Below, one piece after another: positions 1-64,000 of a DNA stretch of 64,000 bases (the stretch's first letter is position 1; the number at the start of each line of letters is the position of its first letter). Source of the stretch: an uncultured Nitrospirales bacterium (GTDB lineage: Bacteria; Hydrogenedentota; Hydrogenedentia; Hydrogenedentales; GCA-2746185); NCBI GenBank assembly GCA_964620045.1, contig CAZUJL010000011.1, positions 31,477 through 95,476 on the forward strand. The letters are read 5' to 3'. The notes below the pieces were generated by a model that saw only the letters and a list, made by a program, of their open reading frames with translations, did not search any database and was not told the origin of the DNA. Both the position numbers and the translations under genes were made by a program.

Positions 1-974
1 TGCTCATCATCGGCCCGTGGCCGCATGGCGGCGAGCAGACGGTCGGGGATTTCACGTTTCCGGAAAAGACCAAGTTCCAGTGGACGCGCCTTGCGCATCA
101 GTTCCTGCGGCACTGGCTGCTGGGCGAGGACAACGGGATCATGGATCAGCCGGCGGTGCACTACTACGTGCTCGGCGACTTCGTCGATCCGAACGCACCG
201 GGCAATGAGTGGCGCACGGCCGAGGATTGGCCGCCGTATCCAACCACGGCGACCTCGTTCTACTTCGCGCAGGATGGCGCGCTCTCGCAGACTGCGCCGA
301 ACTCGGCGGATTCGTTGCGTCGCTTTACCTTTGATCCCACCAACCCCACTCCGTCCGTCGGCGGGCCGAATGTCGCTATTTCGGGCGGGCCGCGCGATCA
401 GCGCCTGATCAGTTCGCGGCCGGACGTGTTGAAGTTCGAGACTGCCCCGCTTACGGAAGCCATGGAAGTGACCGGCGCGATCACGGTGTCTTTGCATGTA
501 TCGACCGACGCGCCCGACACCGACTTCCACGCGAAATTGATCGACATCTATCCGGATGGCCGTGAAATTAACTTGTGCGAAGGCGCGGCGCGGTTGAAGT
601 TTCGCGAGGGCCGCGAACAACCAAAGCCGGTTGTGCCGGGAACGGTCGTGCCGCTCGAAATTCGCTGCGAGTCGGTCAGCGTTGTGTTCAACACCAGTCA
701 CCGGATTGGTGTGCTCGTGTCCAGCAGCAACTATCCGCGCTTTGAGTTGAATCCCAATACAGGTGCGGATCGCCCGGTATACACCGTCACGCCTGCAGCC
801 GGCGCGACGCCGACCCTCGCCAGTCAGGTACAGATGAATCGCACGCCGGGTGAACCGCCGGAGGTCATTGCCGATCAGGTGCTCGACGCCTCCAGCGTCC
901 GCAATGCCCGCAACACGGTGTATATGGATCGCGAACGGCCGAGCGCGTTGGTTCTGCCCGTCCGCGCGCGTTGA
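1..974 (+). CDS. CocE/NonD-family hydrolase (X-Pro dipeptidyl-peptidase-like), C-terminal part; the 5' end lies outside the window
   Basis: Frame 3 is open from base 3 (LIIGPWPHGGEQTV...) and continuous with ORF 141..974. The beta-sandwich C-terminal domain pattern matches CocE/NonD-family hydrolases. Confidence 0.55.
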   Translation, partial: LIIGPWPHGGEQTVGDFTFPEKTKFQWTRLAHQFLRHWLLGEDNGIMDQPAVHYYVLGDFVDPNAPGNEWRTAEDWPPYPTTATSFYFAQDGALSQTAPNSADSLRRFTFDPTNPTPSVGGPNVAISGGPRDQRLISSRPDVLKFETAPLTEAMEVTGAITVSLHVSTDAPDTDFHAKLIDIYPDGREINLCEGAARLKFREGREQPKPVVPGTVVPLEIRCESVSVVFNTSHRIGVLVSSSNYPRFELNPNTGADRPVYTVTPAAGATPTLASQVQMNRTPGEPPEVIADQVLDASSVRNARNTVYMDRERPSALVLPVRAR

Positions 975-1033
975 AGCACTCGCGGCGCTCAGCGATAATC
1001 TGCGCTCAACGCCGTACTTGGAGGCCATCCGCA

Positions 1034-1594
1034 ATGCCGCGCATTCCGAAAGCCCGCATCGAAGCCTTGCACGACGAGGAAGCCTGGACCGCGCCGCAGC
1101 GCGAGATTCTCGTGCCGATTTCGCGCAACGGCCGGCTCTACAATGTCCACGCGACGATGGCGAACCATCCGGCGCTGGCGAAGGACTGGATGACGTTCGC
1201 GGGGCATATCGTGCGCCGCAGCACCGTGCCGCCGCGTGATCGCGAACTCGTGATCCTGCGCACGGCGTGGCTCTGCAAAACGGAGTACGAGTGGGCGCAC
1301 CACACGCGCCTGGGCCGCAAGGCGGGCCTCAGCGAGGCGGACATTACCAACATCACCAAAGGCCCGGACGCGCCCGACCTCACGCCGCAGGACAAGCTGC
1401 TGCTGCAGGCGGCGGACGAGCTCCACAAGGACCAGTTCCTGTCCGACGCGACGTGGAATGCGCTCGCGAAGACCTACAGCAAAGAACAGCTCATGGATCT
1501 TGTGTTCACGGTCGGGCAATACACGCTCGTCTCGATGGCGCTGAACAGCTTTGGCGTGCAGCTCGACGAAGGCCTTGAGGGATTCCCGAAGTAA
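1034..1594 (+). CDS. Carboxymuconolactone decarboxylase (CMD/AhpD-like) family protein
   Basis: ORF 971..1594; an internal ATG at 1034 gives about 186 aa, the usual CMD size. The AhpD-like helical pattern is present (RTAWLCKTEYEWAHH). Confidence 0.6.
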   Translation: MPRIPKARIEALHDEEAWTAPQREILVPISRNGRLYNVHATMANHPALAKDWMTFAGHIVRRSTVPPRDRELVILRTAWLCKTEYEWAHHTRLGRKAGLSEADITNITKGPDAPDLTPQDKLLLQAADELHKDQFLSDATWNALAKTYSKEQLMDLVFTVGQYTLVSMALNSFGVQLDEGLEGFPK

Positions 1595-1616
1595 CCATTG
1601 ACGTTGAATTCGCTTG

Positions 1617-1639
1617 TAGGGGCGGGGCCCGCCCCTACC
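1617..1639. terminator. GC-rich perfect palindrome between convergent genes (GTAGGGGCGGGGCCCGCCCCTAC), flanked by an A6 tract on the + strand
   Basis: A 23-nt perfect inverted repeat read directly from the sequence. It sits between the CMD gene (+) and the SRPBCC gene (-). No clear U-tract follows on either strand, so terminator function is uncertain. Confidence 0.35.
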
Positions 1640-1646
1640 GAAAAAA

Positions 1647-2099
1647 TTAACGCCGCTTCGCTAGAAACTTCTCCAGCTTGTCGAAACCGCTCTCGGATCC
1701 GGTTTTGTGCGCGTCGCGTGTCGCTGCGTCTGGATAGCCGCGCTGCGTAAGCGTCGCGAAGGTGCCGTCTGGAGTTTCGCGTAGTTCGAGCAGTCCGTGC
1801 ATTACACCAGTATCGCCGAATCCGTCCACCGGCGTGGAGGTCCATTTCAGGATCGTCGGCGCGTTCACCTGTTGATAGTCCATGTCCCAGGTGTAGGTGT
1901 CGCCGGCGCCGCCTGTCATCGAGAACCGCGTCCCGCGGCCCGTCTTCGGGTCGACCTGTATGTTCGTGAACCGGAAGCCCTCGGGACACCACCACTGGCG
2001 GAGGTCCGCGGGATCGATATAGGCCTTGAATACGCGCGCGATCGGTGCCTGAAACCGGCGTGTGATTTGAAATGATGTGTCTGCAGCATGGTCGGCCAT
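1647..2099 (-). CDS. SRPBCC / AHSA1-like (polyketide-cyclase fold) protein
   Basis: ORF 1647..2168; the internal Met (MADHAADTSFQITRRF...) gives about 150 aa with AHSA1/SRPBCC-like composition. Confidence 0.5.
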   Translation of the reverse strand: MADHAADTSFQITRRFQAPIARVFKAYIDPADLRQWWCPEGFRFTNIQVDPKTGRGTRFSMTGGAGDTYTWDMDYQQVNAPTILKWTSTPVDGFGDTGVMHGLLELRETPDGTFATLTQRGYPDAATRDAHKTGSESGFDKLEKFLAKRR

Positions 2100-2217
2100 C
2101 GCGTTTGCCTCCCGCACTACCGTTCTCGACCTTTTGATTCGGTTTGTCAAGGCCCGCGTGGAGCACATTGATCCAGCCCGATATCAACGTTACGGTAAAG
2201 GGCTTCGGAGGAACCTT

Positions 2218-3657
2218 ATGCGCCGGTTTGTTCGCATTGTCGTCGCCATCGCGGTCGTATCCCTGTCATTCGCGGCATCCGCCGCGCCGCGCAACATTGT
2301 CCTGATCCTGACCGACGACCAGCGTTTCGATGCGCTTGGTGTGCTGAATCCGTACTTCGAGACGCCGAACCTCGACGCGCTCGCGAAGAACGGCATCCTG
2401 TTCGAAAACGCCTTTGTGACCACGGCGCTGTGCTCGCCGAGCCGGGGCTCGATCCTGACGGGACAATGGGCACACAAGCACGGCGTGCTCGACAACGTGA
2501 CCGCGCTGCCCGAGGACACGCCGACGTTTCCGCGCATGCTGCAGCAGGCGGGCTATGAGACGGCATTCATCGGCAAGTGGCACATGGGCGGCGAGAGCGA
2601 TGCGCCGCGGCCGGGGTTCGACCACTGGATCTCTTTTCGCGGCCAGGGGATTTATTTGAACCAGGTCTTCAACATCAACGGCAAGTCCGTGCCGACACAG
2701 GGTCACAATGTCGATCGCGTGACGGATTTCGCGCTGGAATACCTGCGCCAGAAACACGACAAGCCCTTCATGCTGTATGTCTCGCACAAGGCGGTGCATG
2801 CGGACTTTGTGCCGGCAGAGCGCCACGCGGGCAGCTATGCCGGCCGTGACTATCCGCACCCCGCCACGATGGCGGACACCGAGGAAAACTACGCCGGCAA
2901 ACCGAACTGGGTGCGCGCGCAGCGGAACTCGTGGCACGGTGTCGACGGGATGTACAACAAGACCGTGGACTTCGACGACTTCGCGCGACGCTACGCGGAA
3001 ACGCTGCGCAGCGTGGACGACAGCGTGGGCCAGATCGTCGCGGAGTTAAAGGCCCAAGGCCTGCTCGAGTCCACGCTGCTGATCTTCAGCTCGGACAACG
3101 GCTTTCTGTTCGGCGAGCACGGTCTCATCGACAAACGCACGATGTACGAGCCGTCCATCCGCGTGCCGTTTATCGCGCACTGCCCGGAACTCTTCGCCGG
3201 CGGGCAACGCCGCGCGCAGATGGTGCTAAACGTCGACCTCTGCCCCACCTTTCTCGAGGCCGCGGGCGTGGCGATTCCGGATACCGTGCAGGGCAAATCG
3301 TTTTACCCCATTCTGACCGATGCGCAGGCGCCGGGCCGCGATGCGTTTGTGTACACCTACTTCTGGGAGCGCGATTTCCCACAGACGCCAACGGTGCTCG
3401 GCGTGCGCACGGACCGTTACAAGCTGATGCGTTTTCAGGGCGTGTTCGACCGCTACGAACTGTATGACCTGCAGGCCGATCCGGACGAACGCCATAACCT
3501 CGTGGGCGACTACTACGTGACCACCGAAGCCGGCCGCGTCGAATATCGCATCCGCTCGGAAGCCGACGCCGACACGAAGGCCATCTTCAATCAGCTCGAT
3601 ACGCGCCTGAACCAACTGCTCGACGAAATTGGTTGTGCCCGCGAACCGCATTGGTGA
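2218..3657 (+). CDS. Formylglycine-dependent sulfatase (arylsulfatase family), secreted
   Basis: Signal peptide (MRRFVRIVVAIAVVSLSFAASA). Sulfatase signature C-S-P-S-R (LCSPSRGSILTG), and LILTDDQR at the N-terminus. Confidence 0.85.
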   Translation: MRRFVRIVVAIAVVSLSFAASAAPRNIVLILTDDQRFDALGVLNPYFETPNLDALAKNGILFENAFVTTALCSPSRGSILTGQWAHKHGVLDNVTALPEDTPTFPRMLQQAGYETAFIGKWHMGGESDAPRPGFDHWISFRGQGIYLNQVFNINGKSVPTQGHNVDRVTDFALEYLRQKHDKPFMLYVSHKAVHADFVPAERHAGSYAGRDYPHPATMADTEENYAGKPNWVRAQRNSWHGVDGMYNKTVDFDDFARRYAETLRSVDDSVGQIVAELKAQGLLESTLLIFSSDNGFLFGEHGLIDKRTMYEPSIRVPFIAHCPELFAGGQRRAQMVLNVDLCPTFLEAAGVAIPDTVQGKSFYPILTDAQAPGRDAFVYTYFWERDFPQTPTVLGVRTDRYKLMRFQGVFDRYELYDLQADPDERHNLVGDYYVTTEAGRVEYRIRSEADADTKAIFNQLDTRLNQLLDEIGCAREPHW

Positions 3658-3678
3658 TCGACTGCCGAGGATCGCTCG

Positions 3679-4479
3679 ATGAGCATGAAGAACAAGGTGG
3701 TCGTGGTCACGGGTGCCGGCGGCGACGCCTCGGGCCGCGCCATTGCGCGGCGATTCGCGCGGGCCGGTGCGCAGGTCGTCGTGTCGGACATCAACGAGCG
3801 CGGCATGCGCGACACCGAGCGCTTGATCGAGGGCGACGGCGGGCGCGTGGCCGCCTGTCGCGCTGACGTGCGCGATCCGAAGGCCGTGCGACGACTTGTG
3901 GCCTATGCCGAAAAAACCTTCGGCGGGCTTGACGTGATGGTCAACAACGCGAGCGGGAAAATCGTCCCGGAAGTCACGATGGACGACTGGTTCGGCAATC
4001 TCGAGGTCGATCTGCTCGGCGCGATGTACGGCGTGCGCTATGCCATCGAAGCGATGCGCCGTGCCAAGGGCAAACGGGGAGGCGCGATCGTCAACATCGG
4101 ATCGACCTCGTCTCTCGGCTATGGTCCGCCCCACTCCTCCCTGCCCGGCTATGATGCGGCGAAAGCCGCCATCATGCACCTCAGCGCGTCGCTCGCCGGC
4201 CTGAAGGAGGAAGGCATCCGCGTGAATTGTCTTGTGCCGGACTGGATCGCGTCGGGCGACGTGCTCGCCGGAATCGCGGGCCTGTCGGCGAAGGAACGCA
4301 CGGCGTGGCGTGTTCCGAAAACACTGACGACGCCGGGGGAAATCGCCGATGCGGTCTTCGAACTCGCCCGGAACCCGCGGCTCGCGGGCCGCGTGATGGT
4401 GTGGTGGAGCGGTCGCAAGCCGGGCTTCCTGCCGCAAGCCGAGCGCGGTTACACGCGGCTCGAACGAAAGCCGCGGTAG
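3679..4479 (+). CDS. Short-chain dehydrogenase/reductase (SDR)
   Basis: The Rossmann motif VVVVTGAGGDASGRAIA is at the N-terminus. SDR catalytic region is present (...SSLGYG...YDAAKAA, i.e. the YxxxK motif). Confidence 0.8.
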   Translation: MSMKNKVVVVTGAGGDASGRAIARRFARAGAQVVVSDINERGMRDTERLIEGDGGRVAACRADVRDPKAVRRLVAYAEKTFGGLDVMVNNASGKIVPEVTMDDWFGNLEVDLLGAMYGVRYAIEAMRRAKGKRGGAIVNIGSTSSLGYGPPHSSLPGYDAAKAAIMHLSASLAGLKEEGIRVNCLVPDWIASGDVLAGIAGLSAKERTAWRVPKTLTTPGEIADAVFELARNPRLAGRVMVWWSGRKPGFLPQAERGYTRLERKPR

Positions 4480-4483
4480 CCTT

Positions 4484-5935
4484 ATGCGCATCACGCGTTT
4501 CATCTGGATCACGATCGCCGTTATGTGTGCCGCAGGCGCAGGGGCACAGCCCACGCCCGCGCGGCCGAATGTGCTGATCATTCTGAGTGACGATCAACGA
4601 GCCGACACCATCTCGGCCTACGGCAATCCACGCATCAACACGCCCAACCTCGATCGCCTCGTCGCGCGTGGATATAACTTTCGCCGCACCTACTGCATGG
4701 GTTCGCCCCACGGCGCTGTGTGCATCCCCAGCCGCGCCATGCTGCTGACGGGCCGGTCGTATCTCCGCATCCCGCTCGACCTCGGCAATGTCGATACGCT
4801 GCCGCAGCGCCTCCGCGCGGCCGGTTATACGACGTTCATCACCGGCAAGTGGCACAACGAAGCACCGAGTCTGCTCAAGAGTTTCGAGCAAGGCCGCGCG
4901 ATCATGCTGGGTGGCATGTCCAACCACGAAGCCGTGCCACTGGCGGATATTGGCGACGGCACACTGGTGAATCAACGTACAGACACGCGGTTTTCGTCGG
5001 AAATTTTCGCGGACACGGCCATCGATTTTCTGAAAAATGCGCCCGCGGACAAGCCGTTTCTGTGCTACGTGCCTTTCACCGCGCCGCACGACCCGCGCAT
5101 GCCGCCGCCGGCCTACCGCGAGAAGTACTATGCGAAGCGTCCGCCGCTGCCACCCAATTTCATGTCGCAGCACCCGTTCGACAACGGCGGTCTGCTCACG
5201 CGCGACGAAAATCTCGCGCCGTGGCCGCGTACGCAGGATGTGATCAGCGATCAGCTCGCGGAGTACTACGGGCTTATCGAGCATCTCGATGTGCAAATCG
5301 GCCGCGTCCTCGATGCGCTGGCGGCTTCGCCTTTCGCGGAGAACACCTACATCGTGTTCGCCGCCGACCACGGCATCGCGCTCGGCAGCCATGGCCTGCT
5401 CGGCAAGCAGAGCGTCTACGAGCACAGCATGCGCGCGCCGCTGATCATCGCCGGGCCCGGCATTCCACACGGCGAGACGCGCGCGCTCACCTATCTGCTG
5501 GACGTGGCGCCCACGCTGTATACCCTGCTCGGCATCGACGCGCCGGGCCCGCTCGACGGCGTTTCGCTCGCGCCGGTGTGGCGTGGTGAAAAATCATCTG
5601 TGCGCGACGCCATCTTTCTGGCATACGAAAACAGCCAGCGCGCGATTGTGGAATCGCAGTGGAAACTGATCCGGTATCCGCTGATCAACTACACACAACT
5701 GTTCGACCTCGCAAACGATCCCTACGAGATGCAGAACCTGGCCGAGATTCCCGAATACGCCGACCGCGTGGACGCCCTGATGGATCGCCTGCGCGCGGAG
5801 CAGGCCCACTACGGAGACGGGGCGCCGCTTACCGTCGAGCGCCCCGCCCGGCGCCAGGTCGACCTCACCGGTATGCGCGGCGAACCCGATCCCTGGCAGC
5901 CCGAGTGGATCATCGAAAAGTATTTCCACCGCTAA
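4484..5935 (+). CDS. Sulfatase (second paralog), secreted
   Basis: Signal peptide. LIILSDDQRAD; C-I-P-S-R signature (AVCIPSRAMLLTG). Confidence 0.85.
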   Translation: MRITRFIWITIAVMCAAGAGAQPTPARPNVLIILSDDQRADTISAYGNPRINTPNLDRLVARGYNFRRTYCMGSPHGAVCIPSRAMLLTGRSYLRIPLDLGNVDTLPQRLRAAGYTTFITGKWHNEAPSLLKSFEQGRAIMLGGMSNHEAVPLADIGDGTLVNQRTDTRFSSEIFADTAIDFLKNAPADKPFLCYVPFTAPHDPRMPPPAYREKYYAKRPPLPPNFMSQHPFDNGGLLTRDENLAPWPRTQDVISDQLAEYYGLIEHLDVQIGRVLDALAASPFAENTYIVFAADHGIALGSHGLLGKQSVYEHSMRAPLIIAGPGIPHGETRALTYLLDVAPTLYTLLGIDAPGPLDGVSLAPVWRGEKSSVRDAIFLAYENSQRAIVESQWKLIRYPLINYTQLFDLANDPYEMQNLAEIPEYADRVDALMDRLRAEQAHYGDGAPLTVERPARRQVDLTGMRGEPDPWQPEWIIEKYFHR

Positions 5936-6066
5936 CAAAGGCACGAATCGGCGCGAGCATCTGCTCGTATAATTGCAAGCGAACATAGTTATCTAGTTCT
6001 AATTATTAGTCTTTCTAAACACTCGGAAATTTCGACGGTTTCGTCGGTCTTTTTGGTGTTCGGGCA

Positions 6067-6095
6067 TTGACAGATCGTCACAGATGTCCTACTAT
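6067..6095 (+). promoter_or_regulatory. Near-consensus sigma70-type promoter (TTGACA, 17 nt spacer, TACTAT) upstream of the cytochrome c monooxygenase-like gene
   Basis: TTGACA at 6067-6072 and TACTAT at 6090-6095, inside a roughly 200 bp AT-rich intergenic stretch. GGGAG lies 8 nt before the ATG at 6144. Confidence 0.4.
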
Positions 6096-6143
6096 GCAAC
6101 GTGGAAAAAGAGGGGACGTTTCGTCCTAATCGGGAGCTCGACG

Positions 6144-7412
6144 ATGATTCGGTTGTCGTATGCAGTCCGCTTTGGCGGCACGCTGCTCGCCTGCGCCTTT
6201 GTTGCGCCGGGCGTGTTCGCTGCGTCGCAAGAAGGCGGCACGGTTACCTACACGAAAGACGTGTTGCCCATCCTGCAGAAAAACTGTGAGATCTGCCACC
6301 GCGCCGGCGGGCAGAACCTCGGCGGCATGGTCGCGCCGATGGCCTTCACGAACTACGAAGAGACGCGCCCGTGGGCAAAGGCGATCGGCAAGGCGGTCGC
6401 CAACAAATACATGCCGCCCTGGCACGCCGCGCCGCAGCACCACGGCCAGTTCGAAGGCGAACGTGGCCTGACCGACGACGAGATTGCCACGATCGTCCGC
6501 TGGGTGGAAACCGGCGCGACGCGCGGTAACCCGACCGATGCGCCCGCTCCGCTGGAATGGCCGCAGATCGATGGCTGGACGATCGGCGAACCCGATCTCG
6601 TGATCTCGATGCCCGAGCCCTATTTCGTGCCGGATGACGTGCTCGACGAAACGAAGTACTTCCCGATGAAGCTCACGGAAGAGATGCTTCCAGAGGATCG
6701 CTGGGTCAAGGCTGTCGAGTTCCGGCCGGACAGCGAAGTGGTGCACCACATGATCGCGTCGCCGTTTGGCGGACTCGCCCCCGGCAACATGCCGATCGTG
6801 TACCAGGAGGGCTACAGCGCGAAAGTAACCAAGGGCGAACAAGTCACTTGGAATATGCACTACCACAAGGAGCCGGGCCCCGGCACAGGCCGCTGGGACC
6901 AGTCTTCGCTCGCGGTGAAGTTCTATCCGAAGGATTACCAGCCCAAGCACGTGCTTTCGCTGATCCCGCTGGGCCCGATGGTGTTTAAAATCCCGGCGGG
7001 CGACCCAAACTATCCGGGGACGGCCGAGTATGTGTTTGCGAAGGACACGCTCATCAATTCGATGATGCCGCACATGCACTACCGCGGCAAATCAGTGCAC
7101 TATGAACTCCTTTATCCGGATGGTCGGAAGGAAACGCTGCTGGACGTCCCGCACTTCGACTTCAACTGGCAGACAACCTACCGCTTTAAAGAGCCCAAGG
7201 CCGTGCCGGCCGGCACGAAGGTGATGATCACCGGTTGGTGGGACAATTCCGCCGACAATATCTGGAATCCGGATCCGACGGCCGATGTGACGTGGGGTGA
7301 AGCCACCCACGAGGAAATGCTCTTCGGCTGGCTCTCCTTCACGAACGCGGATGAGGACGCCACGGCGCACCAGGGCATCCAGAGCTTCAGCGAACTGAAC
7401 GGCGACGACTAA
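6144..7412 (+). CDS. Secreted cytochrome c (CxxCH, planctomycete PSCyt1-like) fused to a copper type II monooxygenase-like (DBH/PHM-like) domain
   Basis: Signal peptide. DVLPILQKNCEICHR heme-binding motif. Histidine clusters are present (VHHM, MHYH, HMH) followed by conserved Met. Confidence 0.6.
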   Translation: MIRLSYAVRFGGTLLACAFVAPGVFAASQEGGTVTYTKDVLPILQKNCEICHRAGGQNLGGMVAPMAFTNYEETRPWAKAIGKAVANKYMPPWHAAPQHHGQFEGERGLTDDEIATIVRWVETGATRGNPTDAPAPLEWPQIDGWTIGEPDLVISMPEPYFVPDDVLDETKYFPMKLTEEMLPEDRWVKAVEFRPDSEVVHHMIASPFGGLAPGNMPIVYQEGYSAKVTKGEQVTWNMHYHKEPGPGTGRWDQSSLAVKFYPKDYQPKHVLSLIPLGPMVFKIPAGDPNYPGTAEYVFAKDTLINSMMPHMHYRGKSVHYELLYPDGRKETLLDVPHFDFNWQTTYRFKEPKAVPAGTKVMITGWWDNSADNIWNPDPTADVTWGEATHEEMLFGWLSFTNADEDATAHQGIQSFSELNGDD

Positions 7413-7433
7413 GACATCGCTACAAATGACAAT

Positions 7434-7476
7434 CGGCCCGCGGAGACGATCTCCGCGGGCCGATTTGTGTTTTTCG
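7434..7476 (+). terminator. Rho-independent terminator-like hairpin (13-bp stem CGGCCCGCGGAGA/TCTCCGCGGGCCG) followed by a T-rich tract
   Basis: Read directly from the sequence, immediately 3' of CDS 6144..7412. Confidence 0.6.
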
Positions 7477-7544
7477 TCCGTTAAACAAAAGTCGACTCAC
7501 GGATGCTTTCATGGTGCTCTGTGGTGAGCTGACGGAGTAGAGCG

Positions 7545-8063
7545 CTAGTCGCCGATGGGAATGGGACCGAGACAATCCAGCAGATCGAGGAGCTCGGATT
7601 CGGCACCGAGTGCGACATAAAACTCTCGGCAGCCAGGGCACACCGTGCGGGACTCAAAACTAAACGCGGATTCGTGAAGTTCGCGGTGCCAATGGAACAG
7701 GCAGTGTCGGCGCGGACACTGGAGATCCTCGGGCTCCAGCAGGGCGTTCTCGTTCAGCGCGCCAAGTTGGGTCCGCGCGACGAGGTAGCACGTCCGCATG
7801 TACTCGATGCTGGAGATGCCCGAGTATTTGGCGAGCTCGCGACTTTCCCGGGTCGTGATGCGCGCGAGATTGCGGTTCACGAGATAGACCGGCCGGGGTT
7901 GGGCTTCGTTTGTGAAGCAGAAGTGCACGTGCTTCACAACGAGGTCCTCTGCATGCCTGGGCGAACCGTGTTCGCCCACGAAAAATTGCGCGAGTTCCTT
8001 CAAATCAATAGCGGACTCATAGGTCGAGTACACCGCAATCGGTTTTGCAGCAGGCATAGACAT
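7545..8063 (-). CDS. Hypothetical protein with a C-terminal Cys/His zinc-ribbon-like motif (CPRRHC...H..H...CPGC)
   Basis: ORF 7545..8273. Sequence upstream of 8063 drops to about 35-40% GC, so the start was set at an internal Met (MSMPAAK). The true N-terminus is uncertain. Confidence 0.4.
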   Translation of the reverse strand: MSMPAAKPIAVYSTYESAIDLKELAQFFVGEHGSPRHAEDLVVKHVHFCFTNEAQPRPVYLVNRNLARITTRESRELAKYSGISSIEYMRTCYLVARTQLGALNENALLEPEDLQCPRRHCLFHWHRELHESAFSFESRTVCPGCREFYVALGAESELLDLLDCLGPIPIGD

Positions 8064-8834
8064 CCACGCATGTGTGAGGTTTACGTTGTAATTACCGATT
8101 TGGTCTAGAACATTACAGATTGCCCACGCAAAATTAGTAAATAGCGACTCAACCGGCGATGTTTTTTCATAATTATTGTATTTATTAGCAGGGCCGAACC
8201 TGTTTGCAGAAACCCGCTGAGGCATGGTTCTAAAGGCCGGGCCCGACACAGCAAGGGGACGAAACGCCCTCAATTTGTTTTGCCGGGACTACGTCGAAAT
8301 GCGGATGCGGTTTCTGGTGCACCGCTCCGGCTGCGACATTGCCGAGGAACTGCTCCACGTTCTCAACCAGGTGACACTACAGTCATTCATGGAGCAACAA
8401 AGGGGCTGTCCAATGGGACCGGAAACCACCGCAGCGATCATGTTCTCTCCAGATCCACTTCCAAATAGTTCCCGACAGTGGCAACGTCACCGTCACGAAT
8501 TTTTTGCCCACGAGAGAAGATTTCTTGAACGCCCTTGGTGGACTTGCGTTCAAGGATTATTTTGGCCGCGCGCGAAGCACGTATTCCGCCGCGGAACTGG
8601 GGCTGTTCGCACGCAGACGGCGATTGGGCGTACTACCACGAAGCTGAAGCGGGTGTTGATGGAAACCGAAGCCCCGGATGTGCCGGACGGCGCGGCCTGT
8701 ATATCGACGGAGACCTCCAAGCAGTGCAACGGCGATTCCGGGGCCAGCGATGGTTGCTGATCCAAACCGGAAAATCTGCTCGGCGAATAACGGAGGGTAT
8801 GCGCGAACGCGCGCATTCAGTCAGACTTAAAAGC

Positions 8835-8911
8835 TGGCGTACCCGGAAGGATTCGAACCTCCGACCTCTTGGTCCGTAGCCAAGCGCTCTATCCAGCTGA
8901 GCTACGGGTAC
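8835..8911 (-). tRNA. tRNA-Arg (anticodon ACG)
   Basis: Manual fold: acceptor stem GTACCCG/CGGGTAC, D-arm GCTCAGCTGGATAGAGC, anticodon loop CTACGGA, T-arm GGTTCGAATCC, genomic CCA. Confidence 0.85.
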
Positions 8912-9086
8912 GCAGGAATGGCAGCCGCAGAGTGTAGCAAATGACGGCGGGGCGCTCAACTGCGCGGGCATCTGGCTGACCTGCATGGAAAATTCCGTGG
9001 CGTCCCTGAATGACCGGGCCTGCGCGAGGCGGACTATCCGTATCAAAGATGAGTCCGCTTCTGGAATTTCGTAGTCTTTCCCTGAC

Positions 9087-9974
9087 ATGGACACTTCATT
9101 GTTGCGGGAAAAACTCGATGCGCTGTATGCGCGCCTCAACCGTCGCGCGTTCGTATCGCCCGACCCGCTCGAAGTCGTGTATCGCTATGAAGACCCGCGC
9201 GATCGGGAGGTTGCTGGATTAATCGCGGCGGGTCTGGCCTATGGCCGTGTCGCGCAGATTCTGCGCAACCTGCATGCCTTGCTCGATACGCTCGGGCCGT
9301 CGCCCGCGGCGCGAATCCGGCAAAAAGGGGGCGCGGCGCTCGCCGGTGCGCCGGAATTTCGCCATCGATGGACCGATGCTGCGGAAATGAGCGCCTTTCT
9401 CGATGCCATCGGCGAAGCGCTGCATCGGCACGGTTCGCTTGAAGCGTGTTTTCTCGCGCACCGTGCGGCGCACGCGGAACACACGCTCGGCGCGCTTGAA
9501 GGATTCACGCGTGAATTGCGCAAGGGCGGTCCGCCCACAAGCTTGCTCTCCGCGCCGGAAAAAGGCAGCGCGTGCAAGCGGCTTCATCTTTATCTGCGCT
9601 GGATGGTGCGCCGTGACGATGTCGATCCGGGTTGCTGGAAAACCGTGTCACCGCGGATGCTGCTCATCCCGCTCGACACGCACATGCACCGGCTTTCGCG
9701 CGCGCTGGGCCTCACCAAACGCAACCAGGCAAACCTTGCGACGGCAATCGAAATCACCGAAGCCTTCCGGCGCATCAACCCGGATGATCCGCTGAAATAC
9801 GATTTCGCGCTGACCCGGCTGGGAATTCGCGGCGAGCTCGATCCGCAGGATTTTCTGCGCGAATGCAATGTGCCACAGGCGCGGTTGCAAAAACTATGGC
9901 CGCGAAACGGGGCTACGCCGCGCGCGCCACGCCGGCCGGGACTGTCGACACGACGGACGTCGCCACGCCCGTGA
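9087..9974 (+). CDS. TIGR02757/DUF2400-family protein (distant HhH-GPD-like)
   Basis: Family recognised by eye, including an Endo III-like LIPLDTHMHRLSRALGL segment. The 3' end overlaps ispE convergently. Confidence 0.5.
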   Translation: MDTSLLREKLDALYARLNRRAFVSPDPLEVVYRYEDPRDREVAGLIAAGLAYGRVAQILRNLHALLDTLGPSPAARIRQKGGAALAGAPEFRHRWTDAAEMSAFLDAIGEALHRHGSLEACFLAHRAAHAEHTLGALEGFTRELRKGGPPTSLLSAPEKGSACKRLHLYLRWMVRRDDVDPGCWKTVSPRMLLIPLDTHMHRLSRALGLTKRNQANLATAIEITEAFRRINPDDPLKYDFALTRLGIRGELDPQDFLRECNVPQARLQKLWPRNGATPRAPRRPGLSTRRTSPRP

Positions 9975-10810
9975 ACTGTGCGGCCACGCGCTCGGCATGC
10001 GCGCGATCCTTGCACAACCCAAAGAGGGTCGGCCCGCTGCCGCTCATCAGCGCACCCGCACAGCCCGCATCGAGCAACCGCTGCTTCATCACGGCCAACT
10101 CGGGGTATTCCAAAAACACCGGTGTCTCCATCGCGTTGTAAAACACATCGGCAATCGCTCCGCGCGCGACTGCGCCGAGCACGCCTTCGAAACTCGGCGT
10201 GATGCCGTGGATGCGTTCCTCGCGGCTCTTGCGCAGCGCCGGATGGTTGTAGACGCGCGCGGCACTCACTTCGAGCGCGGGATGCAGCAACACGAACCAG
10301 CTCTCGCGCAACGGATCGAGCGCCTGCAAAACTTCGCCGCGGCCTATGCCACGCGCCGTGCCGCCGGACACCAAAAAAGGCACGTCGGATCCGATTTCGG
10401 CGCCGAGCGCGCGCAGCGATTCGCTGGAAAGGTTTGTCTGCCAGGACTCGTTCAGCGCGACCAACACGGCGGCCGCGTCCGTCGAGCCGCCGGCCAGTCC
10501 TGCTGCCACGGGAATCCGCTTGGTGAGCGCGATCCGTGCACCACGACCCGGGGCATGCCGATCGCGCAGCAGCGATGCCGCGCGCAACGCGAGGTTGTCA
10601 TCCTTCTCCAGCGCGGCGATGTTGCAGGTCAGCGTTAGTTCGCCGGCGGCCGGTGTAACGTGGATCTCGTCGGCAAGGCCGACGGTCTGAAAAATTGTTT
10701 CGATGTCATGGTATCCATCGGGTCGGCGATCGATCACCGACAGATACAGATTGATCTTCGCAAAGGCGTTGTAACGGGCCGGTGCACTCGCGGCCGACCG
10801 CGTGTCGGGC
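9913..10810 (-). CDS. ispE: 4-diphosphocytidyl-2-C-methyl-D-erythritol kinase
   Basis: N-terminal FAKINLYLSV...RRPDGYHDIETIF and the GHMP-kinase motif PVAAGLAGGSTDAAA. The start ATG overlaps the upstream stop (TAATG). Confidence 0.85.
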
Positions 10811-10811
10811 A

Positions 10812-12428
10812 TTAGGGCGCGTTCCCGCCCTTCTTCGCCGTCTGCGCCGGCTCGGCCAGGCAGCACGCACGACCCACCGCGTCGCGCACATCCTTCTTCG
10901 GCGTGCCAGTCACTTCCACGGGGCCTTCGTACGCGGAAATCGCGGTTGCCAGGTCTTTCGAGACGGTTGAAATTTTGTCCGTGTCCACTTGCACCGGGCC
11001 CGAAGACGCGCCATAGGCCACGAGCGCTTCCGTGGAATTAATCGCTTCGCGCCAGCGCGACAGTTCGCCGCCGATCGTGAGTGCCGGTGACGGCATCACC
11101 GGACGATCGCGCACGGCTTCCGACAACGCCTGGAAGGCGAACAGGTCCACCTGCGCGCGCGTCACGTTGAACTTTTCCAGCACGTCGTCTGGCATCGTGG
11201 ACGGGCCGACGACGAAGAACGTGTAGCCCATGCCCGCCAGTTTCTCGGCGGCTTTCTTCACCTGTTCGCGCGCCTGCGGCTTGCTCAAATCGAGCCAGCG
11301 CGTACCATCCGCGGCGGCCACGGTCCAATCCTTCGTCTCGTCCGTCGCCAGCGGATCAAACGTAATCCCCGGTTTCATGCCGCGCTTCACAAGTTCGCCG
11401 GCCACCTTGCTCATGTCTTTCGGGTAACCCGGTTCCTTGCCCTGCAACGAACCCGAGGCCGCCTGCCAACCCGCCGGCACCAGCACGTGGTCCACGGAAT
11501 GATCCACCCACGCCTCGGCGATTTTGTACACTTCGGCCGCGGGCGCACCGCGCTGCGCCGTCGCCCAGCCGCGCGGGGCCACCGGGCCTTGCGCAGGCTG
11601 ACGGCCTTGCGCATCCGCCCACGCGTAAAACTTCGAAACTTCGCCCGCCTGCGGCACAAACTGCGACATCCATACCGGGTCGCAGCCAACCTTCGTGCCC
11701 GGCTTGATCGCGAGCAGCGGCAAGTAGCGGCAATGCACGGCGCCCACATACGACTTGCCGGAGGGCTGGAGATCGACCGACGAATTCATCATGCCCGACT
11801 GCAGCAAGCCAATGCCGAGTGTCATCGCGGGTTTCTTCACTTCGAACACAACCAGGCCGGCCGAGGCGCCGTCGTTCACGACCGAGTAGTTGCCGCGGCG
11901 CTGTGTGCGCGCCTGGGTCACCACGGTCGCATCGCCGATATCGGCCACCGCGCCCGGATCGAACACCACCGGCCGCACTTCCTTGATCAGCACGGGTTTC
12001 TTACCCAGGTTTGTCATGTTCAGATGCACCAGCATCGCGGGGTGGTCCAGCAGCCGCGATACGGAGAAGTCGATTTCGAGCTCATCGGGCGTCACGAAGA
12101 CAGAATGGAAGCGGGTGCCCTTACCGAGCGGGCCATCGAAGGATTCCCGGGAATCGCGCACGGCCTTCAGCGAGCTCAGGCGCAGCACGCGGCCGTCGGC
12201 ATACTCCAGCTCGCACTGCGCGTCCTTCACGAGCACGCCCAAGCCGTTGACCTCGATCATCCATTCGGCGGTCTGCACGTCGACTTTCAGGACCGAACGA
12301 TCGCCCTCGAATGAATAGTGGTCACGCAGCGCCCACGGCTTGTAATCCGCTTTCGGCGCATCGGCCGCCATGGCAGCGCCAGCAACAGCCAGCAGCGCCA
12401 ACCCAAGGCACACCCGGAATTTACACAT
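10812..12428 (-). CDS. Secreted protein of unknown function
   Basis: Start at MCKFRVCLGLALLAVAGAAMA (signal peptide) with a GGGGG Shine-Dalgarno just upstream. Long, well-balanced ORF; translationally coupled to ispE. Confidence 0.6.
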   Translation of the reverse strand: MCKFRVCLGLALLAVAGAAMAADAPKADYKPWALRDHYSFEGDRSVLKVDVQTAEWMIEVNGLGVLVKDAQCELEYADGRVLRLSSLKAVRDSRESFDGPLGKGTRFHSVFVTPDELEIDFSVSRLLDHPAMLVHLNMTNLGKKPVLIKEVRPVVFDPGAVADIGDATVVTQARTQRRGNYSVVNDGASAGLVVFEVKKPAMTLGIGLLQSGMMNSSVDLQPSGKSYVGAVHCRYLPLLAIKPGTKVGCDPVWMSQFVPQAGEVSKFYAWADAQGRQPAQGPVAPRGWATAQRGAPAAEVYKIAEAWVDHSVDHVLVPAGWQAASGSLQGKEPGYPKDMSKVAGELVKRGMKPGITFDPLATDETKDWTVAAADGTRWLDLSKPQAREQVKKAAEKLAGMGYTFFVVGPSTMPDDVLEKFNVTRAQVDLFAFQALSEAVRDRPVMPSPALTIGGELSRWREAINSTEALVAYGASSGPVQVDTDKISTVSKDLATAISAYEGPVEVTGTPKKDVRDAVGRACCLAEPAQTAKKGGNAP

Positions 12429-12570
12429 GAATACCCCCTGAAAAACTGCCCCAAAAAGCCAGCCCATTTCCCTTTACATTATACCGGACTATCCGGCATC
12501 GTGTGTAAAACCGTCTTAAAGCGCGACGGGTCGGACTTGGTGCGCCGCGGTTGCGGCATGATGTGGATTT

Positions 12571-14340
12571 TTGGTGGAAAACCCGATCGGTAAAGGACTT
12601 GCAGACTTCGCGGCCGCCCTCAATCGGCTGGACGAAGCCCTCGTCCTTGCGCCCGGCCTACACGATCGTGTGTTCGGTGGCACCCAGCCTTGGCGCGACC
12701 TGCTGACCTACAAACTCGTGCCGCATATGGCGGGCGCGGGCTGCCTGGTCGCGGCGGTGACCGGGGGGACGAACACCGGCAAGTCCACGGTTTTTAACCT
12801 GATCATCGGCCGGGCCGCCAGCCCCATCGTGAACACGGCGGCCGCCACCTGCCACCCCGTGCTCGCGGCAAATGCGCAGCGCCGGGCCGAGTGCCTAGAA
12901 GCCAAGCTGGTGCCCGAGTTCCAGCCGCGTCCACTGGAAAACCCCGGTCAGGCGACCGATGGCAGCTTGCCGGCCGAGGCGTTGTTCGTGGTGCTGGAAC
13001 CGTCCCTGCCGGATCACCTCGTCGTCATGGACACGCCCGATATCGACTCGATCGAAAAGCGCAACTGGGATGTCGCCGCGCATTTGCGCGCCGCGGGCGA
13101 CGTGATGGTGGCGGTGCTCACGGGCGATAAATACAAAGACGAGCGCGTGGTGGACTTTTTCCGGCATGCGGTCGCCGCCGACCGTGTTGTGATCCCGGTG
13201 ATGAACAAGGCCAACCCGGAAAACAGTTTCGATGTCGCGCGGCGGCAGCTCGCCGAGTTCCGCAAGGACACCGGCACAAGCGCTCCGGGATTCACGATTG
13301 CCCACGACTTCCACATCGGCAACAACCTGAAGCGGCCGATCGCGGCGATCGACGGCGCGGGCGATCTGCGCGCACACCTCGAATCGCTGGATGTGCCCGC
13401 GATCAAAGCGCGTGTGTACGAAGGAACAGTCCGCCGTTTCGCCAGTGAAGCGGAGGGGTTTCTTGCCAATCTTGAGATGAATGCCGGCGGCCTGCAACAG
13501 GTCACTTCGGCCTTTCACACGATTGCCGAGACCGCTTCGCACCAGTACGATCCGGCCCCCGGCAAGGAAGTCGGCGGACTCTTCCACGCCTTTGTGCAGT
13601 CCAAGCGCGGGCCGGTCCGCCGCACGATCGGGGCCACCAGCGCCACGTTTGCGCGGGGCGTCGGCGCGGCGGGGCGGTTCGTGCGTTCGGCGTTCGTCAA
13701 GCGCGCCACGATGGACTCGCCCGAAGACGAACAGGCCACGGATGCGCTGCACGCGGTGCACCGTGAAACCATCACGCGGATCGCGCGCGAAACCGCCGCC
13801 GCCTGCGCCGAGCGCGCGCGCACGATCGCCTCGCCGGCGCGCGAGATGATCGGGAATCGTTTCGAGCAGCTCGATGCCGAAGCCGCGGCCGAGGCCGTTG
13901 CCGCGGAGGTATTGAAAGCCGTCCCGGTTTCGGAAGCCTTTGCACAACACGCGCAGCAGATGCTCGAAACCTGGTGGACCGATCACAAAGGCCGCCGCCG
14001 CGCCCTCGAAGCGCTTGACGCGGTGCTCGCCGTGATGCCGGCCGCGATCGCCGCGCCTTTTGCCTTGCACACCGGCGGCCTCGGCGCCGCCGAGGCCGTG
14101 TTGCTGGCGGGACCCGTCGCCGCGCAGTTCGCCACGCGCGTGATGGAATTCCAGTTCGGCGACGCGCTCTTCGATTTCCTTTCGCCGTGGAAAGCCGAGC
14201 AGCAGACACGCCTGCGCGACGCGCTGCTGCGCCATATCGTCCATGCCGGCACGCAGCCGGTGGACGCCGCGGTCGACGCCATGTCTGGCGACAATGCCGC
14301 CCAGCTTAGGAGCGCCCTCGACGCATGCCATACTCGCTAA
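12571..14340 (+). CDS. Bacterial dynamin-like GTPase (first of a pair)
   Basis: P-loop GGTNTGKST, DTPDIDS (G3), NKAN (G4-like), and a long helical C-terminal region. Confidence 0.75.
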   Translation: MVENPIGKGLADFAAALNRLDEALVLAPGLHDRVFGGTQPWRDLLTYKLVPHMAGAGCLVAAVTGGTNTGKSTVFNLIIGRAASPIVNTAAATCHPVLAANAQRRAECLEAKLVPEFQPRPLENPGQATDGSLPAEALFVVLEPSLPDHLVVMDTPDIDSIEKRNWDVAAHLRAAGDVMVAVLTGDKYKDERVVDFFRHAVAADRVVIPVMNKANPENSFDVARRQLAEFRKDTGTSAPGFTIAHDFHIGNNLKRPIAAIDGAGDLRAHLESLDVPAIKARVYEGTVRRFASEAEGFLANLEMNAGGLQQVTSAFHTIAETASHQYDPAPGKEVGGLFHAFVQSKRGPVRRTIGATSATFARGVGAAGRFVRSAFVKRATMDSPEDEQATDALHAVHRETITRIARETAAACAERARTIASPAREMIGNRFEQLDAEAAAEAVAAEVLKAVPVSEAFAQHAQQMLETWWTDHKGRRRALEALDAVLAVMPAAIAAPFALHTGGLGAAEAVLLAGPVAAQFATRVMEFQFGDALFDFLSPWKAEQQTRLRDALLRHIVHAGTQPVDAAVDAMSGDNAAQLRSALDACHTR

Positions 14341-15980
14341 CCGATCTCTTCCGCCAGCTCGAGGGTCTCGCCGCGTACCAAGGACCCTGGGCGCCGCTGC
14401 GGCAGGAAGCCCCGCTGTTGCAGACGCGGCTGGCGGAACTCCGCGAGCGCGAGGTGCGGTTGGACGACCTGCTTGTGGTCGCGCTGGTGGGCGGTTCGGG
14501 TGTGGGCAAATCGACGCTGCTGAACGCGCTCGCCGGCGATGAACTCGCCAAAACGTCCGAGTTCCGCCCCTGCACTTCGGTGCCGACCGTCTACCATCCG
14601 CCGGGCGCGCGTCTGCCGTTTGGCGAAGGCTGGGTGGCGAAATCCGGCTCGGCGCTGGAACATCTCGTGATTGTCGACACGCCCGACTCCGACACGATCG
14701 CGCGCGAGCATCGCGTACTGGTGCAGGCGGCGTTGCGCGAATGCGACTTGATCCTCGTCTGCGCGGATTCGGAGAAATATCTCGACGAGGCCACGTGGTC
14801 GCTGCTGCGTCCGCTGAAGGACGAGCGCGCGCTTGTGTGCGTGGAAACCAAAGGCTCACCGGCGGCCAGCATCCGCGAGGATTGGCTGCGCCGGCTCAAA
14901 GCCGAAGGCTTCCGTGTCTCTGGGTATTTCCGCGTGAACAGCACGCGCACCTTTGACCGCAAGATTTCCGGGCGCGCGCCGGCGGCTGACGAATACGAGT
15001 TCCAGGGTCTTGAGACCTTTCTCGCGAACGAACTGACCGCCGACCGCATCCGCCGAATCAAGCGCTCGAACACGGCCGGGTTGCTGACGAAAACCGTGCG
15101 CACGCTCGACGAGCGCGTGGCCGCGCGTACGCCCGATCTCGCCCGCGCCGATCAGGTATTGCGCGAAGCGGAGACGGCCCTCGCCAAGGACGGTTTCGAC
15201 GTCGTCCGGCGGCGGCTGTTCAGCGAGCCGCATCTGTGGAACTACGCGCTGGGCCGTGAAATCAGCGTGCGCTCCAAGGGCGTTGTCGGCCTGTTGTACC
15301 GCGTGGTGGAGGCTGCGCGCTCATTGCCGGCGCGCTTGGCGGGTTGGTCGCCGTGGTCGCTGCGCTCCACAACCGGCCATCGCGCGGCGACGCTGCTTGG
15401 CGAAGGCGGCCTGCTCGACGCGCCGCTCGATCTCGGCTCTACCGAATTGCGGCGGCGCTTCGACGATCACGCGAGCACCGTGCGTGTGGCGCTGGCCCAG
15501 GCCGGTTTCGATGGCGGCGCGGATACGCAAAATTTTGATCGGTACGCGGCGGTGCTCGCGCGCGGCGTGGAGGAGGTCCTGCGCGGGCCGGCGCGCGAAC
15601 GCGTGGTGGCGCGCGCCCGAATCCTGAGCAGTTGGCCGATCGCGCTGGTGCTGGATGCCGCGCCGATCGCGTTTTTCGGCTACTCGGCGTATGCGCTGGT
15701 GCGCGATTACTTCTCGCAGGTGTATTGGAGCGCGGGCGAACTGGTGCATGCCGCGACGGTGCTGGGCATCATCCTCGCCGCGGAGCTGCTGTTGTTTTCG
15801 ATCGCGACTCGCATGCTTGCGTGGGGCGCACGCACGGGCGCGTCACGCGATTTACGCCTCGCCTTGGCGCCGGGCATCGCGGCGTTTACCGATGAACACG
15901 GGGCCATCGCACACGCGCAGGCCCTCGCCGCGGAGATTCAGGCTATCCAGCACAGCCTCGATCACGAAGCTGCGCGGTAG
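14325..15980 (+). CDS. Bacterial dynamin-like GTPase (second of a pair) with C-terminal hydrophobic segments
   Basis: P-loop GGSGVGKSTLLNAL and DTPDSD. Its start overlaps the upstream stop by 16 nt. Two predicted transmembrane/paddle segments near the C-terminus. Confidence 0.75.
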   Translation: MPYSLTDLFRQLEGLAAYQGPWAPLRQEAPLLQTRLAELREREVRLDDLLVVALVGGSGVGKSTLLNALAGDELAKTSEFRPCTSVPTVYHPPGARLPFGEGWVAKSGSALEHLVIVDTPDSDTIAREHRVLVQAALRECDLILVCADSEKYLDEATWSLLRPLKDERALVCVETKGSPAASIREDWLRRLKAEGFRVSGYFRVNSTRTFDRKISGRAPAADEYEFQGLETFLANELTADRIRRIKRSNTAGLLTKTVRTLDERVAARTPDLARADQVLREAETALAKDGFDVVRRRLFSEPHLWNYALGREISVRSKGVVGLLYRVVEAARSLPARLAGWSPWSLRSTTGHRAATLLGEGGLLDAPLDLGSTELRRRFDDHASTVRVALAQAGFDGGADTQNFDRYAAVLARGVEEVLRGPARERVVARARILSSWPIALVLDAAPIAFFGYSAYALVRDYFSQVYWSAGELVHAATVLGIILAAELLLFSIATRMLAWGARTGASRDLRLALAPGIAAFTDEHGAIAHAQALAAEIQAIQHSLDHEAAR

Positions 15981-15986
15981 CGTCCA

Positions 15987-17984
15987 TTAGTTCGACGGCG
16001 CCGGGTTTTCCGCAGCCGGTGTTTCCGCAGCGGGCGCTGCAGCGCCTTCAGCCGGAGCAGCTTCTGGAGCGATCTGAACTTCTGGCGTATCGGCGGCCGG
16101 GGCCGACGCAGTCGCCGGCGCCGCGGCCGGGGTCGTCGACAGCGGTTCAATCTGCAGAATCTGGTAAATCAGGTCTTCGTCTTCCTGCACCAGCGCCGCA
16201 TCGACGAATTTCGTGCGCAACTGCTGCATGTAATCCATCTGCAACTGCTGGCGGCGCGTGCGCACGACGTCCTCGCGAATGGCGGCCTTTTCCGTGGCGT
16301 ACTGCTGTTCCCACGTATCGCCCTCGGGCACGGTTTTCTCCACCACTTCGACGAAATGCGGGATCTGCAGCATGTCGTAAATCGGGCCGCCGAACTCGCC
16401 GGGGTTCTTGTTTACCAGGCGCTCGAGGAGCCGCCGGCCTTCCATGAACAGGCCCTGCTGGAACAGCATGTCGTTCAGACCGAAGGATTCGGTTTCCTTG
16501 ATTTCGACGTCCAGCTCGGGGAATTTCGCCTTCATGTCCTCCAGGCTCTTGCACTCCTGCTGGACCTTGATCACGTATTCGGCGACTTTTTGCCGGTAGT
16601 CGGGCGTTTGTTTTTGCTGCGCGACCGCGGACAGGCGCGCGTCTTCTTTTGCTTCCTCGTACGCACGCTGCGCGGGCGGCACGATCTCGACGATCTCGGC
16701 CACGTACACGTTGTGCGTGCCTTCGATCACCGGCGACACAATACCCATGGTGAGCTGCAGGGCATTGCTGCGGAAGGCCAGCATGTCTGCCTCGTCGATG
16801 TTTTCAATTTCAGAGGACTTATTGCTGAACCGACCGGTCTTCTTGGCTTCGAGGCCCTCGGCGGTGGCCAGCGCCGCGATGCTCAGCGACTCGGCCTTCG
16901 CTTTCGCGGAAAGCGCCGTCGCGCGTTCCATCCGCGCGGCGCGTTCCGCATCCGGCAGCTCCGCGCGCAGCACGATTTGCCGTGCTTTCACTTCGCGCAC
17001 GCCGTCCACAGTACGGGTTTCTTCAACTTTGTAGATGTGCCAGCCGATGAAGCTCTCGATCGGGCCGCGGATTTCGCCGACGGCCATTTCGAACAGCGGC
17101 TTTTCGTGGTCGCGCAGCGCGGGGGATTCCTTGATCCACTCCATCTCGCCGCCCTTGTCCGCGTCGATGCCTGAGGAATTTGTGCGCGCCAGTTCGGCGA
17201 AGTCCTCTCCGTTCTTGGCGCGGGTGATGAGTTCCTCCGCGAGAGGCGGCACGGGCGCGCGCAGCGAAATCGCGATGAAATCCGCCGTGCGTTCTTCCGG
17301 CGTCATGAATTCGACGAGGTTGGCGTCGTAGTAGGCCTTGATCTGTTCTTCGGTGAGTTCAACCTTCGGCGCGACCGCGGCGGCCTTCACTTTCATCGTG
17401 GTGTTGCGCGCGTAGAACTGCTGCTTTACTTCGCTCTCGGGCACGCGCACCGCGGCGCCAATCAAGGCCATGTACTTCTGGCGGTTGACCTGCTCGGCCA
17501 TGCCGGCGAAGATCTCGTCCCAGTTCGCGCGAACCTGGTTCTGGCGCTCCACCCACTGGTTGTACAGGCCCGGATCGAATTCCCCTTTTTCATTCTGGAA
17601 GCTGGGGTCCTTGCGCAGGGCGTCTTCCAAATACGCCTGGCTCGGGTGAATCGGTTCGTGCTTCGTCTTTTCGGTCACCAGCGCTTCTTCAATCAGCGCG
17701 TCCATGATCAGGCCGACCGTGCCGTCGTCCACCATGTCGCGCGCGCTCGCCGGCTGGCCGAACTGATTGCGCTGGTCTTGCACCATCATGTAGCGGTTCA
17801 CGAAGGTCTGCGCGGTGACGGGTGTCTTGCCGACCATCGCCACCGGCTGCTCCGCCGAGGCGCCTCCGCGGAAACGGTTCAGCTTGTTCACGCCGGGGAT
17901 GAAGAGCAGCATCGGCACGCCGATAAACAGCAGAATGAAAAGGCCCACAAGGCTCTTGTGGCGGTGAAGTTGGTTCAAAAGCAC
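15987..17984 (-). CDS. ppiD: Periplasmic chaperone PpiD/SurA-like with a parvulin PPIase domain
   Basis: N-terminal TM anchor, SurA_N-like region, a parvulin-like segment (GGEMEWIKESPA...) and an acidic/Ala-Pro-rich tail. Confidence 0.7.
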   Translation of the reverse strand: MLLNQLHRHKSLVGLFILLFIGVPMLLFIPGVNKLNRFRGGASAEQPVAMVGKTPVTAQTFVNRYMMVQDQRNQFGQPASARDMVDDGTVGLIMDALIEEALVTEKTKHEPIHPSQAYLEDALRKDPSFQNEKGEFDPGLYNQWVERQNQVRANWDEIFAGMAEQVNRQKYMALIGAAVRVPESEVKQQFYARNTTMKVKAAAVAPKVELTEEQIKAYYDANLVEFMTPEERTADFIAISLRAPVPPLAEELITRAKNGEDFAELARTNSSGIDADKGGEMEWIKESPALRDHEKPLFEMAVGEIRGPIESFIGWHIYKVEETRTVDGVREVKARQIVLRAELPDAERAARMERATALSAKAKAESLSIAALATAEGLEAKKTGRFSNKSSEIENIDEADMLAFRSNALQLTMGIVSPVIEGTHNVYVAEIVEIVPPAQRAYEEAKEDARLSAVAQQKQTPDYRQKVAEYVIKVQQECKSLEDMKAKFPELDVEIKETESFGLNDMLFQQGLFMEGRRLLERLVNKNPGEFGGPIYDMLQIPHFVEVVEKTVPEGDTWEQQYATEKAAIREDVVRTRRQQLQMDYMQQLRTKFVDAALVQEDEDLIYQILQIEPLSTTPAAAPATASAPAADTPEVQIAPEAAPAEGAAAPAAETPAAENPAPSN

Positions 17985-18209
17985 GCGGAAAACTCCTTCG
18001 CTTTACAGTGGTCGGCGCTGCGCTGCACGTCGCCCCGATACAGGCGCGCATCCAAGCCGAGTAGGCTACCACACGCCGAAAAACCCTTCAAAGCCCGGCC
18101 CGCCTGCGCGGCGAGGCATGCTCGGGCGTCCCGGAGCGCGGCGCGCGCGTTGACTCATGCCGGAACGCACCGTATAATTCCCGTTCTGCCGCAAGACCGC
18201 GTTTTTCGT

Positions 18210-18285
18210 GGGGGTATAGCTCAGTTGGGAGAGCGCTTCGCTGGCAGCGAAGAGGTCAGGGGTTCGACTCCCCTTACCTCCACCA
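18210..18285 (+). tRNA. tRNA-Ala (anticodon GGC)
   Basis: Manual fold: GGGGGTA acceptor, D-arm GCTCAGTTGGGAGAGC, anticodon loop CTGGCAG, T-arm GGTTCGACTCC, CCA encoded. Confidence 0.85.
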
Positions 18286-18295
18286 CTTACGCGGT

Positions 18296-20164
18296 TTAGT
18301 CCTCTTTCGTCGGCCCGACGAGCAGCCCTTCGCCAACACCCTCCGGCAGCGGGCGATTGCCTATCAGTAGGTATTTCTCGCGCGCATAGGGCCCGCCCAG
18401 CACGGTAAAACTGTCCGCTCCCGCGGCCGCTTCCAGCTCTTTGAGCTGCCGCTGGCGGAAGAAGTAGTAGTACGGTTCATCGCCGTGCAACGCTTCGCCC
18501 ACCTTCGCGAAATCCGGCTGCAGCGGGATGAGCGTGCGCACATAGAACGCGACCGGGGCGCGCACGACGAAGGCCTCGACCTTATCGCCGCGATCGTGAA
18601 GCTCGCGCATCGTCACGCCGAGCGCGCGTGGTGATTCGAGGCCCTGGTAGTGATACGACTGCATCACGAGACCTTGCGTCACACCGATCAGCGTCAATAC
18701 GGCCACGCCCAATGGCCGGCGCGCCGGACGCCACAGCATCGGCGCGACGCCGAGCGCCACAGCGGCGAAAATCCATTCCTCGATCACCAGCGAGGTCTTG
18801 CCGCCTTCGGTGACTGTGGCAAAGATCGCAACGCCAACCGAACCCGCCGCCAGCAACGGGAGCAGTGCTGCGGCCCAAATCCGAAAAACGCGGTCTGGCC
18901 AGCCCGGCACGCCGAGCGCCAGTGCATTCACAAGCCCCCCGAACGCGATCGCCATTACGGGATAGGCCGAGAGAACATAGTCCCCTTCCTTGCCCGCGAT
19001 GAGCGAGAAAATCGCGATCGACACGATCGCGGTCAGCCCGCTCGTGCTCCATGCGGGCGCGGCCGCCGCGTCGCGCACGGATTTCGAAAACACCAGCGGC
19101 GTTAACAAACACCACGGCGCCATATTGGCCAAAAAGCCGATGAGGTAGAAGAAATGCGAGCCGCTGTTGATCTCGGTGGCGACGTAGGTGCGGTCCACCG
19201 CCTGATCGTGCAGCAGCGACTGCCAGTAGTCCCACCCCAGCGCGCGCACGGCGAGCAAAAACCACGGCGCCGCGATCACGATGCCGATGCCGGCCACGGC
19301 CCCAAGCACACCCAGCCGACGCAGCCGATCCGCCGGGCCATGCCGAAACGCGAACCACAGCCACAGCGTCGCCGTGGCGATCAGTCCGTAGGGCGGCGTC
19401 AATACGCTGTGAAGCAACGCCGGCGCATTCTGCGGCACGAGGGCGTGGACGAGATTCAGCACCCAATCGGCGACGAAAAAAATCAGGGTTGCGATCAGCC
19501 CCGTGCGCGCGGTCTGCGCCGATCGCGGTCCGTGCACAATCGCGTGGATCGCCCACGCCGGAATGACAAACAAGGCCGCGACGGGGCCCTTCAGCAGAAT
19601 CGCCGCGCCGAAGGCCAGGCCGGCGGCCACTGTCCAAAATATCCGGCGCGTTTGCGTCTCCAGCGCCGTCCACATCCACAGGATCGCGAGGGTGGTGGTG
19701 AACGCGAGCGGCATATCCAGATCGCACACGCGCGAGCGCTGCAACACGATGGGCGTCGCCGCGGCCACCACGGCCGACCACAAAGCCGCGCGTTGGCCCA
19801 GCGTCCGCCGCGCATACCAATACACGGCCACAATCGTGAGCACGCCGCTGAGGGCATTCGGCACGCGCGCGATGAATTCGTTGATCGTGCCCGTGAGCCA
19901 GTACAACGCCGCGAGCGTCCAGTACAGCAGCGGCGGCTTGACGATGTAGACCTCGCCGTTGATCCGCGGCACGATGAAGTCGCCGGTCTGCAGCATTTCG
20001 ATGCCGGGCACGGAGCGCTGGCCTTCGTAAATAATCGTGACGTCTGCCCGGCCGAGCTCGAAGAAAATCGCCACGGCGCCCGCCGTCACAATTGCCCACA
20101 CCGCCCAGCGGCCGAAAGGGTGCGCGGGCGAGGCACTGGCGGGTGCGGAATCGGATGCGGACAC
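18296..20164 (-). CDS. GT39/GT83-type (ArnT/PMT-like) membrane glycosyltransferase
   Basis: Polytopic membrane protein with more than 10 TM helices. Family recognised from overall architecture and loop motifs. Confidence 0.6.
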   Translation of the reverse strand: MSASDSAPASASPAHPFGRWAVWAIVTAGAVAIFFELGRADVTIIYEGQRSVPGIEMLQTGDFIVPRINGEVYIVKPPLLYWTLAALYWLTGTINEFIARVPNALSGVLTIVAVYWYARRTLGQRAALWSAVVAAATPIVLQRSRVCDLDMPLAFTTTLAILWMWTALETQTRRIFWTVAAGLAFGAAILLKGPVAALFVIPAWAIHAIVHGPRSAQTARTGLIATLIFFVADWVLNLVHALVPQNAPALLHSVLTPPYGLIATATLWLWFAFRHGPADRLRRLGVLGAVAGIGIVIAAPWFLLAVRALGWDYWQSLLHDQAVDRTYVATEINSGSHFFYLIGFLANMAPWCLLTPLVFSKSVRDAAAAPAWSTSGLTAIVSIAIFSLIAGKEGDYVLSAYPVMAIAFGGLVNALALGVPGWPDRVFRIWAAALLPLLAAGSVGVAIFATVTEGGKTSLVIEEWIFAAVALGVAPMLWRPARRPLGVAVLTLIGVTQGLVMQSYHYQGLESPRALGVTMRELHDRGDKVEAFVVRAPVAFYVRTLIPLQPDFAKVGEALHGDEPYYYFFRQRQLKELEAAAGADSFTVLGGPYAREKYLLIGNRPLPEGVGEGLLVGPTKED

Positions 20165-20307
20165 GCGGGATCTCCGCGCGCGTTATACCGCTTGGGGCCG
20201 CGCGCGCTCAACACCCGCCGCCCGATTCGCGCGAAATCCGCAGGCTTTTCGCGGGGCCATTCGCGCCGCTATGATGCGGGATTCGGATTGATGCCAAGGA
20301 GAACACC

Positions 20308-21510
20308 ATGCCGGCGCTCGACGGTTTACGCATTCTCGACATGACGCAATACGAAGCGGGCACATCGTGCACGCAGGCGCTCGCGTGGCTCGGCGCCGAC
20401 GTCGTCAAGATCGAAAAGCCCGGTGTGGGCGATCCCGGCCGCGGACTCGACCTCGGCCTCTTCGAGGACGCCGAATATTTCGTCAACTGGAACAGCAACA
20501 AGCGCAGCGTGACGCTGAATCTCGATTCCGCCGAAGGCCGCGCGATCCTGCTCAAAATGCTGCCGAAGTACGACGTGTTCGTGGAGAATTACGGCCCCGG
20601 CGTGATCGAAAAAATGAACCTCGGCTACGACGTCATGAAGGCCGTGCATCCCGGAATCATCTACGGGCGCATCAAGGGTTTCGGCACCAGCGGACCGTAC
20701 GCGAAGTACAAGAGTTTCGACGTCGTCGCGCAGGCGGCCTCGGGTGCGCTTTCGACCACGGGCGAAGCCGGCGGCCCGCCCACGCGCAACGGCCCCACGA
20801 TCGGCGACGTCGGCACGGGCGTGCAGATGGCGCTCGCGATTACGGCGGCCTATGTGCAAAAGCTGCGCACCGGCGCCGGCCAGCTCATCGAGATCAGCAT
20901 GCAAGAGGCTGTGACGTACTTCATGCGGACAACCATGGCGCTCGGCTCCAAGTGGGGTACGCGCCCGGCGGAGCGCCGTGGCAACGGCATCAACCCGGTC
21001 ATCAACCTCTACCCGTGCACGCCCTTCGGCCCGAACGATCACGTGTACATCATGTGCGTGACGCAGCGACTCTTCGAACGGCTCTGCACCGTCATCGGCC
21101 GCGAAGACTTGCTCACGGATCCGCGCTTCGCGCAGCCCAAGGCGCGCCGCGAGCACGCCGACGCGCTGCGCGCGGAACTCGAAAAATGGACACGTCCGCG
21201 CACGAAGCGCGAGGCGATGCACATTCTGTGCGAGGGCGGCGTCCCGGCGAGCGCGGTCTTCGACACGACGGACCTCTTCAGCGATCCGCACCTGCAGTCC
21301 CGCGGGTTTATCCACAAGATCCCGCACGAGGCGCTTGGCGAGATTCCGCTCCTCGGCTGGCCGGCGCGGCTGTCCGAAAGCCATGTGCCCATCACGGCCT
21401 CGCCGCTGCTCGGCAAACACACGGCGGAGGTGATGGCCCAGGACCTGGGCCTGACCGAGGCCGAAATCGCCCTTCTGCGCGACGCCGGCACTCTCGGCAA
21501 CGAGCGCTAA
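20308..21510 (+). CDS. CoA-transferase family III (CaiB/BaiF/Frc-like)
   Basis: N-terminal LDGLRILDMTQYEAGTSCTQALAWLGADVVKIE and the conserved GRxKxxG region. AAGGAG RBS before the ATG. Confidence 0.8.
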   Translation: MPALDGLRILDMTQYEAGTSCTQALAWLGADVVKIEKPGVGDPGRGLDLGLFEDAEYFVNWNSNKRSVTLNLDSAEGRAILLKMLPKYDVFVENYGPGVIEKMNLGYDVMKAVHPGIIYGRIKGFGTSGPYAKYKSFDVVAQAASGALSTTGEAGGPPTRNGPTIGDVGTGVQMALAITAAYVQKLRTGAGQLIEISMQEAVTYFMRTTMALGSKWGTRPAERRGNGINPVINLYPCTPFGPNDHVYIMCVTQRLFERLCTVIGREDLLTDPRFAQPKARREHADALRAELEKWTRPRTKREAMHILCEGGVPASAVFDTTDLFSDPHLQSRGFIHKIPHEALGEIPLLGWPARLSESHVPITASPLLGKHTAEVMAQDLGLTEAEIALLRDAGTLGNER

Positions 21511-21517
21511 AAACGAA

Positions 21518-21556
21518 GAGGCGCCCGCGCGATGCGGGCGCCTCGTGCTTTTTCTG
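21518..21556. terminator. Bidirectional rho-independent terminator (11-bp stem GAGGCGCCCGC/GCGGGCGCCTC; T-tracts on both strands)
   Basis: Between the convergent CoA-transferase gene (+) and cytochrome c gene (-). T5 follows on the + strand; on the - strand the stem is followed by TTCGTTTTTTA (T-rich). Confidence 0.65.
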
Positions 21557-21565
21557 TAGTCGCGA

Positions 21566-23104
21566 TTACTTCGCGAGTTCGCCAGGGATCGTGATTGTCT
21601 GGCCGTTGCCGATGGGCAGCGTCAGTTTCAGCGCGTCGCCCTCGACGGTGCCGGCGATGGACATCGGATCCTGACCGGGAACCATCGCGGTGCCGGTGAA
21701 GCTGGTGCCGGTCCACACGATGTCCTTCACGGCGGCGCGGCCGACGATCTGGCCGAACTTCACGTACCAGCCGCCTTCGCCCGATTTCGGGATGTGCAGC
21801 GCGCTCGGCTCAAGCTGCGGGCCGTTCGCCTGGATCATTACTTTGAAGACATCGCCCGGGTGCGCCGCGGCGAGTTCCGCGAGCTTCGCGATCACGGGGC
21901 TGTCGGCGGTCGCGTCTTTCGGACTCACGCCTTCGGCCACGACATAGTCCACGAAGCCGATCATCATTTCGTCGTACGACTCGGGACCGAAGCTGATGTC
22001 TTTGGTCGGGTCCGGGTTGTGCGGGTTGTTCGACGAGTTGTCCCAGTGCGCGACGCAATCGATGCGCGAACCCTTCGGCACGGACACCGGCTCGTCGAAT
22101 TCATACACCGTCTGCCAGTTGAAGTCGTACTTGCTCACCTTGAGCAGGTCGCGCGTCTGGCCGTCGGGCGTCGTCAGCGTGTAGCTGAAATCCTTGCCAC
22201 GGTAGTGCATGTGCGGTGTCAGCGTGTGAATGATGCTGTCCTGCGCGAAGGTGAAGGTCGAAGTCGCTTCGTAGTTCGAATCGCCGGCCGGGATGCGGAA
22301 ATCGGCGTTCATCACCCACAGGTTGACGAGCTCCTTCTGCACGTCCTTCGCCTCGGCGAAGTGCAGGCCCACGCGCGTCTTGTCTTTCGTCGCTTCGCCG
22401 GTCAGGTGGTAGTGCATGTCGCCCACGATCGGCTGGCCCTTCTTCAGCAGGCGCGCCGTGCCATCGGGGAAGGAATCCGGGCCCGCGCCCGCGGCCCACG
22501 CGCTGATCCAGCCGTTCGGGTTGCCCTGGCTGCCCTGCCACAGGATCACGTGGTGCACGACCTTCGAGTTGCCCGGGAGAATTTCCACGCCCGTGATCCA
22601 CTTGTCTTCGGCGAAGTCTGTCTTGCCGACGAGGTTGTAGAACTCATCCGAACCGGTCGCCGGGAGATCGATTTCATCGAAGGTCACGACGTAGTCCGGT
22701 TCGCCCAACTGCCATTCGCCCGTCGGGAATTTCGGGGCCACGGGGAGGTCAGACTTGTTGCCTTCCGGCGCGCCGGCCTTCGCCCATTCGAGGATCAGAT
22801 CTTTTTCATCCTGCGTGAGCGAGCGATCGTTCGAGAAAGGGCCAAAGCCTTTGTCGGCATGCCACGGGGGCATCACATTGTCGCCGACATTTTTCTGAAT
22901 CGCCTTCACCCACGGCCGGACTTCGTCGTAGCTCAGGAGCGACATCGGACCAATCTGGCCCGGGCGGTGGCACTCGACGCACTTGGCGTTCATAATCGGC
23001 GCGACGTCTTTGCTGTAGGTCGGCTTCGCGGCGTCAGCGGTCCCGCCGATCAAACCAGCCGCGCCCACCGTGCACGCCGCCACTATTCCCTGAATCGCTT
23101 TCAT
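21566..23104 (-). CDS. Secreted cytochrome c (CxxCH) / copper-monooxygenase-like fusion; paralog of 6144..7412 with an extra roughly 110 aa C-terminal domain
   Basis: Signal peptide, KDVAPIMNAKCVECHRP, the VVHHV / MHYH / PHMHYRGK clusters, and YDFNWQT...WDNSSNNPHNPDP. It is collinear with the protein from 6144..7412. Confidence 0.6.
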   Translation of the reverse strand: MKAIQGIVAACTVGAAGLIGGTADAAKPTYSKDVAPIMNAKCVECHRPGQIGPMSLLSYDEVRPWVKAIQKNVGDNVMPPWHADKGFGPFSNDRSLTQDEKDLILEWAKAGAPEGNKSDLPVAPKFPTGEWQLGEPDYVVTFDEIDLPATGSDEFYNLVGKTDFAEDKWITGVEILPGNSKVVHHVILWQGSQGNPNGWISAWAAGAGPDSFPDGTARLLKKGQPIVGDMHYHLTGEATKDKTRVGLHFAEAKDVQKELVNLWVMNADFRIPAGDSNYEATSTFTFAQDSIIHTLTPHMHYRGKDFSYTLTTPDGQTRDLLKVSKYDFNWQTVYEFDEPVSVPKGSRIDCVAHWDNSSNNPHNPDPTKDISFGPESYDEMMIGFVDYVVAEGVSPKDATADSPVIAKLAELAAAHPGDVFKVMIQANGPQLEPSALHIPKSGEGGWYVKFGQIVGRAAVKDIVWTGTSFTGTAMVPGQDPMSIAGTVEGDALKLTLPIGNGQTITIPGELAK

Positions 23105-23267
23105 CCAATCTTTCCTCCAAAAGTCCCACGCGGGAACGCTGGCCAGTGTAACACCCTTGGCCCGCTAAAGTTTCGTATTCACGGGCCTTTTCGTTAGACG
23201 CGCGACCGTAAACAAGGGTTTCACGCAGAGGGATGACATTTCGTCACACTGGCGAATGGCGCGGAAA

Positions 23268-24971
23268 TTAGCGGTGTCGAATCCGCGCCAGCATCAACGG
23301 ATGCAGCAGGAACGGCAGCAGCGGCACTACCGAAATGCCCACCCACAGGGGCCAATTCATCGGGTGCGGAAATCGCTGCGCCCAATCTTTCGTGCCGGGC
23401 GGCACTTCCCACTGCACCATGGAATGCGCGAAGGCCCAGCTATATGCGAGCCACAGCGCGGCGCACACCCACGGCACGGCAGGGTGCAGCAGTCCGCGCC
23501 GGTTCGCCTGCCACGCGAGCACGAACAGGCCCAGCACCGCCAAACCTGCCCCCGCCCAATACGCGACGGGCGACCCCGTCGCTGCGTATTCCGTGGCCTT
23601 GGCAGGATCCAGCAGACCCACCAACGCACCGCCGAGCAACGCGCCGCGGAGCGGCACAAGCAGAATCAAAAAAGCGCCCGCGGCGAAGAGGTAGCTCGCC
23701 GGCCATGCGCACGCCCACATGAGCACGTACAAGAACCCGAAGTGCATCGCCACCACAAGCGCCTGCGGCAGGTGCGTGTAACCCTGGTGCAGGAACGCGC
23801 CGAAGCCGGTGGACTCACCCTGCGACCGCACGAATGCCTCGATCGCGAGCACGATGCCGGCGAGTTCCATCAGCGCGAGCAGCCCGCCGACGCCAATCAC
23901 GATCAGGCGCGCGTTCGAGATGCGGGTGAGCGTGAGTGGACGCGTGAGCAGATAACTCGAGTTCGAGTTCCAGTGGCCGCCGCGCATGAACAGCACGCCG
24001 CCGACCATCAATCCGCCCAGAAACGCGGCGAGGAACAGCCCCATCCACACGTACTGCGCGCTGGAGAACCAGTCGATGCGGAACAACGGCTCGCCGGAGG
24101 ACTTGCCGGTCACGTTCGTTGCGCGGAACAGCCCCACGACCAGCGGCATGCCGATGAAGTAGGCGGCCGCGGATCCGCCGACATAAATCGGCAGGAGCAG
24201 TCCGTATTGCCGCCATTCGAACCAAAACTGCGCCGCACGCGCGGAGCCGAAGGCGCGTCGTACACGAGTCTTCGCCACGGTCACGCTACGCCGCGGCAGA
24301 CTCGCCGCCCAGCCGCCGCGCCGCTGCACGACCAGTACGGCACACGTAAGTAGCGTCACAATGACCAGGGTCACACCGAACACGATCGCGCCCCGTGCGG
24401 GTGCGCTGCCGTCGAACAAGGTCCGCACCCAGGGCCGTTGCACGAGCGCGGCCAAGCTGCCGAAATACAGCACGAAGGAGACCAGCGCCACGCGCGGAGA
24501 GGCCTTGCCCATCGTGTAGGCCCAGAGCTGCGCGATCGGCATGAAGGCCATCGCGCCGAGCACGGGCTTCCACCACGTCATCTCTACCTTTAGCACGAAC
24601 GGCAACGGCACCGCCGCCGCGAGCGACACCACCGCGCCGACGGATGCGCCAAACGCGAGGTGGATAAGGGCCAATTTCCATGTGCGCAACGGCATGCGCA
24701 GCACACGATCCGGCAAGCCGATTATCAGGCGCTCCGCGTCGCTGTTGCTCAGGATCACGGCGGCCGCGCCGACGAGATTTGCGACGCCAATCAGCATCAG
24801 CGCGATCATGAAATCTTCGGAGGCGTCGCGGTTTTGCGCGCGCAACCCCTGCGCCTCGGCCAACCACAAGCCCACAAACGCCAGCGCAAGCCCCGCGAAC
24901 ACGATCAGGAGAATCTTGCGCACGCGCCGCCAGAGGCCGGCGTACAGCGTCCATACCGCGCGGTTCGCCAT
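23268..24971 (-). CDS. Polytopic membrane protein; probable ABC-2-type transporter permease
   Basis: At least 12 predicted TM helices. Its start overlaps the stop of the ABC ATPase gene immediately upstream. Confidence 0.55.
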   Translation of the reverse strand: MANRAVWTLYAGLWRRVRKILLIVFAGLALAFVGLWLAEAQGLRAQNRDASEDFMIALMLIGVANLVGAAAVILSNSDAERLIIGLPDRVLRMPLRTWKLALIHLAFGASVGAVVSLAAAVPLPFVLKVEMTWWKPVLGAMAFMPIAQLWAYTMGKASPRVALVSFVLYFGSLAALVQRPWVRTLFDGSAPARGAIVFGVTLVIVTLLTCAVLVVQRRGGWAASLPRRSVTVAKTRVRRAFGSARAAQFWFEWRQYGLLLPIYVGGSAAAYFIGMPLVVGLFRATNVTGKSSGEPLFRIDWFSSAQYVWMGLFLAAFLGGLMVGGVLFMRGGHWNSNSSYLLTRPLTLTRISNARLIVIGVGGLLALMELAGIVLAIEAFVRSQGESTGFGAFLHQGYTHLPQALVVAMHFGFLYVLMWACAWPASYLFAAGAFLILLVPLRGALLGGALVGLLDPAKATEYAATGSPVAYWAGAGLAVLGLFVLAWQANRRGLLHPAVPWVCAALWLAYSWAFAHSMVQWEVPPGTKDWAQRFPHPMNWPLWVGISVVPLLPFLLHPLMLARIRHR

Positions 24972-24974
24972 TGC

Positions 24975-25861
24975 TCAGAATCCCACGCGCGCCACGAAAA
25001 TGTCTTCGAGCGTCGGCCGTGATTCCTGCACGATTTTCGCACCCATTCGCGCGGCCTGCGCCTTCACGCCCTCCGCCGCGCCGTCGCACAGCACGCGCCA
25101 GGCCGTGCCCGCGCCGTCGCAGTGCAGCGCGCCGTCCAGCTTTGGCGCTTGTGTTTGCGCTTGCGGAAATTCGAGATGCAGGTGGCGGTGCGCGCTCAGA
25201 ATATTTTCGAGCCGATCGCACAGGAGCACCTTGCCGCGGTGGATGATCGCGACGTAGTCCGCGACGCGCTCCACTTCGTCGAGCAGATGCGACGAAAACA
25301 GAATCGTGCGGCCTTCGGCGGCCACGCTGCGCATCACGGCGCTTAGGATGTGCCGCCGCACGACGGGATCGAGGCCCGAAGACGGCTCGTCCAGGATCAG
25401 CAGTTCCGGCCGGTGCGCCAGCGCGCAGATGAGGCCGACCTTGGCCTTTTGCCCCTTCGACAGCGTGCCGATTTTCTGCGCCGGGTTCAGATCGAACCGC
25501 TCGCGCAATTCCTGCGCGAAGGTGTCGTCCCACTTCGGATATAGCCCGCGCGTGTAGCGCATTAACTCATCGACGCGCATCCAGCCCGGCAGATCGCGAT
25601 CTTCGGACAAATACCCTATGCGCCCGAGCGCGCCCTCCGGATCCGCGATCGGATCGCGGCCGAGCACGCGCACGGTGCCCTGCTGCGGTTTCAGCAGGCC
25701 GATCAAATGCCGGATCAGCGTCGTCTTGCCCGCGCCGCTCTCGCCCAGCAACCCGAATACGCACCCCGCCGGCACCTGCAGCGACACGTCGTCCGCCGCC
25801 ACCTTGCCCTTGTACACACGGCGCAGGTTCTGCACATCGATTACGGGTTGTTTATCTGGCA
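24975..25861 (-). CDS. ABC transporter ATP-binding protein
   Basis: Walker A GESGAGKTT, signature LSKGQKAKV, Walker B LLILDEPSSGLD. A GTG start with GGAG 7 nt upstream is proposed; the ORF tool extends it to 25916. Confidence 0.8.
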
Positions 25862-25954
25862 CAAAAGCTCCTCGAAAGCTGGCGCGACCGCCCAAAAGCG
25901 GCTTACTATTGCGCACGAACGGCCGGTGAATCCAGCCGCCGAAAGGAATGGGTG

Positions 25955-26239
25955 ATGTCCAAACCTCGCGTCGAAATCGTCTACTGCACGCAGTGCCGCT
26001 GGCTGCTTCGCGCCGCGTGGCTTGCGCAGGAACTGCTGACCACCTTCGAGCAAGAACTCGGCGAAGTGGCGCTCCAGCCCGGAACGGGCGGCGTCTTCGA
26101 GGTCCGCGCGCAAGGCCGGCTCGTATGGTCGCGCGTGGCCGACCACGGTTTCCCCGACGCCAAGGAACTCAAGCAGCGCGTGCGCGACGTCATCGCGCCG
26201 GAAAAGGACTTGGGGCATAGCGATACGCGGCCATCCTGA
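25955..26239 (+). CDS. SelW/SelT/Rdx-family small redox protein (CxxC variant)
   Basis: VEIVYCTQCRW motif at the N-terminus; about 95 aa. Confidence 0.6.
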   Translation: MSKPRVEIVYCTQCRWLLRAAWLAQELLTTFEQELGEVALQPGTGGVFEVRAQGRLVWSRVADHGFPDAKELKQRVRDVIAPEKDLGHSDTRPS

Positions 26240-26251
26240 GAAAAGCGACGG

Positions 26252-27160
26252 TTATTGCACCCCTTTGGGGTCCAACTCCGCCACGCGCCGGCGGCAGTCG
26301 TCGATCAAATCGATCATGGTGTCGAAGGACTTCCGCGTCTCGGGATTTTTGAACACAATCCTTCGTTGTTCCGGCTGTACCTTCCAGTCTCCCCAGTCGC
26401 CGATCAGGATATCCAGCAACGAGCCCACGTAACCCGTCATGAGCTGGTGAAGCTTGATGAGTTCGAGAATTTCGGAGTTGTTCCGCGATAGACCTCCGAC
26501 GAATTCCGTCCGGATCTTGGCGCGGGCGCTTGTGCCCACACCCCGCTGGATCAACCGCTCGTCGAGCACGGCCTCGATATCGGTAAAGTAGCGCGCGCAC
26601 TCCTCCGCGGCGCGCTCATGATTCGCCACGGCTTCCTTGTACGCCTCAAGCTCCTCCCGGGAAGTTATCTGCGTGACAATGTTGATGAGCATTTGCGTGG
26701 TGCGATCCGCTGTGCTCATCAGGTTGTTCACCGACTCGCGGATATCGTCCAAGAGTTCCCGCATTGCGGCGTACGCGCGGCCTTCGTCGATATCGTCGGG
26801 TGCCGTCGCATAGGGGTGTCCCGTCAGATATTTCTCGGTGTAGACAATCGGGTCCCAAGGGCCAATATTGCGGGCCGCGATCACGGCCCGCTCGATGCGC
26901 TCGGCGCGGACGTGGGCAACAGACCCAATGATCAGGATAATGCCGAGCAGAATCCCGACGCTGTATCCAACCTCCGCGGCGATCTCGCTGCGGTCGCTCA
27001 CCATCCACGCCGCCCCGCCGAGGATCAACGACAGAATGATCACTCCCGCGACCACGGCCGAAAGGAACGCGGCCGAACTGGCCGGCAGGGCGTCGCTGAG
27101 CAAAGGCACCACGGCCATCAGCAGGAGAAACAGGGTCAAGCTGGCGCTTACGATTCGCAT
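26252..27160 (-). CDS. Hypothetical membrane protein (3 N-terminal TM helices plus a helical soluble domain); paralog of 27549..28253
   Basis: Shares the C-terminal motif [IL]x[DE]WG[DN]W and a collinear helical segment with the downstream paralog. Confidence 0.55.
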   Translation of the reverse strand: MRIVSASLTLFLLLMAVVPLLSDALPASSAAFLSAVVAGVIILSLILGGAAWMVSDRSEIAAEVGYSVGILLGIILIIGSVAHVRAERIERAVIAARNIGPWDPIVYTEKYLTGHPYATAPDDIDEGRAYAAMRELLDDIRESVNNLMSTADRTTQMLINIVTQITSREELEAYKEAVANHERAAEECARYFTDIEAVLDERLIQRGVGTSARAKIRTEFVGGLSRNNSEILELIKLHQLMTGYVGSLLDILIGDWGDWKVQPEQRRIVFKNPETRKSFDTMIDLIDDCRRRVAELDPKGVQ

Positions 27161-27248
27161 GGGGTCGCTCTACGTTTCTACGAATCGTAACAATATACAG
27201 AAAAGGGGCCAGCGCGTTATCGCGCTGGCCCCTTTTAGACTTCGGTTT

Positions 27249-27420
27249 TTACGCCGCGACCGTGCTACCGCCGCGCACTTCGTCGCCGAAGCGCACCGAT
27301 ACGATTTGCGATACGCCGCGTTCCTGCTGGGTCACGCCGTACATGCCGGCAGCCTGCGCCATCGTCTGTTTGTTGTGCGTAATCACGACGAACTGGGTGT
27401 CGACCGTGAACTCTTCGACC
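27249..27420. repeat. Direct repeat copy A (~170 bp); partner at 28287..28458
   Basis: Aligned by eye: a core of about 150 bp differs at one position, with flanks becoming degenerate. Confidence 0.85.
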
Positions 27421-27452
27421 ACACTATGCAAATGCCGATGTTTACGATTCAT
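27249..27452 (-). pseudogene. Detached duplicate of the last ~57 codons of smc
   Basis: 27268-27417 is identical to 28306-28455 apart from one mismatch. It encodes the same C-terminal peptide as SMC (VEEFTVDTQFVVITHNKQTMAQAAGMYGVTQQERGVSQIVSVRFGDEVRGG). Confidence 0.7.
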
Positions 27453-27548
27453 CGCACCGGTTACGGTTTTGCGAATAGCACGGACGTTCTCCGCGCGCCT
27501 GTTAAAAAAAGTGCGCTTAGGTTGCAGCGTGCCTCCCGTTACCGATCC

Positions 27549-28253
27549 TCACGGGGCGGCTGCAGCTTCCTCCAGGAGTTTGACCTCTTGGCGTTTCGCA
27601 ACAACCAACGCTTGGGCTGCTTGTGCCTTTTCAAACAAAGCTTGGTACTTCGCGTGCATTTCAGAATCCGGGATCATGACTGCGACGTTTTCCCGGTCGA
27701 CAGACCAATTTCCCCATTCCTGGATCGCTAGCTTTAACATGCCCTGAAGGTGTGCCGCAAGATCAAGATTCGCGGCGCAGTATTCATTCACGAGCTGTTG
27801 ACCTTGGGGATCCTCCTTCGCATGCCATGCCGCCATTTCTGCCTGGCGGCGAGCGGGACTGATACCGTGCAATTGCATTTCCTGTTCCCAAGATTCACCG
27901 GCGGCGTTGTACGCTTGAATGAAACGCTGTGTTGCGGCTTCGAAGGTTTCGAGTCGTTGCAACGCCGTTTCGAGTTCCTCGCGTGAATCGGCAATCCCCA
28001 TGTTCACGTCCGGTTGGGCGACCACATCGTTCATGGCCGTCTTCCAATCGGACTTGAGTTGCGCGGCGCGTTTCTCCACTGCTGCAGCGGCAATAGCCAC
28101 GCGTTCATCGTCGATGTGTGTTTGCAGGGCTTCGTTAGCATCGCGGGATTGCTTCGCCGCATAGAACCAAAACGCGGCAGCCAATATAACTAGGACCGCA
28201 GTAGCGCAATTCGCGATGACATTGAGGCGTCGCATACCGCACCACCATGTCAC
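27549..28253 (-). CDS. Hypothetical membrane-anchored protein (1 TM plus helical domain); paralog of 26252..27160
   Basis: N-terminal TM helix and the motif AIQEWGNWSV (compare LIGDWGDWKV in the paralog). Confidence 0.55.
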   Translation of the reverse strand: MTWWCGMRRLNVIANCATAVLVILAAAFWFYAAKQSRDANEALQTHIDDERVAIAAAAVEKRAAQLKSDWKTAMNDVVAQPDVNMGIADSREELETALQRLETFEAATQRFIQAYNAAGESWEQEMQLHGISPARRQAEMAAWHAKEDPQGQQLVNEYCAANLDLAAHLQGMLKLAIQEWGNWSVDRENVAVMIPDSEMHAKYQALFEKAQAAQALVVAKRQEVKLLEEAAAAP

Positions 28254-28286
28254 ACGGTCCGTACTAGCGACAAATCCGCTATCGAA

Positions 28287-28458
28287 TTACGCCGCCGCGT
28301 GGCTCCCGCCGCGGACTTCGTCGCCGAAGCGCACCGATACGATTTGCGATACGCCGCGTTCCTGCTGGGTCACGCCGTACATGCCGGCAGCCTGCGCCAT
28401 CGTCTGTTTGTTGTGCGTAATCACGACGAACTGGGTGTCGACCGTGAACTCTTCAACC
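28287..28458. repeat. Direct repeat copy B (the 3' end of intact smc)
   Basis: See copy A. Confidence 0.85.
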
Positions 28459-31400
28459 ATCGACACAAAGCGGCCGATGTTCGCGTCGTCCAGCGGGGCG
28501 TCCACTTCGTCGAGCACGCAGAACGGGCTCGGCTTGGCCTTGAAGATGCCGAACAGCAGCGCGATCGCCGTCATGGCCTGCTCGCCGCCGGACAGCAGCA
28601 TGATGCTCTGCGGCTTCTTGCCGGGTGGACGCGCTTCGATCTCGATGCCGCACTCCAGCGGGTCGTTTTCGTCGGTCAGGAACAGGCGCGCCTGGCCGCC
28701 GTTGAACAACCGTCGGAAGTAGTTCTTGAAGTTTTCCGCGACCGCGTTGAAGGTCTCCACGAACATCGCGGTGATGGTCTTGTCGATGCGCTGGATCACG
28801 CCGAGCAGCGCTTCGCGCGCCTTGCGCAGGTCCTGATCCTGCGCCACCAGGAACGCGTGCCGCTCGACGAGCGCCTCGTGTTCCTCGATCGCCATCAGGT
28901 TCACCGGGCCGAGCCGTTCCAGACGCTCGCGGATATCGGCGACCATCTTTTCGCGCGTCTCCGCGTCGTGCTCGTCCGCGCCGACTTCTTCTTCGGTCAG
29001 CGACGCCAATGCCACGTGGTACTCGTTCAAAATCCGCTCGCGGAAGAATTCCAACTGGCTCTCGTCGTGCCGCAGTTCCATCTCGGTCTTGTGCACGAGC
29101 GTCTGCGCCTCGCGCACTTCCTCGCGCAGCACCTTGAGCGCCTTTTCGATCGTGTCGGATTCATCGAGCACTTCCTGGCGCCGGTTCTCGGCTTCGACCA
29201 CGCGCGTCCGCGCTTCCTCGCGCGCTTCGGACAAGGCCTTCGAGCGTTCGAGGTGTTCGGTAATGTCGGTTTCGAGCAGGCCCACCTGCGTGCGGAAGTC
29301 TTCGATCGCCTGTGCGCGACGGCCGGCTTCGCTGCGCGCATGCGCACACTCGCGCTGCACGCGCTGGTGCTCGCGCGCGGTCTCTTCGACCGACTTCGCC
29401 AGTTCAGCGATGTGCACGCGCAGGTCCGCCAGCGCCGCCGCCATCGTGGCGTGCGCCGTGCGCGCTTCGGCCGAGGCCTCCTGCGCCATGGTCAGCGCGC
29501 GCTCTAGCGACATTGCTTCCAGTTCCAGCGCCGCCGCCGCGTCCTGCTGCTGCGTGCGCTGGGTCGTGAAATCGTCGCGGCGCGAGACGAGCACATTGCG
29601 CTCGGCCTCGTTGTGTTCGGCGGATTTCTCCAACCGGGCGATTTCGCGCGACAGGCGGTCGCGTTCCGCAGCCACTTTGGCCCGGCCCGTGCGCACCGCG
29701 TCCATGCGCTGAGTCAGCGCCTCGCGCAGCTCGGTCTGCGCCGCCAAATGCAACGCCACGTCTTCGTTTTTCCACGCTGCGTGCGCCAGGCGGAATTCCA
29801 CGTCCGCCAGCGCCGCGTCGAGCCGCTCGATCTCCGCGCTGCGGCCGAGCAACCCGCGGCTTTCGTTTGCCGCGCGGCCGCCGGTCACCGCGCCCGAGGG
29901 CACGATCACCGAACCGTCCGCCGTCACGAAGGATCGGCGCGGCCGAACTTCGCGCGACAGGCGCAGGGCCTCGTCGAGCGAATCTGTAAGGTACGTGTCG
30001 CCCATCAAATAACGCACGATCGCGCTGTAGCGTTCATCGAAATTGACAAGGCTCAGCAGCGAACGCGCGGGGATGCTCTCGGCGTTTTCCGTCACGGCCG
30101 CTTCAATCGCATCGAGCGGCAAGAACGTCACGCGGCCGGCTTGTTGTTCCGACAAATAGGCAATCGCGGCCGCGGCATCTTCGCTGCGCTCGACCACGAC
30201 ACAATTCACATACGCGCCCAGCGCCGCTTCGACCGCGCGCTCGAATTCCGGGGCCGTGCGCACGAGATCGCCGACCGGCCCGATCACGCCGGACGCCGCC
30301 GGATGCGCCGTCTGCTTTGCGTGCATGATCGCTTTCACGCCCGCCGCGAAACCTTCGTACGAGTCGCGCAGTTCGCGGAAACTCGTCAGACGCGCTTCGA
30401 CACGGCCGCGCTCTTCGCGCAACCCTTGCCAAATCGCGCGCGCGGTTTCGCGTTCTTCGCGCAGGCGTTTCTCCGCGATGTTCGCTTCGCTGAGTTCGCT
30501 CTCGACACCCGCCAGCGCGGCGGCTTCCGCCTGCTCGCGCTGCTCGGCATCGGCCAGCGCAGCATTCAACGATTCGCGCTGCCGTGCTTCCTCGGCGAGA
30601 CGCGTATCGAGCGCCGCGAGCTGTTCTTCCATGTGCGCGATGTTGACGGTGAGCTTCTCAATCGCCGTCTCGGCGCGCGAGCGCTGGTTCATCGCATCTA
30701 CTGTCTTACGCCGCGATTCTTCAAGTCGCGCGTCCGCTTCCTTCACGCGCTCCGACGCCTGCTGCAGCTCGGCCTGGCGCGCGGCGAGCACGGCGTCGAT
30801 TTCGGCCTGCTCCGCACGCAACGCCTCGAGCCGCGCGGCCACTTCAGTGCCCTGCGTTTCGAGCGAATTCCCTTGTATTTCCAGAGATTCCCGCTCCGCC
30901 GCGGCCTTCTGCTCCTGGTCGCGCGAGAACGTGATCTGCTGCCGCACGAGCGCCACGTGCCGCTCGATTTTTTCCATCTCCACGTCGATCTCGTGCACCG
31001 CTTCGCGCCGCGCGTGGAGGTTGCGATCCGCTTCGAGTTTCGCGAGGCTGAGTTCTTCGTGCCGCGCCTCGAGCTCGCTCATCTCGGCGTTTTTCTTTTC
31101 GTACGTGTCCTGCGCCTGCGCGAAGCGTTCGTTCAACTCGGCCAATTTCGCGGTGAGGTCGCGCTGCTTGAGCCACGACGCGCGGATTTCCAGCTCGCGC
31201 AGTTGCGTGGTGAGTTCGCGGTGCCGCAGCGCCGCGTTTACCTGGCGCTTCAGCGATCGCATCTGCCGCTCGACTTCGTGAACGATGTCGCCGAGGCGCA
31301 ACAGATTTTGATCCGCGCCTTCGAGTTTGCGCATCGCGATCTTCTTGCGCGTTTTGTATTTGATGATCCCGGCGGCTTCTTCGAACAGGAAGCGGCGGTC

Positions 31401-31865
31401 TTCCGGCTTCGAGCTGAGCACCATGCCGATCTTGCCCTGCCCGATCATCGAGTACGCGTTCGTCCCGATGCCGGTGTCCATGAACAGTTCCTGCACATCG
31501 CGCAGGCGGCATGGCGCCTTGTTGATCAGGTACTCGCTCTCGCCCGAGCGGTACACGCGGCGGGTGACCTGCACCTCGGCAAATTCGATCGGCAGCGCGC
31601 CGTCGGCGTTGTCGAAAGTCAGCGTCACTTCGGCCATGCCCATGGCCGCGCGCTCTTCGCTGCCGTTAAAAATCACGTCCTGCATATGCGCGCCGCGCAG
31701 GCTCTTGGGCTTCTGCTCGCCCAGCGCCCAGCGCATCGCGTCGAGAATATTGCTCTTCCCGCAGCCGTTCGGCCCCACCACCGCGGTCATGCCCGCGTCG
31801 AGGTCCACAATGGTTCGGTCCGCGAAGGACTTAAAGCCGATCATTTCGATTCGTTTGAAATGCAT
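28287..31865 (-). CDS. smc: Chromosome partition protein SMC
   Basis: MHFKRIEMIGFKSFADRT...VVGPNGCGKSNILDAMRWALGEQ, a long coiled coil, the LSGGEQAMTAIALLF signature, and a C-terminal Walker B segment. Confidence 0.9.
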   Translation of the reverse strand: MHFKRIEMIGFKSFADRTIVDLDAGMTAVVGPNGCGKSNILDAMRWALGEQKPKSLRGAHMQDVIFNGSEERAAMGMAEVTLTFDNADGALPIEFAEVQVTRRVYRSGESEYLINKAPCRLRDVQELFMDTGIGTNAYSMIGQGKIGMVLSSKPEDRRFLFEEAAGIIKYKTRKKIAMRKLEGADQNLLRLGDIVHEVERQMRSLKRQVNAALRHRELTTQLRELEIRASWLKQRDLTAKLAELNERFAQAQDTYEKKNAEMSELEARHEELSLAKLEADRNLHARREAVHEIDVEMEKIERHVALVRQQITFSRDQEQKAAAERESLEIQGNSLETQGTEVAARLEALRAEQAEIDAVLAARQAELQQASERVKEADARLEESRRKTVDAMNQRSRAETAIEKLTVNIAHMEEQLAALDTRLAEEARQRESLNAALADAEQREQAEAAALAGVESELSEANIAEKRLREERETARAIWQGLREERGRVEARLTSFRELRDSYEGFAAGVKAIMHAKQTAHPAASGVIGPVGDLVRTAPEFERAVEAALGAYVNCVVVERSEDAAAAIAYLSEQQAGRVTFLPLDAIEAAVTENAESIPARSLLSLVNFDERYSAIVRYLMGDTYLTDSLDEALRLSREVRPRRSFVTADGSVIVPSGAVTGGRAANESRGLLGRSAEIERLDAALADVEFRLAHAAWKNEDVALHLAAQTELREALTQRMDAVRTGRAKVAAERDRLSREIARLEKSAEHNEAERNVLVSRRDDFTTQRTQQQDAAAALELEAMSLERALTMAQEASAEARTAHATMAAALADLRVHIAELAKSVEETAREHQRVQRECAHARSEAGRRAQAIEDFRTQVGLLETDITEHLERSKALSEAREEARTRVVEAENRRQEVLDESDTIEKALKVLREEVREAQTLVHKTEMELRHDESQLEFFRERILNEYHVALASLTEEEVGADEHDAETREKMVADIRERLERLGPVNLMAIEEHEALVERHAFLVAQDQDLRKAREALLGVIQRIDKTITAMFVETFNAVAENFKNYFRRLFNGGQARLFLTDENDPLECGIEIEARPPGKKPQSIMLLSGGEQAMTAIALLFGIFKAKPSPFCVLDEVDAPLDDANIGRFVSMVEEFTVDTQFVVITHNKQTMAQAAGMYGVTQQERGVSQIVSVRFGDEVRGGSHAAA

Positions 31866-32041
31866 GGTTTCCCGCCTGAGTTGATGCGCCCGAGATCCCC
31901 CAGCACGCGATCGCGCAGCTTCGAAAAAGCACGGCACAGCCGCCGCGCCAATCGAGGGGTGGGCTTCCGCCCAAAGATACCGCCCCACCGCCCAGCCCAT
32001 TGTCGGCGCTGGGGTTAGGGAATGTCAATCGCGAAATAACC

Positions 32042-33604
32042 CTACTTCGCGAGCTCCGAGGACCGCGTTTCGCGCACGACCGTGATCCGGATTTGGCCGG
32101 GGTAGGTCACGTCGCTTTCGATCTTTCGCGCGATGTCCCGCGCGAGCTGTTGCGACTGCGCGTCGTCCACCGAATCCGGCCGGACGACCACCCGCACCTC
32201 GCGGCCGGCCTGAATCGCGTAGCTCTTTTCGACGCCCGGGAAGGCGTCGGCAATTTCCTCAAGCTGCTTGATGCGCTTGATGTAGGTATCCACCGTTTCG
32301 CGCCGCGCGCCGGGCCGGGCGGCCGACAGGGCGTCCGCCGCCTGCACCAGCACGGCAATGACGGAATTTTGGGGCATTTCGTTGTGGTGTGCGCCCACGG
32401 CATTCGCGATCAGCTCGGATTCGCCATATTTTTTGCACAAATCGTAGCCCAGCACCGCGTGGGAGCCTTCGACTTCGTGGGTCAGCGCCTTGCCCATGTC
32501 GTGGATCAGGGCCGCGCGCTTGGCAACCTGGATGTCCTCGCCGATTTCGGCCGCCATGATGCCGGCCAGGTGGCAGACTTCCTGGCTATGGCGCAACACG
32601 TTCTGGCCATAGGACGTGCGGTATTTCAACCGGCCAATCAGCTTTACGATTTCCGGGTGCAGCCCGTGCACGTCCACTTCCATGCACGCCGCGTCGCCCC
32701 ACTCGCGGATGTTCTGATCCATTTCCTGGCCGACCTTCTCGACCATTTCCTCGATGCGCGCGGGATGGATGCGGCCGTCCTGGATCAGGCGCTCCAACGT
32801 AATGCGCGCGATTTCGCGCTTGATGGGATCGAAGCCGGAGAGCACCACGGCCTCGGGGGTGTCGTCGATGATCAGGTTGATGCCGGTCGCCGTTTCCAGC
32901 GCGCGGATGTTGCGCCCTTCGCGGCCGATGATGCGGCCCTTCATTTCGTCGCTGGGCAGCGCGACCACCGACACGGAATGCTCCGCGATGTGGTCCGCCG
33001 CGCAACGCTGCACGGCCTCGCTGAGAATCTTCTTGGCCTTCTTCTCGGAATTCTCGACCAGCTCGTCTTCAATGCGCTTGAGCCGCAGCGCCGAGTCGCG
33101 CCGCACTTCCTGTTCCAGCTTCTCGAAGATCTGCTCGCGCGCGGCGTCCGCCGTTAACCCGGCAATCTGCTCCAGTTGCTTGAGTTGCTGCTGGATAATT
33201 TCGTCGACGCGGGTCTCTTTTTTCTTCAGATTGTCCGCGCGGCCCTGCAATTCCTTGTCGCGTTTCGAGAGGTTTTCGGTCTTTTCTTCGAGGGCTTCCA
33301 GGCGGGAATCGAGGCTCTCTTCCTTCTTCAGGATACGTTTTTCAAGGTTCAGCAGCTCGGTGCGCTGTTTGGAAGATTCCTCCTCCATGCGCTCGCGGAG
33401 CGAAATTTCCTGCTCCTTCACGGAAGTCTTGGCTTCTTTGGCCATGGCCGCGGCATTGCGTTCCGCGTCGGACAGAATCTGCGCCGCTTCGCGCCGCGCG
33501 GCCTTCAGCGCGCCTTGCCCGCGCATGGTCATCAGCACGATACCGCCGCCGGCGCCAAGGACCAGCGCGACGACTACCAAGGCCCACATAATGGGATCGG
33601 ACAT
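32042..33604 (-). CDS. rny: Ribonuclease Y
   Basis: N-terminal TM helix, coiled coil, KH domain ([13 protein letters not shown]) and HD domain (LIHDMGKA...). Confidence 0.85.
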
Positions 33605-34133
33605 GTTTCATCATCTCCTCGGGGACCGAAGAGACGCAGATCGGGGATGGTGTGAGAACGGACTTACGCGGATGGGCGAAGCGGTGCGGTCATAAAATCG
33701 ATGTACCGCCCTGGATCAAGGCTCACTCGTTGTGCTTCGCCGAAACTACAGATCGCGGCAGTCGTGCCGCGCATCCGTCGTTCTTCGGCGGAGCGGTCAA
33801 GGCAAACGCCTGTCATTCACCAACCTATCGCTAAACGCCCCGTGAAGGGACGAAGTCACGTTCTCTGGCGCAAATCGCGCCAACCGGTCCGCCGCGCACG
33901 AGCGCCGCGTCCTCGTTGCGTCTTTGGGTCACCCAGTCAGTTTCTACTCGGTGATGTATATGTGTAACGGCGATTGGCTTACTTCCGCCCCAAATCGCCG
34001 ACGGGCCATTATAGGGAGCGCTGGCAGGGCAGTCAATGAAATCTGGCCTTCAGGCCCCTGTTTGATCCGGCCCTGCGCTTCACGCTACTTTCGCGTCACG
34101 AAGCCTGCGTCGGATCCTCACGCCAAGGAAGCC

Positions 34134-36134
34134 ATGGCCCCGAACGACCCCACCATCAACGACGCCGAGGCGCTGGTTCGCCAGCAAATCGTGTCCTCTG
34201 AAGACATGGCCGAGGCCCTCAAGCGCGAAGAAGCTGGCGGTGCGCCGTGGTATCGCCAGCTTGTGCACATGCGCAAGCTCAGCTTCGGCAATGTCAGCGA
34301 CATCCTCCATTACGAATTCCATTCGCCGGCCGCGCGGCAAAGCCATGCGCAGCTCGGCGAAGCGCTCGTACACTCCAACGTGCTCACGCAGGAGCGTCTG
34401 CAGGAGGCGCTCGCGCTGCAAAAGCGCAGCGGCAAACTGCTCGGCTCCGTTCTGGTGGATGCCGGGTTCGTCACGCCGGATCAGATCGCGCAAGTCCTGG
34501 CTGCGCAGTACGGCCTCGAGTACGTCCCGCTCGACAAAACGCCCAGCCGCCGCGAGGCGCTCGACCTTGTGCCGGAAAACATCGCCGTGCAAAAGGCGCT
34601 TATTCCCGTGCATGTCGAGGGCGATCGCCTCACGGTCCTGATTACGGGTCCACAAGCCCCCGATCGCCTGAAGGCGGTCGGCATTCTGCTGGGCGTGCGC
34701 GTGCACCCGAAGATGACGGCGGTCGCCGACCTCGAAGCCGAAATCAAACGGCGCTATGAGGGGCGGCCGAAGCACCTACACGCACCCGCGCCGGCTCCCG
34801 CACCGGCGGCCAAGGCGCCTCCCAAACCTGCACCGCCCCCGGCCCCGCCGCCGGCCGCTGCGCCTGTGGCTGCAGCACCCGTGGCAAAACCGGAATCGCC
34901 GAAACCAGCGCCGACCAAGGAAACAAAAAACATGACGCAGAACGAAACATCCGAGCCGAAACGCTTCGAAGAAATCGCGCGCGAAGCCCAGGGCGTTCCG
35001 GTGGTGAAGCTCGTGACCACCATCATCGAGGGCGCGGTGAACTCCGGCGCCACGGACGTGCACCTCGATCCACAGGACCCCGAGATGCGCGTGCGCTACC
35101 GCATCGACGGCGTGCTGCACGACGTGATGAGCATTCCACGGGACATCGAGAGCGCGGTCGTCTCGCGTCTGAAAATCATGGCCGACATGGACATCACCGA
35201 AACGCGCCGGCCGCAGGACGGCCACATCAGCATGACCATCGGCGAAGGCGAGTTCGATATCCGCATCGCGACGCTGCCCGCGTTCCTCGGCGAACGCATC
35301 GTGCTGCGCCTCTTGGACCAGTCCTCGGTGCTGTCGGGGATCCGCGATCTCGGCCTCGAGCCGGACGACGAGAAGCGGCTCCAGCGCATTATCGAGCAGC
35401 CCTACGGCATGATTCTCGTGACCGGCCCCACGGGCAGCGGTAAAACGACGACGCTTTACTCCTGCCTGAACGAAATGGATGTGCTCACGCAAAGCATCGT
35501 CACGCTTGAAGACCCGGTCGAATACCAGCTCTCGGGCATTAACCAGGTGCAGATCGATCCGGATATCGATCTCACCTTTGCCAACGTGCTGCGCGCCTCG
35601 CTGCGCCAGGACATTGACGTTCTGCTCGTCGGCGAAATTCGCGACCCCGAGACCGCGCGCATCGCGATCCGCGCCGCGATGACGGGCCATCTGGTTTTTA
35701 GCACCCTGCACACCAACGATGCGCCGGAAGCTATTTCAACACTGCGCAACATGGACGTGCCGTCGTACCTTGTCGCGTCGGCGCTCACCGCAATCATCGC
35801 GCAGCGCCTGGTGCGCTGCATCTGCACCGAATGCAAAACAGCGTATACCCCGACGAAGCCGTTGCTGAATTCCATCCGTCTGCCTGAGACGACGAAAAAA
35901 CTTTACAAGGGCGCCGGTTGCAGCAACTGTTATCACACGGGTCACCACGGCCGCACGGGTATCTTCGAAATCCTCGAACTCAATGAAGCCATCCGCAAAA
36001 TGGTGGTCGCCGACGATCCGGTGGAAAAAATCGCGAAGGCCGCGAAGCTGCAAACCATGGCCGATCGCTGCCGGACGAAGGTGAAAAATGGTGAAATTAC
36101 CGCCGAGGAATTTCTGAACGTCATCCGGACGTGA
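34134..36134 (+). CDS. GspE/PilB-family secretion ATPase with two N-terminal T2SSE_N/MshEN-like domains and a Pro/Ala-rich linker
   Basis: Walker A GPTGSGKTT, Asp box, Walker B DVLLVGEIRD, His box, and a tetracysteine motif (CTECK...CSNC). AAGGAAG RBS before the ATG. Confidence 0.85.
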   Translation: MAPNDPTINDAEALVRQQIVSSEDMAEALKREEAGGAPWYRQLVHMRKLSFGNVSDILHYEFHSPAARQSHAQLGEALVHSNVLTQERLQEALALQKRSGKLLGSVLVDAGFVTPDQIAQVLAAQYGLEYVPLDKTPSRREALDLVPENIAVQKALIPVHVEGDRLTVLITGPQAPDRLKAVGILLGVRVHPKMTAVADLEAEIKRRYEGRPKHLHAPAPAPAPAAKAPPKPAPPPAPPPAAAPVAAAPVAKPESPKPAPTKETKNMTQNETSEPKRFEEIAREAQGVPVVKLVTTIIEGAVNSGATDVHLDPQDPEMRVRYRIDGVLHDVMSIPRDIESAVVSRLKIMADMDITETRRPQDGHISMTIGEGEFDIRIATLPAFLGERIVLRLLDQSSVLSGIRDLGLEPDDEKRLQRIIEQPYGMILVTGPTGSGKTTTLYSCLNEMDVLTQSIVTLEDPVEYQLSGINQVQIDPDIDLTFANVLRASLRQDIDVLLVGEIRDPETARIAIRAAMTGHLVFSTLHTNDAPEAISTLRNMDVPSYLVASALTAIIAQRLVRCICTECKTAYTPTKPLLNSIRLPETTKKLYKGAGCSNCYHTGHHGRTGIFEILELNEAIRKMVVADDPVEKIAKAAKLQTMADRCRTKVKNGEITAEEFLNVIRT

Positions 36135-36522
36135 TCGGCCAGAAAACCGCGTATTATTGGGCTTTGCGCCTTGTAAAGCCCCTGAGCCTTTGTTAGCATG
36201 AAGTCGCTGCACGGGGTTCTGCGGGCAGCGCTTCCCGGGGTTGAGATCTCCACAGGTTTGTTGGATATGTGGAGAATTGTTTGTGAATCGCACTCCAAAA
36301 ACGCGCGGTTCATCAACACGAATTCAGACCCCATGAAGCGGCGGGATGGTGGTATGGGGAGTGCGGGGAATGATCGTGCATTTTTTCCGCAAGTCATCCA
36401 CCGGCCAACCAGTGTCGCGCCATGGGGTTGGAAGGTTTTCACAATAACTCACACGACCACTACTACGATTACTTAATTTATAAATTAAGAAAAGAACCAT
36501 TACTACACGAGGATATTGTGAA

Positions 36523-37632
36523 ATGAAGATCATCATCCCGAAGCAGGATTTACTGGACGCGGTCAATAAAGTGAAGACGGTAGTGTCCGCGAAATCCGCG
36601 TTGCCGATCCTCTCTCACATCCTCATCGAAGCGGAAAAGGGAAAGATTCATCTTTCCGCGACGGATTTGAAAGTCAGTCTGGAATGCACAGTTGATTGTG
36701 AAGTGAAGAAAGCCGGTTCATTGACGGTGTCTTCACAGCGTCTTGCATCCATCCTGGCTGAGCTTCCGGATTCGGATATCACGATTGAACTGGGTGAAAG
36801 CAATGTGATTCGCATTGAATGCGGGAAAATCCACACCCGCTTGTTCAGTATGTCACCCGAAGAGTTCCCGCCCGCGCGGCAGTTGGAAGATGTGGAGCCG
36901 CTGGTTCTGCCACAGAAGTTACTCCGGGATATTTTTGAGAAGACCTCTTTCGCGATTTGCACCGACCAGGCCCGCTACAACCTTACAGGACTTTTGATGG
37001 AGCTCAAGAACGGCGTGCTTACCGCCGTGGCCACGGATGGTCGCCGCATGAGCCTTTACAAGGAAGATGAAGGCATCATCGATGGTGTCAACGTAAAGGT
37101 GATTGTTCCGGGAAAATTGATCCAGGAATTGATGCGTTTGCTGGGTGATGAAGGTGATGTGCAGGTGTATTTCGGCGAGAATCAGGCCGCCTTCGAGTTT
37201 GATTCACTCCGCTTGACGACGGCCCTTATCGAAGGTTCGTTCCCGAATTACGAGATGGTCGTGCCGCAGAAGCACGACAAACAGGCCAAGGTCGATACCG
37301 CTGCCTTTATCGAAGCGGTACGCCGTACGCGCACAATGACCAACGAAAAATTTAACTCCGTTCGCTTTAAGCTCGACAACGGACTAGTCCGCCTGAGCGT
37401 AGTAACCCCTGAAGTTGGTGAATACGAAGAAGAGCTGCAACTCGAGTACAAGGGCGACACAATCGAGATCGCGTTCAATCCTGATTTCCTGCTTGATATT
37501 CTCAAACACATCAACTCTGATTCATCCATCTTGGTGCTGAAGGACGCGATGAGCCCGGGCATCGTAAAGCCGGTGGCCGAGAACGGCACCGACAAGTACA
37601 TCAACGTCGTGATGCCAATCCGCATATCCTGA
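36523..37632 (+). CDS. dnaN: DNA polymerase III beta sliding clamp
   Basis: MKIIIPKQDLLDAVNKV...ILSHILIEA..., about 369 aa, typical DnaN. Confidence 0.9.
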   Translation: MKIIIPKQDLLDAVNKVKTVVSAKSALPILSHILIEAEKGKIHLSATDLKVSLECTVDCEVKKAGSLTVSSQRLASILAELPDSDITIELGESNVIRIECGKIHTRLFSMSPEEFPPARQLEDVEPLVLPQKLLRDIFEKTSFAICTDQARYNLTGLLMELKNGVLTAVATDGRRMSLYKEDEGIIDGVNVKVIVPGKLIQELMRLLGDEGDVQVYFGENQAAFEFDSLRLTTALIEGSFPNYEMVVPQKHDKQAKVDTAAFIEAVRRTRTMTNEKFNSVRFKLDNGLVRLSVVTPEVGEYEEELQLEYKGDTIEIAFNPDFLLDILKHINSDSSILVLKDAMSPGIVKPVAENGTDKYINVVMPIRIS

Positions 37633-37648
37633 GGGCATGTGGGAAAGT

Positions 37649-37657
37649 TGTGGATAA
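37649..37657. promoter_or_regulatory. Perfect DnaA box TGTGGATAA in the AT-rich region 3' of dnaN
   Basis: Exact 9-mer consensus, inside a 234-bp AT-rich intergenic region that also contains a nearby AAACCATT...AATGGTTT inverted repeat and a TATATATATAAATT tract. Confidence 0.4.
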
Positions 37658-37866
37658 CCCAGGTTTCATTCGGGAATATCTTGACCGTACTGCTACTCAC
37701 ACCCATCAAAATTGAAAACTACTCTGCAACACGATCACTATAAACCATTTATCATCAATGGTTTATATATATAAATTGACGCTTGGTTTTTAGACCCTTG
37801 GGATTTCCCAGCTAGCGAAGTTTTGCGTCAACTGATCATACGCGCGGTGCATAACTCCTTTAATTC

Positions 37867-38847
37867 GTGAGATGTTTCCTTGTCGCGGGAGGTAGCGTTC
37901 TGGCGAAGTATCTGGTGACCGGCGGCGCTGGATTCATCGGCGGCCATTTGGTCGAAGCGCTCGTTCGGCGTGGCGAAGATGTCCGTGTATTGGACAACCT
38001 CGCCACCGGGAAGATTCACAACCTCGCGAATTTTCGCAACCAGATCGAATTCATTGAGGGCGATATCTGTGATGCGGATACGCTCGCCCGCGCGATGAAC
38101 GGCGTCACATACTGCCTGCACCAAGCGGCGCTCGGTTCTGTCCCGCGCTCAATCGCCAACCCTCTGGCCAGCAACGAGGCCAACGTTATCGGCAGCATCG
38201 CTGTCTATCTCGCCGCGCGCGACGCCGGCGTAAAGCGTGTGCTCGCCGCATCGTCGTCGTCCGTGTATGGCCCGCGGGCGCCGGTGCCCACGCCGGAATC
38301 GTCGCCGCTCTCGCCGGCCTCTCCCTACGCCGTGTCGAAAGCCGCGGCTGCGATGTACGGCGAAGTTTTCTCGCAAATATACAGCACGGAGATCGCCCTG
38401 CTTCGCTACTTCAACGTATTTGGTCCACGACAGGATCCAACCTCGCAGTACGCGGCCGTGATCCCGCGCTTCACGACGTCGCTGTTGAACGGTCAGGCGC
38501 CCACAATCAACGGCGACGGCCAGCAGTCCCGCGACTTCACCTTTGTGGAGAACGTAGTGGAGGCCAACCTCGCGGCCTGCGCCGCGCCCACGCGCCTCAG
38601 CGGTACCTACAACGTGGCCTGTGGCGGCACGACGACGATCCTGCGGTTGTACGAGCTGATCTCGCAGGAATTGGGCGTGAGTATTGCCCCGATCCACGGC
38701 CCGCCGCGCGCGGGCGATATTACGCGGTCTTTCGCCGACATCACGCGCGCCAAAGAAGGCTTTGGATATACGCCGCGCGTCAGTGTGGAAGATGGGATCA
38801 AGCGCACGGTGGCCTGGTACCGCGCGCAACACGCGCAGCGCGCTTAG
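37867..38847 (+). CDS. NAD-dependent epimerase/dehydratase (GalE/WbpP-like UDP-sugar 4-epimerase family)
   Basis: VTGGAGFIGGHLVEAL Rossmann motif and YAVSKAAAAMY (YxxxK). The start is uncertain (GTG at 37867 or downstream). Confidence 0.75.
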   Translation: MRCFLVAGGSVLAKYLVTGGAGFIGGHLVEALVRRGEDVRVLDNLATGKIHNLANFRNQIEFIEGDICDADTLARAMNGVTYCLHQAALGSVPRSIANPLASNEANVIGSIAVYLAARDAGVKRVLAASSSSVYGPRAPVPTPESSPLSPASPYAVSKAAAAMYGEVFSQIYSTEIALLRYFNVFGPRQDPTSQYAAVIPRFTTSLLNGQAPTINGDGQQSRDFTFVENVVEANLAACAAPTRLSGTYNVACGGTTTILRLYELISQELGVSIAPIHGPPRAGDITRSFADITRAKEGFGYTPRVSVEDGIKRTVAWYRAQHAQRA

Positions 38848-39848
38848 AGCAGCTCCGCGATCTGCACGGCGTTGTAGGCGGCGCCCTTCAGCAGGTTGTC
38901 CGACACGATCCACATATTCAGCGCGCGCGGATGTGATCCGTCTTCACGGATGCGGCCTACGAACGTTTCCCAGTGGCCCGCGGCGGTGGTCGCCAGGGGA
39001 TAGAGCTGATTCGCGAGGTCGTCCTGCACGATCACGCTCGGCGCTTTGCGCAACAGCTCACGCGCCTTGTCGGCCGTCAGCTTCTCGCGCGTTTCTACGT
39101 TGACCGATTCGCTATGGCTCGTGCGCACGGGCACGCGCACAGTGGTCGCGGTCACACGGATGCTGTCGTCGCCCATGATCTTCTTTGTTTCTTTGATCAT
39201 CTTGATTTCTTCGGTCGAGTAGCCGTCGTCTTCAAACGCGGCGCTCTGGGGAATCTGCGGGATGCAGTTGAACGCAATCTGGTGAGGAAAAAGCTGGTTG
39301 ATCGGCTGTTTGCCGTCGAGCACCGCGCGGGTTTGCGCGTCGAGTTCTTCCAGGGCTTTTACGCCCGCGCCGGATACCGCCTGGTAGGTCGATACCACGA
39401 TGCGCTCAATCTTTGCTGCATCGTGCAACGGCTTGAGCACAACCACCATCTGGATCGTCGAGCAGTTCGGGTTGGCGATGATGCCCTTGTGCGTCTTGAT
39501 GGCCGCGCTGTTTACCTCGGGTACCACGAGCGGCACATCGGCATCCATGCGCCATGCGCTCGAATTGTCGATCACTATGCAACCGTCTTTCGCCGCGAAC
39601 GGCGCGAATTTCTTGCTTGTGCTACCGCCGGCGCTGAACAGCGCCACTTCGACGCCCTTGAACGAGGACTCCGTGAGCACTTCCACCGGGATTTCTTCGC
39701 CGCGGAACGTCATCCGCTTGCCTTTGGACCGCTCGGAGGCGAGCAATTTGATTGATTTTACGGGGAATTTGCGCTCTTCGAGGGTCTGCAACATGCGCTG
39801 GCCGACCAATCCGGTGGCCCCGGCGACGGCGACGGTCTTACTGGACAT
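38844..39848 (-). CDS. asd: Aspartate-semialdehyde dehydrogenase
   Basis: VAVAGATGLVGQ at the N-terminus and the active-site NPNCSTIQ motif; the 3' end overlaps the epimerase gene convergently by 4 nt. Confidence 0.85.
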   Translation of the reverse strand: MSSKTVAVAGATGLVGQRMLQTLEERKFPVKSIKLLASERSKGKRMTFRGEEIPVEVLTESSFKGVEVALFSAGGSTSKKFAPFAAKDGCIVIDNSSAWRMDADVPLVVPEVNSAAIKTHKGIIANPNCSTIQMVVVLKPLHDAAKIERIVVSTYQAVSGAGVKALEELDAQTRAVLDGKQPINQLFPHQIAFNCIPQIPQSAAFEDDGYSTEEIKMIKETKKIMGDDSIRVTATTVRVPVRTSHSESVNVETREKLTADKARELLRKAPSVIVQDDLANQLYPLATTAAGHWETFVGRIREDGSHPRALNMWIVSDNLLKGAAYNAVQIAELL

Positions 39849-39920
39849 TGCGATGGCTCCGTTCGGTTGGATGTGGTTCCGGTAGAAGCGGACAGTATGC
39901 CTACTTTCGGCCCCGGTCGG

Positions 39921-39957
39921 CAAGAAGAAAGCGGTGGTTCACGAATGAACCACCGCT
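39921..39957 (-). terminator. Rho-independent terminator downstream of trxA (12-bp stem AGCGGTGGTTCA/TGAACCACCGCT followed by TTCTTCTT)
   Basis: Perfect hairpin with a U-rich tail on the minus-strand transcript. Confidence 0.65.
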
Positions 39958-39979
39958 GATTTCCTTACTTAAATGGTAC

Positions 39980-40294
39980 TTAGGCTGCGTCGATCGCCGC
40001 GGCAATCTTGGCCTTCGGCTGCACGCCTACCAGGCGGCCCTTCTCCTGGCCGTCCTTAATCACGAGCAGGGTGGGGATCGAATTCACGCGGAAGCGCGCC
40101 GCGAGGTCGCCCTCGTTGTCGACGTTTACCTTCGCCACGCGGGCTTTGCCCTGATACTCGCCGGCCAACTCGTCCAGCACGGGCGCAATCATCCGACACG
40201 GACCGCACCACTCCGCCCAGAAGTCCACCAACGTAACGCCGTTGCTTGTTTCTTGGTCGAAGTTTTGCGTCGTCAGTTCAGTTGCTTTGCCCAT
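39980..40294 (-). CDS. trxA: Thioredoxin
   Basis: WCGPC active site; about 104 aa. Confidence 0.9.
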   Translation of the reverse strand: MGKATELTTQNFDQETSNGVTLVDFWAEWCGPCRMIAPVLDELAGEYQGKARVAKVNVDNEGDLAARFRVNSIPTLLVIKDGQEKGRLVGVQPKAKIAAAIDAA

Positions 40295-40462
40295 CTGAAA
40301 TTACCTCCACTCTGGCTTCGAGAAGGAAACCGGCCCCCGGGAACCAATATTCCCGATGCCCTAACACGGTGTGAAGTATACCGTTACCGTGCAATTCCGC
40401 TCAACGCGGCCGTCCGTTCCGTTGAAGGCCGCGCCGATGCACCGTATACTACCGGCCCTTCG

Positions 40463-40552
40463 GGAGAGATGGCCGAGTGGCTGAAGGCGCTCGCTTGGAA
40501 AGCGTGTGTACGTGAAAACGTACCGAGGGTTCGAATCCCTCTCTCTCCGCCA
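40463..40552 (+). tRNA. tRNA-Ser (anticodon GGA) with a long variable arm
   Basis: Manual fold: GGAGAGA acceptor, D-arm GCCGAGTGGCTGAAGGC, anticodon loop TTGGAAA, long variable arm, T-arm GGTTCGAATCC, CCA encoded. Confidence 0.8.
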
Positions 40553-40949
40553 TTCAAGGCTACGAAAATTCTCCCCTGGCGAAATGCGCCGTGACGACTA
40601 CCGAACGGCTGCATGACCAGGCGAAGAAGTTTGCTGACCCTACGCCCTCGACAGCCTAGCAATATGCCATACTGCTCTGCCGTGCAAGATGCACCAATTC
40701 CACATGCGCTAGCGGTTCCGCCAAGATGTCGCCCCAAACACCGGAAGTGCTCTCATAATGTCTATGAGACGAGGTCGAGAATGGGCAGTGGTGATCCTGC
40801 GGTGAGAACCCGCAATGATTTCCACTTTGAGGCCGGCTGTAAAGTGTGATGAACCCAAAGACAAATCTGCCACACACTGGGCGTTGCGCGTGAAATCCCG
40901 TTTAGAGTCTCTGCGACCGAAGAACGCATCAATAGGCCTCCGCGAAAGC

Positions 40950-42677
40950 ATGCCTCATGACGAATTTCTGCGGAGAATCTATATCGGTTGCGCGATTGCG
41001 GCCGTTGCCACGAAGATTTGGCTTACCTTGGCGTTTCAGATGCGTGCCGCGAATACGCCGGCCGATGATCTGTTGTATATGCGGTTAGCAGAGCAAATTC
41101 TCCATGGCGAGTGGCTCGGCCATTATGATCAGTACACGCTGGCAAAAGGACCGTTCTTTTCCATCTGGATTGCCGGCGCGTTCCTTCTCAATATTCCGCT
41201 GTTATTGTCCTACCAGCTTCTACATGCCTTGGCGTGTGTGCTGATGATAATCGCGCTCATGCCGTTACTTCGCCCAAGATTCCTCTGCTTGGCGCTCTTT
41301 CTGTTGCTCCTCTTCGATCCGTCTACATACAGCCCGATCGCATCATGGGTAATCCGTGAAAGCATCTATGCTTCTCTGACGATGATGGTTTTGGCGGGAA
41401 TGATCGCGCTGATTGTGAGACTCGAACGGCGTCCCGGCGCGCTTGTGTTTTGGGCTATCGAACTTGGGATAGCTGCCGGCGCATTTGCAACGTTGCGCGA
41501 AGAGGGCGTTTGGATACTGCCCGCGGTAATATTGGCGTTGCTCTACGCCACGATAATGATCTGTCGTACGGACCGACAAAGGACTGCGAAGTTGGCACTT
41601 GTTTTCATGCCCGCTGCAATCGCGGTCGCATGGGTTCTCGGCATCTGCACGCTAAACCAGCGCTATTACGGAATATTCGAGGTAACCGATTTTAAGAGCG
41701 AAGGCTTCTTGCGAGCGAACGGAGCGCTGATGCGCGTGAAGCATGCCGAAATAAACCAATTCGCGAATGTGCCCAAAGAAGTACGAGAAAAAGTATATAA
41801 GGAGAGCCCCACATTCGCCGAGTTAGAAGTTTACCTTGAGGGTCCCTTGGGGCAAGCGTGGGGAAAGATCTCGGAGAAATGGCTCTCCGGAGGCACCCCC
41901 AACGCGGCCGATATTCGCGGCGGTTTCTTCGTGTGGGCCATGCGCGACGCGGTCGGGAGACTGGGCCATTACCAAACGGCCGCGGAAACAGACGCCTATT
42001 ACACGAAAGTGGCAAACGAAATTAATTCGGCTTGCGACGCGGGCAGACTTGATTGTTGGGCGGAGCGTTCGTCCCTTTTGCCTCCCTGGCGCCGCAGTTT
42101 ATTTACACCCGCAATCGCGAGCATTCGTAAGGGAGTTCGCATGGTGGCAACGCTCGACGAGCTTGATCCGGGTAACATGCCCACGCAAGGGTCCGCCGAT
42201 ATTGCGGTTATGTTCGAGGATTTGGGCCGTTCGCGCCTTAGCCCGCGGGTGTTTCATTCTGAGGAGACTCCGCGGTTAGCAAACCAAGCGCAATTGGACA
42301 AATTTCGATTCGGGGTATTGAATCGGTTGAATCATGCGTTCCGGGTCTTATGGCCTTTCGCGACGGCTGTTGGCTGCTTGTCCTTTCTAATTGCTTGCGT
42401 GATCGAGGTTCGGGTGCGCACATTCGATCCCGTTTTGCCCATTCTCATGGTTTTGATTGCGTCTTTCGCCGCCCGATTGGGAATTCTCGCGCTGGTTTCC
42501 ATCACCTCGTTCGAAGCCATGCAATATCGCTTGCTGCTGCCCGTGTATCCCATGGTGATCCTGTTTTGGTTTCTTTCGACGTATCGCGCGGGAAAGCTCG
42601 GCATTTCGCACCTTTCTGCCGCGCGACGGAGTAGACGCGAAGATGAGAAGTCGGAATTGTCGTCCCGTGCCGGATGA
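40950..42677 (+). CDS. GT-C fold membrane glycosyltransferase (ArnT/PMT-like)
   Basis: A first-loop acidic motif ADDLLYMRLAEQILHGEW resembles ArnT DExRYAEIxREML. Multiple TM helices. About 52% GC. The start could be as early as 40815. Confidence 0.5.
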   Translation: MPHDEFLRRIYIGCAIAAVATKIWLTLAFQMRAANTPADDLLYMRLAEQILHGEWLGHYDQYTLAKGPFFSIWIAGAFLLNIPLLLSYQLLHALACVLMIIALMPLLRPRFLCLALFLLLLFDPSTYSPIASWVIRESIYASLTMMVLAGMIALIVRLERRPGALVFWAIELGIAAGAFATLREEGVWILPAVILALLYATIMICRTDRQRTAKLALVFMPAAIAVAWVLGICTLNQRYYGIFEVTDFKSEGFLRANGALMRVKHAEINQFANVPKEVREKVYKESPTFAELEVYLEGPLGQAWGKISEKWLSGGTPNAADIRGGFFVWAMRDAVGRLGHYQTAAETDAYYTKVANEINSACDAGRLDCWAERSSLLPPWRRSLFTPAIASIRKGVRMVATLDELDPGNMPTQGSADIAVMFEDLGRSRLSPRVFHSEETPRLANQAQLDKFRFGVLNRLNHAFRVLWPFATAVGCLSFLIACVIEVRVRTFDPVLPILMVLIASFAARLGILALVSITSFEAMQYRLLLPVYPMVILFWFLSTYRAGKLGISHLSAARRSRREDEKSELSSRAG

Positions 42678-42777
42678 TGGGCATCAGAATCCACTCATCG
42701 GCTAGTGAGCACGTGTTGTAGTATTCGAACTCGTTACTTGGTTCTGCGTGGATCTCTGAGATTCTTTGCCAACTCCC

Positions 42778-43947
42778 TCAATGTACGGCGATTGGCGGCG
42801 TCGCGGTCTCGTGAAGGTCTGTCAGAATCGCTTGAGCGATGTAGCCGCCGGCGACGCTGGCGCCCTGCGCATTAAAGTGGCAGTCGTCAACGAAAAACTC
42901 GGCGCGGCCGTTCATAAACGACAGATCGACGATAGGCGCTTCCATTTCGCGGCAAACCTGCAGACTGACTGAGTTCAGCATGTCCGCCAACTGCCGAAGA
43001 CTGGACGTGCTCAGAAACTGGCCGGCAATCGCGGTTCGTCCGGTCCAGATGCGGCGTTCGTCCTCCTCCGGCAAATCATTTGCCCAGAGCACGGCTTGAG
43101 TCACGAATACCGGCCTAATCTTCAGCCGCTTGCACGTCGAAATAATCGCTTCTATAGTCGATCGATACTCTCGCAAGAAATCCTGTGGCGATGGAAAGTC
43201 ATCCACTAGAACCGATGCCGTACTGTTCCCAAACAGGCCTAAGCGGGCGCCGGTCATCAGGGCCGGCGGTGGATTTCCGCGTGATGGGGGCGCAGGGGCA
43301 CCACCTTCAGCCCCGCGCACGTTCGCGCCGACCCACGCGAGCACATCGTTTATTCCGATCAGGAAGACAAGGTGGGTATACCGGGGCACGGAAGCATCCG
43401 TATGTAGGTATTCCAAATGGTGTTTCGACAAGTACCCCGGGATCCCCGCACCTCCGACCCAGGCCGGGCTTGCAGGCAGGCGCCGATTCATTTCATTCAT
43501 GACAACATGAGTCCATGCTTCTGAATCGTCGAGATAGGCGCACTGCGTGACGCTATCGCCGACACACAGTATGCGATACAGCTTCTCTCGATTGAACTCG
43601 GGACCACGGATTCCTTCCGAATTTGTTGAGTAAATGCGCCGTGGCGTTTCGTGGAGACCCGACAGGCTGATCGACAGATTTGGCGTGACAAAGTGGAATT
43701 TCGGCTTTGGTGCGCTAACGAGGTTCCATCGGTCGCTGAACGTAAAGTGCCGATCGACAAAAATGCCATATCTCAGGGGAGCAAGGCGTAAGGAATCGAT
43801 GCTCCACGTCCAGACGGGGAATTTTGCCTTTGGGGTGGGCGAGGATTGCGTTTGAGTCTGGACGTACCACACTGACGGGAGCAGCAGAATAACCAGGAAT
43901 CCTGCGATCCGCGCGATGTATATAAACTTGAGCAAGATTGAAGGCAT
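42778..43947 (-). CDS. SGNH/GDSL hydrolase (polysaccharide O-acetyl transferase/esterase-like, AlgJ/PatB-like)
   Basis: N-terminal TM anchor, then the block I motif LCVGDSVTQ, block III LIGINDV and block V DDCHFN (DxxH). Confidence 0.6.
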   Translation of the reverse strand: MPSILLKFIYIARIAGFLVILLLPSVWYVQTQTQSSPTPKAKFPVWTWSIDSLRLAPLRYGIFVDRHFTFSDRWNLVSAPKPKFHFVTPNLSISLSGLHETPRRIYSTNSEGIRGPEFNREKLYRILCVGDSVTQCAYLDDSEAWTHVVMNEMNRRLPASPAWVGGAGIPGYLSKHHLEYLHTDASVPRYTHLVFLIGINDVLAWVGANVRGAEGGAPAPPSRGNPPPALMTGARLGLFGNSTASVLVDDFPSPQDFLREYRSTIEAIISTCKRLKIRPVFVTQAVLWANDLPEEDERRIWTGRTAIAGQFLSTSSLRQLADMLNSVSLQVCREMEAPIVDLSFMNGRAEFFVDDCHFNAQGASVAGGYIAQAILTDLHETATPPIAVH

Positions 43948-43950
43948 CGG

Positions 43951-45429
43951 TTAGAACCGGAAATAGATGAAGGGGTTCTCGCGCTGTACACTTAGCAGGA
44001 TGCACGACAGCACGAGTATGCCGAATACGAACATCGTAATCACCAATTGACTTGATGCTGCGAGCACCGTGGCCGTAGAGCCCTGAGCGCGCTGTATCCG
44101 GGTTTCGATCCATCTCCCCGCGGTCGGCGCCCAGGGGGTGGACCCGATAATTCCGAGTGCGAGCGCCAGCCAGATCTGGTTGTTCCAAAACTCATTGAAT
44201 GGCGGCTCGCCGGGAACGGCCAACTTCAAGCTGAACATTGCGCGCAGAAATACTCCAATTTGCGAGAACGTCTCGGCACGAAATATCAACCATCCAAAAA
44301 ATACCACGGAGAGCGCGTAGACGTGCCGCACAGGCGCCCAGAACCGGTCCATGAAAGCGAGCGCACTCGATCGCTCCAAGACGAGGAAAACCCCGTGGTA
44401 CAGTCCCCAGGTAACGAAGGTCCAACTAGCGCCGTGCCACAATCCACACAAGAAAAATACGATCATAAGATTGAGATAGGTCCGCACGGTTCCGCCTCGA
44501 TTGCCTCCGAGCGGGACGTAGAGGTAATCCCGGAACCAGGTGGACAGCGAGATGTGCCAGCGCCGCCAGAACTCTTGCACGGATTTGGAAATATAGGGGT
44601 AGTTGAAGTTTTCGAGAAAGTGGAACCCGAACATTTTGCCGAGTCCGATGGCCATGTCCGAGTAACCGGAAAAATCGAAATAGATCTGGAGCGTGTAGCA
44701 AAGTACCGCGAACCACGCGAGCCCCGTAGAAACCCGCTCGTCGGGTAACGCGAAAATCTGATCGGCCGGGCCGGCCAGGGCATTGGCGATGATGACCTTC
44801 TTTCCCAACCCGAGGACGAATCGGCGGACGCCCTCGGAAAATACTTCGATCGACACCTTTCGCTCTACGAGGTCACCGGCGACCTGAACATAACGAACGA
44901 TCGGCCCCGCGACAAGCTGCGGAAACAGGCTCGAGTAGGTGGCGAAGTTGATGAAGTTCCTGGTGCGGCGCACATCGCCGCGATACACGTCGATGACGTA
45001 GCTCATGCCGTGGAATGTGAAAAAGCTGATGCCCAGCGGCAAGGTCACACGCATTGGATCGTCAAGAATTAGTGTCCGGGCGTCTAGCCCCGCCACGAAC
45101 GCATTCCATGAGTCAACAGCGAAATTGAAGTATTTGAAGAAGGCCAGTAGTGCGAGATTTGCCGCGATCGTGATTGCTAGCGCGAAGCGACGTCGACGCG
45201 AACCTGCGTTTCCAGAAACCGGATCGCCGATGGCAAGACCCGCGACATAGTTGATCGCGATCACCAGGAGAAACAATCCGACGAAAAAAGTCTCCCCCCA
45301 AGCGTAGAAGAGAAGGCTCGCCAGCAACAGCAGGGTGTTGCGGAGTTTGCGCGGCGCCAGGTAATAAAGCACCAGAACCGTCGGCAAAAAAATAAATAGG
45401 AACAGCTTGGAACTGAATACCAACGCGTT
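43951..45429 (-). CDS. MBOAT-family membrane-bound O-acyltransferase (AlgI/PatA/DltB-like)
   Basis: VFSSKLFLFIFLPTVLVLYY N-terminus typical of AlgI, and a conserved His-containing C-terminal half. TTG start with GGAG upstream is proposed; the ORF tool extends it to 45483. Confidence 0.7.
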   Translation of the reverse strand, partial: NALVFSSKLFLFIFLPTVLVLYYLAPRKLRNTLLLLASLLFYAWGETFFVGLFLLVIAINYVAGLAIGDPVSGNAGSRRRRFALAITIAANLALLAFFKYFNFAVDSWNAFVAGLDARTLILDDPMRVTLPLGISFFTFHGMSYVIDVYRGDVRRTRNFINFATYSSLFPQLVAGPIVRYVQVAGDLVERKVSIEVFSEGVRRFVLGLGKKVIIANALAGPADQIFALPDERVSTGLAWFAVLCYTLQIYFDFSGYSDMAIGLGKMFGFHFLENFNYPYISKSVQEFWRRWHISLSTWFRDYLYVPLGGNRGGTVRTYLNLMIVFFLCGLWHGASWTFVTWGLYHGVFLVLERSSALAFMDRFWAPVRHVYALSVVFFGWLIFRAETFSQIGVFLRAMFSLKLAVPGEPPFNEFWNNQIWLALALGIIGSTPWAPTAGRWIETRIQRAQGSTATVLAASSQLVITMFVFGILVLSCILLSVQRENPFIYFRF

Positions 45430-45671
45430 TCTCCTGAACGGCTGTGCCGCGCAACCGACGGATGTCAGAGCATGGAGGCGCAACGCGGCCGAACGATGTG
45501 TTGGAAATCAGTCTCGCGTCGACAATGTCCGCCCGGGTGCTCTGAGCGCAGTCCGAAAGTATACTCGAATTCAGAGAATTGGACGGCAGAGAAGAGTTCG
45601 AGCGCAACTCGCTACACAGCCATACACACGCCTCTCATCCTTGCTGACGAGTTCGGCCGCGCAGGACGCTT

Positions 45672-48206
45672 TTATTGCGCGGCGTTCGGCGCGGCGCTGA
45701 GCTTTTTCCAATCGGATTCGCTGATCGGCTTGGTGAAGTTTTTGTTGGGCAGCTTTTTGTTGAGTATCGCCTGCTCAATCGCGTCGTGCTGATCCACGGG
45801 GTAGTGAATAAGGTAAGGCATGCAGGAAACTTTTTGGGCGTTGTACACCACATTACGCTGAAATATCTCGGTGTACGGAATGCGGCCGCTGTTGCTTACT
45901 TTGTTTGTGAAGATCCCCAGCCCGAACCCAGAGCCGAGATCGCGCGGCATCGAGTAATCCAGCACGGTCCGGTCGTCCACCACGGGTGGAATTCCTTCCA
46001 CAAACTTCGCCAGTTCGGGCGGGCCGAACAGGAACATCGCGAAAATATCCTCGGGTGTGTGAAGTTGACAGAATTCCATGTCGCGTCGAATGCGTGGCGC
46101 GGACATCTTTTCCTGCACGCGTGTATAGTCCAGGCGGAGCGGCTGCTTGCCGCTGATCAGCAATGTGGGCCCCACCCACGTCAATTGCCGCCACACGGTT
46201 CCTTCCGGAAAGACTTCGTAGAACGATCGAAACAACATCTTCTCCTGTTCCAGCGGGCCCTCTCCCGTCGGAATCCAATGCATGAAAATGCCGTCGTCGT
46301 TCAGACGCTCGCGCACCAGTTTGTAAAACTCCGTCGTGTACAGGTTGATCACGCCCGCGCTGAACGTATCGGGCGGTTCCAGCAGGATCACGTCATATTT
46401 CGACTCGGTCGCCATGATGAAATTTCGGCCGTCGTCGATGATCGTGTTCACCTTCGGATTTTTCAGCACATTGTCGTTGGTCCAGAAATACGGCGCGGCA
46501 TCAAGCACGTGCGGGCTCAGCTCCACGCTGTCTATTCGTGTGAGCGAATCGTGCGACGCCGTCGCCGAGAGGCTGTTGCCGACGCCAAAACAGATGTGCA
46601 GCGCGGTTTTCGGCTCGCCCGGGTGCAACAGCACAGGCAGGTGTCCCAATAGAAAATTCCATTGGTACGACCACGTCGAGGCGGTGCCGCGCATGTCCTC
46701 ATACATGATGTGGCGCTGGCCGTCTGACTCCAGCACCCCCACCGTATCCGTCGCGCCTTCCTTGTAAAACACCAAGGCGGAATCGGCCCCCGACATAAAC
46801 CCCACGATCTTCGCGGCTGACCGCTCGAAGGTAGTTTTGAACACATCGCTTCGAACGGTGGCGATGATCGAGACGGTCCCGATTACGGCCACCGGAACAA
46901 GCGCGATCCGCGCACGTTTGAGGCCAAATTCGGCGATCAGCAGCAACGCCGCGACGGTGATCGTGCATCCCGTCAGCACGGCCACCGTGCTGCTCATTCC
47001 GATCGACGGGATTAGTACGAAGGTCGCGACTATGCTTCCAAAAATACATCCCAGCGTGTTGACCGCGTAGATCGTGCCCACGGTGGCGCCGACGCCGGTA
47101 TTGTTTCGTACGCAAATGTCCGTGGCGGCTGGAAGCGCGGCCCCCAAGCACACCGCCGGCAACAAAAACACCACCATCGCCGACAACGACAGCATCCCCA
47201 CGGTTTCGCTGAACGAATTAATTTCGCCGCCGGTGAATCGCGCCGAGATCGCGGGGAGATCGGCAAATAACATCAGCGAGATCACGAATCCGATCGCCAC
47301 GCCAAATTCCAACAATGCGAACAACAGCATGGGCCGCTGCTTGCGAAGCGGCAAGCGCGGGTACAGCGCGCTGCCAATGGCCAAACCCGCCAGGAAGACG
47401 GTGAGTATGGTCGAAAATGCGTAGGTGCTGTTGTAGACGTACCGCAGCAGCGCGCGCGTCCACAGGACTTCGTGCGCCAGCGATACAAATCCTGAAACGC
47501 CGGTCGCGATCACGGTGACCCGAACCGCAAACGCGGAAAGCGGAACCAGTTGTGTGTCCGATTGCGAGGGAGCTGGTGCAACAGTCTCGCGATCCCCACG
47601 CAGACCGCTCCACAACAGCAAGGGGCCGGCTGCCAATGCGAAATTGGTGATAACCGCCACCCGTGTCGTACCGGTGTTGCCCAAATATTCAATGAGGTAG
47701 AAACCGGCCAGTGCGCATCCGGCCACGGCCCCGGCCGTATTCACGAAATAGAGCATCGCGATTCGGTTGGAGATTTCGCGCTGCGATCGCACCAGAAACT
47801 TCGCGAGCACGGGCAATGTTCCGCCCATCAGGATTGTCGGCGGCAATAGGACCAGACACACAAGCAACGCTCGGCCGAGCACGAGCCCGCTATGGGGCAG
47901 GTCGAGTCGATACAGGTGGATGTACGGCGTCCGCAGCAAACCGAATAAGTCGGCAACAAAAAAACCGTACACGCCGATGCCGATTTCCAGCAGGGCATAC
48001 ACGAGAAGCGGATTCTGGGTGCGATCAGCCACCCGCCCAAACAGCCGGCTGCCGATTGACAAGCCACCCATGAACACCGCCAGCACCGTCGCCATGGCGT
48101 AGGTTGTCGCGCCGAACACGACGGACAACTGCCGAATCCATACGATTTCGTATACCAGCGAGGCTGCGCCAGATAGGAAGAAGATCGGGAAAATCGCCCA
48201 GCGCAT
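45672..48206 (-). CDS. Fused polytopic membrane (MFS-like) / spermidine-synthase-like (PABS aminopropyltransferase fold) protein
   Basis: About 12 TM helices, then a PABS-like domain (ICFGVGNS...VELSP...DVILLEPPD). 844 aa. Confidence 0.6.
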   Translation of the reverse strand: MRWAIFPIFFLSGAASLVYEIVWIRQLSVVFGATTYAMATVLAVFMGGLSIGSRLFGRVADRTQNPLLVYALLEIGIGVYGFFVADLFGLLRTPYIHLYRLDLPHSGLVLGRALLVCLVLLPPTILMGGTLPVLAKFLVRSQREISNRIAMLYFVNTAGAVAGCALAGFYLIEYLGNTGTTRVAVITNFALAAGPLLLWSGLRGDRETVAPAPSQSDTQLVPLSAFAVRVTVIATGVSGFVSLAHEVLWTRALLRYVYNSTYAFSTILTVFLAGLAIGSALYPRLPLRKQRPMLLFALLEFGVAIGFVISLMLFADLPAISARFTGGEINSFSETVGMLSLSAMVVFLLPAVCLGAALPAATDICVRNNTGVGATVGTIYAVNTLGCIFGSIVATFVLIPSIGMSSTVAVLTGCTITVAALLLIAEFGLKRARIALVPVAVIGTVSIIATVRSDVFKTTFERSAAKIVGFMSGADSALVFYKEGATDTVGVLESDGQRHIMYEDMRGTASTWSYQWNFLLGHLPVLLHPGEPKTALHICFGVGNSLSATASHDSLTRIDSVELSPHVLDAAPYFWTNDNVLKNPKVNTIIDDGRNFIMATESKYDVILLEPPDTFSAGVINLYTTEFYKLVRERLNDDGIFMHWIPTGEGPLEQEKMLFRSFYEVFPEGTVWRQLTWVGPTLLISGKQPLRLDYTRVQEKMSAPRIRRDMEFCQLHTPEDIFAMFLFGPPELAKFVEGIPPVVDDRTVLDYSMPRDLGSGFGLGIFTNKVSNSGRIPYTEIFQRNVVYNAQKVSCMPYLIHYPVDQHDAIEQAILNKKLPNKNFTKPISESDWKKLSAAPNAAQ

Positions 48207-48349
48207 GGGAAATGCACCTCCAAATGTGCGCCGGATTTCGGTAATAGGCGCGATGCATGCTGTGGCGCATGCAGGAAGCGGATTTAATCACGGGCACGCG
48301 TGGCATCGCAACTACAAAATGAATCAAACAACAGCCGTGCGTGGCGTCA

Positions 48350-49516
48350 CTATTGGATGATTTCGGTTGTCAGCGTGCCCAGGCGGTCGATGTGAATCGA
48401 CACGGTGTCGCCGGGCTTCAGGTAGCGGTCGTTCTTCTTTTCCGTGGCGATATACGATTCGATGACGTGGTCGGTAACGGGTTTTCCCCAGCCTCCGGCG
48501 ACCCAATGTAAAAGGCCGGATGCCATGGCGGATTTTGGGATTCCGTCGAACACGGTGCCCGCCGGGGTGCCGGCCAGGATCAGCGTGCGTGCGGGGATCG
48601 CGCCATTTACCACCGGCAGTTGTGCAGTCTCGCCGTTGTAGTCCCACCGTGCGTCCTTGCGCGCGTCCGTCTGGCGCAGCAGCTCGGCGATGTCCCAAAT
48701 TGCCAGTGTCATATTGGCCTGCTGGCGCAATTCCTCATTTACGGCCAGCCTCAGATTCAGTGCGCTCGCGAAGGCCTCGAGATCGCGCGGAATTACAAAC
48801 AAGTTGCCGACCGGCAGATACCCCGGCGCGCTTTTGCCGGTGGTGAATCCGTCGCCCGAGGTCACGTCGTCGGGATTCACGTGACGCAACAATGCCGCGC
48901 GGTTCGTGAAGTCGTTCACGGCGATCAGACCCATGTGCTTGGGCGTCCCGGGCAGCGGTGTGTCGTTCAGCGTTACAAACGCCACTTCGACTTCGTAGTC
49001 GAGCAGCGCGTCGCCCGCCGATACCGGTGCGCGGAAGGGGGTCGGCTCGACGAGTTTCGCGAACAGGAAAGGGCCGTCTTCGACTTCGGATTCTTCCGCG
49101 TGCTCGGCGAAGTTTGTTCCCGCGGCCACGTGTGCGCTGGTCAAATCGACCGGCAGGATTAGCGATTCCAGTGGCACTGTTGCGGACGCGTGTGCGAACG
49201 CCGCCGCGATCCGGGCCTGCAGTGCGTCGTACCCGAATCCGTTGAAGGCCGCGATCGGATCGGTGTACTCCGGCCCCAGCTCTTTCGTCAGATTGACCGC
49301 TGTTACCTCGTTGTTCTCGGCCTTGCTGACCGCGAGCAACTGAATGCCGCCATCGGCCTGTATGCGCGCAAAGGTGAGCGCCTCTTCGAGCGGCGCAATC
49401 GCGATGGAGTGTGGAAAGTTCGCGGCCGTGTGTGTTTCCGGCTCACCAGAACACCGCGCGAGCAGCGCAATCAGGCTCATCGTTGCAACGATATTTCTCA
49501 TGGACTGGCCTTTCAT
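48350..49516 (-). CDS. Fumarylacetoacetate hydrolase (FAH)-family protein with a lipoprotein-type signal (LLARCSG)
   Basis: C-terminal FAH-fold pattern (…ILAGTPAGT…PGDTVSIHIDRLGTL…). Confidence 0.55.
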   Translation of the reverse strand: MKGQSMRNIVATMSLIALLARCSGEPETHTAANFPHSIAIAPLEEALTFARIQADGGIQLLAVSKAENNEVTAVNLTKELGPEYTDPIAAFNGFGYDALQARIAAAFAHASATVPLESLILPVDLTSAHVAAGTNFAEHAEESEVEDGPFLFAKLVEPTPFRAPVSAGDALLDYEVEVAFVTLNDTPLPGTPKHMGLIAVNDFTNRAALLRHVNPDDVTSGDGFTTGKSAPGYLPVGNLFVIPRDLEAFASALNLRLAVNEELRQQANMTLAIWDIAELLRQTDARKDARWDYNGETAQLPVVNGAIPARTLILAGTPAGTVFDGIPKSAMASGLLHWVAGGWGKPVTDHVIESYIATEKKNDRYLKPGDTVSIHIDRLGTLTTEIIQ

Positions 49517-51261
49517 CGGTTGATCGTTTCGCTGCGCGCGGACTGCGCGGTCGCGGCGTCCAAAATCGCCTTCAACGTTTCGTCGTCACAAACACTGCTT
49601 GTACCCCGCCACGCGATGTGACCATCCGGGCGCACCAATAGCACCTGATCCGGCGGAAAGAGACCCGGCGGATATTCGGAGCTATCGACGACGTGAATAG
49701 TTGAGCTTTTATCCACGCCAGAATGGTGTTTTGTGGTTAATAGGCTGAATCTCGTGTAGCACAGGTCGTCGTGCACGGCGCGCCGTCCATTCGCCGTGAC
49801 AATCCATCGATGCGGCAGCCGCGCTCCGGGCATTGTGCTTGGGATGTATTCGGCCACGTCGTTCAAGGGCGCTGCATGGGCGCTACCATCTGACAGCAGC
49901 GCGCCTTCACTGTAGACATATCCGATATCCAGTCCTAGCCGATCGAAGTGATTTGTCTGTTCGGCGATCGCCGCAGCCACACGCTCGCGCCGCGCGCCCG
50001 GCCGCAACGCCCTTCCGATCAGCCAGTACACGGGCCGCGTCACCGCGCGCTTTGCGATCCCTCGAAGGCGCGCCGGCAACGCGCGCATCAGCCGCGCGAG
50101 GTGTTTCATGCCGCCCGGATCGATGCCGAGCGCACGAATCACGTCGAACATTTTTTCGAAATTGGTGTGGCTCTCCGCGCAGTTTTTCTGCGCCACGGGC
50201 CGCCGTTCGTGTTCATAGGTATCCAGCAGCGCATCCCCCGCGCCGCCCGCCAGCACGAGCCCGAGTTTCCACGCCAGGTTGTGCGCGTCGCCGATGCCGG
50301 TGTTCATGCCGAGCCCGCCTGTGGGCGGGAATCGGTGTGCCGCATCGCCCAGTAGAAAGACACGTCCGCGGCGATAGCGTTCGGCCACCTGCGCCGTCAT
50401 GCGCCAGGTGCTCAGCGAGTGGACCTGCACATCGGGCGCATCGAACCCCAGCGCGCCGGCAATGCGCGCGCGCATGACGTCCTTCGTAAAATCCTCTGGC
50501 TGCTCCCAAGGCTGTTCGACCGGCACCGCATACACCCAGCGCTTTTCCATGTGGTGCGCGATAAAGGCCCCTGCGTATTCCGGATGCATGATCCAGTACA
50601 GCTTGGCCGGCGTGCGCACGCGATCGCGCAGATTGGCGTTGAAGAACGCGTTTACGAAGGTCTGAATTTCGGCCGGGCCATCCATGGCAATTCCGGCTGC
50701 CTGTCGAACGCGGCTCGAAGCGCCGTCACAGCCCAGTAGATATTGCGATTGGATCGTGTACGGCGCGTCGGACTCGACGACACTGCTGACATACGTGCTG
50801 GCGCTTTCATACGAGGCCCACTTATGCCCGAACCGCAGGTCAATCAGCGGGCATTGCCGTGCATGCGCGACGAGAATTTTCTCGAACTCAGACTGAGATA
50901 GGTTCAGGTACGGCAGCGTTTGCCGCAGATTTTCTTCGTACTTACGCCGGCGCGCGGGGTCGGCCAGCAAATCGATCCGGCCCAGTTCTTCGTTGATCGT
51001 CCTGCAGAACAGCACCCGCGAGGCATCTTCGAGCGGCGAGGCCTCTGCCGCCAGCTCCTGCTCTGCAATGCCGGCGTCGCGCAGGATCTCGATCGAGCGC
51101 GCGTTGATCTCATGCGCTTTGGGGTGATCGATCGTCTCCGTATTGCGCTCGACGACGATGCTCCGCACGTTCCACCGCGCCAGCAGCAGCGCCGTCACGA
51201 GCCCTGAAGGCCCGGCGCCGGCGATGAGGACATCGGTGGCTTCGGTGCGGCCGCTCGTCAC
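49513..51261 (-). CDS. FAD-dependent aromatic-ring monooxygenase (PHBH/PheA-like)
   Basis: DVLIAGAGPSGL dinucleotide-binding motif, GDAAHRFPPTGGLGMNTGIGDAHNLAWKL motif, and a C-terminal thioredoxin-like extension. Confidence 0.75.
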   Translation of the reverse strand: MTSGRTEATDVLIAGAGPSGLVTALLLARWNVRSIVVERNTETIDHPKAHEINARSIEILRDAGIAEQELAAEASPLEDASRVLFCRTINEELGRIDLLADPARRRKYEENLRQTLPYLNLSQSEFEKILVAHARQCPLIDLRFGHKWASYESASTYVSSVVESDAPYTIQSQYLLGCDGASSRVRQAAGIAMDGPAEIQTFVNAFFNANLRDRVRTPAKLYWIMHPEYAGAFIAHHMEKRWVYAVPVEQPWEQPEDFTKDVMRARIAGALGFDAPDVQVHSLSTWRMTAQVAERYRRGRVFLLGDAAHRFPPTGGLGMNTGIGDAHNLAWKLGLVLAGGAGDALLDTYEHERRPVAQKNCAESHTNFEKMFDVIRALGIDPGGMKHLARLMRALPARLRGIAKRAVTRPVYWLIGRALRPGARRERVAAAIAEQTNHFDRLGLDIGYVYSEGALLSDGSAHAAPLNDVAEYIPSTMPGARLPHRWIVTANGRRAVHDDLCYTRFSLLTTKHHSGVDKSSTIHVVDSSEYPPGLFPPDQVLLVRPDGHIAWRGTSSVCDDETLKAILDAATAQSARSETINR

Positions 51262-51725
51262 TGCGCGGCAGCCCGAATGCGGGGCTCAACGCGGAAAAAC
51301 AGCAGGCCCAGCGCCACTATATAAAACGTGCTCAGCACGCCGAACACGAAGACGTTTTCGTCGATGCCGAGAATGGGGATGTGCTCGTGCGGCACTGTGA
51401 CCATGCCGTCGTATTGCGGCGCCCACACCACGGCGAGCCAGAAGCCCAAAAAGTTCGTCGCCAGCCACGCGAACGAGGTGTACAGATGGATCAATCGCAG
51501 CGGTCGCACGAACCAGATCAGATAGACGTTCGCGATTCCAGAGAACAGGAAGAACCCGAGCAGCCACATCATGTGCACGCGCGCGTGCCCGACCCAGTCT
51601 GGATTAAACAAGTGCGACTGCGAGTAATCGCGGCCCCACGGCCCGAAGAACTCGAACGCGCAGACCGTCATTAAAATGCGAACCAGCAACAGCCCTTTTA
51701 CCGGCCCTTTAATCGCCTCATACAT
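51258..51725 (-). CDS. Small membrane protein (4 TM), unknown function
   Basis: Overlaps both the tetR stop and the monooxygenase start; hydrophobic profile. Confidence 0.5.
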   Translation of the reverse strand: MYEAIKGPVKGLLLVRILMTVCAFEFFGPWGRDYSQSHLFNPDWVGHARVHMMWLLGFFLFSGIANVYLIWFVRPLRLIHLYTSFAWLATNFLGFWLAVVWAPQYDGMVTVPHEHIPILGIDENVFVFGVLSTFYIVALGLLFFRVEPRIRAAAQ

Positions 51726-52395
51726 GCGTGGGTGTCTCCTGGTTTAGCGATCCTTGCGCGAGCAGGCAATCGAGCATGGCCAGCACCACCGCCACATGCC
51801 GCTGTACAAAAGCCTCGTCGGTTACGTTCTGATTGAACAGCGCCTTCACTTCGCCCGGCAGCGAGAACACCATGTTGCACGCGCCGAGCAGCGCGTACCG
51901 CACGTGCGGGTCGTTCTCCAGCAACGCGAGCACCGGGTCGACCGCGCCGATCTGCCGGTTCAGTTCACGCAGCGGCCGCAGAAAGTTTTCGATCACCCAC
52001 TGCGTGCGCCACGACGGCGCCGCGTTCTCGCGGATCATGAGTTGATTGAGGTGCGGCGCCTCCGCCGAGGTGCGCACGAATCGTTCGATCAAAAAGCGCA
52101 TGCGCGTGCGGCCGTCGAGCGCGCGCAGCAATTCCACCTGTCCGCGCAGCGCGTCGAGGTACGGCAGAAATGAAAACGTGAACGCCGCCTTCCAGATGTC
52201 CTCCTTGTTGCCGAAGTGATACGTCACCACGCCGCGATTGACGCCAGCGGCCTGCTCGATGTCGCGAATGCCGGTGCCGTCGTAGCCCTGTTCTGCGAAC
52301 ATGCGCGTGGCGACACGCAAAATTTTTTCGCGCGTCTGTCCGCCTTTTGTGGACGCCGCATCGAGCGGCCACTCTGCAGTACTTGTGTTCGACAT
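51718..52395 (-). CDS. TetR/AcrR-family transcriptional regulator
   Basis: HTH region ILRVATRMFAEQGYDGTGIRDIEQAAGVNRGVVTYHFGNKE. Confidence 0.8.
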   Translation of the reverse strand: MSNTSTAEWPLDAASTKGGQTREKILRVATRMFAEQGYDGTGIRDIEQAAGVNRGVVTYHFGNKEDIWKAAFTFSFLPYLDALRGQVELLRALDGRTRMRFLIERFVRTSAEAPHLNQLMIRENAAPSWRTQWVIENFLRPLRELNRQIGAVDPVLALLENDPHVRYALLGACNMVFSLPGEVKALFNQNVTDEAFVQRHVAVVLAMLDCLLAQGSLNQETPTHV

Positions 52396-52502
52396 CGAGG
52401 TGCTCCTTGGAAGAATTTGTATATAGTATAGTAAATTTATACGAGATGCAAGTATTTTAATAGACGCAATAAAGTTAATTGAATCAATAGGTTATGAATG
52501 GG
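52396..52502. promoter_or_regulatory. AT-rich (about 30% GC) promoter/operator region upstream of the tetR-led operon
   Basis: GTATATAGTATAGTAAATTTATAC-type imperfect palindromes read from the sequence, in an otherwise 65% GC context. Confidence 0.35.
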
Positions 52503-53282
52503 CTACGCCCGGCGAATTGTCAGGCCGCCGTCCACGGGCAGCGCGATCCCGGTAACGAACGAGGCCGCCGGCATGCAGAGGCTCAGCGTCATGTGCGCGA
52601 CTTCTTCGGGCTCGCCGTAGCGGCGCAGCGCGGTGCGACGCCGCGCGTAGATCTGCTTTTCTTCGTCGCCGATGCCCGCCGTCATACCGGTGTTGACCGG
52701 TCCCGGGCAGATTGCGTTCACCGTGATGCCTTCCTTGCCAAGTTCAATCGCGAGGCTGCGCGTGAGTCCGATGACGCCCGTCTTCGCCGCGGCGTAGGCG
52801 CTGTTGCCGCCCGTCGCGCCGAGGCCTTCGGTGGACGCGATATTCACGATGCGCGGATGCTCCGCCTTGCGCAGGTGCGGCAGCACTTCGCGAACGAGCA
52901 ACACTTGTGCGGTGAGCAACACGCGGTGTGTGAGCTCCCAGATCGCCATATAGTTGTCGGTATCGACCGGCGTCGGCAACGCAATGCCGGCGTTGTTCAC
53001 CAAAATATCCAGCCCGCCGAATTCGCGCACGACCTCAGCGACGACTTCGCGAATGCGCTCCGGCTTCGACACATCCAACGCCCAGGCCTTCGCCTGACCA
53101 CCCGCCGCGCGAATCTGCGCCGCAACGTCTTCGGCGCCGTCCGCGTGCATATCGGTGACGGCCACCCGCGCGCCTTCGTCGCCAAACAGCATCGCGGTCG
53201 CCCGCCCCATGCCGCTCGCGCAGCCGGTAATCAGCACGCGCTTTCCGGCAACGCTGCGGCTCAGTTTCGACAATCGCGGCAT
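52503..53282 (-). CDS. SDR-family oxidoreductase
   Basis: KRVLITGCASGMGRA (Rossmann), NNAG, and the YAAAK (YxxxK) catalytic motif. Confidence 0.8.
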   Translation of the reverse strand: MPRLSKLSRSVAGKRVLITGCASGMGRATAMLFGDEGARVAVTDMHADGAEDVAAQIRAAGGQAKAWALDVSKPERIREVVAEVVREFGGLDILVNNAGIALPTPVDTDNYMAIWELTHRVLLTAQVLLVREVLPHLRKAEHPRIVNIASTEGLGATGGNSAYAAAKTGVIGLTRSLAIELGKEGITVNAICPGPVNTGMTAGIGDEEKQIYARRRTALRRYGEPEEVAHMTLSLCMPAASFVTGIALPVDGGLTIRRA

Positions 53283-53284
53283 GG

Positions 53285-54094
53285 TTAGGCCTCCGTCTCG
53301 TACTTCGGTTTCCGCTTCTCGGTGAATGCCCGCGCGCCTTCGCGGAAATCGCCGCTCATCACGGCCAGCGTCTGCGTGCGGTTTTCCATGAACAGCGCGG
53401 CCTCGAGGCTCTGCGCGTCGATCGACTGGTTCAGCACTTCCTTCGTCATTCGCAGGCCAAACGGCGCCTTCTCAAGCATGATGCGCGCGGTCTCCAGCGC
53501 GGCATTCACCGCCTCGCCGTCCGGCACGACGCGCGACACATACCCAATCCGCTCGGCCTCGGCCGCCTCCATCGTGCGGCCCGTGTACAGCAGGTCCGCC
53601 GCGCGCGACAGTCCAATCAGCCGCGGCAGGAAGTACGTGCTGCCGATCTCGCCGGAGCTGAGCCCGATGTTGATGTACGAGCATACGAACCGCGCGCTTT
53701 GCGCCGCGATGCGGATGTCCGCCGCCATGGTGAGCGAGAAGCCGCCACCGGCCGCGACGCCGTTGATCGCCGCGATGATTGGCTGCGGGATCCGGCGCAT
53801 GTGCTGCACCATGTCGGCGATGTACCGCTGCGAACTCGTTTGCTTGGACACGTTCATCGGTTCGCCGTCCGCGCTGCGGCTCGATTTCAGGTCCGTGCCC
53901 GCGCTAAATCCGCGGCCCGCGCCGGTGAGAATCACTACGCGCACGCGGTTCGACGATTCGAACTCCGTCAAGCACGCGTGGATTTCTTTCACGGTTTCGT
54001 AATCAAACGCATTCAGCCGATCCGGCCGGTTGATGGTCACCACGGCGATGCCCGGCTCCGGCTCCTGCACCAACAGCGATTTGTACGTAGTCAT
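53285..54094 (-). CDS. Enoyl-CoA hydratase/isomerase (crotonase) family
   Basis: VVTINRPDRLNAF...VILTGAGRGFSAGTDLK and the AAINGVAAGGG oxyanion-hole motif. Confidence 0.8.
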   Translation of the reverse strand: MTTYKSLLVQEPEPGIAVVTINRPDRLNAFDYETVKEIHACLTEFESSNRVRVVILTGAGRGFSAGTDLKSSRSADGEPMNVSKQTSSQRYIADMVQHMRRIPQPIIAAINGVAAGGGFSLTMAADIRIAAQSARFVCSYINIGLSSGEIGSTYFLPRLIGLSRAADLLYTGRTMEAAEAERIGYVSRVVPDGEAVNAALETARIMLEKAPFGLRMTKEVLNQSIDAQSLEAALFMENRTQTLAVMSGDFREGARAFTEKRKPKYETEA

Positions 54095-54217
54095 GCGGCC
54101 TCCCTTTGCAACCCGCGCGCACTCTAGCCCGCGTCCCGGCCAAACGCAATCGTCCTGCGGATACCTTCGCCCGCCATCTGATAGTCTCTCTAAAATCCGC
54201 AATTCGGAGGACCGCGC

Positions 54218-56509
54218 GTGCGCACATTGCTGGTACTCTCGCTGCTTCTAGCCGCGTCCGCCTCTTCGGCGCCGGCCGATATGCCCAAGGGCTCCTTGCT
54301 GATCGCCGAGCACGGCGTGGCCCACGGCCGTATCGTGGTGGCCGACGATGCATTACCGTCCACGCTCTATGCCGCGGCTGAATTGCAGCGCTTCCTGAAC
54401 GAAATGAGCGGCGCGCGGATCCCCATCGTGCCCGCCACGGAACGTTTGCGCCGGGGCGATATCGTGCTCGGCCAAAGTCCGAACTACCGTCGCCGCATTG
54501 GCATAAAGTACGACACGGCTCCGGCGCGGCCCGAAACCTACTTTCTGAACACACATCAGGGCTGCCTCTACATCAATGGCGCTGAACCGCGCGGGGTGTT
54601 GTATGGGGTCTACGCCCTGCTCGAAGACGTGCTCGGCTGCCGCTGGTTTACGCCCGAAGTCAGTCGGATTCCTAAGGCCGATTCCCTCGTGATTCCGCCG
54701 CTCAGCGTGTCACACGCTCCCGCGCTCGAATACCGCGAACCTTTCACCGCCGAGTGCCGCGACGGGGAGTGGGCCGCGCGCAACCGCATGAACAGCAGTG
54801 CCGCAGATCTCACAGAGGCCCAGGGCGGCAAAGTGACCTACTTTGGTTTCGTGCATACCTTCGACCAACTTATACCGCCGGCGCAGTATTTCGACACGCA
54901 CCCCGAGTACTTCTCGCTGGTCAAGGGCAAACGCCTGAAGGAGCGTTCGCAGCTCTGCACGACCAACGAGGATGTCGTCCGCATCATCACCGACGAAATC
55001 CGCAAGCGCATGCGCGAACACCCGGAAGCGACCGTGTTCTCCGTCTCGCAGAACGACTGGTACAACTACTGCGAGTGCGACAAATGCACTGCGATGGCCC
55101 AGGCCGAAGGCTCGCAGATCGCGCCGGTGCTCTGGATGGTCAACCGCGTCGCGGATGCGGTCAAGGACGAGTTCCCCGACAAAGCCATCGATACGCTCGC
55201 CTACCAATGGACCCGCAAACCGCCGCGCACGATGCGCCCGGCGTCCAACGTGATTATGCGCCTGTGCAGCATCGAATGCTGCTTCGCGCACTCCTTCGAA
55301 GCCTGCAATAGCCCCGAAAACAGGGCCTTTGTGGAGGATGTGAAGGGCTGGTCGACCATGTGCGACCGCCTGTGGGTGTGGGACTACGTCACCAGTTTCG
55401 GCCACTACCTCACACCGTTCCCGAACATGCGCCTGCGCGACGACAACATCCGTTTCTTCGCCGAGCACAACGTCACCGGCATCTTCGAGCAGGACGTTTA
55501 CACCACGAAGAACGGCGAGCTTTCCGCGCTCAGTGGCTATGTGGGTGCGAAGCTGTTGTGGAATCCGGACGCCGACGCACAGATCGCCACAACGGAATTC
55601 CTCGATGGCGTCTACGGCGCGGCCGCGCCACACATCCAGCGCTACCTCGATTTGATCCACGATCACGTCGAGCAGGAAAACCATCACGTCATGATCTGGG
55701 CGAGTCCTTCGGATCCGTATCTGAACGAGGCGCTGCTGGCGCAGGCCGACACCATCTGGGACGCCGCCGAAGCAGCCGTTGCCGCCGAGCCGGATACGCT
55801 CGCGCGCGTGCAGACGGCGCGGCTGACGGTTGATTATGCGATCATCGAACGTGCACGCCAGCGCGGCGATCGGCCCTACTCCATCGATCACGCCACCTAC
55901 ACCGTCACGCCAAACCCGGAGTTCCGCGCGCGGGCGGATCGCTTCTTTACCATCGGCGAGCGTAGCCACATTGAAAGCCTGCGCGAGTCCAGTTTCACGC
56001 TTGCGGACTACGCCAAGTTGATCGAGCCGATGATGAGCCCGGTGACGCTCAAGCCGATTTCCGCAAAATCCCATCCGTCCGGATTGCAGCCGGGCCTCAA
56101 TTTCCAATACTACGAAGGCGATTTTACGGACCTGCCCGATTTCAATGCGCTTACGCCCACCGCCACCGGCTGGACAGGCCGCGTGTCCCTCGATCCTTCG
56201 CCGCAAACAAATGCGCTTGCCCTGCGCTTCGAAGGCTATATCGAAATTCCCGCCGACGGCGTCTACACCTTCAACACGCGCTCCAACGACGGCAGCCAGC
56301 TTTTCCTCGGCGACAAGCTCCTGGTCGACAACGGAGGCCAGCACCCGATGCGCGGCCAGTCGGCCTTCATCGCGCTGCGAAAAGGGTATTATCCCCTCCG
56401 CGTGACGTACTTTCAGGCCGGGGCCCTCTATGGCCTTGAGCTCTACTATTCCGGCCCGGGGATCGAGATGCAGCAAGTCCCGACGTCCGCGCTGTGGCGC
56501 AGGCCGTAG
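54218..56509 (+). CDS. Secreted DUF4838-like (GH-like TIM barrel) protein with a C-terminal PA14 domain
   Basis: Signal peptide; a long domain typical of DUF4838 glycan-active proteins; PA14-like segment LNFQYYEGDF...GYYPLRVTYFQ. Confidence 0.5.
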   Translation: MRTLLVLSLLLAASASSAPADMPKGSLLIAEHGVAHGRIVVADDALPSTLYAAAELQRFLNEMSGARIPIVPATERLRRGDIVLGQSPNYRRRIGIKYDTAPARPETYFLNTHQGCLYINGAEPRGVLYGVYALLEDVLGCRWFTPEVSRIPKADSLVIPPLSVSHAPALEYREPFTAECRDGEWAARNRMNSSAADLTEAQGGKVTYFGFVHTFDQLIPPAQYFDTHPEYFSLVKGKRLKERSQLCTTNEDVVRIITDEIRKRMREHPEATVFSVSQNDWYNYCECDKCTAMAQAEGSQIAPVLWMVNRVADAVKDEFPDKAIDTLAYQWTRKPPRTMRPASNVIMRLCSIECCFAHSFEACNSPENRAFVEDVKGWSTMCDRLWVWDYVTSFGHYLTPFPNMRLRDDNIRFFAEHNVTGIFEQDVYTTKNGELSALSGYVGAKLLWNPDADAQIATTEFLDGVYGAAAPHIQRYLDLIHDHVEQENHHVMIWASPSDPYLNEALLAQADTIWDAAEAAVAAEPDTLARVQTARLTVDYAIIERARQRGDRPYSIDHATYTVTPNPEFRARADRFFTIGERSHIESLRESSFTLADYAKLIEPMMSPVTLKPISAKSHPSGLQPGLNFQYYEGDFTDLPDFNALTPTATGWTGRVSLDPSPQTNALALRFEGYIEIPADGVYTFNTRSNDGSQLFLGDKLLVDNGGQHPMRGQSAFIALRKGYYPLRVTYFQAGALYGLELYYSGPGIEMQQVPTSALWRRP

Positions 56510-56533
56510 TCGAAGTAAAGGAGTCGTCCTCGC

Positions 56534-57832
56534 ATGAAGCACTCTCGCCGCACCTTCCTGAAAGGCACGCTTGCCGGGGCCGCCGGCTTCGCGTTTCTGC
56601 CTTCGCGTCGCGCCACGGCGGCCCGTGTTGGGCCGAACGACACCGTGCGTCTCGCCGTCGTCGGCTGTGGTGGCATGGGCCGCGCGCACATCTATTCGCT
56701 GGCCTATCAGGACGGCTGTGAAATCGTCGCGCTGTGCGACGTATACAAGCCGCGCTACGAAGAAGTCGTGCAGAACGTCACCACGATTTATCACGACAAG
56801 CGCAACATGCCGGACAAGACGCCGGTCGGCTACCAGGACTTCCGGCACGTCCTCGATCGCGACGATATCGATGCGGTGTTCTTTGCCACGCCGGACCACT
56901 GGCACGCGCTGATGACGATCATGGCCTGCCAGGCCGGCAAGGATGTTTACGTGGAAAAGCCCTGCTCCACCACGGTGGACGAAGGCCGCAAGATGGTCGA
57001 GGCCGCGCGCCGCTATGGCCGTGTCGTGCAGGTGGGCACGCAGCAGCGCTCCATGCCGGTCTTCCACGAGGCTATGAAGATCATCCACAGCGGCGTGCTT
57101 GGCCCGATCACGACCGCCACCGCGTGGATCGGCACGAACTACACCGGCGAACGCATGACCTATGAGCCTGTGCCCGAGGGCCTTGATTGGGACCTCTGGC
57201 TCGGCCCGGCGCCGGAAGTGCCCTATTCGCCCGAGCGCTTTGGCGCCTTCCGCGGCTGGCACGAATACGCCCGCGGCGGCGAGCTGACGAACTGGGGCGT
57301 GCACCTTGTCGACATCCTGCACTGGGGCATCGGCCAGGATGCGCCGCTCAACATTCAGGCGACCGGCGGCAATTACATCACCGGGGGCGGCGCGGACAAC
57401 TATGAAGTCGTCGACGCGCTCTTCGAATATCCCGGTTGCACGCTCACGTGGGAGCAGCGCCACACGAACCAGCACGCCTCGCTCGGCTACGGCATGAAGT
57501 TCCAGGGGCCGAACGGCCAGCTTGCTTGCGACCGAGGCCGGCTCTTTGTCGAACCCGACACGCTCGGCATCGCGCCGATGATTTTCCCGCCGGAAGAGAC
57601 CTGGGCGAATCGTGATCATCACCAGAATTTCTTCGACTGCGTGCGCACGCGCCGTCGGCCCGCCGCCGATATCGAGCAGGGTCATCGCTCCACGACGGCG
57701 GTGCTGCTTGCCGGCATCGCGCTGCAGTCCGACCGCGAACTGCACTGGGATCGCACCACCGAAACCTTCCTGAACGATCCGCAAGCCAACCGCCATCTGT
57801 CGCGGCCCTACCGCGCCCCGTGGCATCTGTAG
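56534..57832 (+). CDS. Gfo/Idh/MocA-family oxidoreductase with a twin-arginine (Tat) signal
   Basis: RRTFLKG Tat motif and VGCGGMGRAH Rossmann motif. Confidence 0.8.
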   Translation: MKHSRRTFLKGTLAGAAGFAFLPSRRATAARVGPNDTVRLAVVGCGGMGRAHIYSLAYQDGCEIVALCDVYKPRYEEVVQNVTTIYHDKRNMPDKTPVGYQDFRHVLDRDDIDAVFFATPDHWHALMTIMACQAGKDVYVEKPCSTTVDEGRKMVEAARRYGRVVQVGTQQRSMPVFHEAMKIIHSGVLGPITTATAWIGTNYTGERMTYEPVPEGLDWDLWLGPAPEVPYSPERFGAFRGWHEYARGGELTNWGVHLVDILHWGIGQDAPLNIQATGGNYITGGGADNYEVVDALFEYPGCTLTWEQRHTNQHASLGYGMKFQGPNGQLACDRGRLFVEPDTLGIAPMIFPPEETWANRDHHQNFFDCVRTRRRPAADIEQGHRSTTAVLLAGIALQSDRELHWDRTTETFLNDPQANRHLSRPYRAPWHL

Positions 57833-59931
57833 AAGGCTGTGAAATGACGTCGAAATTCTACAATTTATTGGCGAAAACCCTCGTTTTTGGCTTGGCGCTG
57901 GCGGCCACCTTCTCGGCCTCCGCCCAGATCGCGCGCCACGAATTGCTGCGCATGATGCGGAGCGACAATGCGAAGGAGCGCGCCCTCGCGCGTCAGCTTC
58001 TGCCGCGCGAAGGCGTCGATGTTGTCGAGGACGTGCTGCCCGCGCTCGCCGACGGCAACGAGGCTGTGTGGCGCACGGCGTCGAACATCCTCAGCGATAT
58101 CGGCAACGAAGTCTCCGCGCCCGGCTTCGAAGCCAATCGGCGCCACTACTCGGATCTGCTGCTTGCGCGCCTTGCCGCTAAACCGGAAGCGGCCGAAGTT
58201 ACGCGCCTGCTCAACATCGTTCCGTTTGCACTGCCCGAAGGCACCGATGTCGCGCCCGTCGCCGCGTATCTGGCCGATCCCGCGTTGCGCTTCAACGCCC
58301 GCAATGCGTTGCAGCTTGCGGCCACAACAGAGTCCAAGACCGCCTTGCGCACGGCGCTGAAGGGTGCCGACGGCACCTTTGCGCTCGCGCTCATCGACAC
58401 GCTCGACAAGCTCCGCGATGCCGCCGCCCGCGAGCAATTGACCGCCCGCATGCGCGATCGCGACCCGGCCATTCGCGCCGCCGCCGCGCGCGCCCTGGCG
58501 TGGACGGGAGATACGAGCCTCGTTCCCGCGTACCGCGAGATCATCAAGAACGCCACGCCCGAAACGCAGATTGAAGCCGGCAACGCCATCTTGCTGCTGG
58601 CGGATGCCGTGGTGGTGCGCGGCGGCCAATACGATTTCGCCATGGAGATTTATCGCTGGGCGCTGCAGAACCTGGACGGCCTGGTGCTCAAGGGCGCCGC
58701 CATGGCCAGCATGGGGCGTTACGGCGATGACCGCGTCGTGCCCTGGATTCTGGATGCCGCCGCGGCCGCTCCCTCTGGCACGCTCGATCATGGCGCCCTG
58801 GAGGCCTTTGCTGCCTTGAAAGGCGACACCTGCGCGCACGTACTCGTGGCAAACCATGAAGCTTCGCTGAAGCAGTTCGGGCCTTCGATTTACGGTGCGT
58901 ACGGCCGCCGGCCTGAAGAAATTTTCTTATCGCTGCTGCTCGACGCGGTCAACAGCGATGACGCCTACACGCGCCACGTCGTTACGCTGGCGCTGCTCGA
59001 TACGGACCGTCCGCAGGCGATTCAGGTGGTCGCGCAGCGCGGCGTAGGTCTCGAAGGCGAACCCCGCGCGATTCTCATCGACACCCTCGAACTCAAGGCC
59101 GCCAAATACCGCCGGGCGAACAACGCCGCGGCCGCCGGCGCTGCGTATGCCGGCCTCTATCGTCTCGCGACGACCGACGAAGACCGCCATTTTGCGCTGG
59201 ACGGCATGATGCGGTATCCCTCCGAGGAAGCCTTCACGCTGGTGAAAGACCTCATTGGCCAGGACCAGCTCAAGGACCTGTCCGTGCCCTTCCTGGCCGG
59301 CATTGCGCGTGCGCTCTACGCGGCCAATCGCCCCGAGGACGCAGGCCGCATTCTTGACTCCGTCGTGCCGCGCATCGTCACCAGTGCCGACATGCAGGCC
59401 TTCATGGGCGCCGTGCAGGGTGGCGGACCGGAACTCGCCCGTGCGCTTGGCTTCATCACGAAGTGGCAGGTGATCGGCCCCTTCCCGTGGTCGATGGCCG
59501 ATGCGTTTTCGGCAAATCCCATCGGCGCGCCGGACGTCGATCTTGGTAAGACGTACTCCGTATCCAAAGGCGATCCGCGCGCGTGGAAGGCTGCGGAAGC
59601 CGGCGGCGCGAACGCCATCGTCGATCTGACTGGGCTCTTTGGTATGCAGTCCAATGCCGCGGCCTACGCTTACGCCGAGATCAACGCCGCAGAGGCGACG
59701 CCCATTGTGCTGCGCGCCGGTAGCGACGACGGCATCAAGATTTGGGTCAACGGCACCGTGGCCCACGAGCACAACATCGATCGCGGCCTTGCCGTCGATC
59801 AGGATCAAGCCAACGCCGGGTTGGTTGTCGGAAAGAATCGTATCCTCGTCGAGATTACGCAGGGCGGCGGCGGTTGGAATTTCTGCCTGCGGCTGACCTA
59901 TCCGGATGGTCGCCCCTACTCGGCGAAGTGA
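57826..59931 (+). CDS. Secreted HEAT/PBS-lyase-repeat protein with a C-terminal beta-sandwich (lectin/GH-like) domain
   Basis: Signal peptide, repeated DPAIRAAAARALA-type HEAT units, and a C-terminal WQVIGPFP...IKIWVNG domain. Confidence 0.5.
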   Translation, partial: SVEGCEMTSKFYNLLAKTLVFGLALAATFSASAQIARHELLRMMRSDNAKERALARQLLPREGVDVVEDVLPALADGNEAVWRTASNILSDIGNEVSAPGFEANRRHYSDLLLARLAAKPEAAEVTRLLNIVPFALPEGTDVAPVAAYLADPALRFNARNALQLAATTESKTALRTALKGADGTFALALIDTLDKLRDAAAREQLTARMRDRDPAIRAAAARALAWTGDTSLVPAYREIIKNATPETQIEAGNAILLLADAVVVRGGQYDFAMEIYRWALQNLDGLVLKGAAMASMGRYGDDRVVPWILDAAAAAPSGTLDHGALEAFAALKGDTCAHVLVANHEASLKQFGPSIYGAYGRRPEEIFLSLLLDAVNSDDAYTRHVVTLALLDTDRPQAIQVVAQRGVGLEGEPRAILIDTLELKAAKYRRANNAAAAGAAYAGLYRLATTDEDRHFALDGMMRYPSEEAFTLVKDLIGQDQLKDLSVPFLAGIARALYAANRPEDAGRILDSVVPRIVTSADMQAFMGAVQGGGPELARALGFITKWQVIGPFPWSMADAFSANPIGAPDVDLGKTYSVSKGDPRAWKAAEAGGANAIVDLTGLFGMQSNAAAYAYAEINAAEATPIVLRAGSDDGIKIWVNGTVAHEHNIDRGLAVDQDQANAGLVVGKNRILVEITQGGGGWNFCLRLTYPDGRPYSAK

Positions 59932-59938
59932 AGTGGAC

Positions 59939-61084
59939 TCAGGTTGCCATCACTTCTAGAAAGACTTTCTTAAAGGTCTCCATCTCGTCCGGCGTGCCGA
60001 TCGAGATGCGCGCGTGCGTCGGCCACGAAGACCACGGCCGGCCGATGTATACGTCGCGTGCGGCCATGCGCGCGATGACGTCCTGCGCCGGCCGGTGGGT
60101 GTCGACCATCATTTTATTGCTCTGATTCAGCGCAAACGTGTAGCCGTTTTTCGTGAAAAAGTCCTGCAAATCCTTACGCCGCTCGTCGTATAGCGCTTTG
60201 CGCTCCGGCACCACCGTCGAGTCGGCCAGCATCGTGCGCGCCGCTGCCATGGCCGGCGCCGGCATCGCGCCCGCCTGCATGCCGCGCATGGGCGTCACCT
60301 TGTCCGGCGACCCGATTGCAAAACCCGCGCGCAGCCCCGCCATGCCGTAAATCTTGGAGAAGGTCCGCAGCACGACCACGTTGCGCCCGTCACGCACATA
60401 CGCTGTGCCGCGGGGCTCATCGGTAAAGTGGATATACGCCTCGTCCAAAATCACAGTTACATCGCTTGGACAGTTTTCTATTATATATTTCACGTCGGCA
60501 TCCGGCACCACGGTCCCGGTCGGATTGTTCGGATTGCAGAGATAAATCGCGCCCGCGCCTGTAGCTGCTTTCACCATGCTCTGCACGTCCTGCCGGCCGT
60601 CTTTGGCGAGCGGTACGCGCGTGACCGGCGCGCCCATCCACCGTGCAGCACCCGCAGCCGACTCATATCCTGGGTCGGACGTAACGAGCCCGCGCGACGG
60701 AGACGTGTATGCGATGACCGCCTGGTGCAACGCGAGACTCGATCCCGGATAGACCAATATGCCGCGCGGATCCACGCCTTCCTGCTCGGCAAACAGGCCG
60801 ACGAGGTCGGAGGCTTCTTCGTAGTTGTAGCGTCCGCCATCACGCGCCACGGCCGTATATGCGTCCAGCGCCGCGGGCGTGATCCCCATCGGGTTTTCGT
60901 TCGCGTTGATCTTCACCGCGCCCGCCCCGAGCCGCCTTCCCAAGGCCGACGCCTGCGCCATCGCGGCTTCGTTGTAGAAGGAGAGCGTCGCCGCGCCCGC
61001 GCCGAGCAGGGTCGCGATCTTGAAGAAGTCCCGGCGCGAGTGGCCGAGTTTGATCAGGGTCTCCGCCGTCTGTTCGGTCAGCAT
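59939..61084 (-). CDS. Class I/II PLP-dependent aminotransferase (HisC-like) with an N-terminal Tat signal peptide
   Basis: SRRDFFKIATLLGAGAATL...AMA Tat signal, INANENPMG (HisC-type), and the PLP-binding Lys region TFSKIYGMAGLRAG. Confidence 0.7.
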   Translation of the reverse strand: MLTEQTAETLIKLGHSRRDFFKIATLLGAGAATLSFYNEAAMAQASALGRRLGAGAVKINANENPMGITPAALDAYTAVARDGGRYNYEEASDLVGLFAEQEGVDPRGILVYPGSSLALHQAVIAYTSPSRGLVTSDPGYESAAGAARWMGAPVTRVPLAKDGRQDVQSMVKAATGAGAIYLCNPNNPTGTVVPDADVKYIIENCPSDVTVILDEAYIHFTDEPRGTAYVRDGRNVVVLRTFSKIYGMAGLRAGFAIGSPDKVTPMRGMQAGAMPAPAMAAARTMLADSTVVPERKALYDERRKDLQDFFTKNGYTFALNQSNKMMVDTHRPAQDVIARMAARDVYIGRPWSSWPTHARISIGTPDEMETFKKVFLEVMAT

Positions 61085-61523
61085 CGCGAATCCTCCGAGG
61101 AAAAAGTATATCCCTATTTAGCAACGACGATGCCACGAAATTTTCACACGATCTACGCTAAAACGGGCTGTTTTTAAAATCCCCGCGTGCCTTGGTGCCA
61201 CGGAAGACACCCTCCCGTAAGTTTCGCACAGCGAGCTACCGCCGGGTAGAAAAAGCGCACGCGGCCGATCTGGAGTTTGTTGAAATTAGAGCTATATAAG
61301 CATAATAGTATTTATGTATAGCTCGAAAATCGGCGATTTTTGGCGGTCTGTCGCAAACGGGGGCAATATTTTGAGGAGTATCCTGCGTGGAAGTGGCGCC
61401 TTACGTGAATAACTTGGGGATAACCGCACTTTTTGGTCGACGAATGGTGCTTGGGGCGCCAGGTAGGGCTAGTTATAGGGGCGATTCTCCCTATTTTGGC
61501 TGATTTGGGTCTGTGGTGCCATT

Positions 61524-61532
61524 TGTGGATAA
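61524..61532. promoter_or_regulatory. Perfect DnaA box TGTGGATAA in the 480-bp AT-rich non-coding region beside rsmG (a second box-like TGGGGATAA at 61415..61423)
   Basis: Exact consensus 9-mer read from the sequence; the region 61085..61563 has no convincing ORF and is AT-rich. Confidence 0.4.
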
Positions 61533-61563
61533 GTTGGGTGCTTCGATGGGTTCCACGTGGAAC

Positions 61564-62202
61564 CTAGCGGGTTAGTCTATAGAGCTTGCCACGGCGCAGC
61601 CCGCTGCCTTCGAAGGCATCATGCACCGGCACGCACTCCGTTACCCCATGCACGCCGGCTGTCGCAGCCTCTCGTTGCATCAAGTACACGTCTCCGGGCC
61701 GCAATTGCTTTATTAGTTCAGAGTCGAAGGCTTCAGGGCGTTCCACGGCTCGCGCGGTATAGATGCGGCCCTTCGGGGCGTCGAGTTGTAGGGGATATTG
61801 GCCTGCCACCACATGGCCCGAGGGCAGGTCGAGCGCCCTCAGCGCCTGGCGTAGATAGTCGGACTTCCGTTCGGAGCGTTCGACCAACCATACCGCCCGG
61901 TCCCCCAGCGCGACAGCGATTGGTAGGGCGGGGAATCCTCCTCCCGATCCGATATCGACATAGGCCAGATCTGGTCGGCCCTGGATCTCTGGACAGAGGG
62001 TCAGCGAATCGGCGATATGCTCGTCGAAGCGTTCACCGAGGTCGCCTTTGGACATCAACTTCGCGGCAAGGTTCCACGTGGAACATAGCCGATGGAAGAC
62101 CTCAATCCGCGCCAGGAAGGTATCGTGATCAATATCAATCCCGAGCGACAGGAGGACATTAAGGGCCTTGGTGGTTTGAGGAAAGCCATAGGAAGAAATC
62201 AT
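61564..62202 (-). CDS. rsmG: 16S rRNA (guanine527-N7)-methyltransferase RsmG (GidB)
   Basis: STWNLAAKLMS...DIGSGGGFPALPIAVAL SAM-binding motif; the start (ATG 62202 or TTG 62262) is uncertain. Confidence 0.75.
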   Translation of the reverse strand: MISSYGFPQTTKALNVLLSLGIDIDHDTFLARIEVFHRLCSTWNLAAKLMSKGDLGERFDEHIADSLTLCPEIQGRPDLAYVDIGSGGGFPALPIAVALGDRAVWLVERSERKSDYLRQALRALDLPSGHVVAGQYPLQLDAPKGRIYTARAVERPEAFDSELIKQLRPGDVYLMQREAATAGVHGVTECVPVHDAFEGSGLRRGKLYRLTR

Positions 62203-62300
62203 GGAAATTACTTGCGTTTTGGCCAATAAATTCGATACATTCGGCAAATCCTGTAAGAGCAACCCACAAGCCTAATCACGCACATCTTGGGAGATACCCC

Positions 62301-63530
62301 GTGAAATTCTTGGTCCTTTTGGGGGACGGCATGGCCGATTTCCCGCATCCGGATTTGGACAATAAGACCCCGCTTCAGTACTCGAAAACTCCCGCGATGG
62401 ATGCCGCCGCGCGGTCGGGCGTCTCCGGGTTGTTCTGTCCTATCGCTGACGGTCTGCCTGCCGGCAGTGACATTGGCAACCTGACCGTCTTCGGATACAA
62501 CCCCCGCGAGACCTTCACCGGCCGTGCTCCGTTGGAGGCCGCGAACCAGGGAATCGTGCCCACCGACAACGAACTAGTCTTCCGCTGCAATCTAGTGACG
62601 CTGGAAGACGGCAAAATGCGGGATTTCACGGCCGATCATATCACGAACGAAGAAGCGCGCGAGCTGATCGGGGCGATCAACGCCGCAATGGGCCGGCCCG
62701 GCCTGCGCTTCGCGCCCGGCGTGAGCTATCGCAACCTGTGCATCGTGGGCACGACGCCCTCCACGCGCGAGCCCTTGCGCACCCTGCGCTGCACCCCTCC
62801 GCATGATATTACAGGACAAAACTATGATACGCATTTACCCTCGGGTCCGCAGCAGGATGCGGTCCGCGCGCTGATGGAGGCCTCGCGGCCCGTTCTCGCG
62901 GATCACCCTGTAAATAAAGCTCGCCGCGCGGCCGGAAAGCTCCCGGCCACGAGCATTTGGCTCTGGGGCCAGGGCGGCGCGCCGCGGATCGCGCCCTACC
63001 GCGAACGCTTCGGGATCAGCGGAGCCGTCGTGTCCGCGGTCGATCTTGTCAACGGCATTGGCCATTGCGCCGGCTTTGAAGTCCTCCGCGTTCCGGGTAT
63101 CACGGGCTATCTCGACACCAACTACGAAGGCAAAGTCAGCGCCGCGCTGGATGCCTTCGATCGCCACGACTTTGTCTACCTCCACGTCGAAGCGCCAGAC
63201 GAAACAGCCCATCAGGGACGCCCGGATCTGAAGGTTCAGGCCATCGAAGACTTCGACAAGCGCGTCGTGGCCCCCTGCCTGGAAGCCGCCCGCCGCCGCG
63301 GCGACATCCGGATTCTCATTGCACCGGACCACATCACCTCGCTGGCCAGCCGCACCCATGCCGGCGGCCCTGTTCCTTTTGTTCTGTGCGGCCCCGGCAT
63401 CCGTCCCAACGGCCTGCGGTCGTACGACGAAGCCGAGGCCGCGCGCGCCGGCGTGTTGTACCCGGACGGCCACATGCTCGTGCCCGCCATGATTCGCGAG
63501 CAAGAGATCGCCTTCCCCCATGTGTCATAA
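62301..63530 (+). CDS. Cofactor-independent phosphoglycerate mutase, archaeal-type (ApgM family)
   Basis: MKFLVLLGDGMADFP at the N-terminus and the metalloenzyme-domain pattern; about 409 aa. Confidence 0.7.
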   Translation: MKFLVLLGDGMADFPHPDLDNKTPLQYSKTPAMDAAARSGVSGLFCPIADGLPAGSDIGNLTVFGYNPRETFTGRAPLEAANQGIVPTDNELVFRCNLVTLEDGKMRDFTADHITNEEARELIGAINAAMGRPGLRFAPGVSYRNLCIVGTTPSTREPLRTLRCTPPHDITGQNYDTHLPSGPQQDAVRALMEASRPVLADHPVNKARRAAGKLPATSIWLWGQGGAPRIAPYRERFGISGAVVSAVDLVNGIGHCAGFEVLRVPGITGYLDTNYEGKVSAALDAFDRHDFVYLHVEAPDETAHQGRPDLKVQAIEDFDKRVVAPCLEAARRRGDIRILIAPDHITSLASRTHAGGPVPFVLCGPGIRPNGLRSYDEAEAARAGVLYPDGHMLVPAMIREQEIAFPHVS

Positions 63531-63555
63531 TCGGCGGCCCTAAAGGAAGATTTTC

Positions 63556-64000
63556 GTGCAGCCCCAAGTGGTCGACATCTACGACGTCACCCTGCGTGAC
63601 GGCGCCCAAGGCCCCGGCATCAAGTTTTCGGCCGAGGACCAGCTCCGCGTTGTTAAGGCGCTCGACGATTTTGGGGCGAAATTTGTCGAAGGCGGCCAGC
63701 CGGGCTCGAATCCGAAAGCGGCCGAGTTCTTCGAACGCGCGCGCGACATGGACCTCAAGCATGTAAAGCTCGCGGCCTTCGGCAGCACGCGCCATTCCTC
63801 GCTCGCGCCCGAAGACGACGCGAACCTCGCCGCCTTGCTCAGCGCGCAGACGGACGTCGTCACGATCTTCGCCAAGTCCTCGCCCACGCATGTCCGCGAA
63901 GTATTGCGCGTGAGCCTCGATGAAAATTTGAAGATAGTAGAAGAGTCAGTTTCCTATCTCAGAGCAAATAAACGGCGTGTCTTCCTGGACGGAGAGCATT
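63556..64000 (+). CDS. Citramalate/2-isopropylmalate synthase family (CimA/LeuA-like), N-terminal fragment; GTG start, runs off the window
   Basis: IYDVTLRDGAQG HMGL-like motif; AGGAAGA RBS 6 nt before the GTG; no stop codon before the window ends. Confidence 0.65.
   Translation, partial: MQPQVVDIYDVTLRDGAQGPGIKFSAEDQLRVVKALDDFGAKFVEGGQPGSNPKAAEFFERARDMDLKHVKLAAFGSTRHSSLAPEDDANLAALLSAQTDVVTIFAKSSPTHVREVLRVSLDENLKIVEESVSYLRANKRRVFLDGEH

Follow-up and report, generated by a model that had tools for sequence, protein, structure and literature searches.

The spacer that flanks rsmG, a gap of 479 bp at positions 61085-61563 of the window (the whole stretch of 64,000 nucleotides analysed here), raises the question of whether chromosome replication starts at this locus. 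In uncultured phyla an origin is usually predicted from the combination of an AT-rich gap, DnaA boxes and a marker gene, and the first-pass annotation had proposed that the gap could be oriC or a regulatory hub. Its description of the locus was largely accurate. The gap, given there as about 480 bp, AT-rich and gene-free, lies between two minus-strand genes, has a GC content of 0.497 against 0.616 for the whole window and contains zero internal ORFs, since the listed ORFs that touch it read the flanking genes antisense or in an alternative frame; the 65% GC quoted for the genome was slightly high with respect to the 0.616 of the window. The gap indeed abuts rsmG/gidB, and dnaA, reported as missing from the window, was also missing over window coordinates 1-81,590, a span in which the window is lengthened by 17.6 kb taken from the same genome on independent public contigs (L001/L004/L091). 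No motif of either parA or parB was found within the same coordinates. Both DnaA-box matches that had been claimed, TGTGGATAA at 61524 and the variant TGGGGATAA at 61415, are present, and a third box at 61404-61412 completes the cluster of three or more boxes that had been proposed as a check.

An Rfam search of the spacer at E ≤ 1 returned zero matches, and at gathering thresholds the whole window gave three tRNAs and nothing else. Promoter and terminator scans of the spacer were at chance level (1 promoter found against 1.0 expected), the promoter scan returning a weak sigma-70-like match at 61280-61309 on the plus strand. The locus was then compared with its relatives (L006-L008, L009/L010, L003, L093, L094, L098 and L099) and with a further set of 80 more distant rsmG loci; a scan of genome contigs for relatives returned one distant relative. 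The RsmG homologues with a named source come from Candidatus Hydrogenedentes/Hydrogenedentota MAGs. Identity of cimA to the window genome is 94% in L006, 82% in L009, 81% in L003 and 71% in L015, and rsmG evolves fast, with an identity of 42-58% where that of cimA is 81-94%. The features discussed below are collected in Table 1.

Table 1. Coordinates of the features of the rsmG spacer, its flanks and the dnaN region (positions of the window).
Feature	Position	Strand	Remarks
dnaN-upstream spacer, oriC-like candidate	36135-36522	+	388 bp, GC 0.49
dnaN, DNA polymerase III beta clamp	36523-37632	+	all three Pfam beta-clamp domains
dnaN-downstream spacer	37633-37866	-	GC 0.41; tandem TTATCCACA-AC-TTTCCCACA (37638-37657), then AT-rich
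tRNA-Ser(GGA), ancestral neighbour of the rsmG module	40463-40552	+	same tRNA in L003, L015, L019
PLP-dependent aminotransferase	59939-61084	-	downstream neighbour, lineage-variable
Sigma-54-type -24/-12 element, TGGCAT-N5-TTGC	61121-61135	-	37 nt before the aminotransferase ATG
Palindrome CTACC-N4-GGTAG, candidate upstream activator site	61236-61249	.	about 115 bp upstream of the -24/-12 element
AT-rich stretch, inverted repeat GAGCTATA-N20-TATAGCTC, short ATA-CTA-TTA run	61279-61330	-	middle of the spacer; partly conserved
DnaA box 3, TTATTCACG, 2 mismatches	61404-61412	-	2 bp from box 2, 11-bp register
DnaA box 2, TTATCCCCA, 1 mismatch	61415-61423	-	first of the tandem pair, 109 bp from box 1
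DnaA box 1, perfect TTATCCACA	61524-61532	-	18 bp from the parS core; all 9 positions invariant (alignment A2)
parS-type palindrome GGTTCCACGTGGAACC	61549-61564	.	abuts the rsmG stop codon; invariant in six aligned relatives
rsmG, 16S rRNA m7G527 methyltransferase, 212 aa	61564-62202	-	Pfam GidB 76.5 bits; also 212 aa on public contigs
parS-type palindrome GGTTCCACGTGGAACA	62070-62085	.	inside rsmG; perfect 14-bp core

Two perfect parS-type palindromes, absent from the first-pass annotation, were found at 61549-61564 and 62070-62085. Both copies conform without mismatch to the sequence GGTTCCACGTGGAAC(C/A) and fall within 521 bp, and every other match in the 64 kb has 3 mismatches. The inner site overlaps the codons of the conserved RsmG S-T-W-N motif, whose residues W43 and N44 do not vary in the RsmG alignment, and occupies an identical position in L003, L004, L006 and L009. 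The 14-bp core, GTTCCACGTGGAAC, is identical to that of the Pseudomonas aeruginosa sites parS1-parS4 (TGTTCCACGTGGAACA/C), which were shown experimentally to be bound by ParB (PMC4368675) and are likewise clustered in the origin domain; the outer base is G here instead of T, and P. aeruginosa has four sites against two in this locus, one of which is embedded in conserved rsmG codons. Sites at or in the rsmG 3' end recur in about 30 loci, among which RsmG identity falls as low as 31%; besides the six aligned relatives, more than 20 loci at greater distance have a parS at this end or just past it. Wherever the flanking sequence reaches dnaN, the parS at the end of rsmG lies near it, and in the distant relative L076 the gene order is rsmG-parS-parA. 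The palindromes thus share with chromosomal parS sites both a 16-bp inverted repeat equivalent to a bound parS and a conserved, origin-proximal placement among relatives.

The three DnaA boxes, with 0, 1 and 2 mismatches, lie within 129 bp and are all on the minus strand. The significance of this cluster derives from its conservation across genomes, because box counts alone are not beyond chance: boxes with at most one mismatch number 10 in the window against 5.0 +/- 2.4 expected, and the densest box-like region of the window is at 36-38 kb and not in the rsmG spacer. The layout is shared by nine divergent, Hydrogenedentota-like lineages. Box 1 lies 14-31 bp from parS in eight of them and 63 bp from it in L011. 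The tandem pair comes 105-113 bp (about 108) after box 1 in all nine, with an intervening sequence that is not conserved, and the pair with its 2-bp gap was detected in eight of the nine, the second box of L003 being too degenerate to score. Every box faces the same way across the nine lineages, and no reverse-orientation box was found among them. When six spacers were aligned (alignment A2), the invariant columns fell mostly on parS, box 1 and the tandem pair, and the rest was poorly conserved.

The gene that follows the spacer is variable, being an aminotransferase, an E1-E2 ATPase, a converging tRNA-Ser or another converging gene; the position of the aminotransferase is taken by the ATPase in L009 and by tRNA-Ser in L003. 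Since the downstream gene changes and the module stays, the module belongs with the rsmG 3' end, and its recurrence in nine divergent lineages, whatever gene follows, indicates a real protein-binding module. The conservation pattern is, as far as the alignments can tell, the footprint of predicted protein-binding sites, unlike that of an RNA or of a gene-specific operator. The parS at rsmG is far more widespread than the boxes and occurs in the absence of any DnaA box in L012, L014, L019, L027, L098 and L099; with so many box-free lineages, the boxes are not needed for centromere function as such.

Beyond the tandem pair the spacer contains an AT-rich stretch, whose 40-mer at 61276-61315 (32/40 A+T) ranks as the fourth most AT-rich of the window. 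The stretch is partly conserved in L093, L006, L094 and L009, and L003 and L011 are likewise AT-rich in this region. In L015 and L016 the boxes are not followed by any AT-rich block; directly after the boxes of L015 come another parS and a converging gene. The nearest good box is about 60-70 bp away in this genome and 35-100 bp away across the relatives. This stretch, with its ATA-CTA-TTA run, is left unexplained by a model of pure binding sites.

The basal unwinding system of bacterial origins consists of tandem DnaA boxes, a GC spacer, DnaA-trios and an AT-rich DUE (PMC8287927). We scanned for such a module by requiring a box with at most 2 mismatches, a spacer of at most 16 bp and at least 3 trios, and found nothing in the window element and nothing conserved among the relatives. 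The spacer resembles a canonical oriC (PMC8287927) in its tandem same-orientation boxes 2 bp apart and in the AT-rich stretch lying downstream on the same side; it differs in having no trios within 16 bp of a good box and no skew switch, and the region upstream of dnaN in the window fits that description far better.

Strand asymmetry was evaluated from the per-gene GC3 skew projected on one strand, using a fit with a coding-strand term and separate terms for the left and the right of the element. The left and right values were -0.097 +/- 0.020 and -0.169 +/- 0.021 in this genome, +0.27 and +0.23 in L006, +0.15 and +0.06 in L009, -0.14 and -0.15 in L003, and -0.41 and -0.28 in L015. A sign change at the element, which an origin would require, was thus seen in none of the five genomes, nor anywhere over -61/+20 kb in the window genome, and the skew of L098 and L099 behaves likewise. 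The asymmetry is shared by genes of either orientation and is therefore a property of the strand and not of transcription. AT3 skew was uninformative at this GC content, and L061, in which dnaA adjoins rsmG and which served as a positive control for skew flips, had too weak a skew. The first-pass annotation had suggested the cumulative GC skew as a check, with the minimum expected at the spacer if this were the origin; over the 81.6 kb covered, which is a part of the replicon, the minimum is not there, and the purified cumulative curve declines without reversal between about 49 and 81.6 kb, crossing the element on the way.

Relative to the element, the skew of L003 and L015 runs in the direction opposite to that of this genome, L006 and L009. 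A unidirectional origin would explain a skew of the same sign on both sides and was rejected because of this opposite direction in L003 and L015. A recent inversion hiding the skew switch was also rejected: three lineages share the pattern although their cimA has diverged to 82-94% identity, and third positions should by then have re-equilibrated. Replication forks appear to run straight through the spacer, which makes an origin-proximal centromere and DnaA-binding module more likely than oriC. With its invariant boxes, and with neither a skew switch nor an unwinding module, the spacer resembles non-origin DnaA-binding loci, in which high-affinity boxes are conserved away from the start site. 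Of the two functions named in the first-pass annotation, the regulatory hub is therefore the one retained, given the conserved, origin-proximal three-box cluster, and oriC is disfavoured by the GC3 skew of equal sign on both sides.

The window also contains dnaN, at 36523-37632, which had gone unmentioned in the first-pass annotation. As regards origin indicator genes, rsmG adjoins the element, and the distance to dnaN is 24 kb in this genome and 3-5.5 kb in L003, L015 and L019. Pfam matches identify a T2SS-type ATPase, RNase Y and SMC upstream of dnaN. The dnaN-upstream spacer contains boxes at 36246, 36268 (minus strand) and 36310 and a tandem TTTTCCGCA-AG-TCATCCACC at 36383; at 36435-36453 it reads GTTTTCACA-A-TAACTCACA, followed by the spacer CGACCA, and at 36460-36474 CTA CTA CGA TTA CTT, followed by the most AT-rich 40-mer of the window, which ends at the dnaN ribosome-binding site. 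The homologous gaps carry CTACTACTACTACTT in L003 and CTATTACTATTACTC in L015. In the box-plus-trio scan the dnaN gaps of L015 and L019 pass at no more than 2 box mismatches, that of L003 passes only with a 3-mismatch box, and that of the window narrowly fails the strict scan, its boxes having 3 mismatches and one trio being interrupted. Just past the dnaN stop codon, L003 and L019 also have a perfect or near-perfect box, as does the dnaN-downstream spacer of the window.

In L003, L015 and L019 the gene order is rsmG, module, tRNA-Ser, trx, asd, epimerase and dnaN, the module of L019 being a parS without boxes, and the dnaN orthologues lie 3-5.5 kb from it. In the window genome 20.5 kb separates tRNA-Ser from the module, and no att-like repeats were found flanking this insertion. 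Public Logan contigs break at about 39.5 kb and about 44.6 kb, so that the long-range skew inference across 36-50 kb rests on one assembly. Because of these breaks a chimeric contig was considered; it is disfavoured, the order tRNA-Ser, element, rsmG matching that of L003, L015 and L019. At the dnaN-upstream gap the skew passes from -0.080 +/- 0.025 to +0.010 +/- 0.029, remains on a plateau to about 49 kb and then becomes strongly negative; the sign does not switch cleanly at the gap, and the strongly negative values between 50 and 81.6 kb are of the wrong sign for an origin at 36 kb. The skew on the rsmG side of dnaN has the expected sign in L003 and L015 and the opposite one in this genome, L006, L009 and L098; in L019 it is weak, the values being close to zero and the sign changing at just one partial gene. 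Most likely, replication starts outside the rsmG spacer, and the dnaN-upstream module (36135-36522) is the best origin candidate in the window, a concrete candidate for oriC that we flag as being in conflict with the strand skew. Two accounts would fit: an origin located beyond the entire block, with the block itself inverted between clades, or an origin usage that is clade-specific.

On balance, we read the spacer as an origin-proximal centromere with an accessory DnaA-box array, an interpretation of the conserved sequence pattern that we consider somewhat probable. According to this model, the rsmG-proximal third (about 61400-61564) and the site inside rsmG would constitute the chromosome centromere, where ParB would load at the two perfect parS sites. 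DnaA would occupy the three same-orientation boxes beside the ParB complex and would not open the DNA there, the array being an origin-proximal accessory DnaA-binding site. Such an array could couple the level of the initiator to segregation, as at the Caulobacter parS region, or alternatively could titrate or modulate DnaA, as do datA or the Bacillus DnaA-box clusters. The sequence elements, with their conservation and geometry, and the missing skew switch are observed; the binding of ParB and DnaA, like the function of the module, is predicted from the sequence.

A more far-reaching proposal, which we advance tentatively and as a rather doubtful one, is that the composite of parS, box, about 108 bp and tandem pair, locked in its geometry, is a new centromere-coupled initiator-binding module of the Hydrogenedentota and that the block from dnaN to rsmG is replicated in opposite directions between clades. 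Through the composite, occupancy by DnaA would be tied physically to the ParB partition complex, and a block apparently replicated oppositely between clades would mean that in this phylum the origin has moved or that more than one origin can be used.

The centromere reading has to be weighed against three other explanations. A role of the spacer as oriC itself, with DnaA binding the three boxes, opening 61279-61330 and starting bidirectional forks, is very improbable. The GC3 skew has no sign change in the five genomes or over -61/+20 kb here, and its direction relative to the element is not conserved; the trio runs have no box with at most 2 mismatches within 16 bp, the AT-rich stretch being about 60-70 bp off, and L015 and L016 lack an AT-rich block after the boxes. 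These results outweigh, in our judgement, the conservation of three boxes in one orientation, among them a consensus box and a tandem pair, the fourth-ranked AT-rich 40-mer with its short ATA-CTA-TTA run, the adjacency to rsmG and parS and the persistence of a long spacer in L009 and L003 despite different downstream genes, the more so as there are only three boxes and a better-furnished candidate exists at dnaN. Bipartite origins flank dnaA in Bacillus or Helicobacter, and the spacer might similarly be the accessory half of a split origin, in which DnaA at this site would act together, through looping or recruitment, with the boxes flanking dnaN as the site of unwinding. In its favour, only 3-5.5 kb separates the module from the flanks of dnaN in L003, L015 and L019, where the two are oriented to each other as they are in the window, tandem boxes with a 2-bp gap occur at both sites (the gap being AG at both in this genome), and in both layouts the boxes point from rsmG to dnaN. 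Nevertheless, the module is still intact with 20.5 kb inserted here and with more than 10 kb between the two sites in L006 and L009, which argues for a distance-independent function, the same-synteny lineages L019 and L098 have no boxes at rsmG, and the skew does not confirm the dnaN-upstream gap as the origin in this clade. We regard a split origin as unlikely.

The boxes might instead exert transcriptional control, acting as a repressor, activator or roadblock site for read-through from rsmG or for a promoter in the AT-rich stretch, with an incidental adjacency to parS. A fixed spacing to parS would be unexpected for a gene-specific operator, the downstream gene and its orientation vary between lineages, the promoter scan was at chance (1 against 1.0 expected), and the aminotransferase has its own conserved promoter 290 bp from the boxes. 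For these reasons transcriptional control seems improbable to us, even considering that DnaA is a known transcription factor, that the AT-rich stretch could hold a promoter, as the weak sigma-70-like match at 61280-61309 on the plus strand would allow, and that the spacer also carries the sigma-54-type promoter of the aminotransferase.

Returning to the origin-proximal centromere with accessory boxes, its closest precedent is the parS region of Caulobacter crescentus, where DnaA binds DnaA boxes at the parS centromere (Mera et al. 2014, reviewed in PMC6399470). On this reading, DnaA boxes are in both cases located at a ParB-binding centromere near, but distinct from, the origin, and DnaA would use the same box recognition at the two sites. 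The composite described here differs in having a fixed, phylum-wide geometry anchored at the rsmG stop codon; moreover, parAB are not nearby, and binding and a role in segregation are at present predictions.

Clusters of DnaA boxes outside the origin include datA and DARS in E. coli and the DnaA-box clusters of Bacillus subtilis. The likeness with these is looser and consists in a small, high-affinity box cluster that is origin-proximal and lies outside the unwinding site; by analogy, the module could plausibly buffer or modulate DnaA. The DARS core, however, has opposed boxes, whereas all boxes here have one orientation, datA needs an IHF site and none was identified in this locus, and none of these clusters is known to have a direct physical coupling to parS. 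A literature search combining Hydrogenedentes with oriC returned nothing relevant, and a constant geometry coupled to parS throughout a candidate phylum is apparently undescribed.

The signature on which origins are commonly predicted can, to judge from this case, mark a centromere-linked DnaA-binding site instead of a start site. If DnaA binds beside ParB, the locus would offer a phylum-wide, sequence-defined natural system for the crosstalk between initiation and segregation, which to our knowledge has so far been documented mainly in Caulobacter, Bacillus and Vibrio.

Finally, the aminotransferase-proximal third of the spacer (61085-61250) is, judging from its conserved motifs, a putative sigma-54-type promoter with an upstream palindrome. 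The consensus of RpoN is TGGCAC-N5-TTGC, with GG at -24 and GC at -12, and on this basis we take the element at 61121-61135 to be a sigma-54 (RpoN) promoter. An RNA leader in this part of the spacer was considered and discarded, as no covariation was detected and the conserved blocks fit a sigma-54 promoter with a palindromic operator. The palindrome is conserved only in the four genomes in which the aminotransferase follows (the window genome via L004, L093, L006 and L094), and the motif TGGCAY-N5-TTGC is present in 4/4 genomes at alignment columns 147-165.

The intergenic gap immediately 5' of dnaN displayed an oriC-like architecture of the canonical type, built from DnaA boxes and tandem pairs, together with a GC spacer, trio-like triplets in the form of CTA repeats and those 40-mers that are richest in A+T across the window. 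Another DnaA box cluster was detected 3' of the gene, and both flanking arrangements were kept in the relatives L003, L015 and L019. As a candidate for oriC, the dnaN flank is probably superior to the spacer beside rsmG, which the first-pass annotation had put forward as a possible origin.

Features of the window discussed in the text
Feature	Position	Strand	Remarks
smc	28287-32000	minus	
dnaN	36523-37632		flanked by gaps 36135-36522 (upstream) and 37633-37866 (downstream)
Sigma-54-type -24/-12 element TGGCAT-N5-TTGC	61121-61135		upstream of the aminotransferase gene
Palindrome CTACC-N4-GGTAG	61236-61249		upstream of the sigma-54-type element

The replication direction of the block running from dnaN through tRNA-Ser to rsmG-apgM-cimA was evaluated from the GC skew at third codon positions (GC3). 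When 49-81.6 kb of the extended window was compared with L003, L015 and L098, the internal orientation of the block was unchanged, whereas its GC3 strand skew in the window genome, L006, L009 and L098 was opposite in sign to that in L003 and L015. The block appears to be replicated in opposite directions in different clades, which points to a relocation of the origin, an inversion of the entire block or the presence of more than one origin.

tRNA-Ser(GGA) and the rsmG module adjoin in L003; in the window they lie 20.5 kb apart, and the intervening stretch (40553-61084) looks like an island. Its 40.8-48 kb portion has a low GC content (0.54-0.58) and carries genes of the GDSL lipase, MBOAT and spermine-synthase-like types; a search for an att-like repeat for the stretch found none. 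Logan contigs assembled independently from the same samples end within asd (about 39.47 kb) and show a second break at about 44.56 kb, with the stretch from 40.5 to 44.6 kb present as its own 4-kb contig. These breaks indicate variation between strains, or an assembly graph that branches, at the island.

Within rsmG, the internal parS centromere palindrome (62070-62085) corresponds to the codons TCC ACG TGG AAC (S-T-W-N) of a conserved RsmG motif, so that the same bases code for protein and would also act as centromere. Relatives that are more distant have an internal parS encoding F-H-V-E instead, about 75 bp ahead of the stop codon. RsmG identity between the window genome and L003, L006 and L009 is just 42-58%, where CimA, ApgM and DnaN reach 80-94%; its evolution is unusually fast for a housekeeping methyltransferase whose gene hosts two parS sites. 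The distant relative L076 carries, at about 798-1300, rsmG and parS followed directly by a parA-like gene with a KGGVGKTT motif, the classical gid-par arrangement, which the window genome lacks.

At the aminotransferase end of the spacer beside rsmG, the sigma-54-type element and the palindrome are both kept in L093, L006 and L094, and the downstream aminotransferase has a TAT signal. Finally, a partial smc copy of 174 bp (27252-27425), corresponding to the last 58 codons with 55/58 identical amino acids, was located about 860 bp 3' of smc within a 388-bp spacer.
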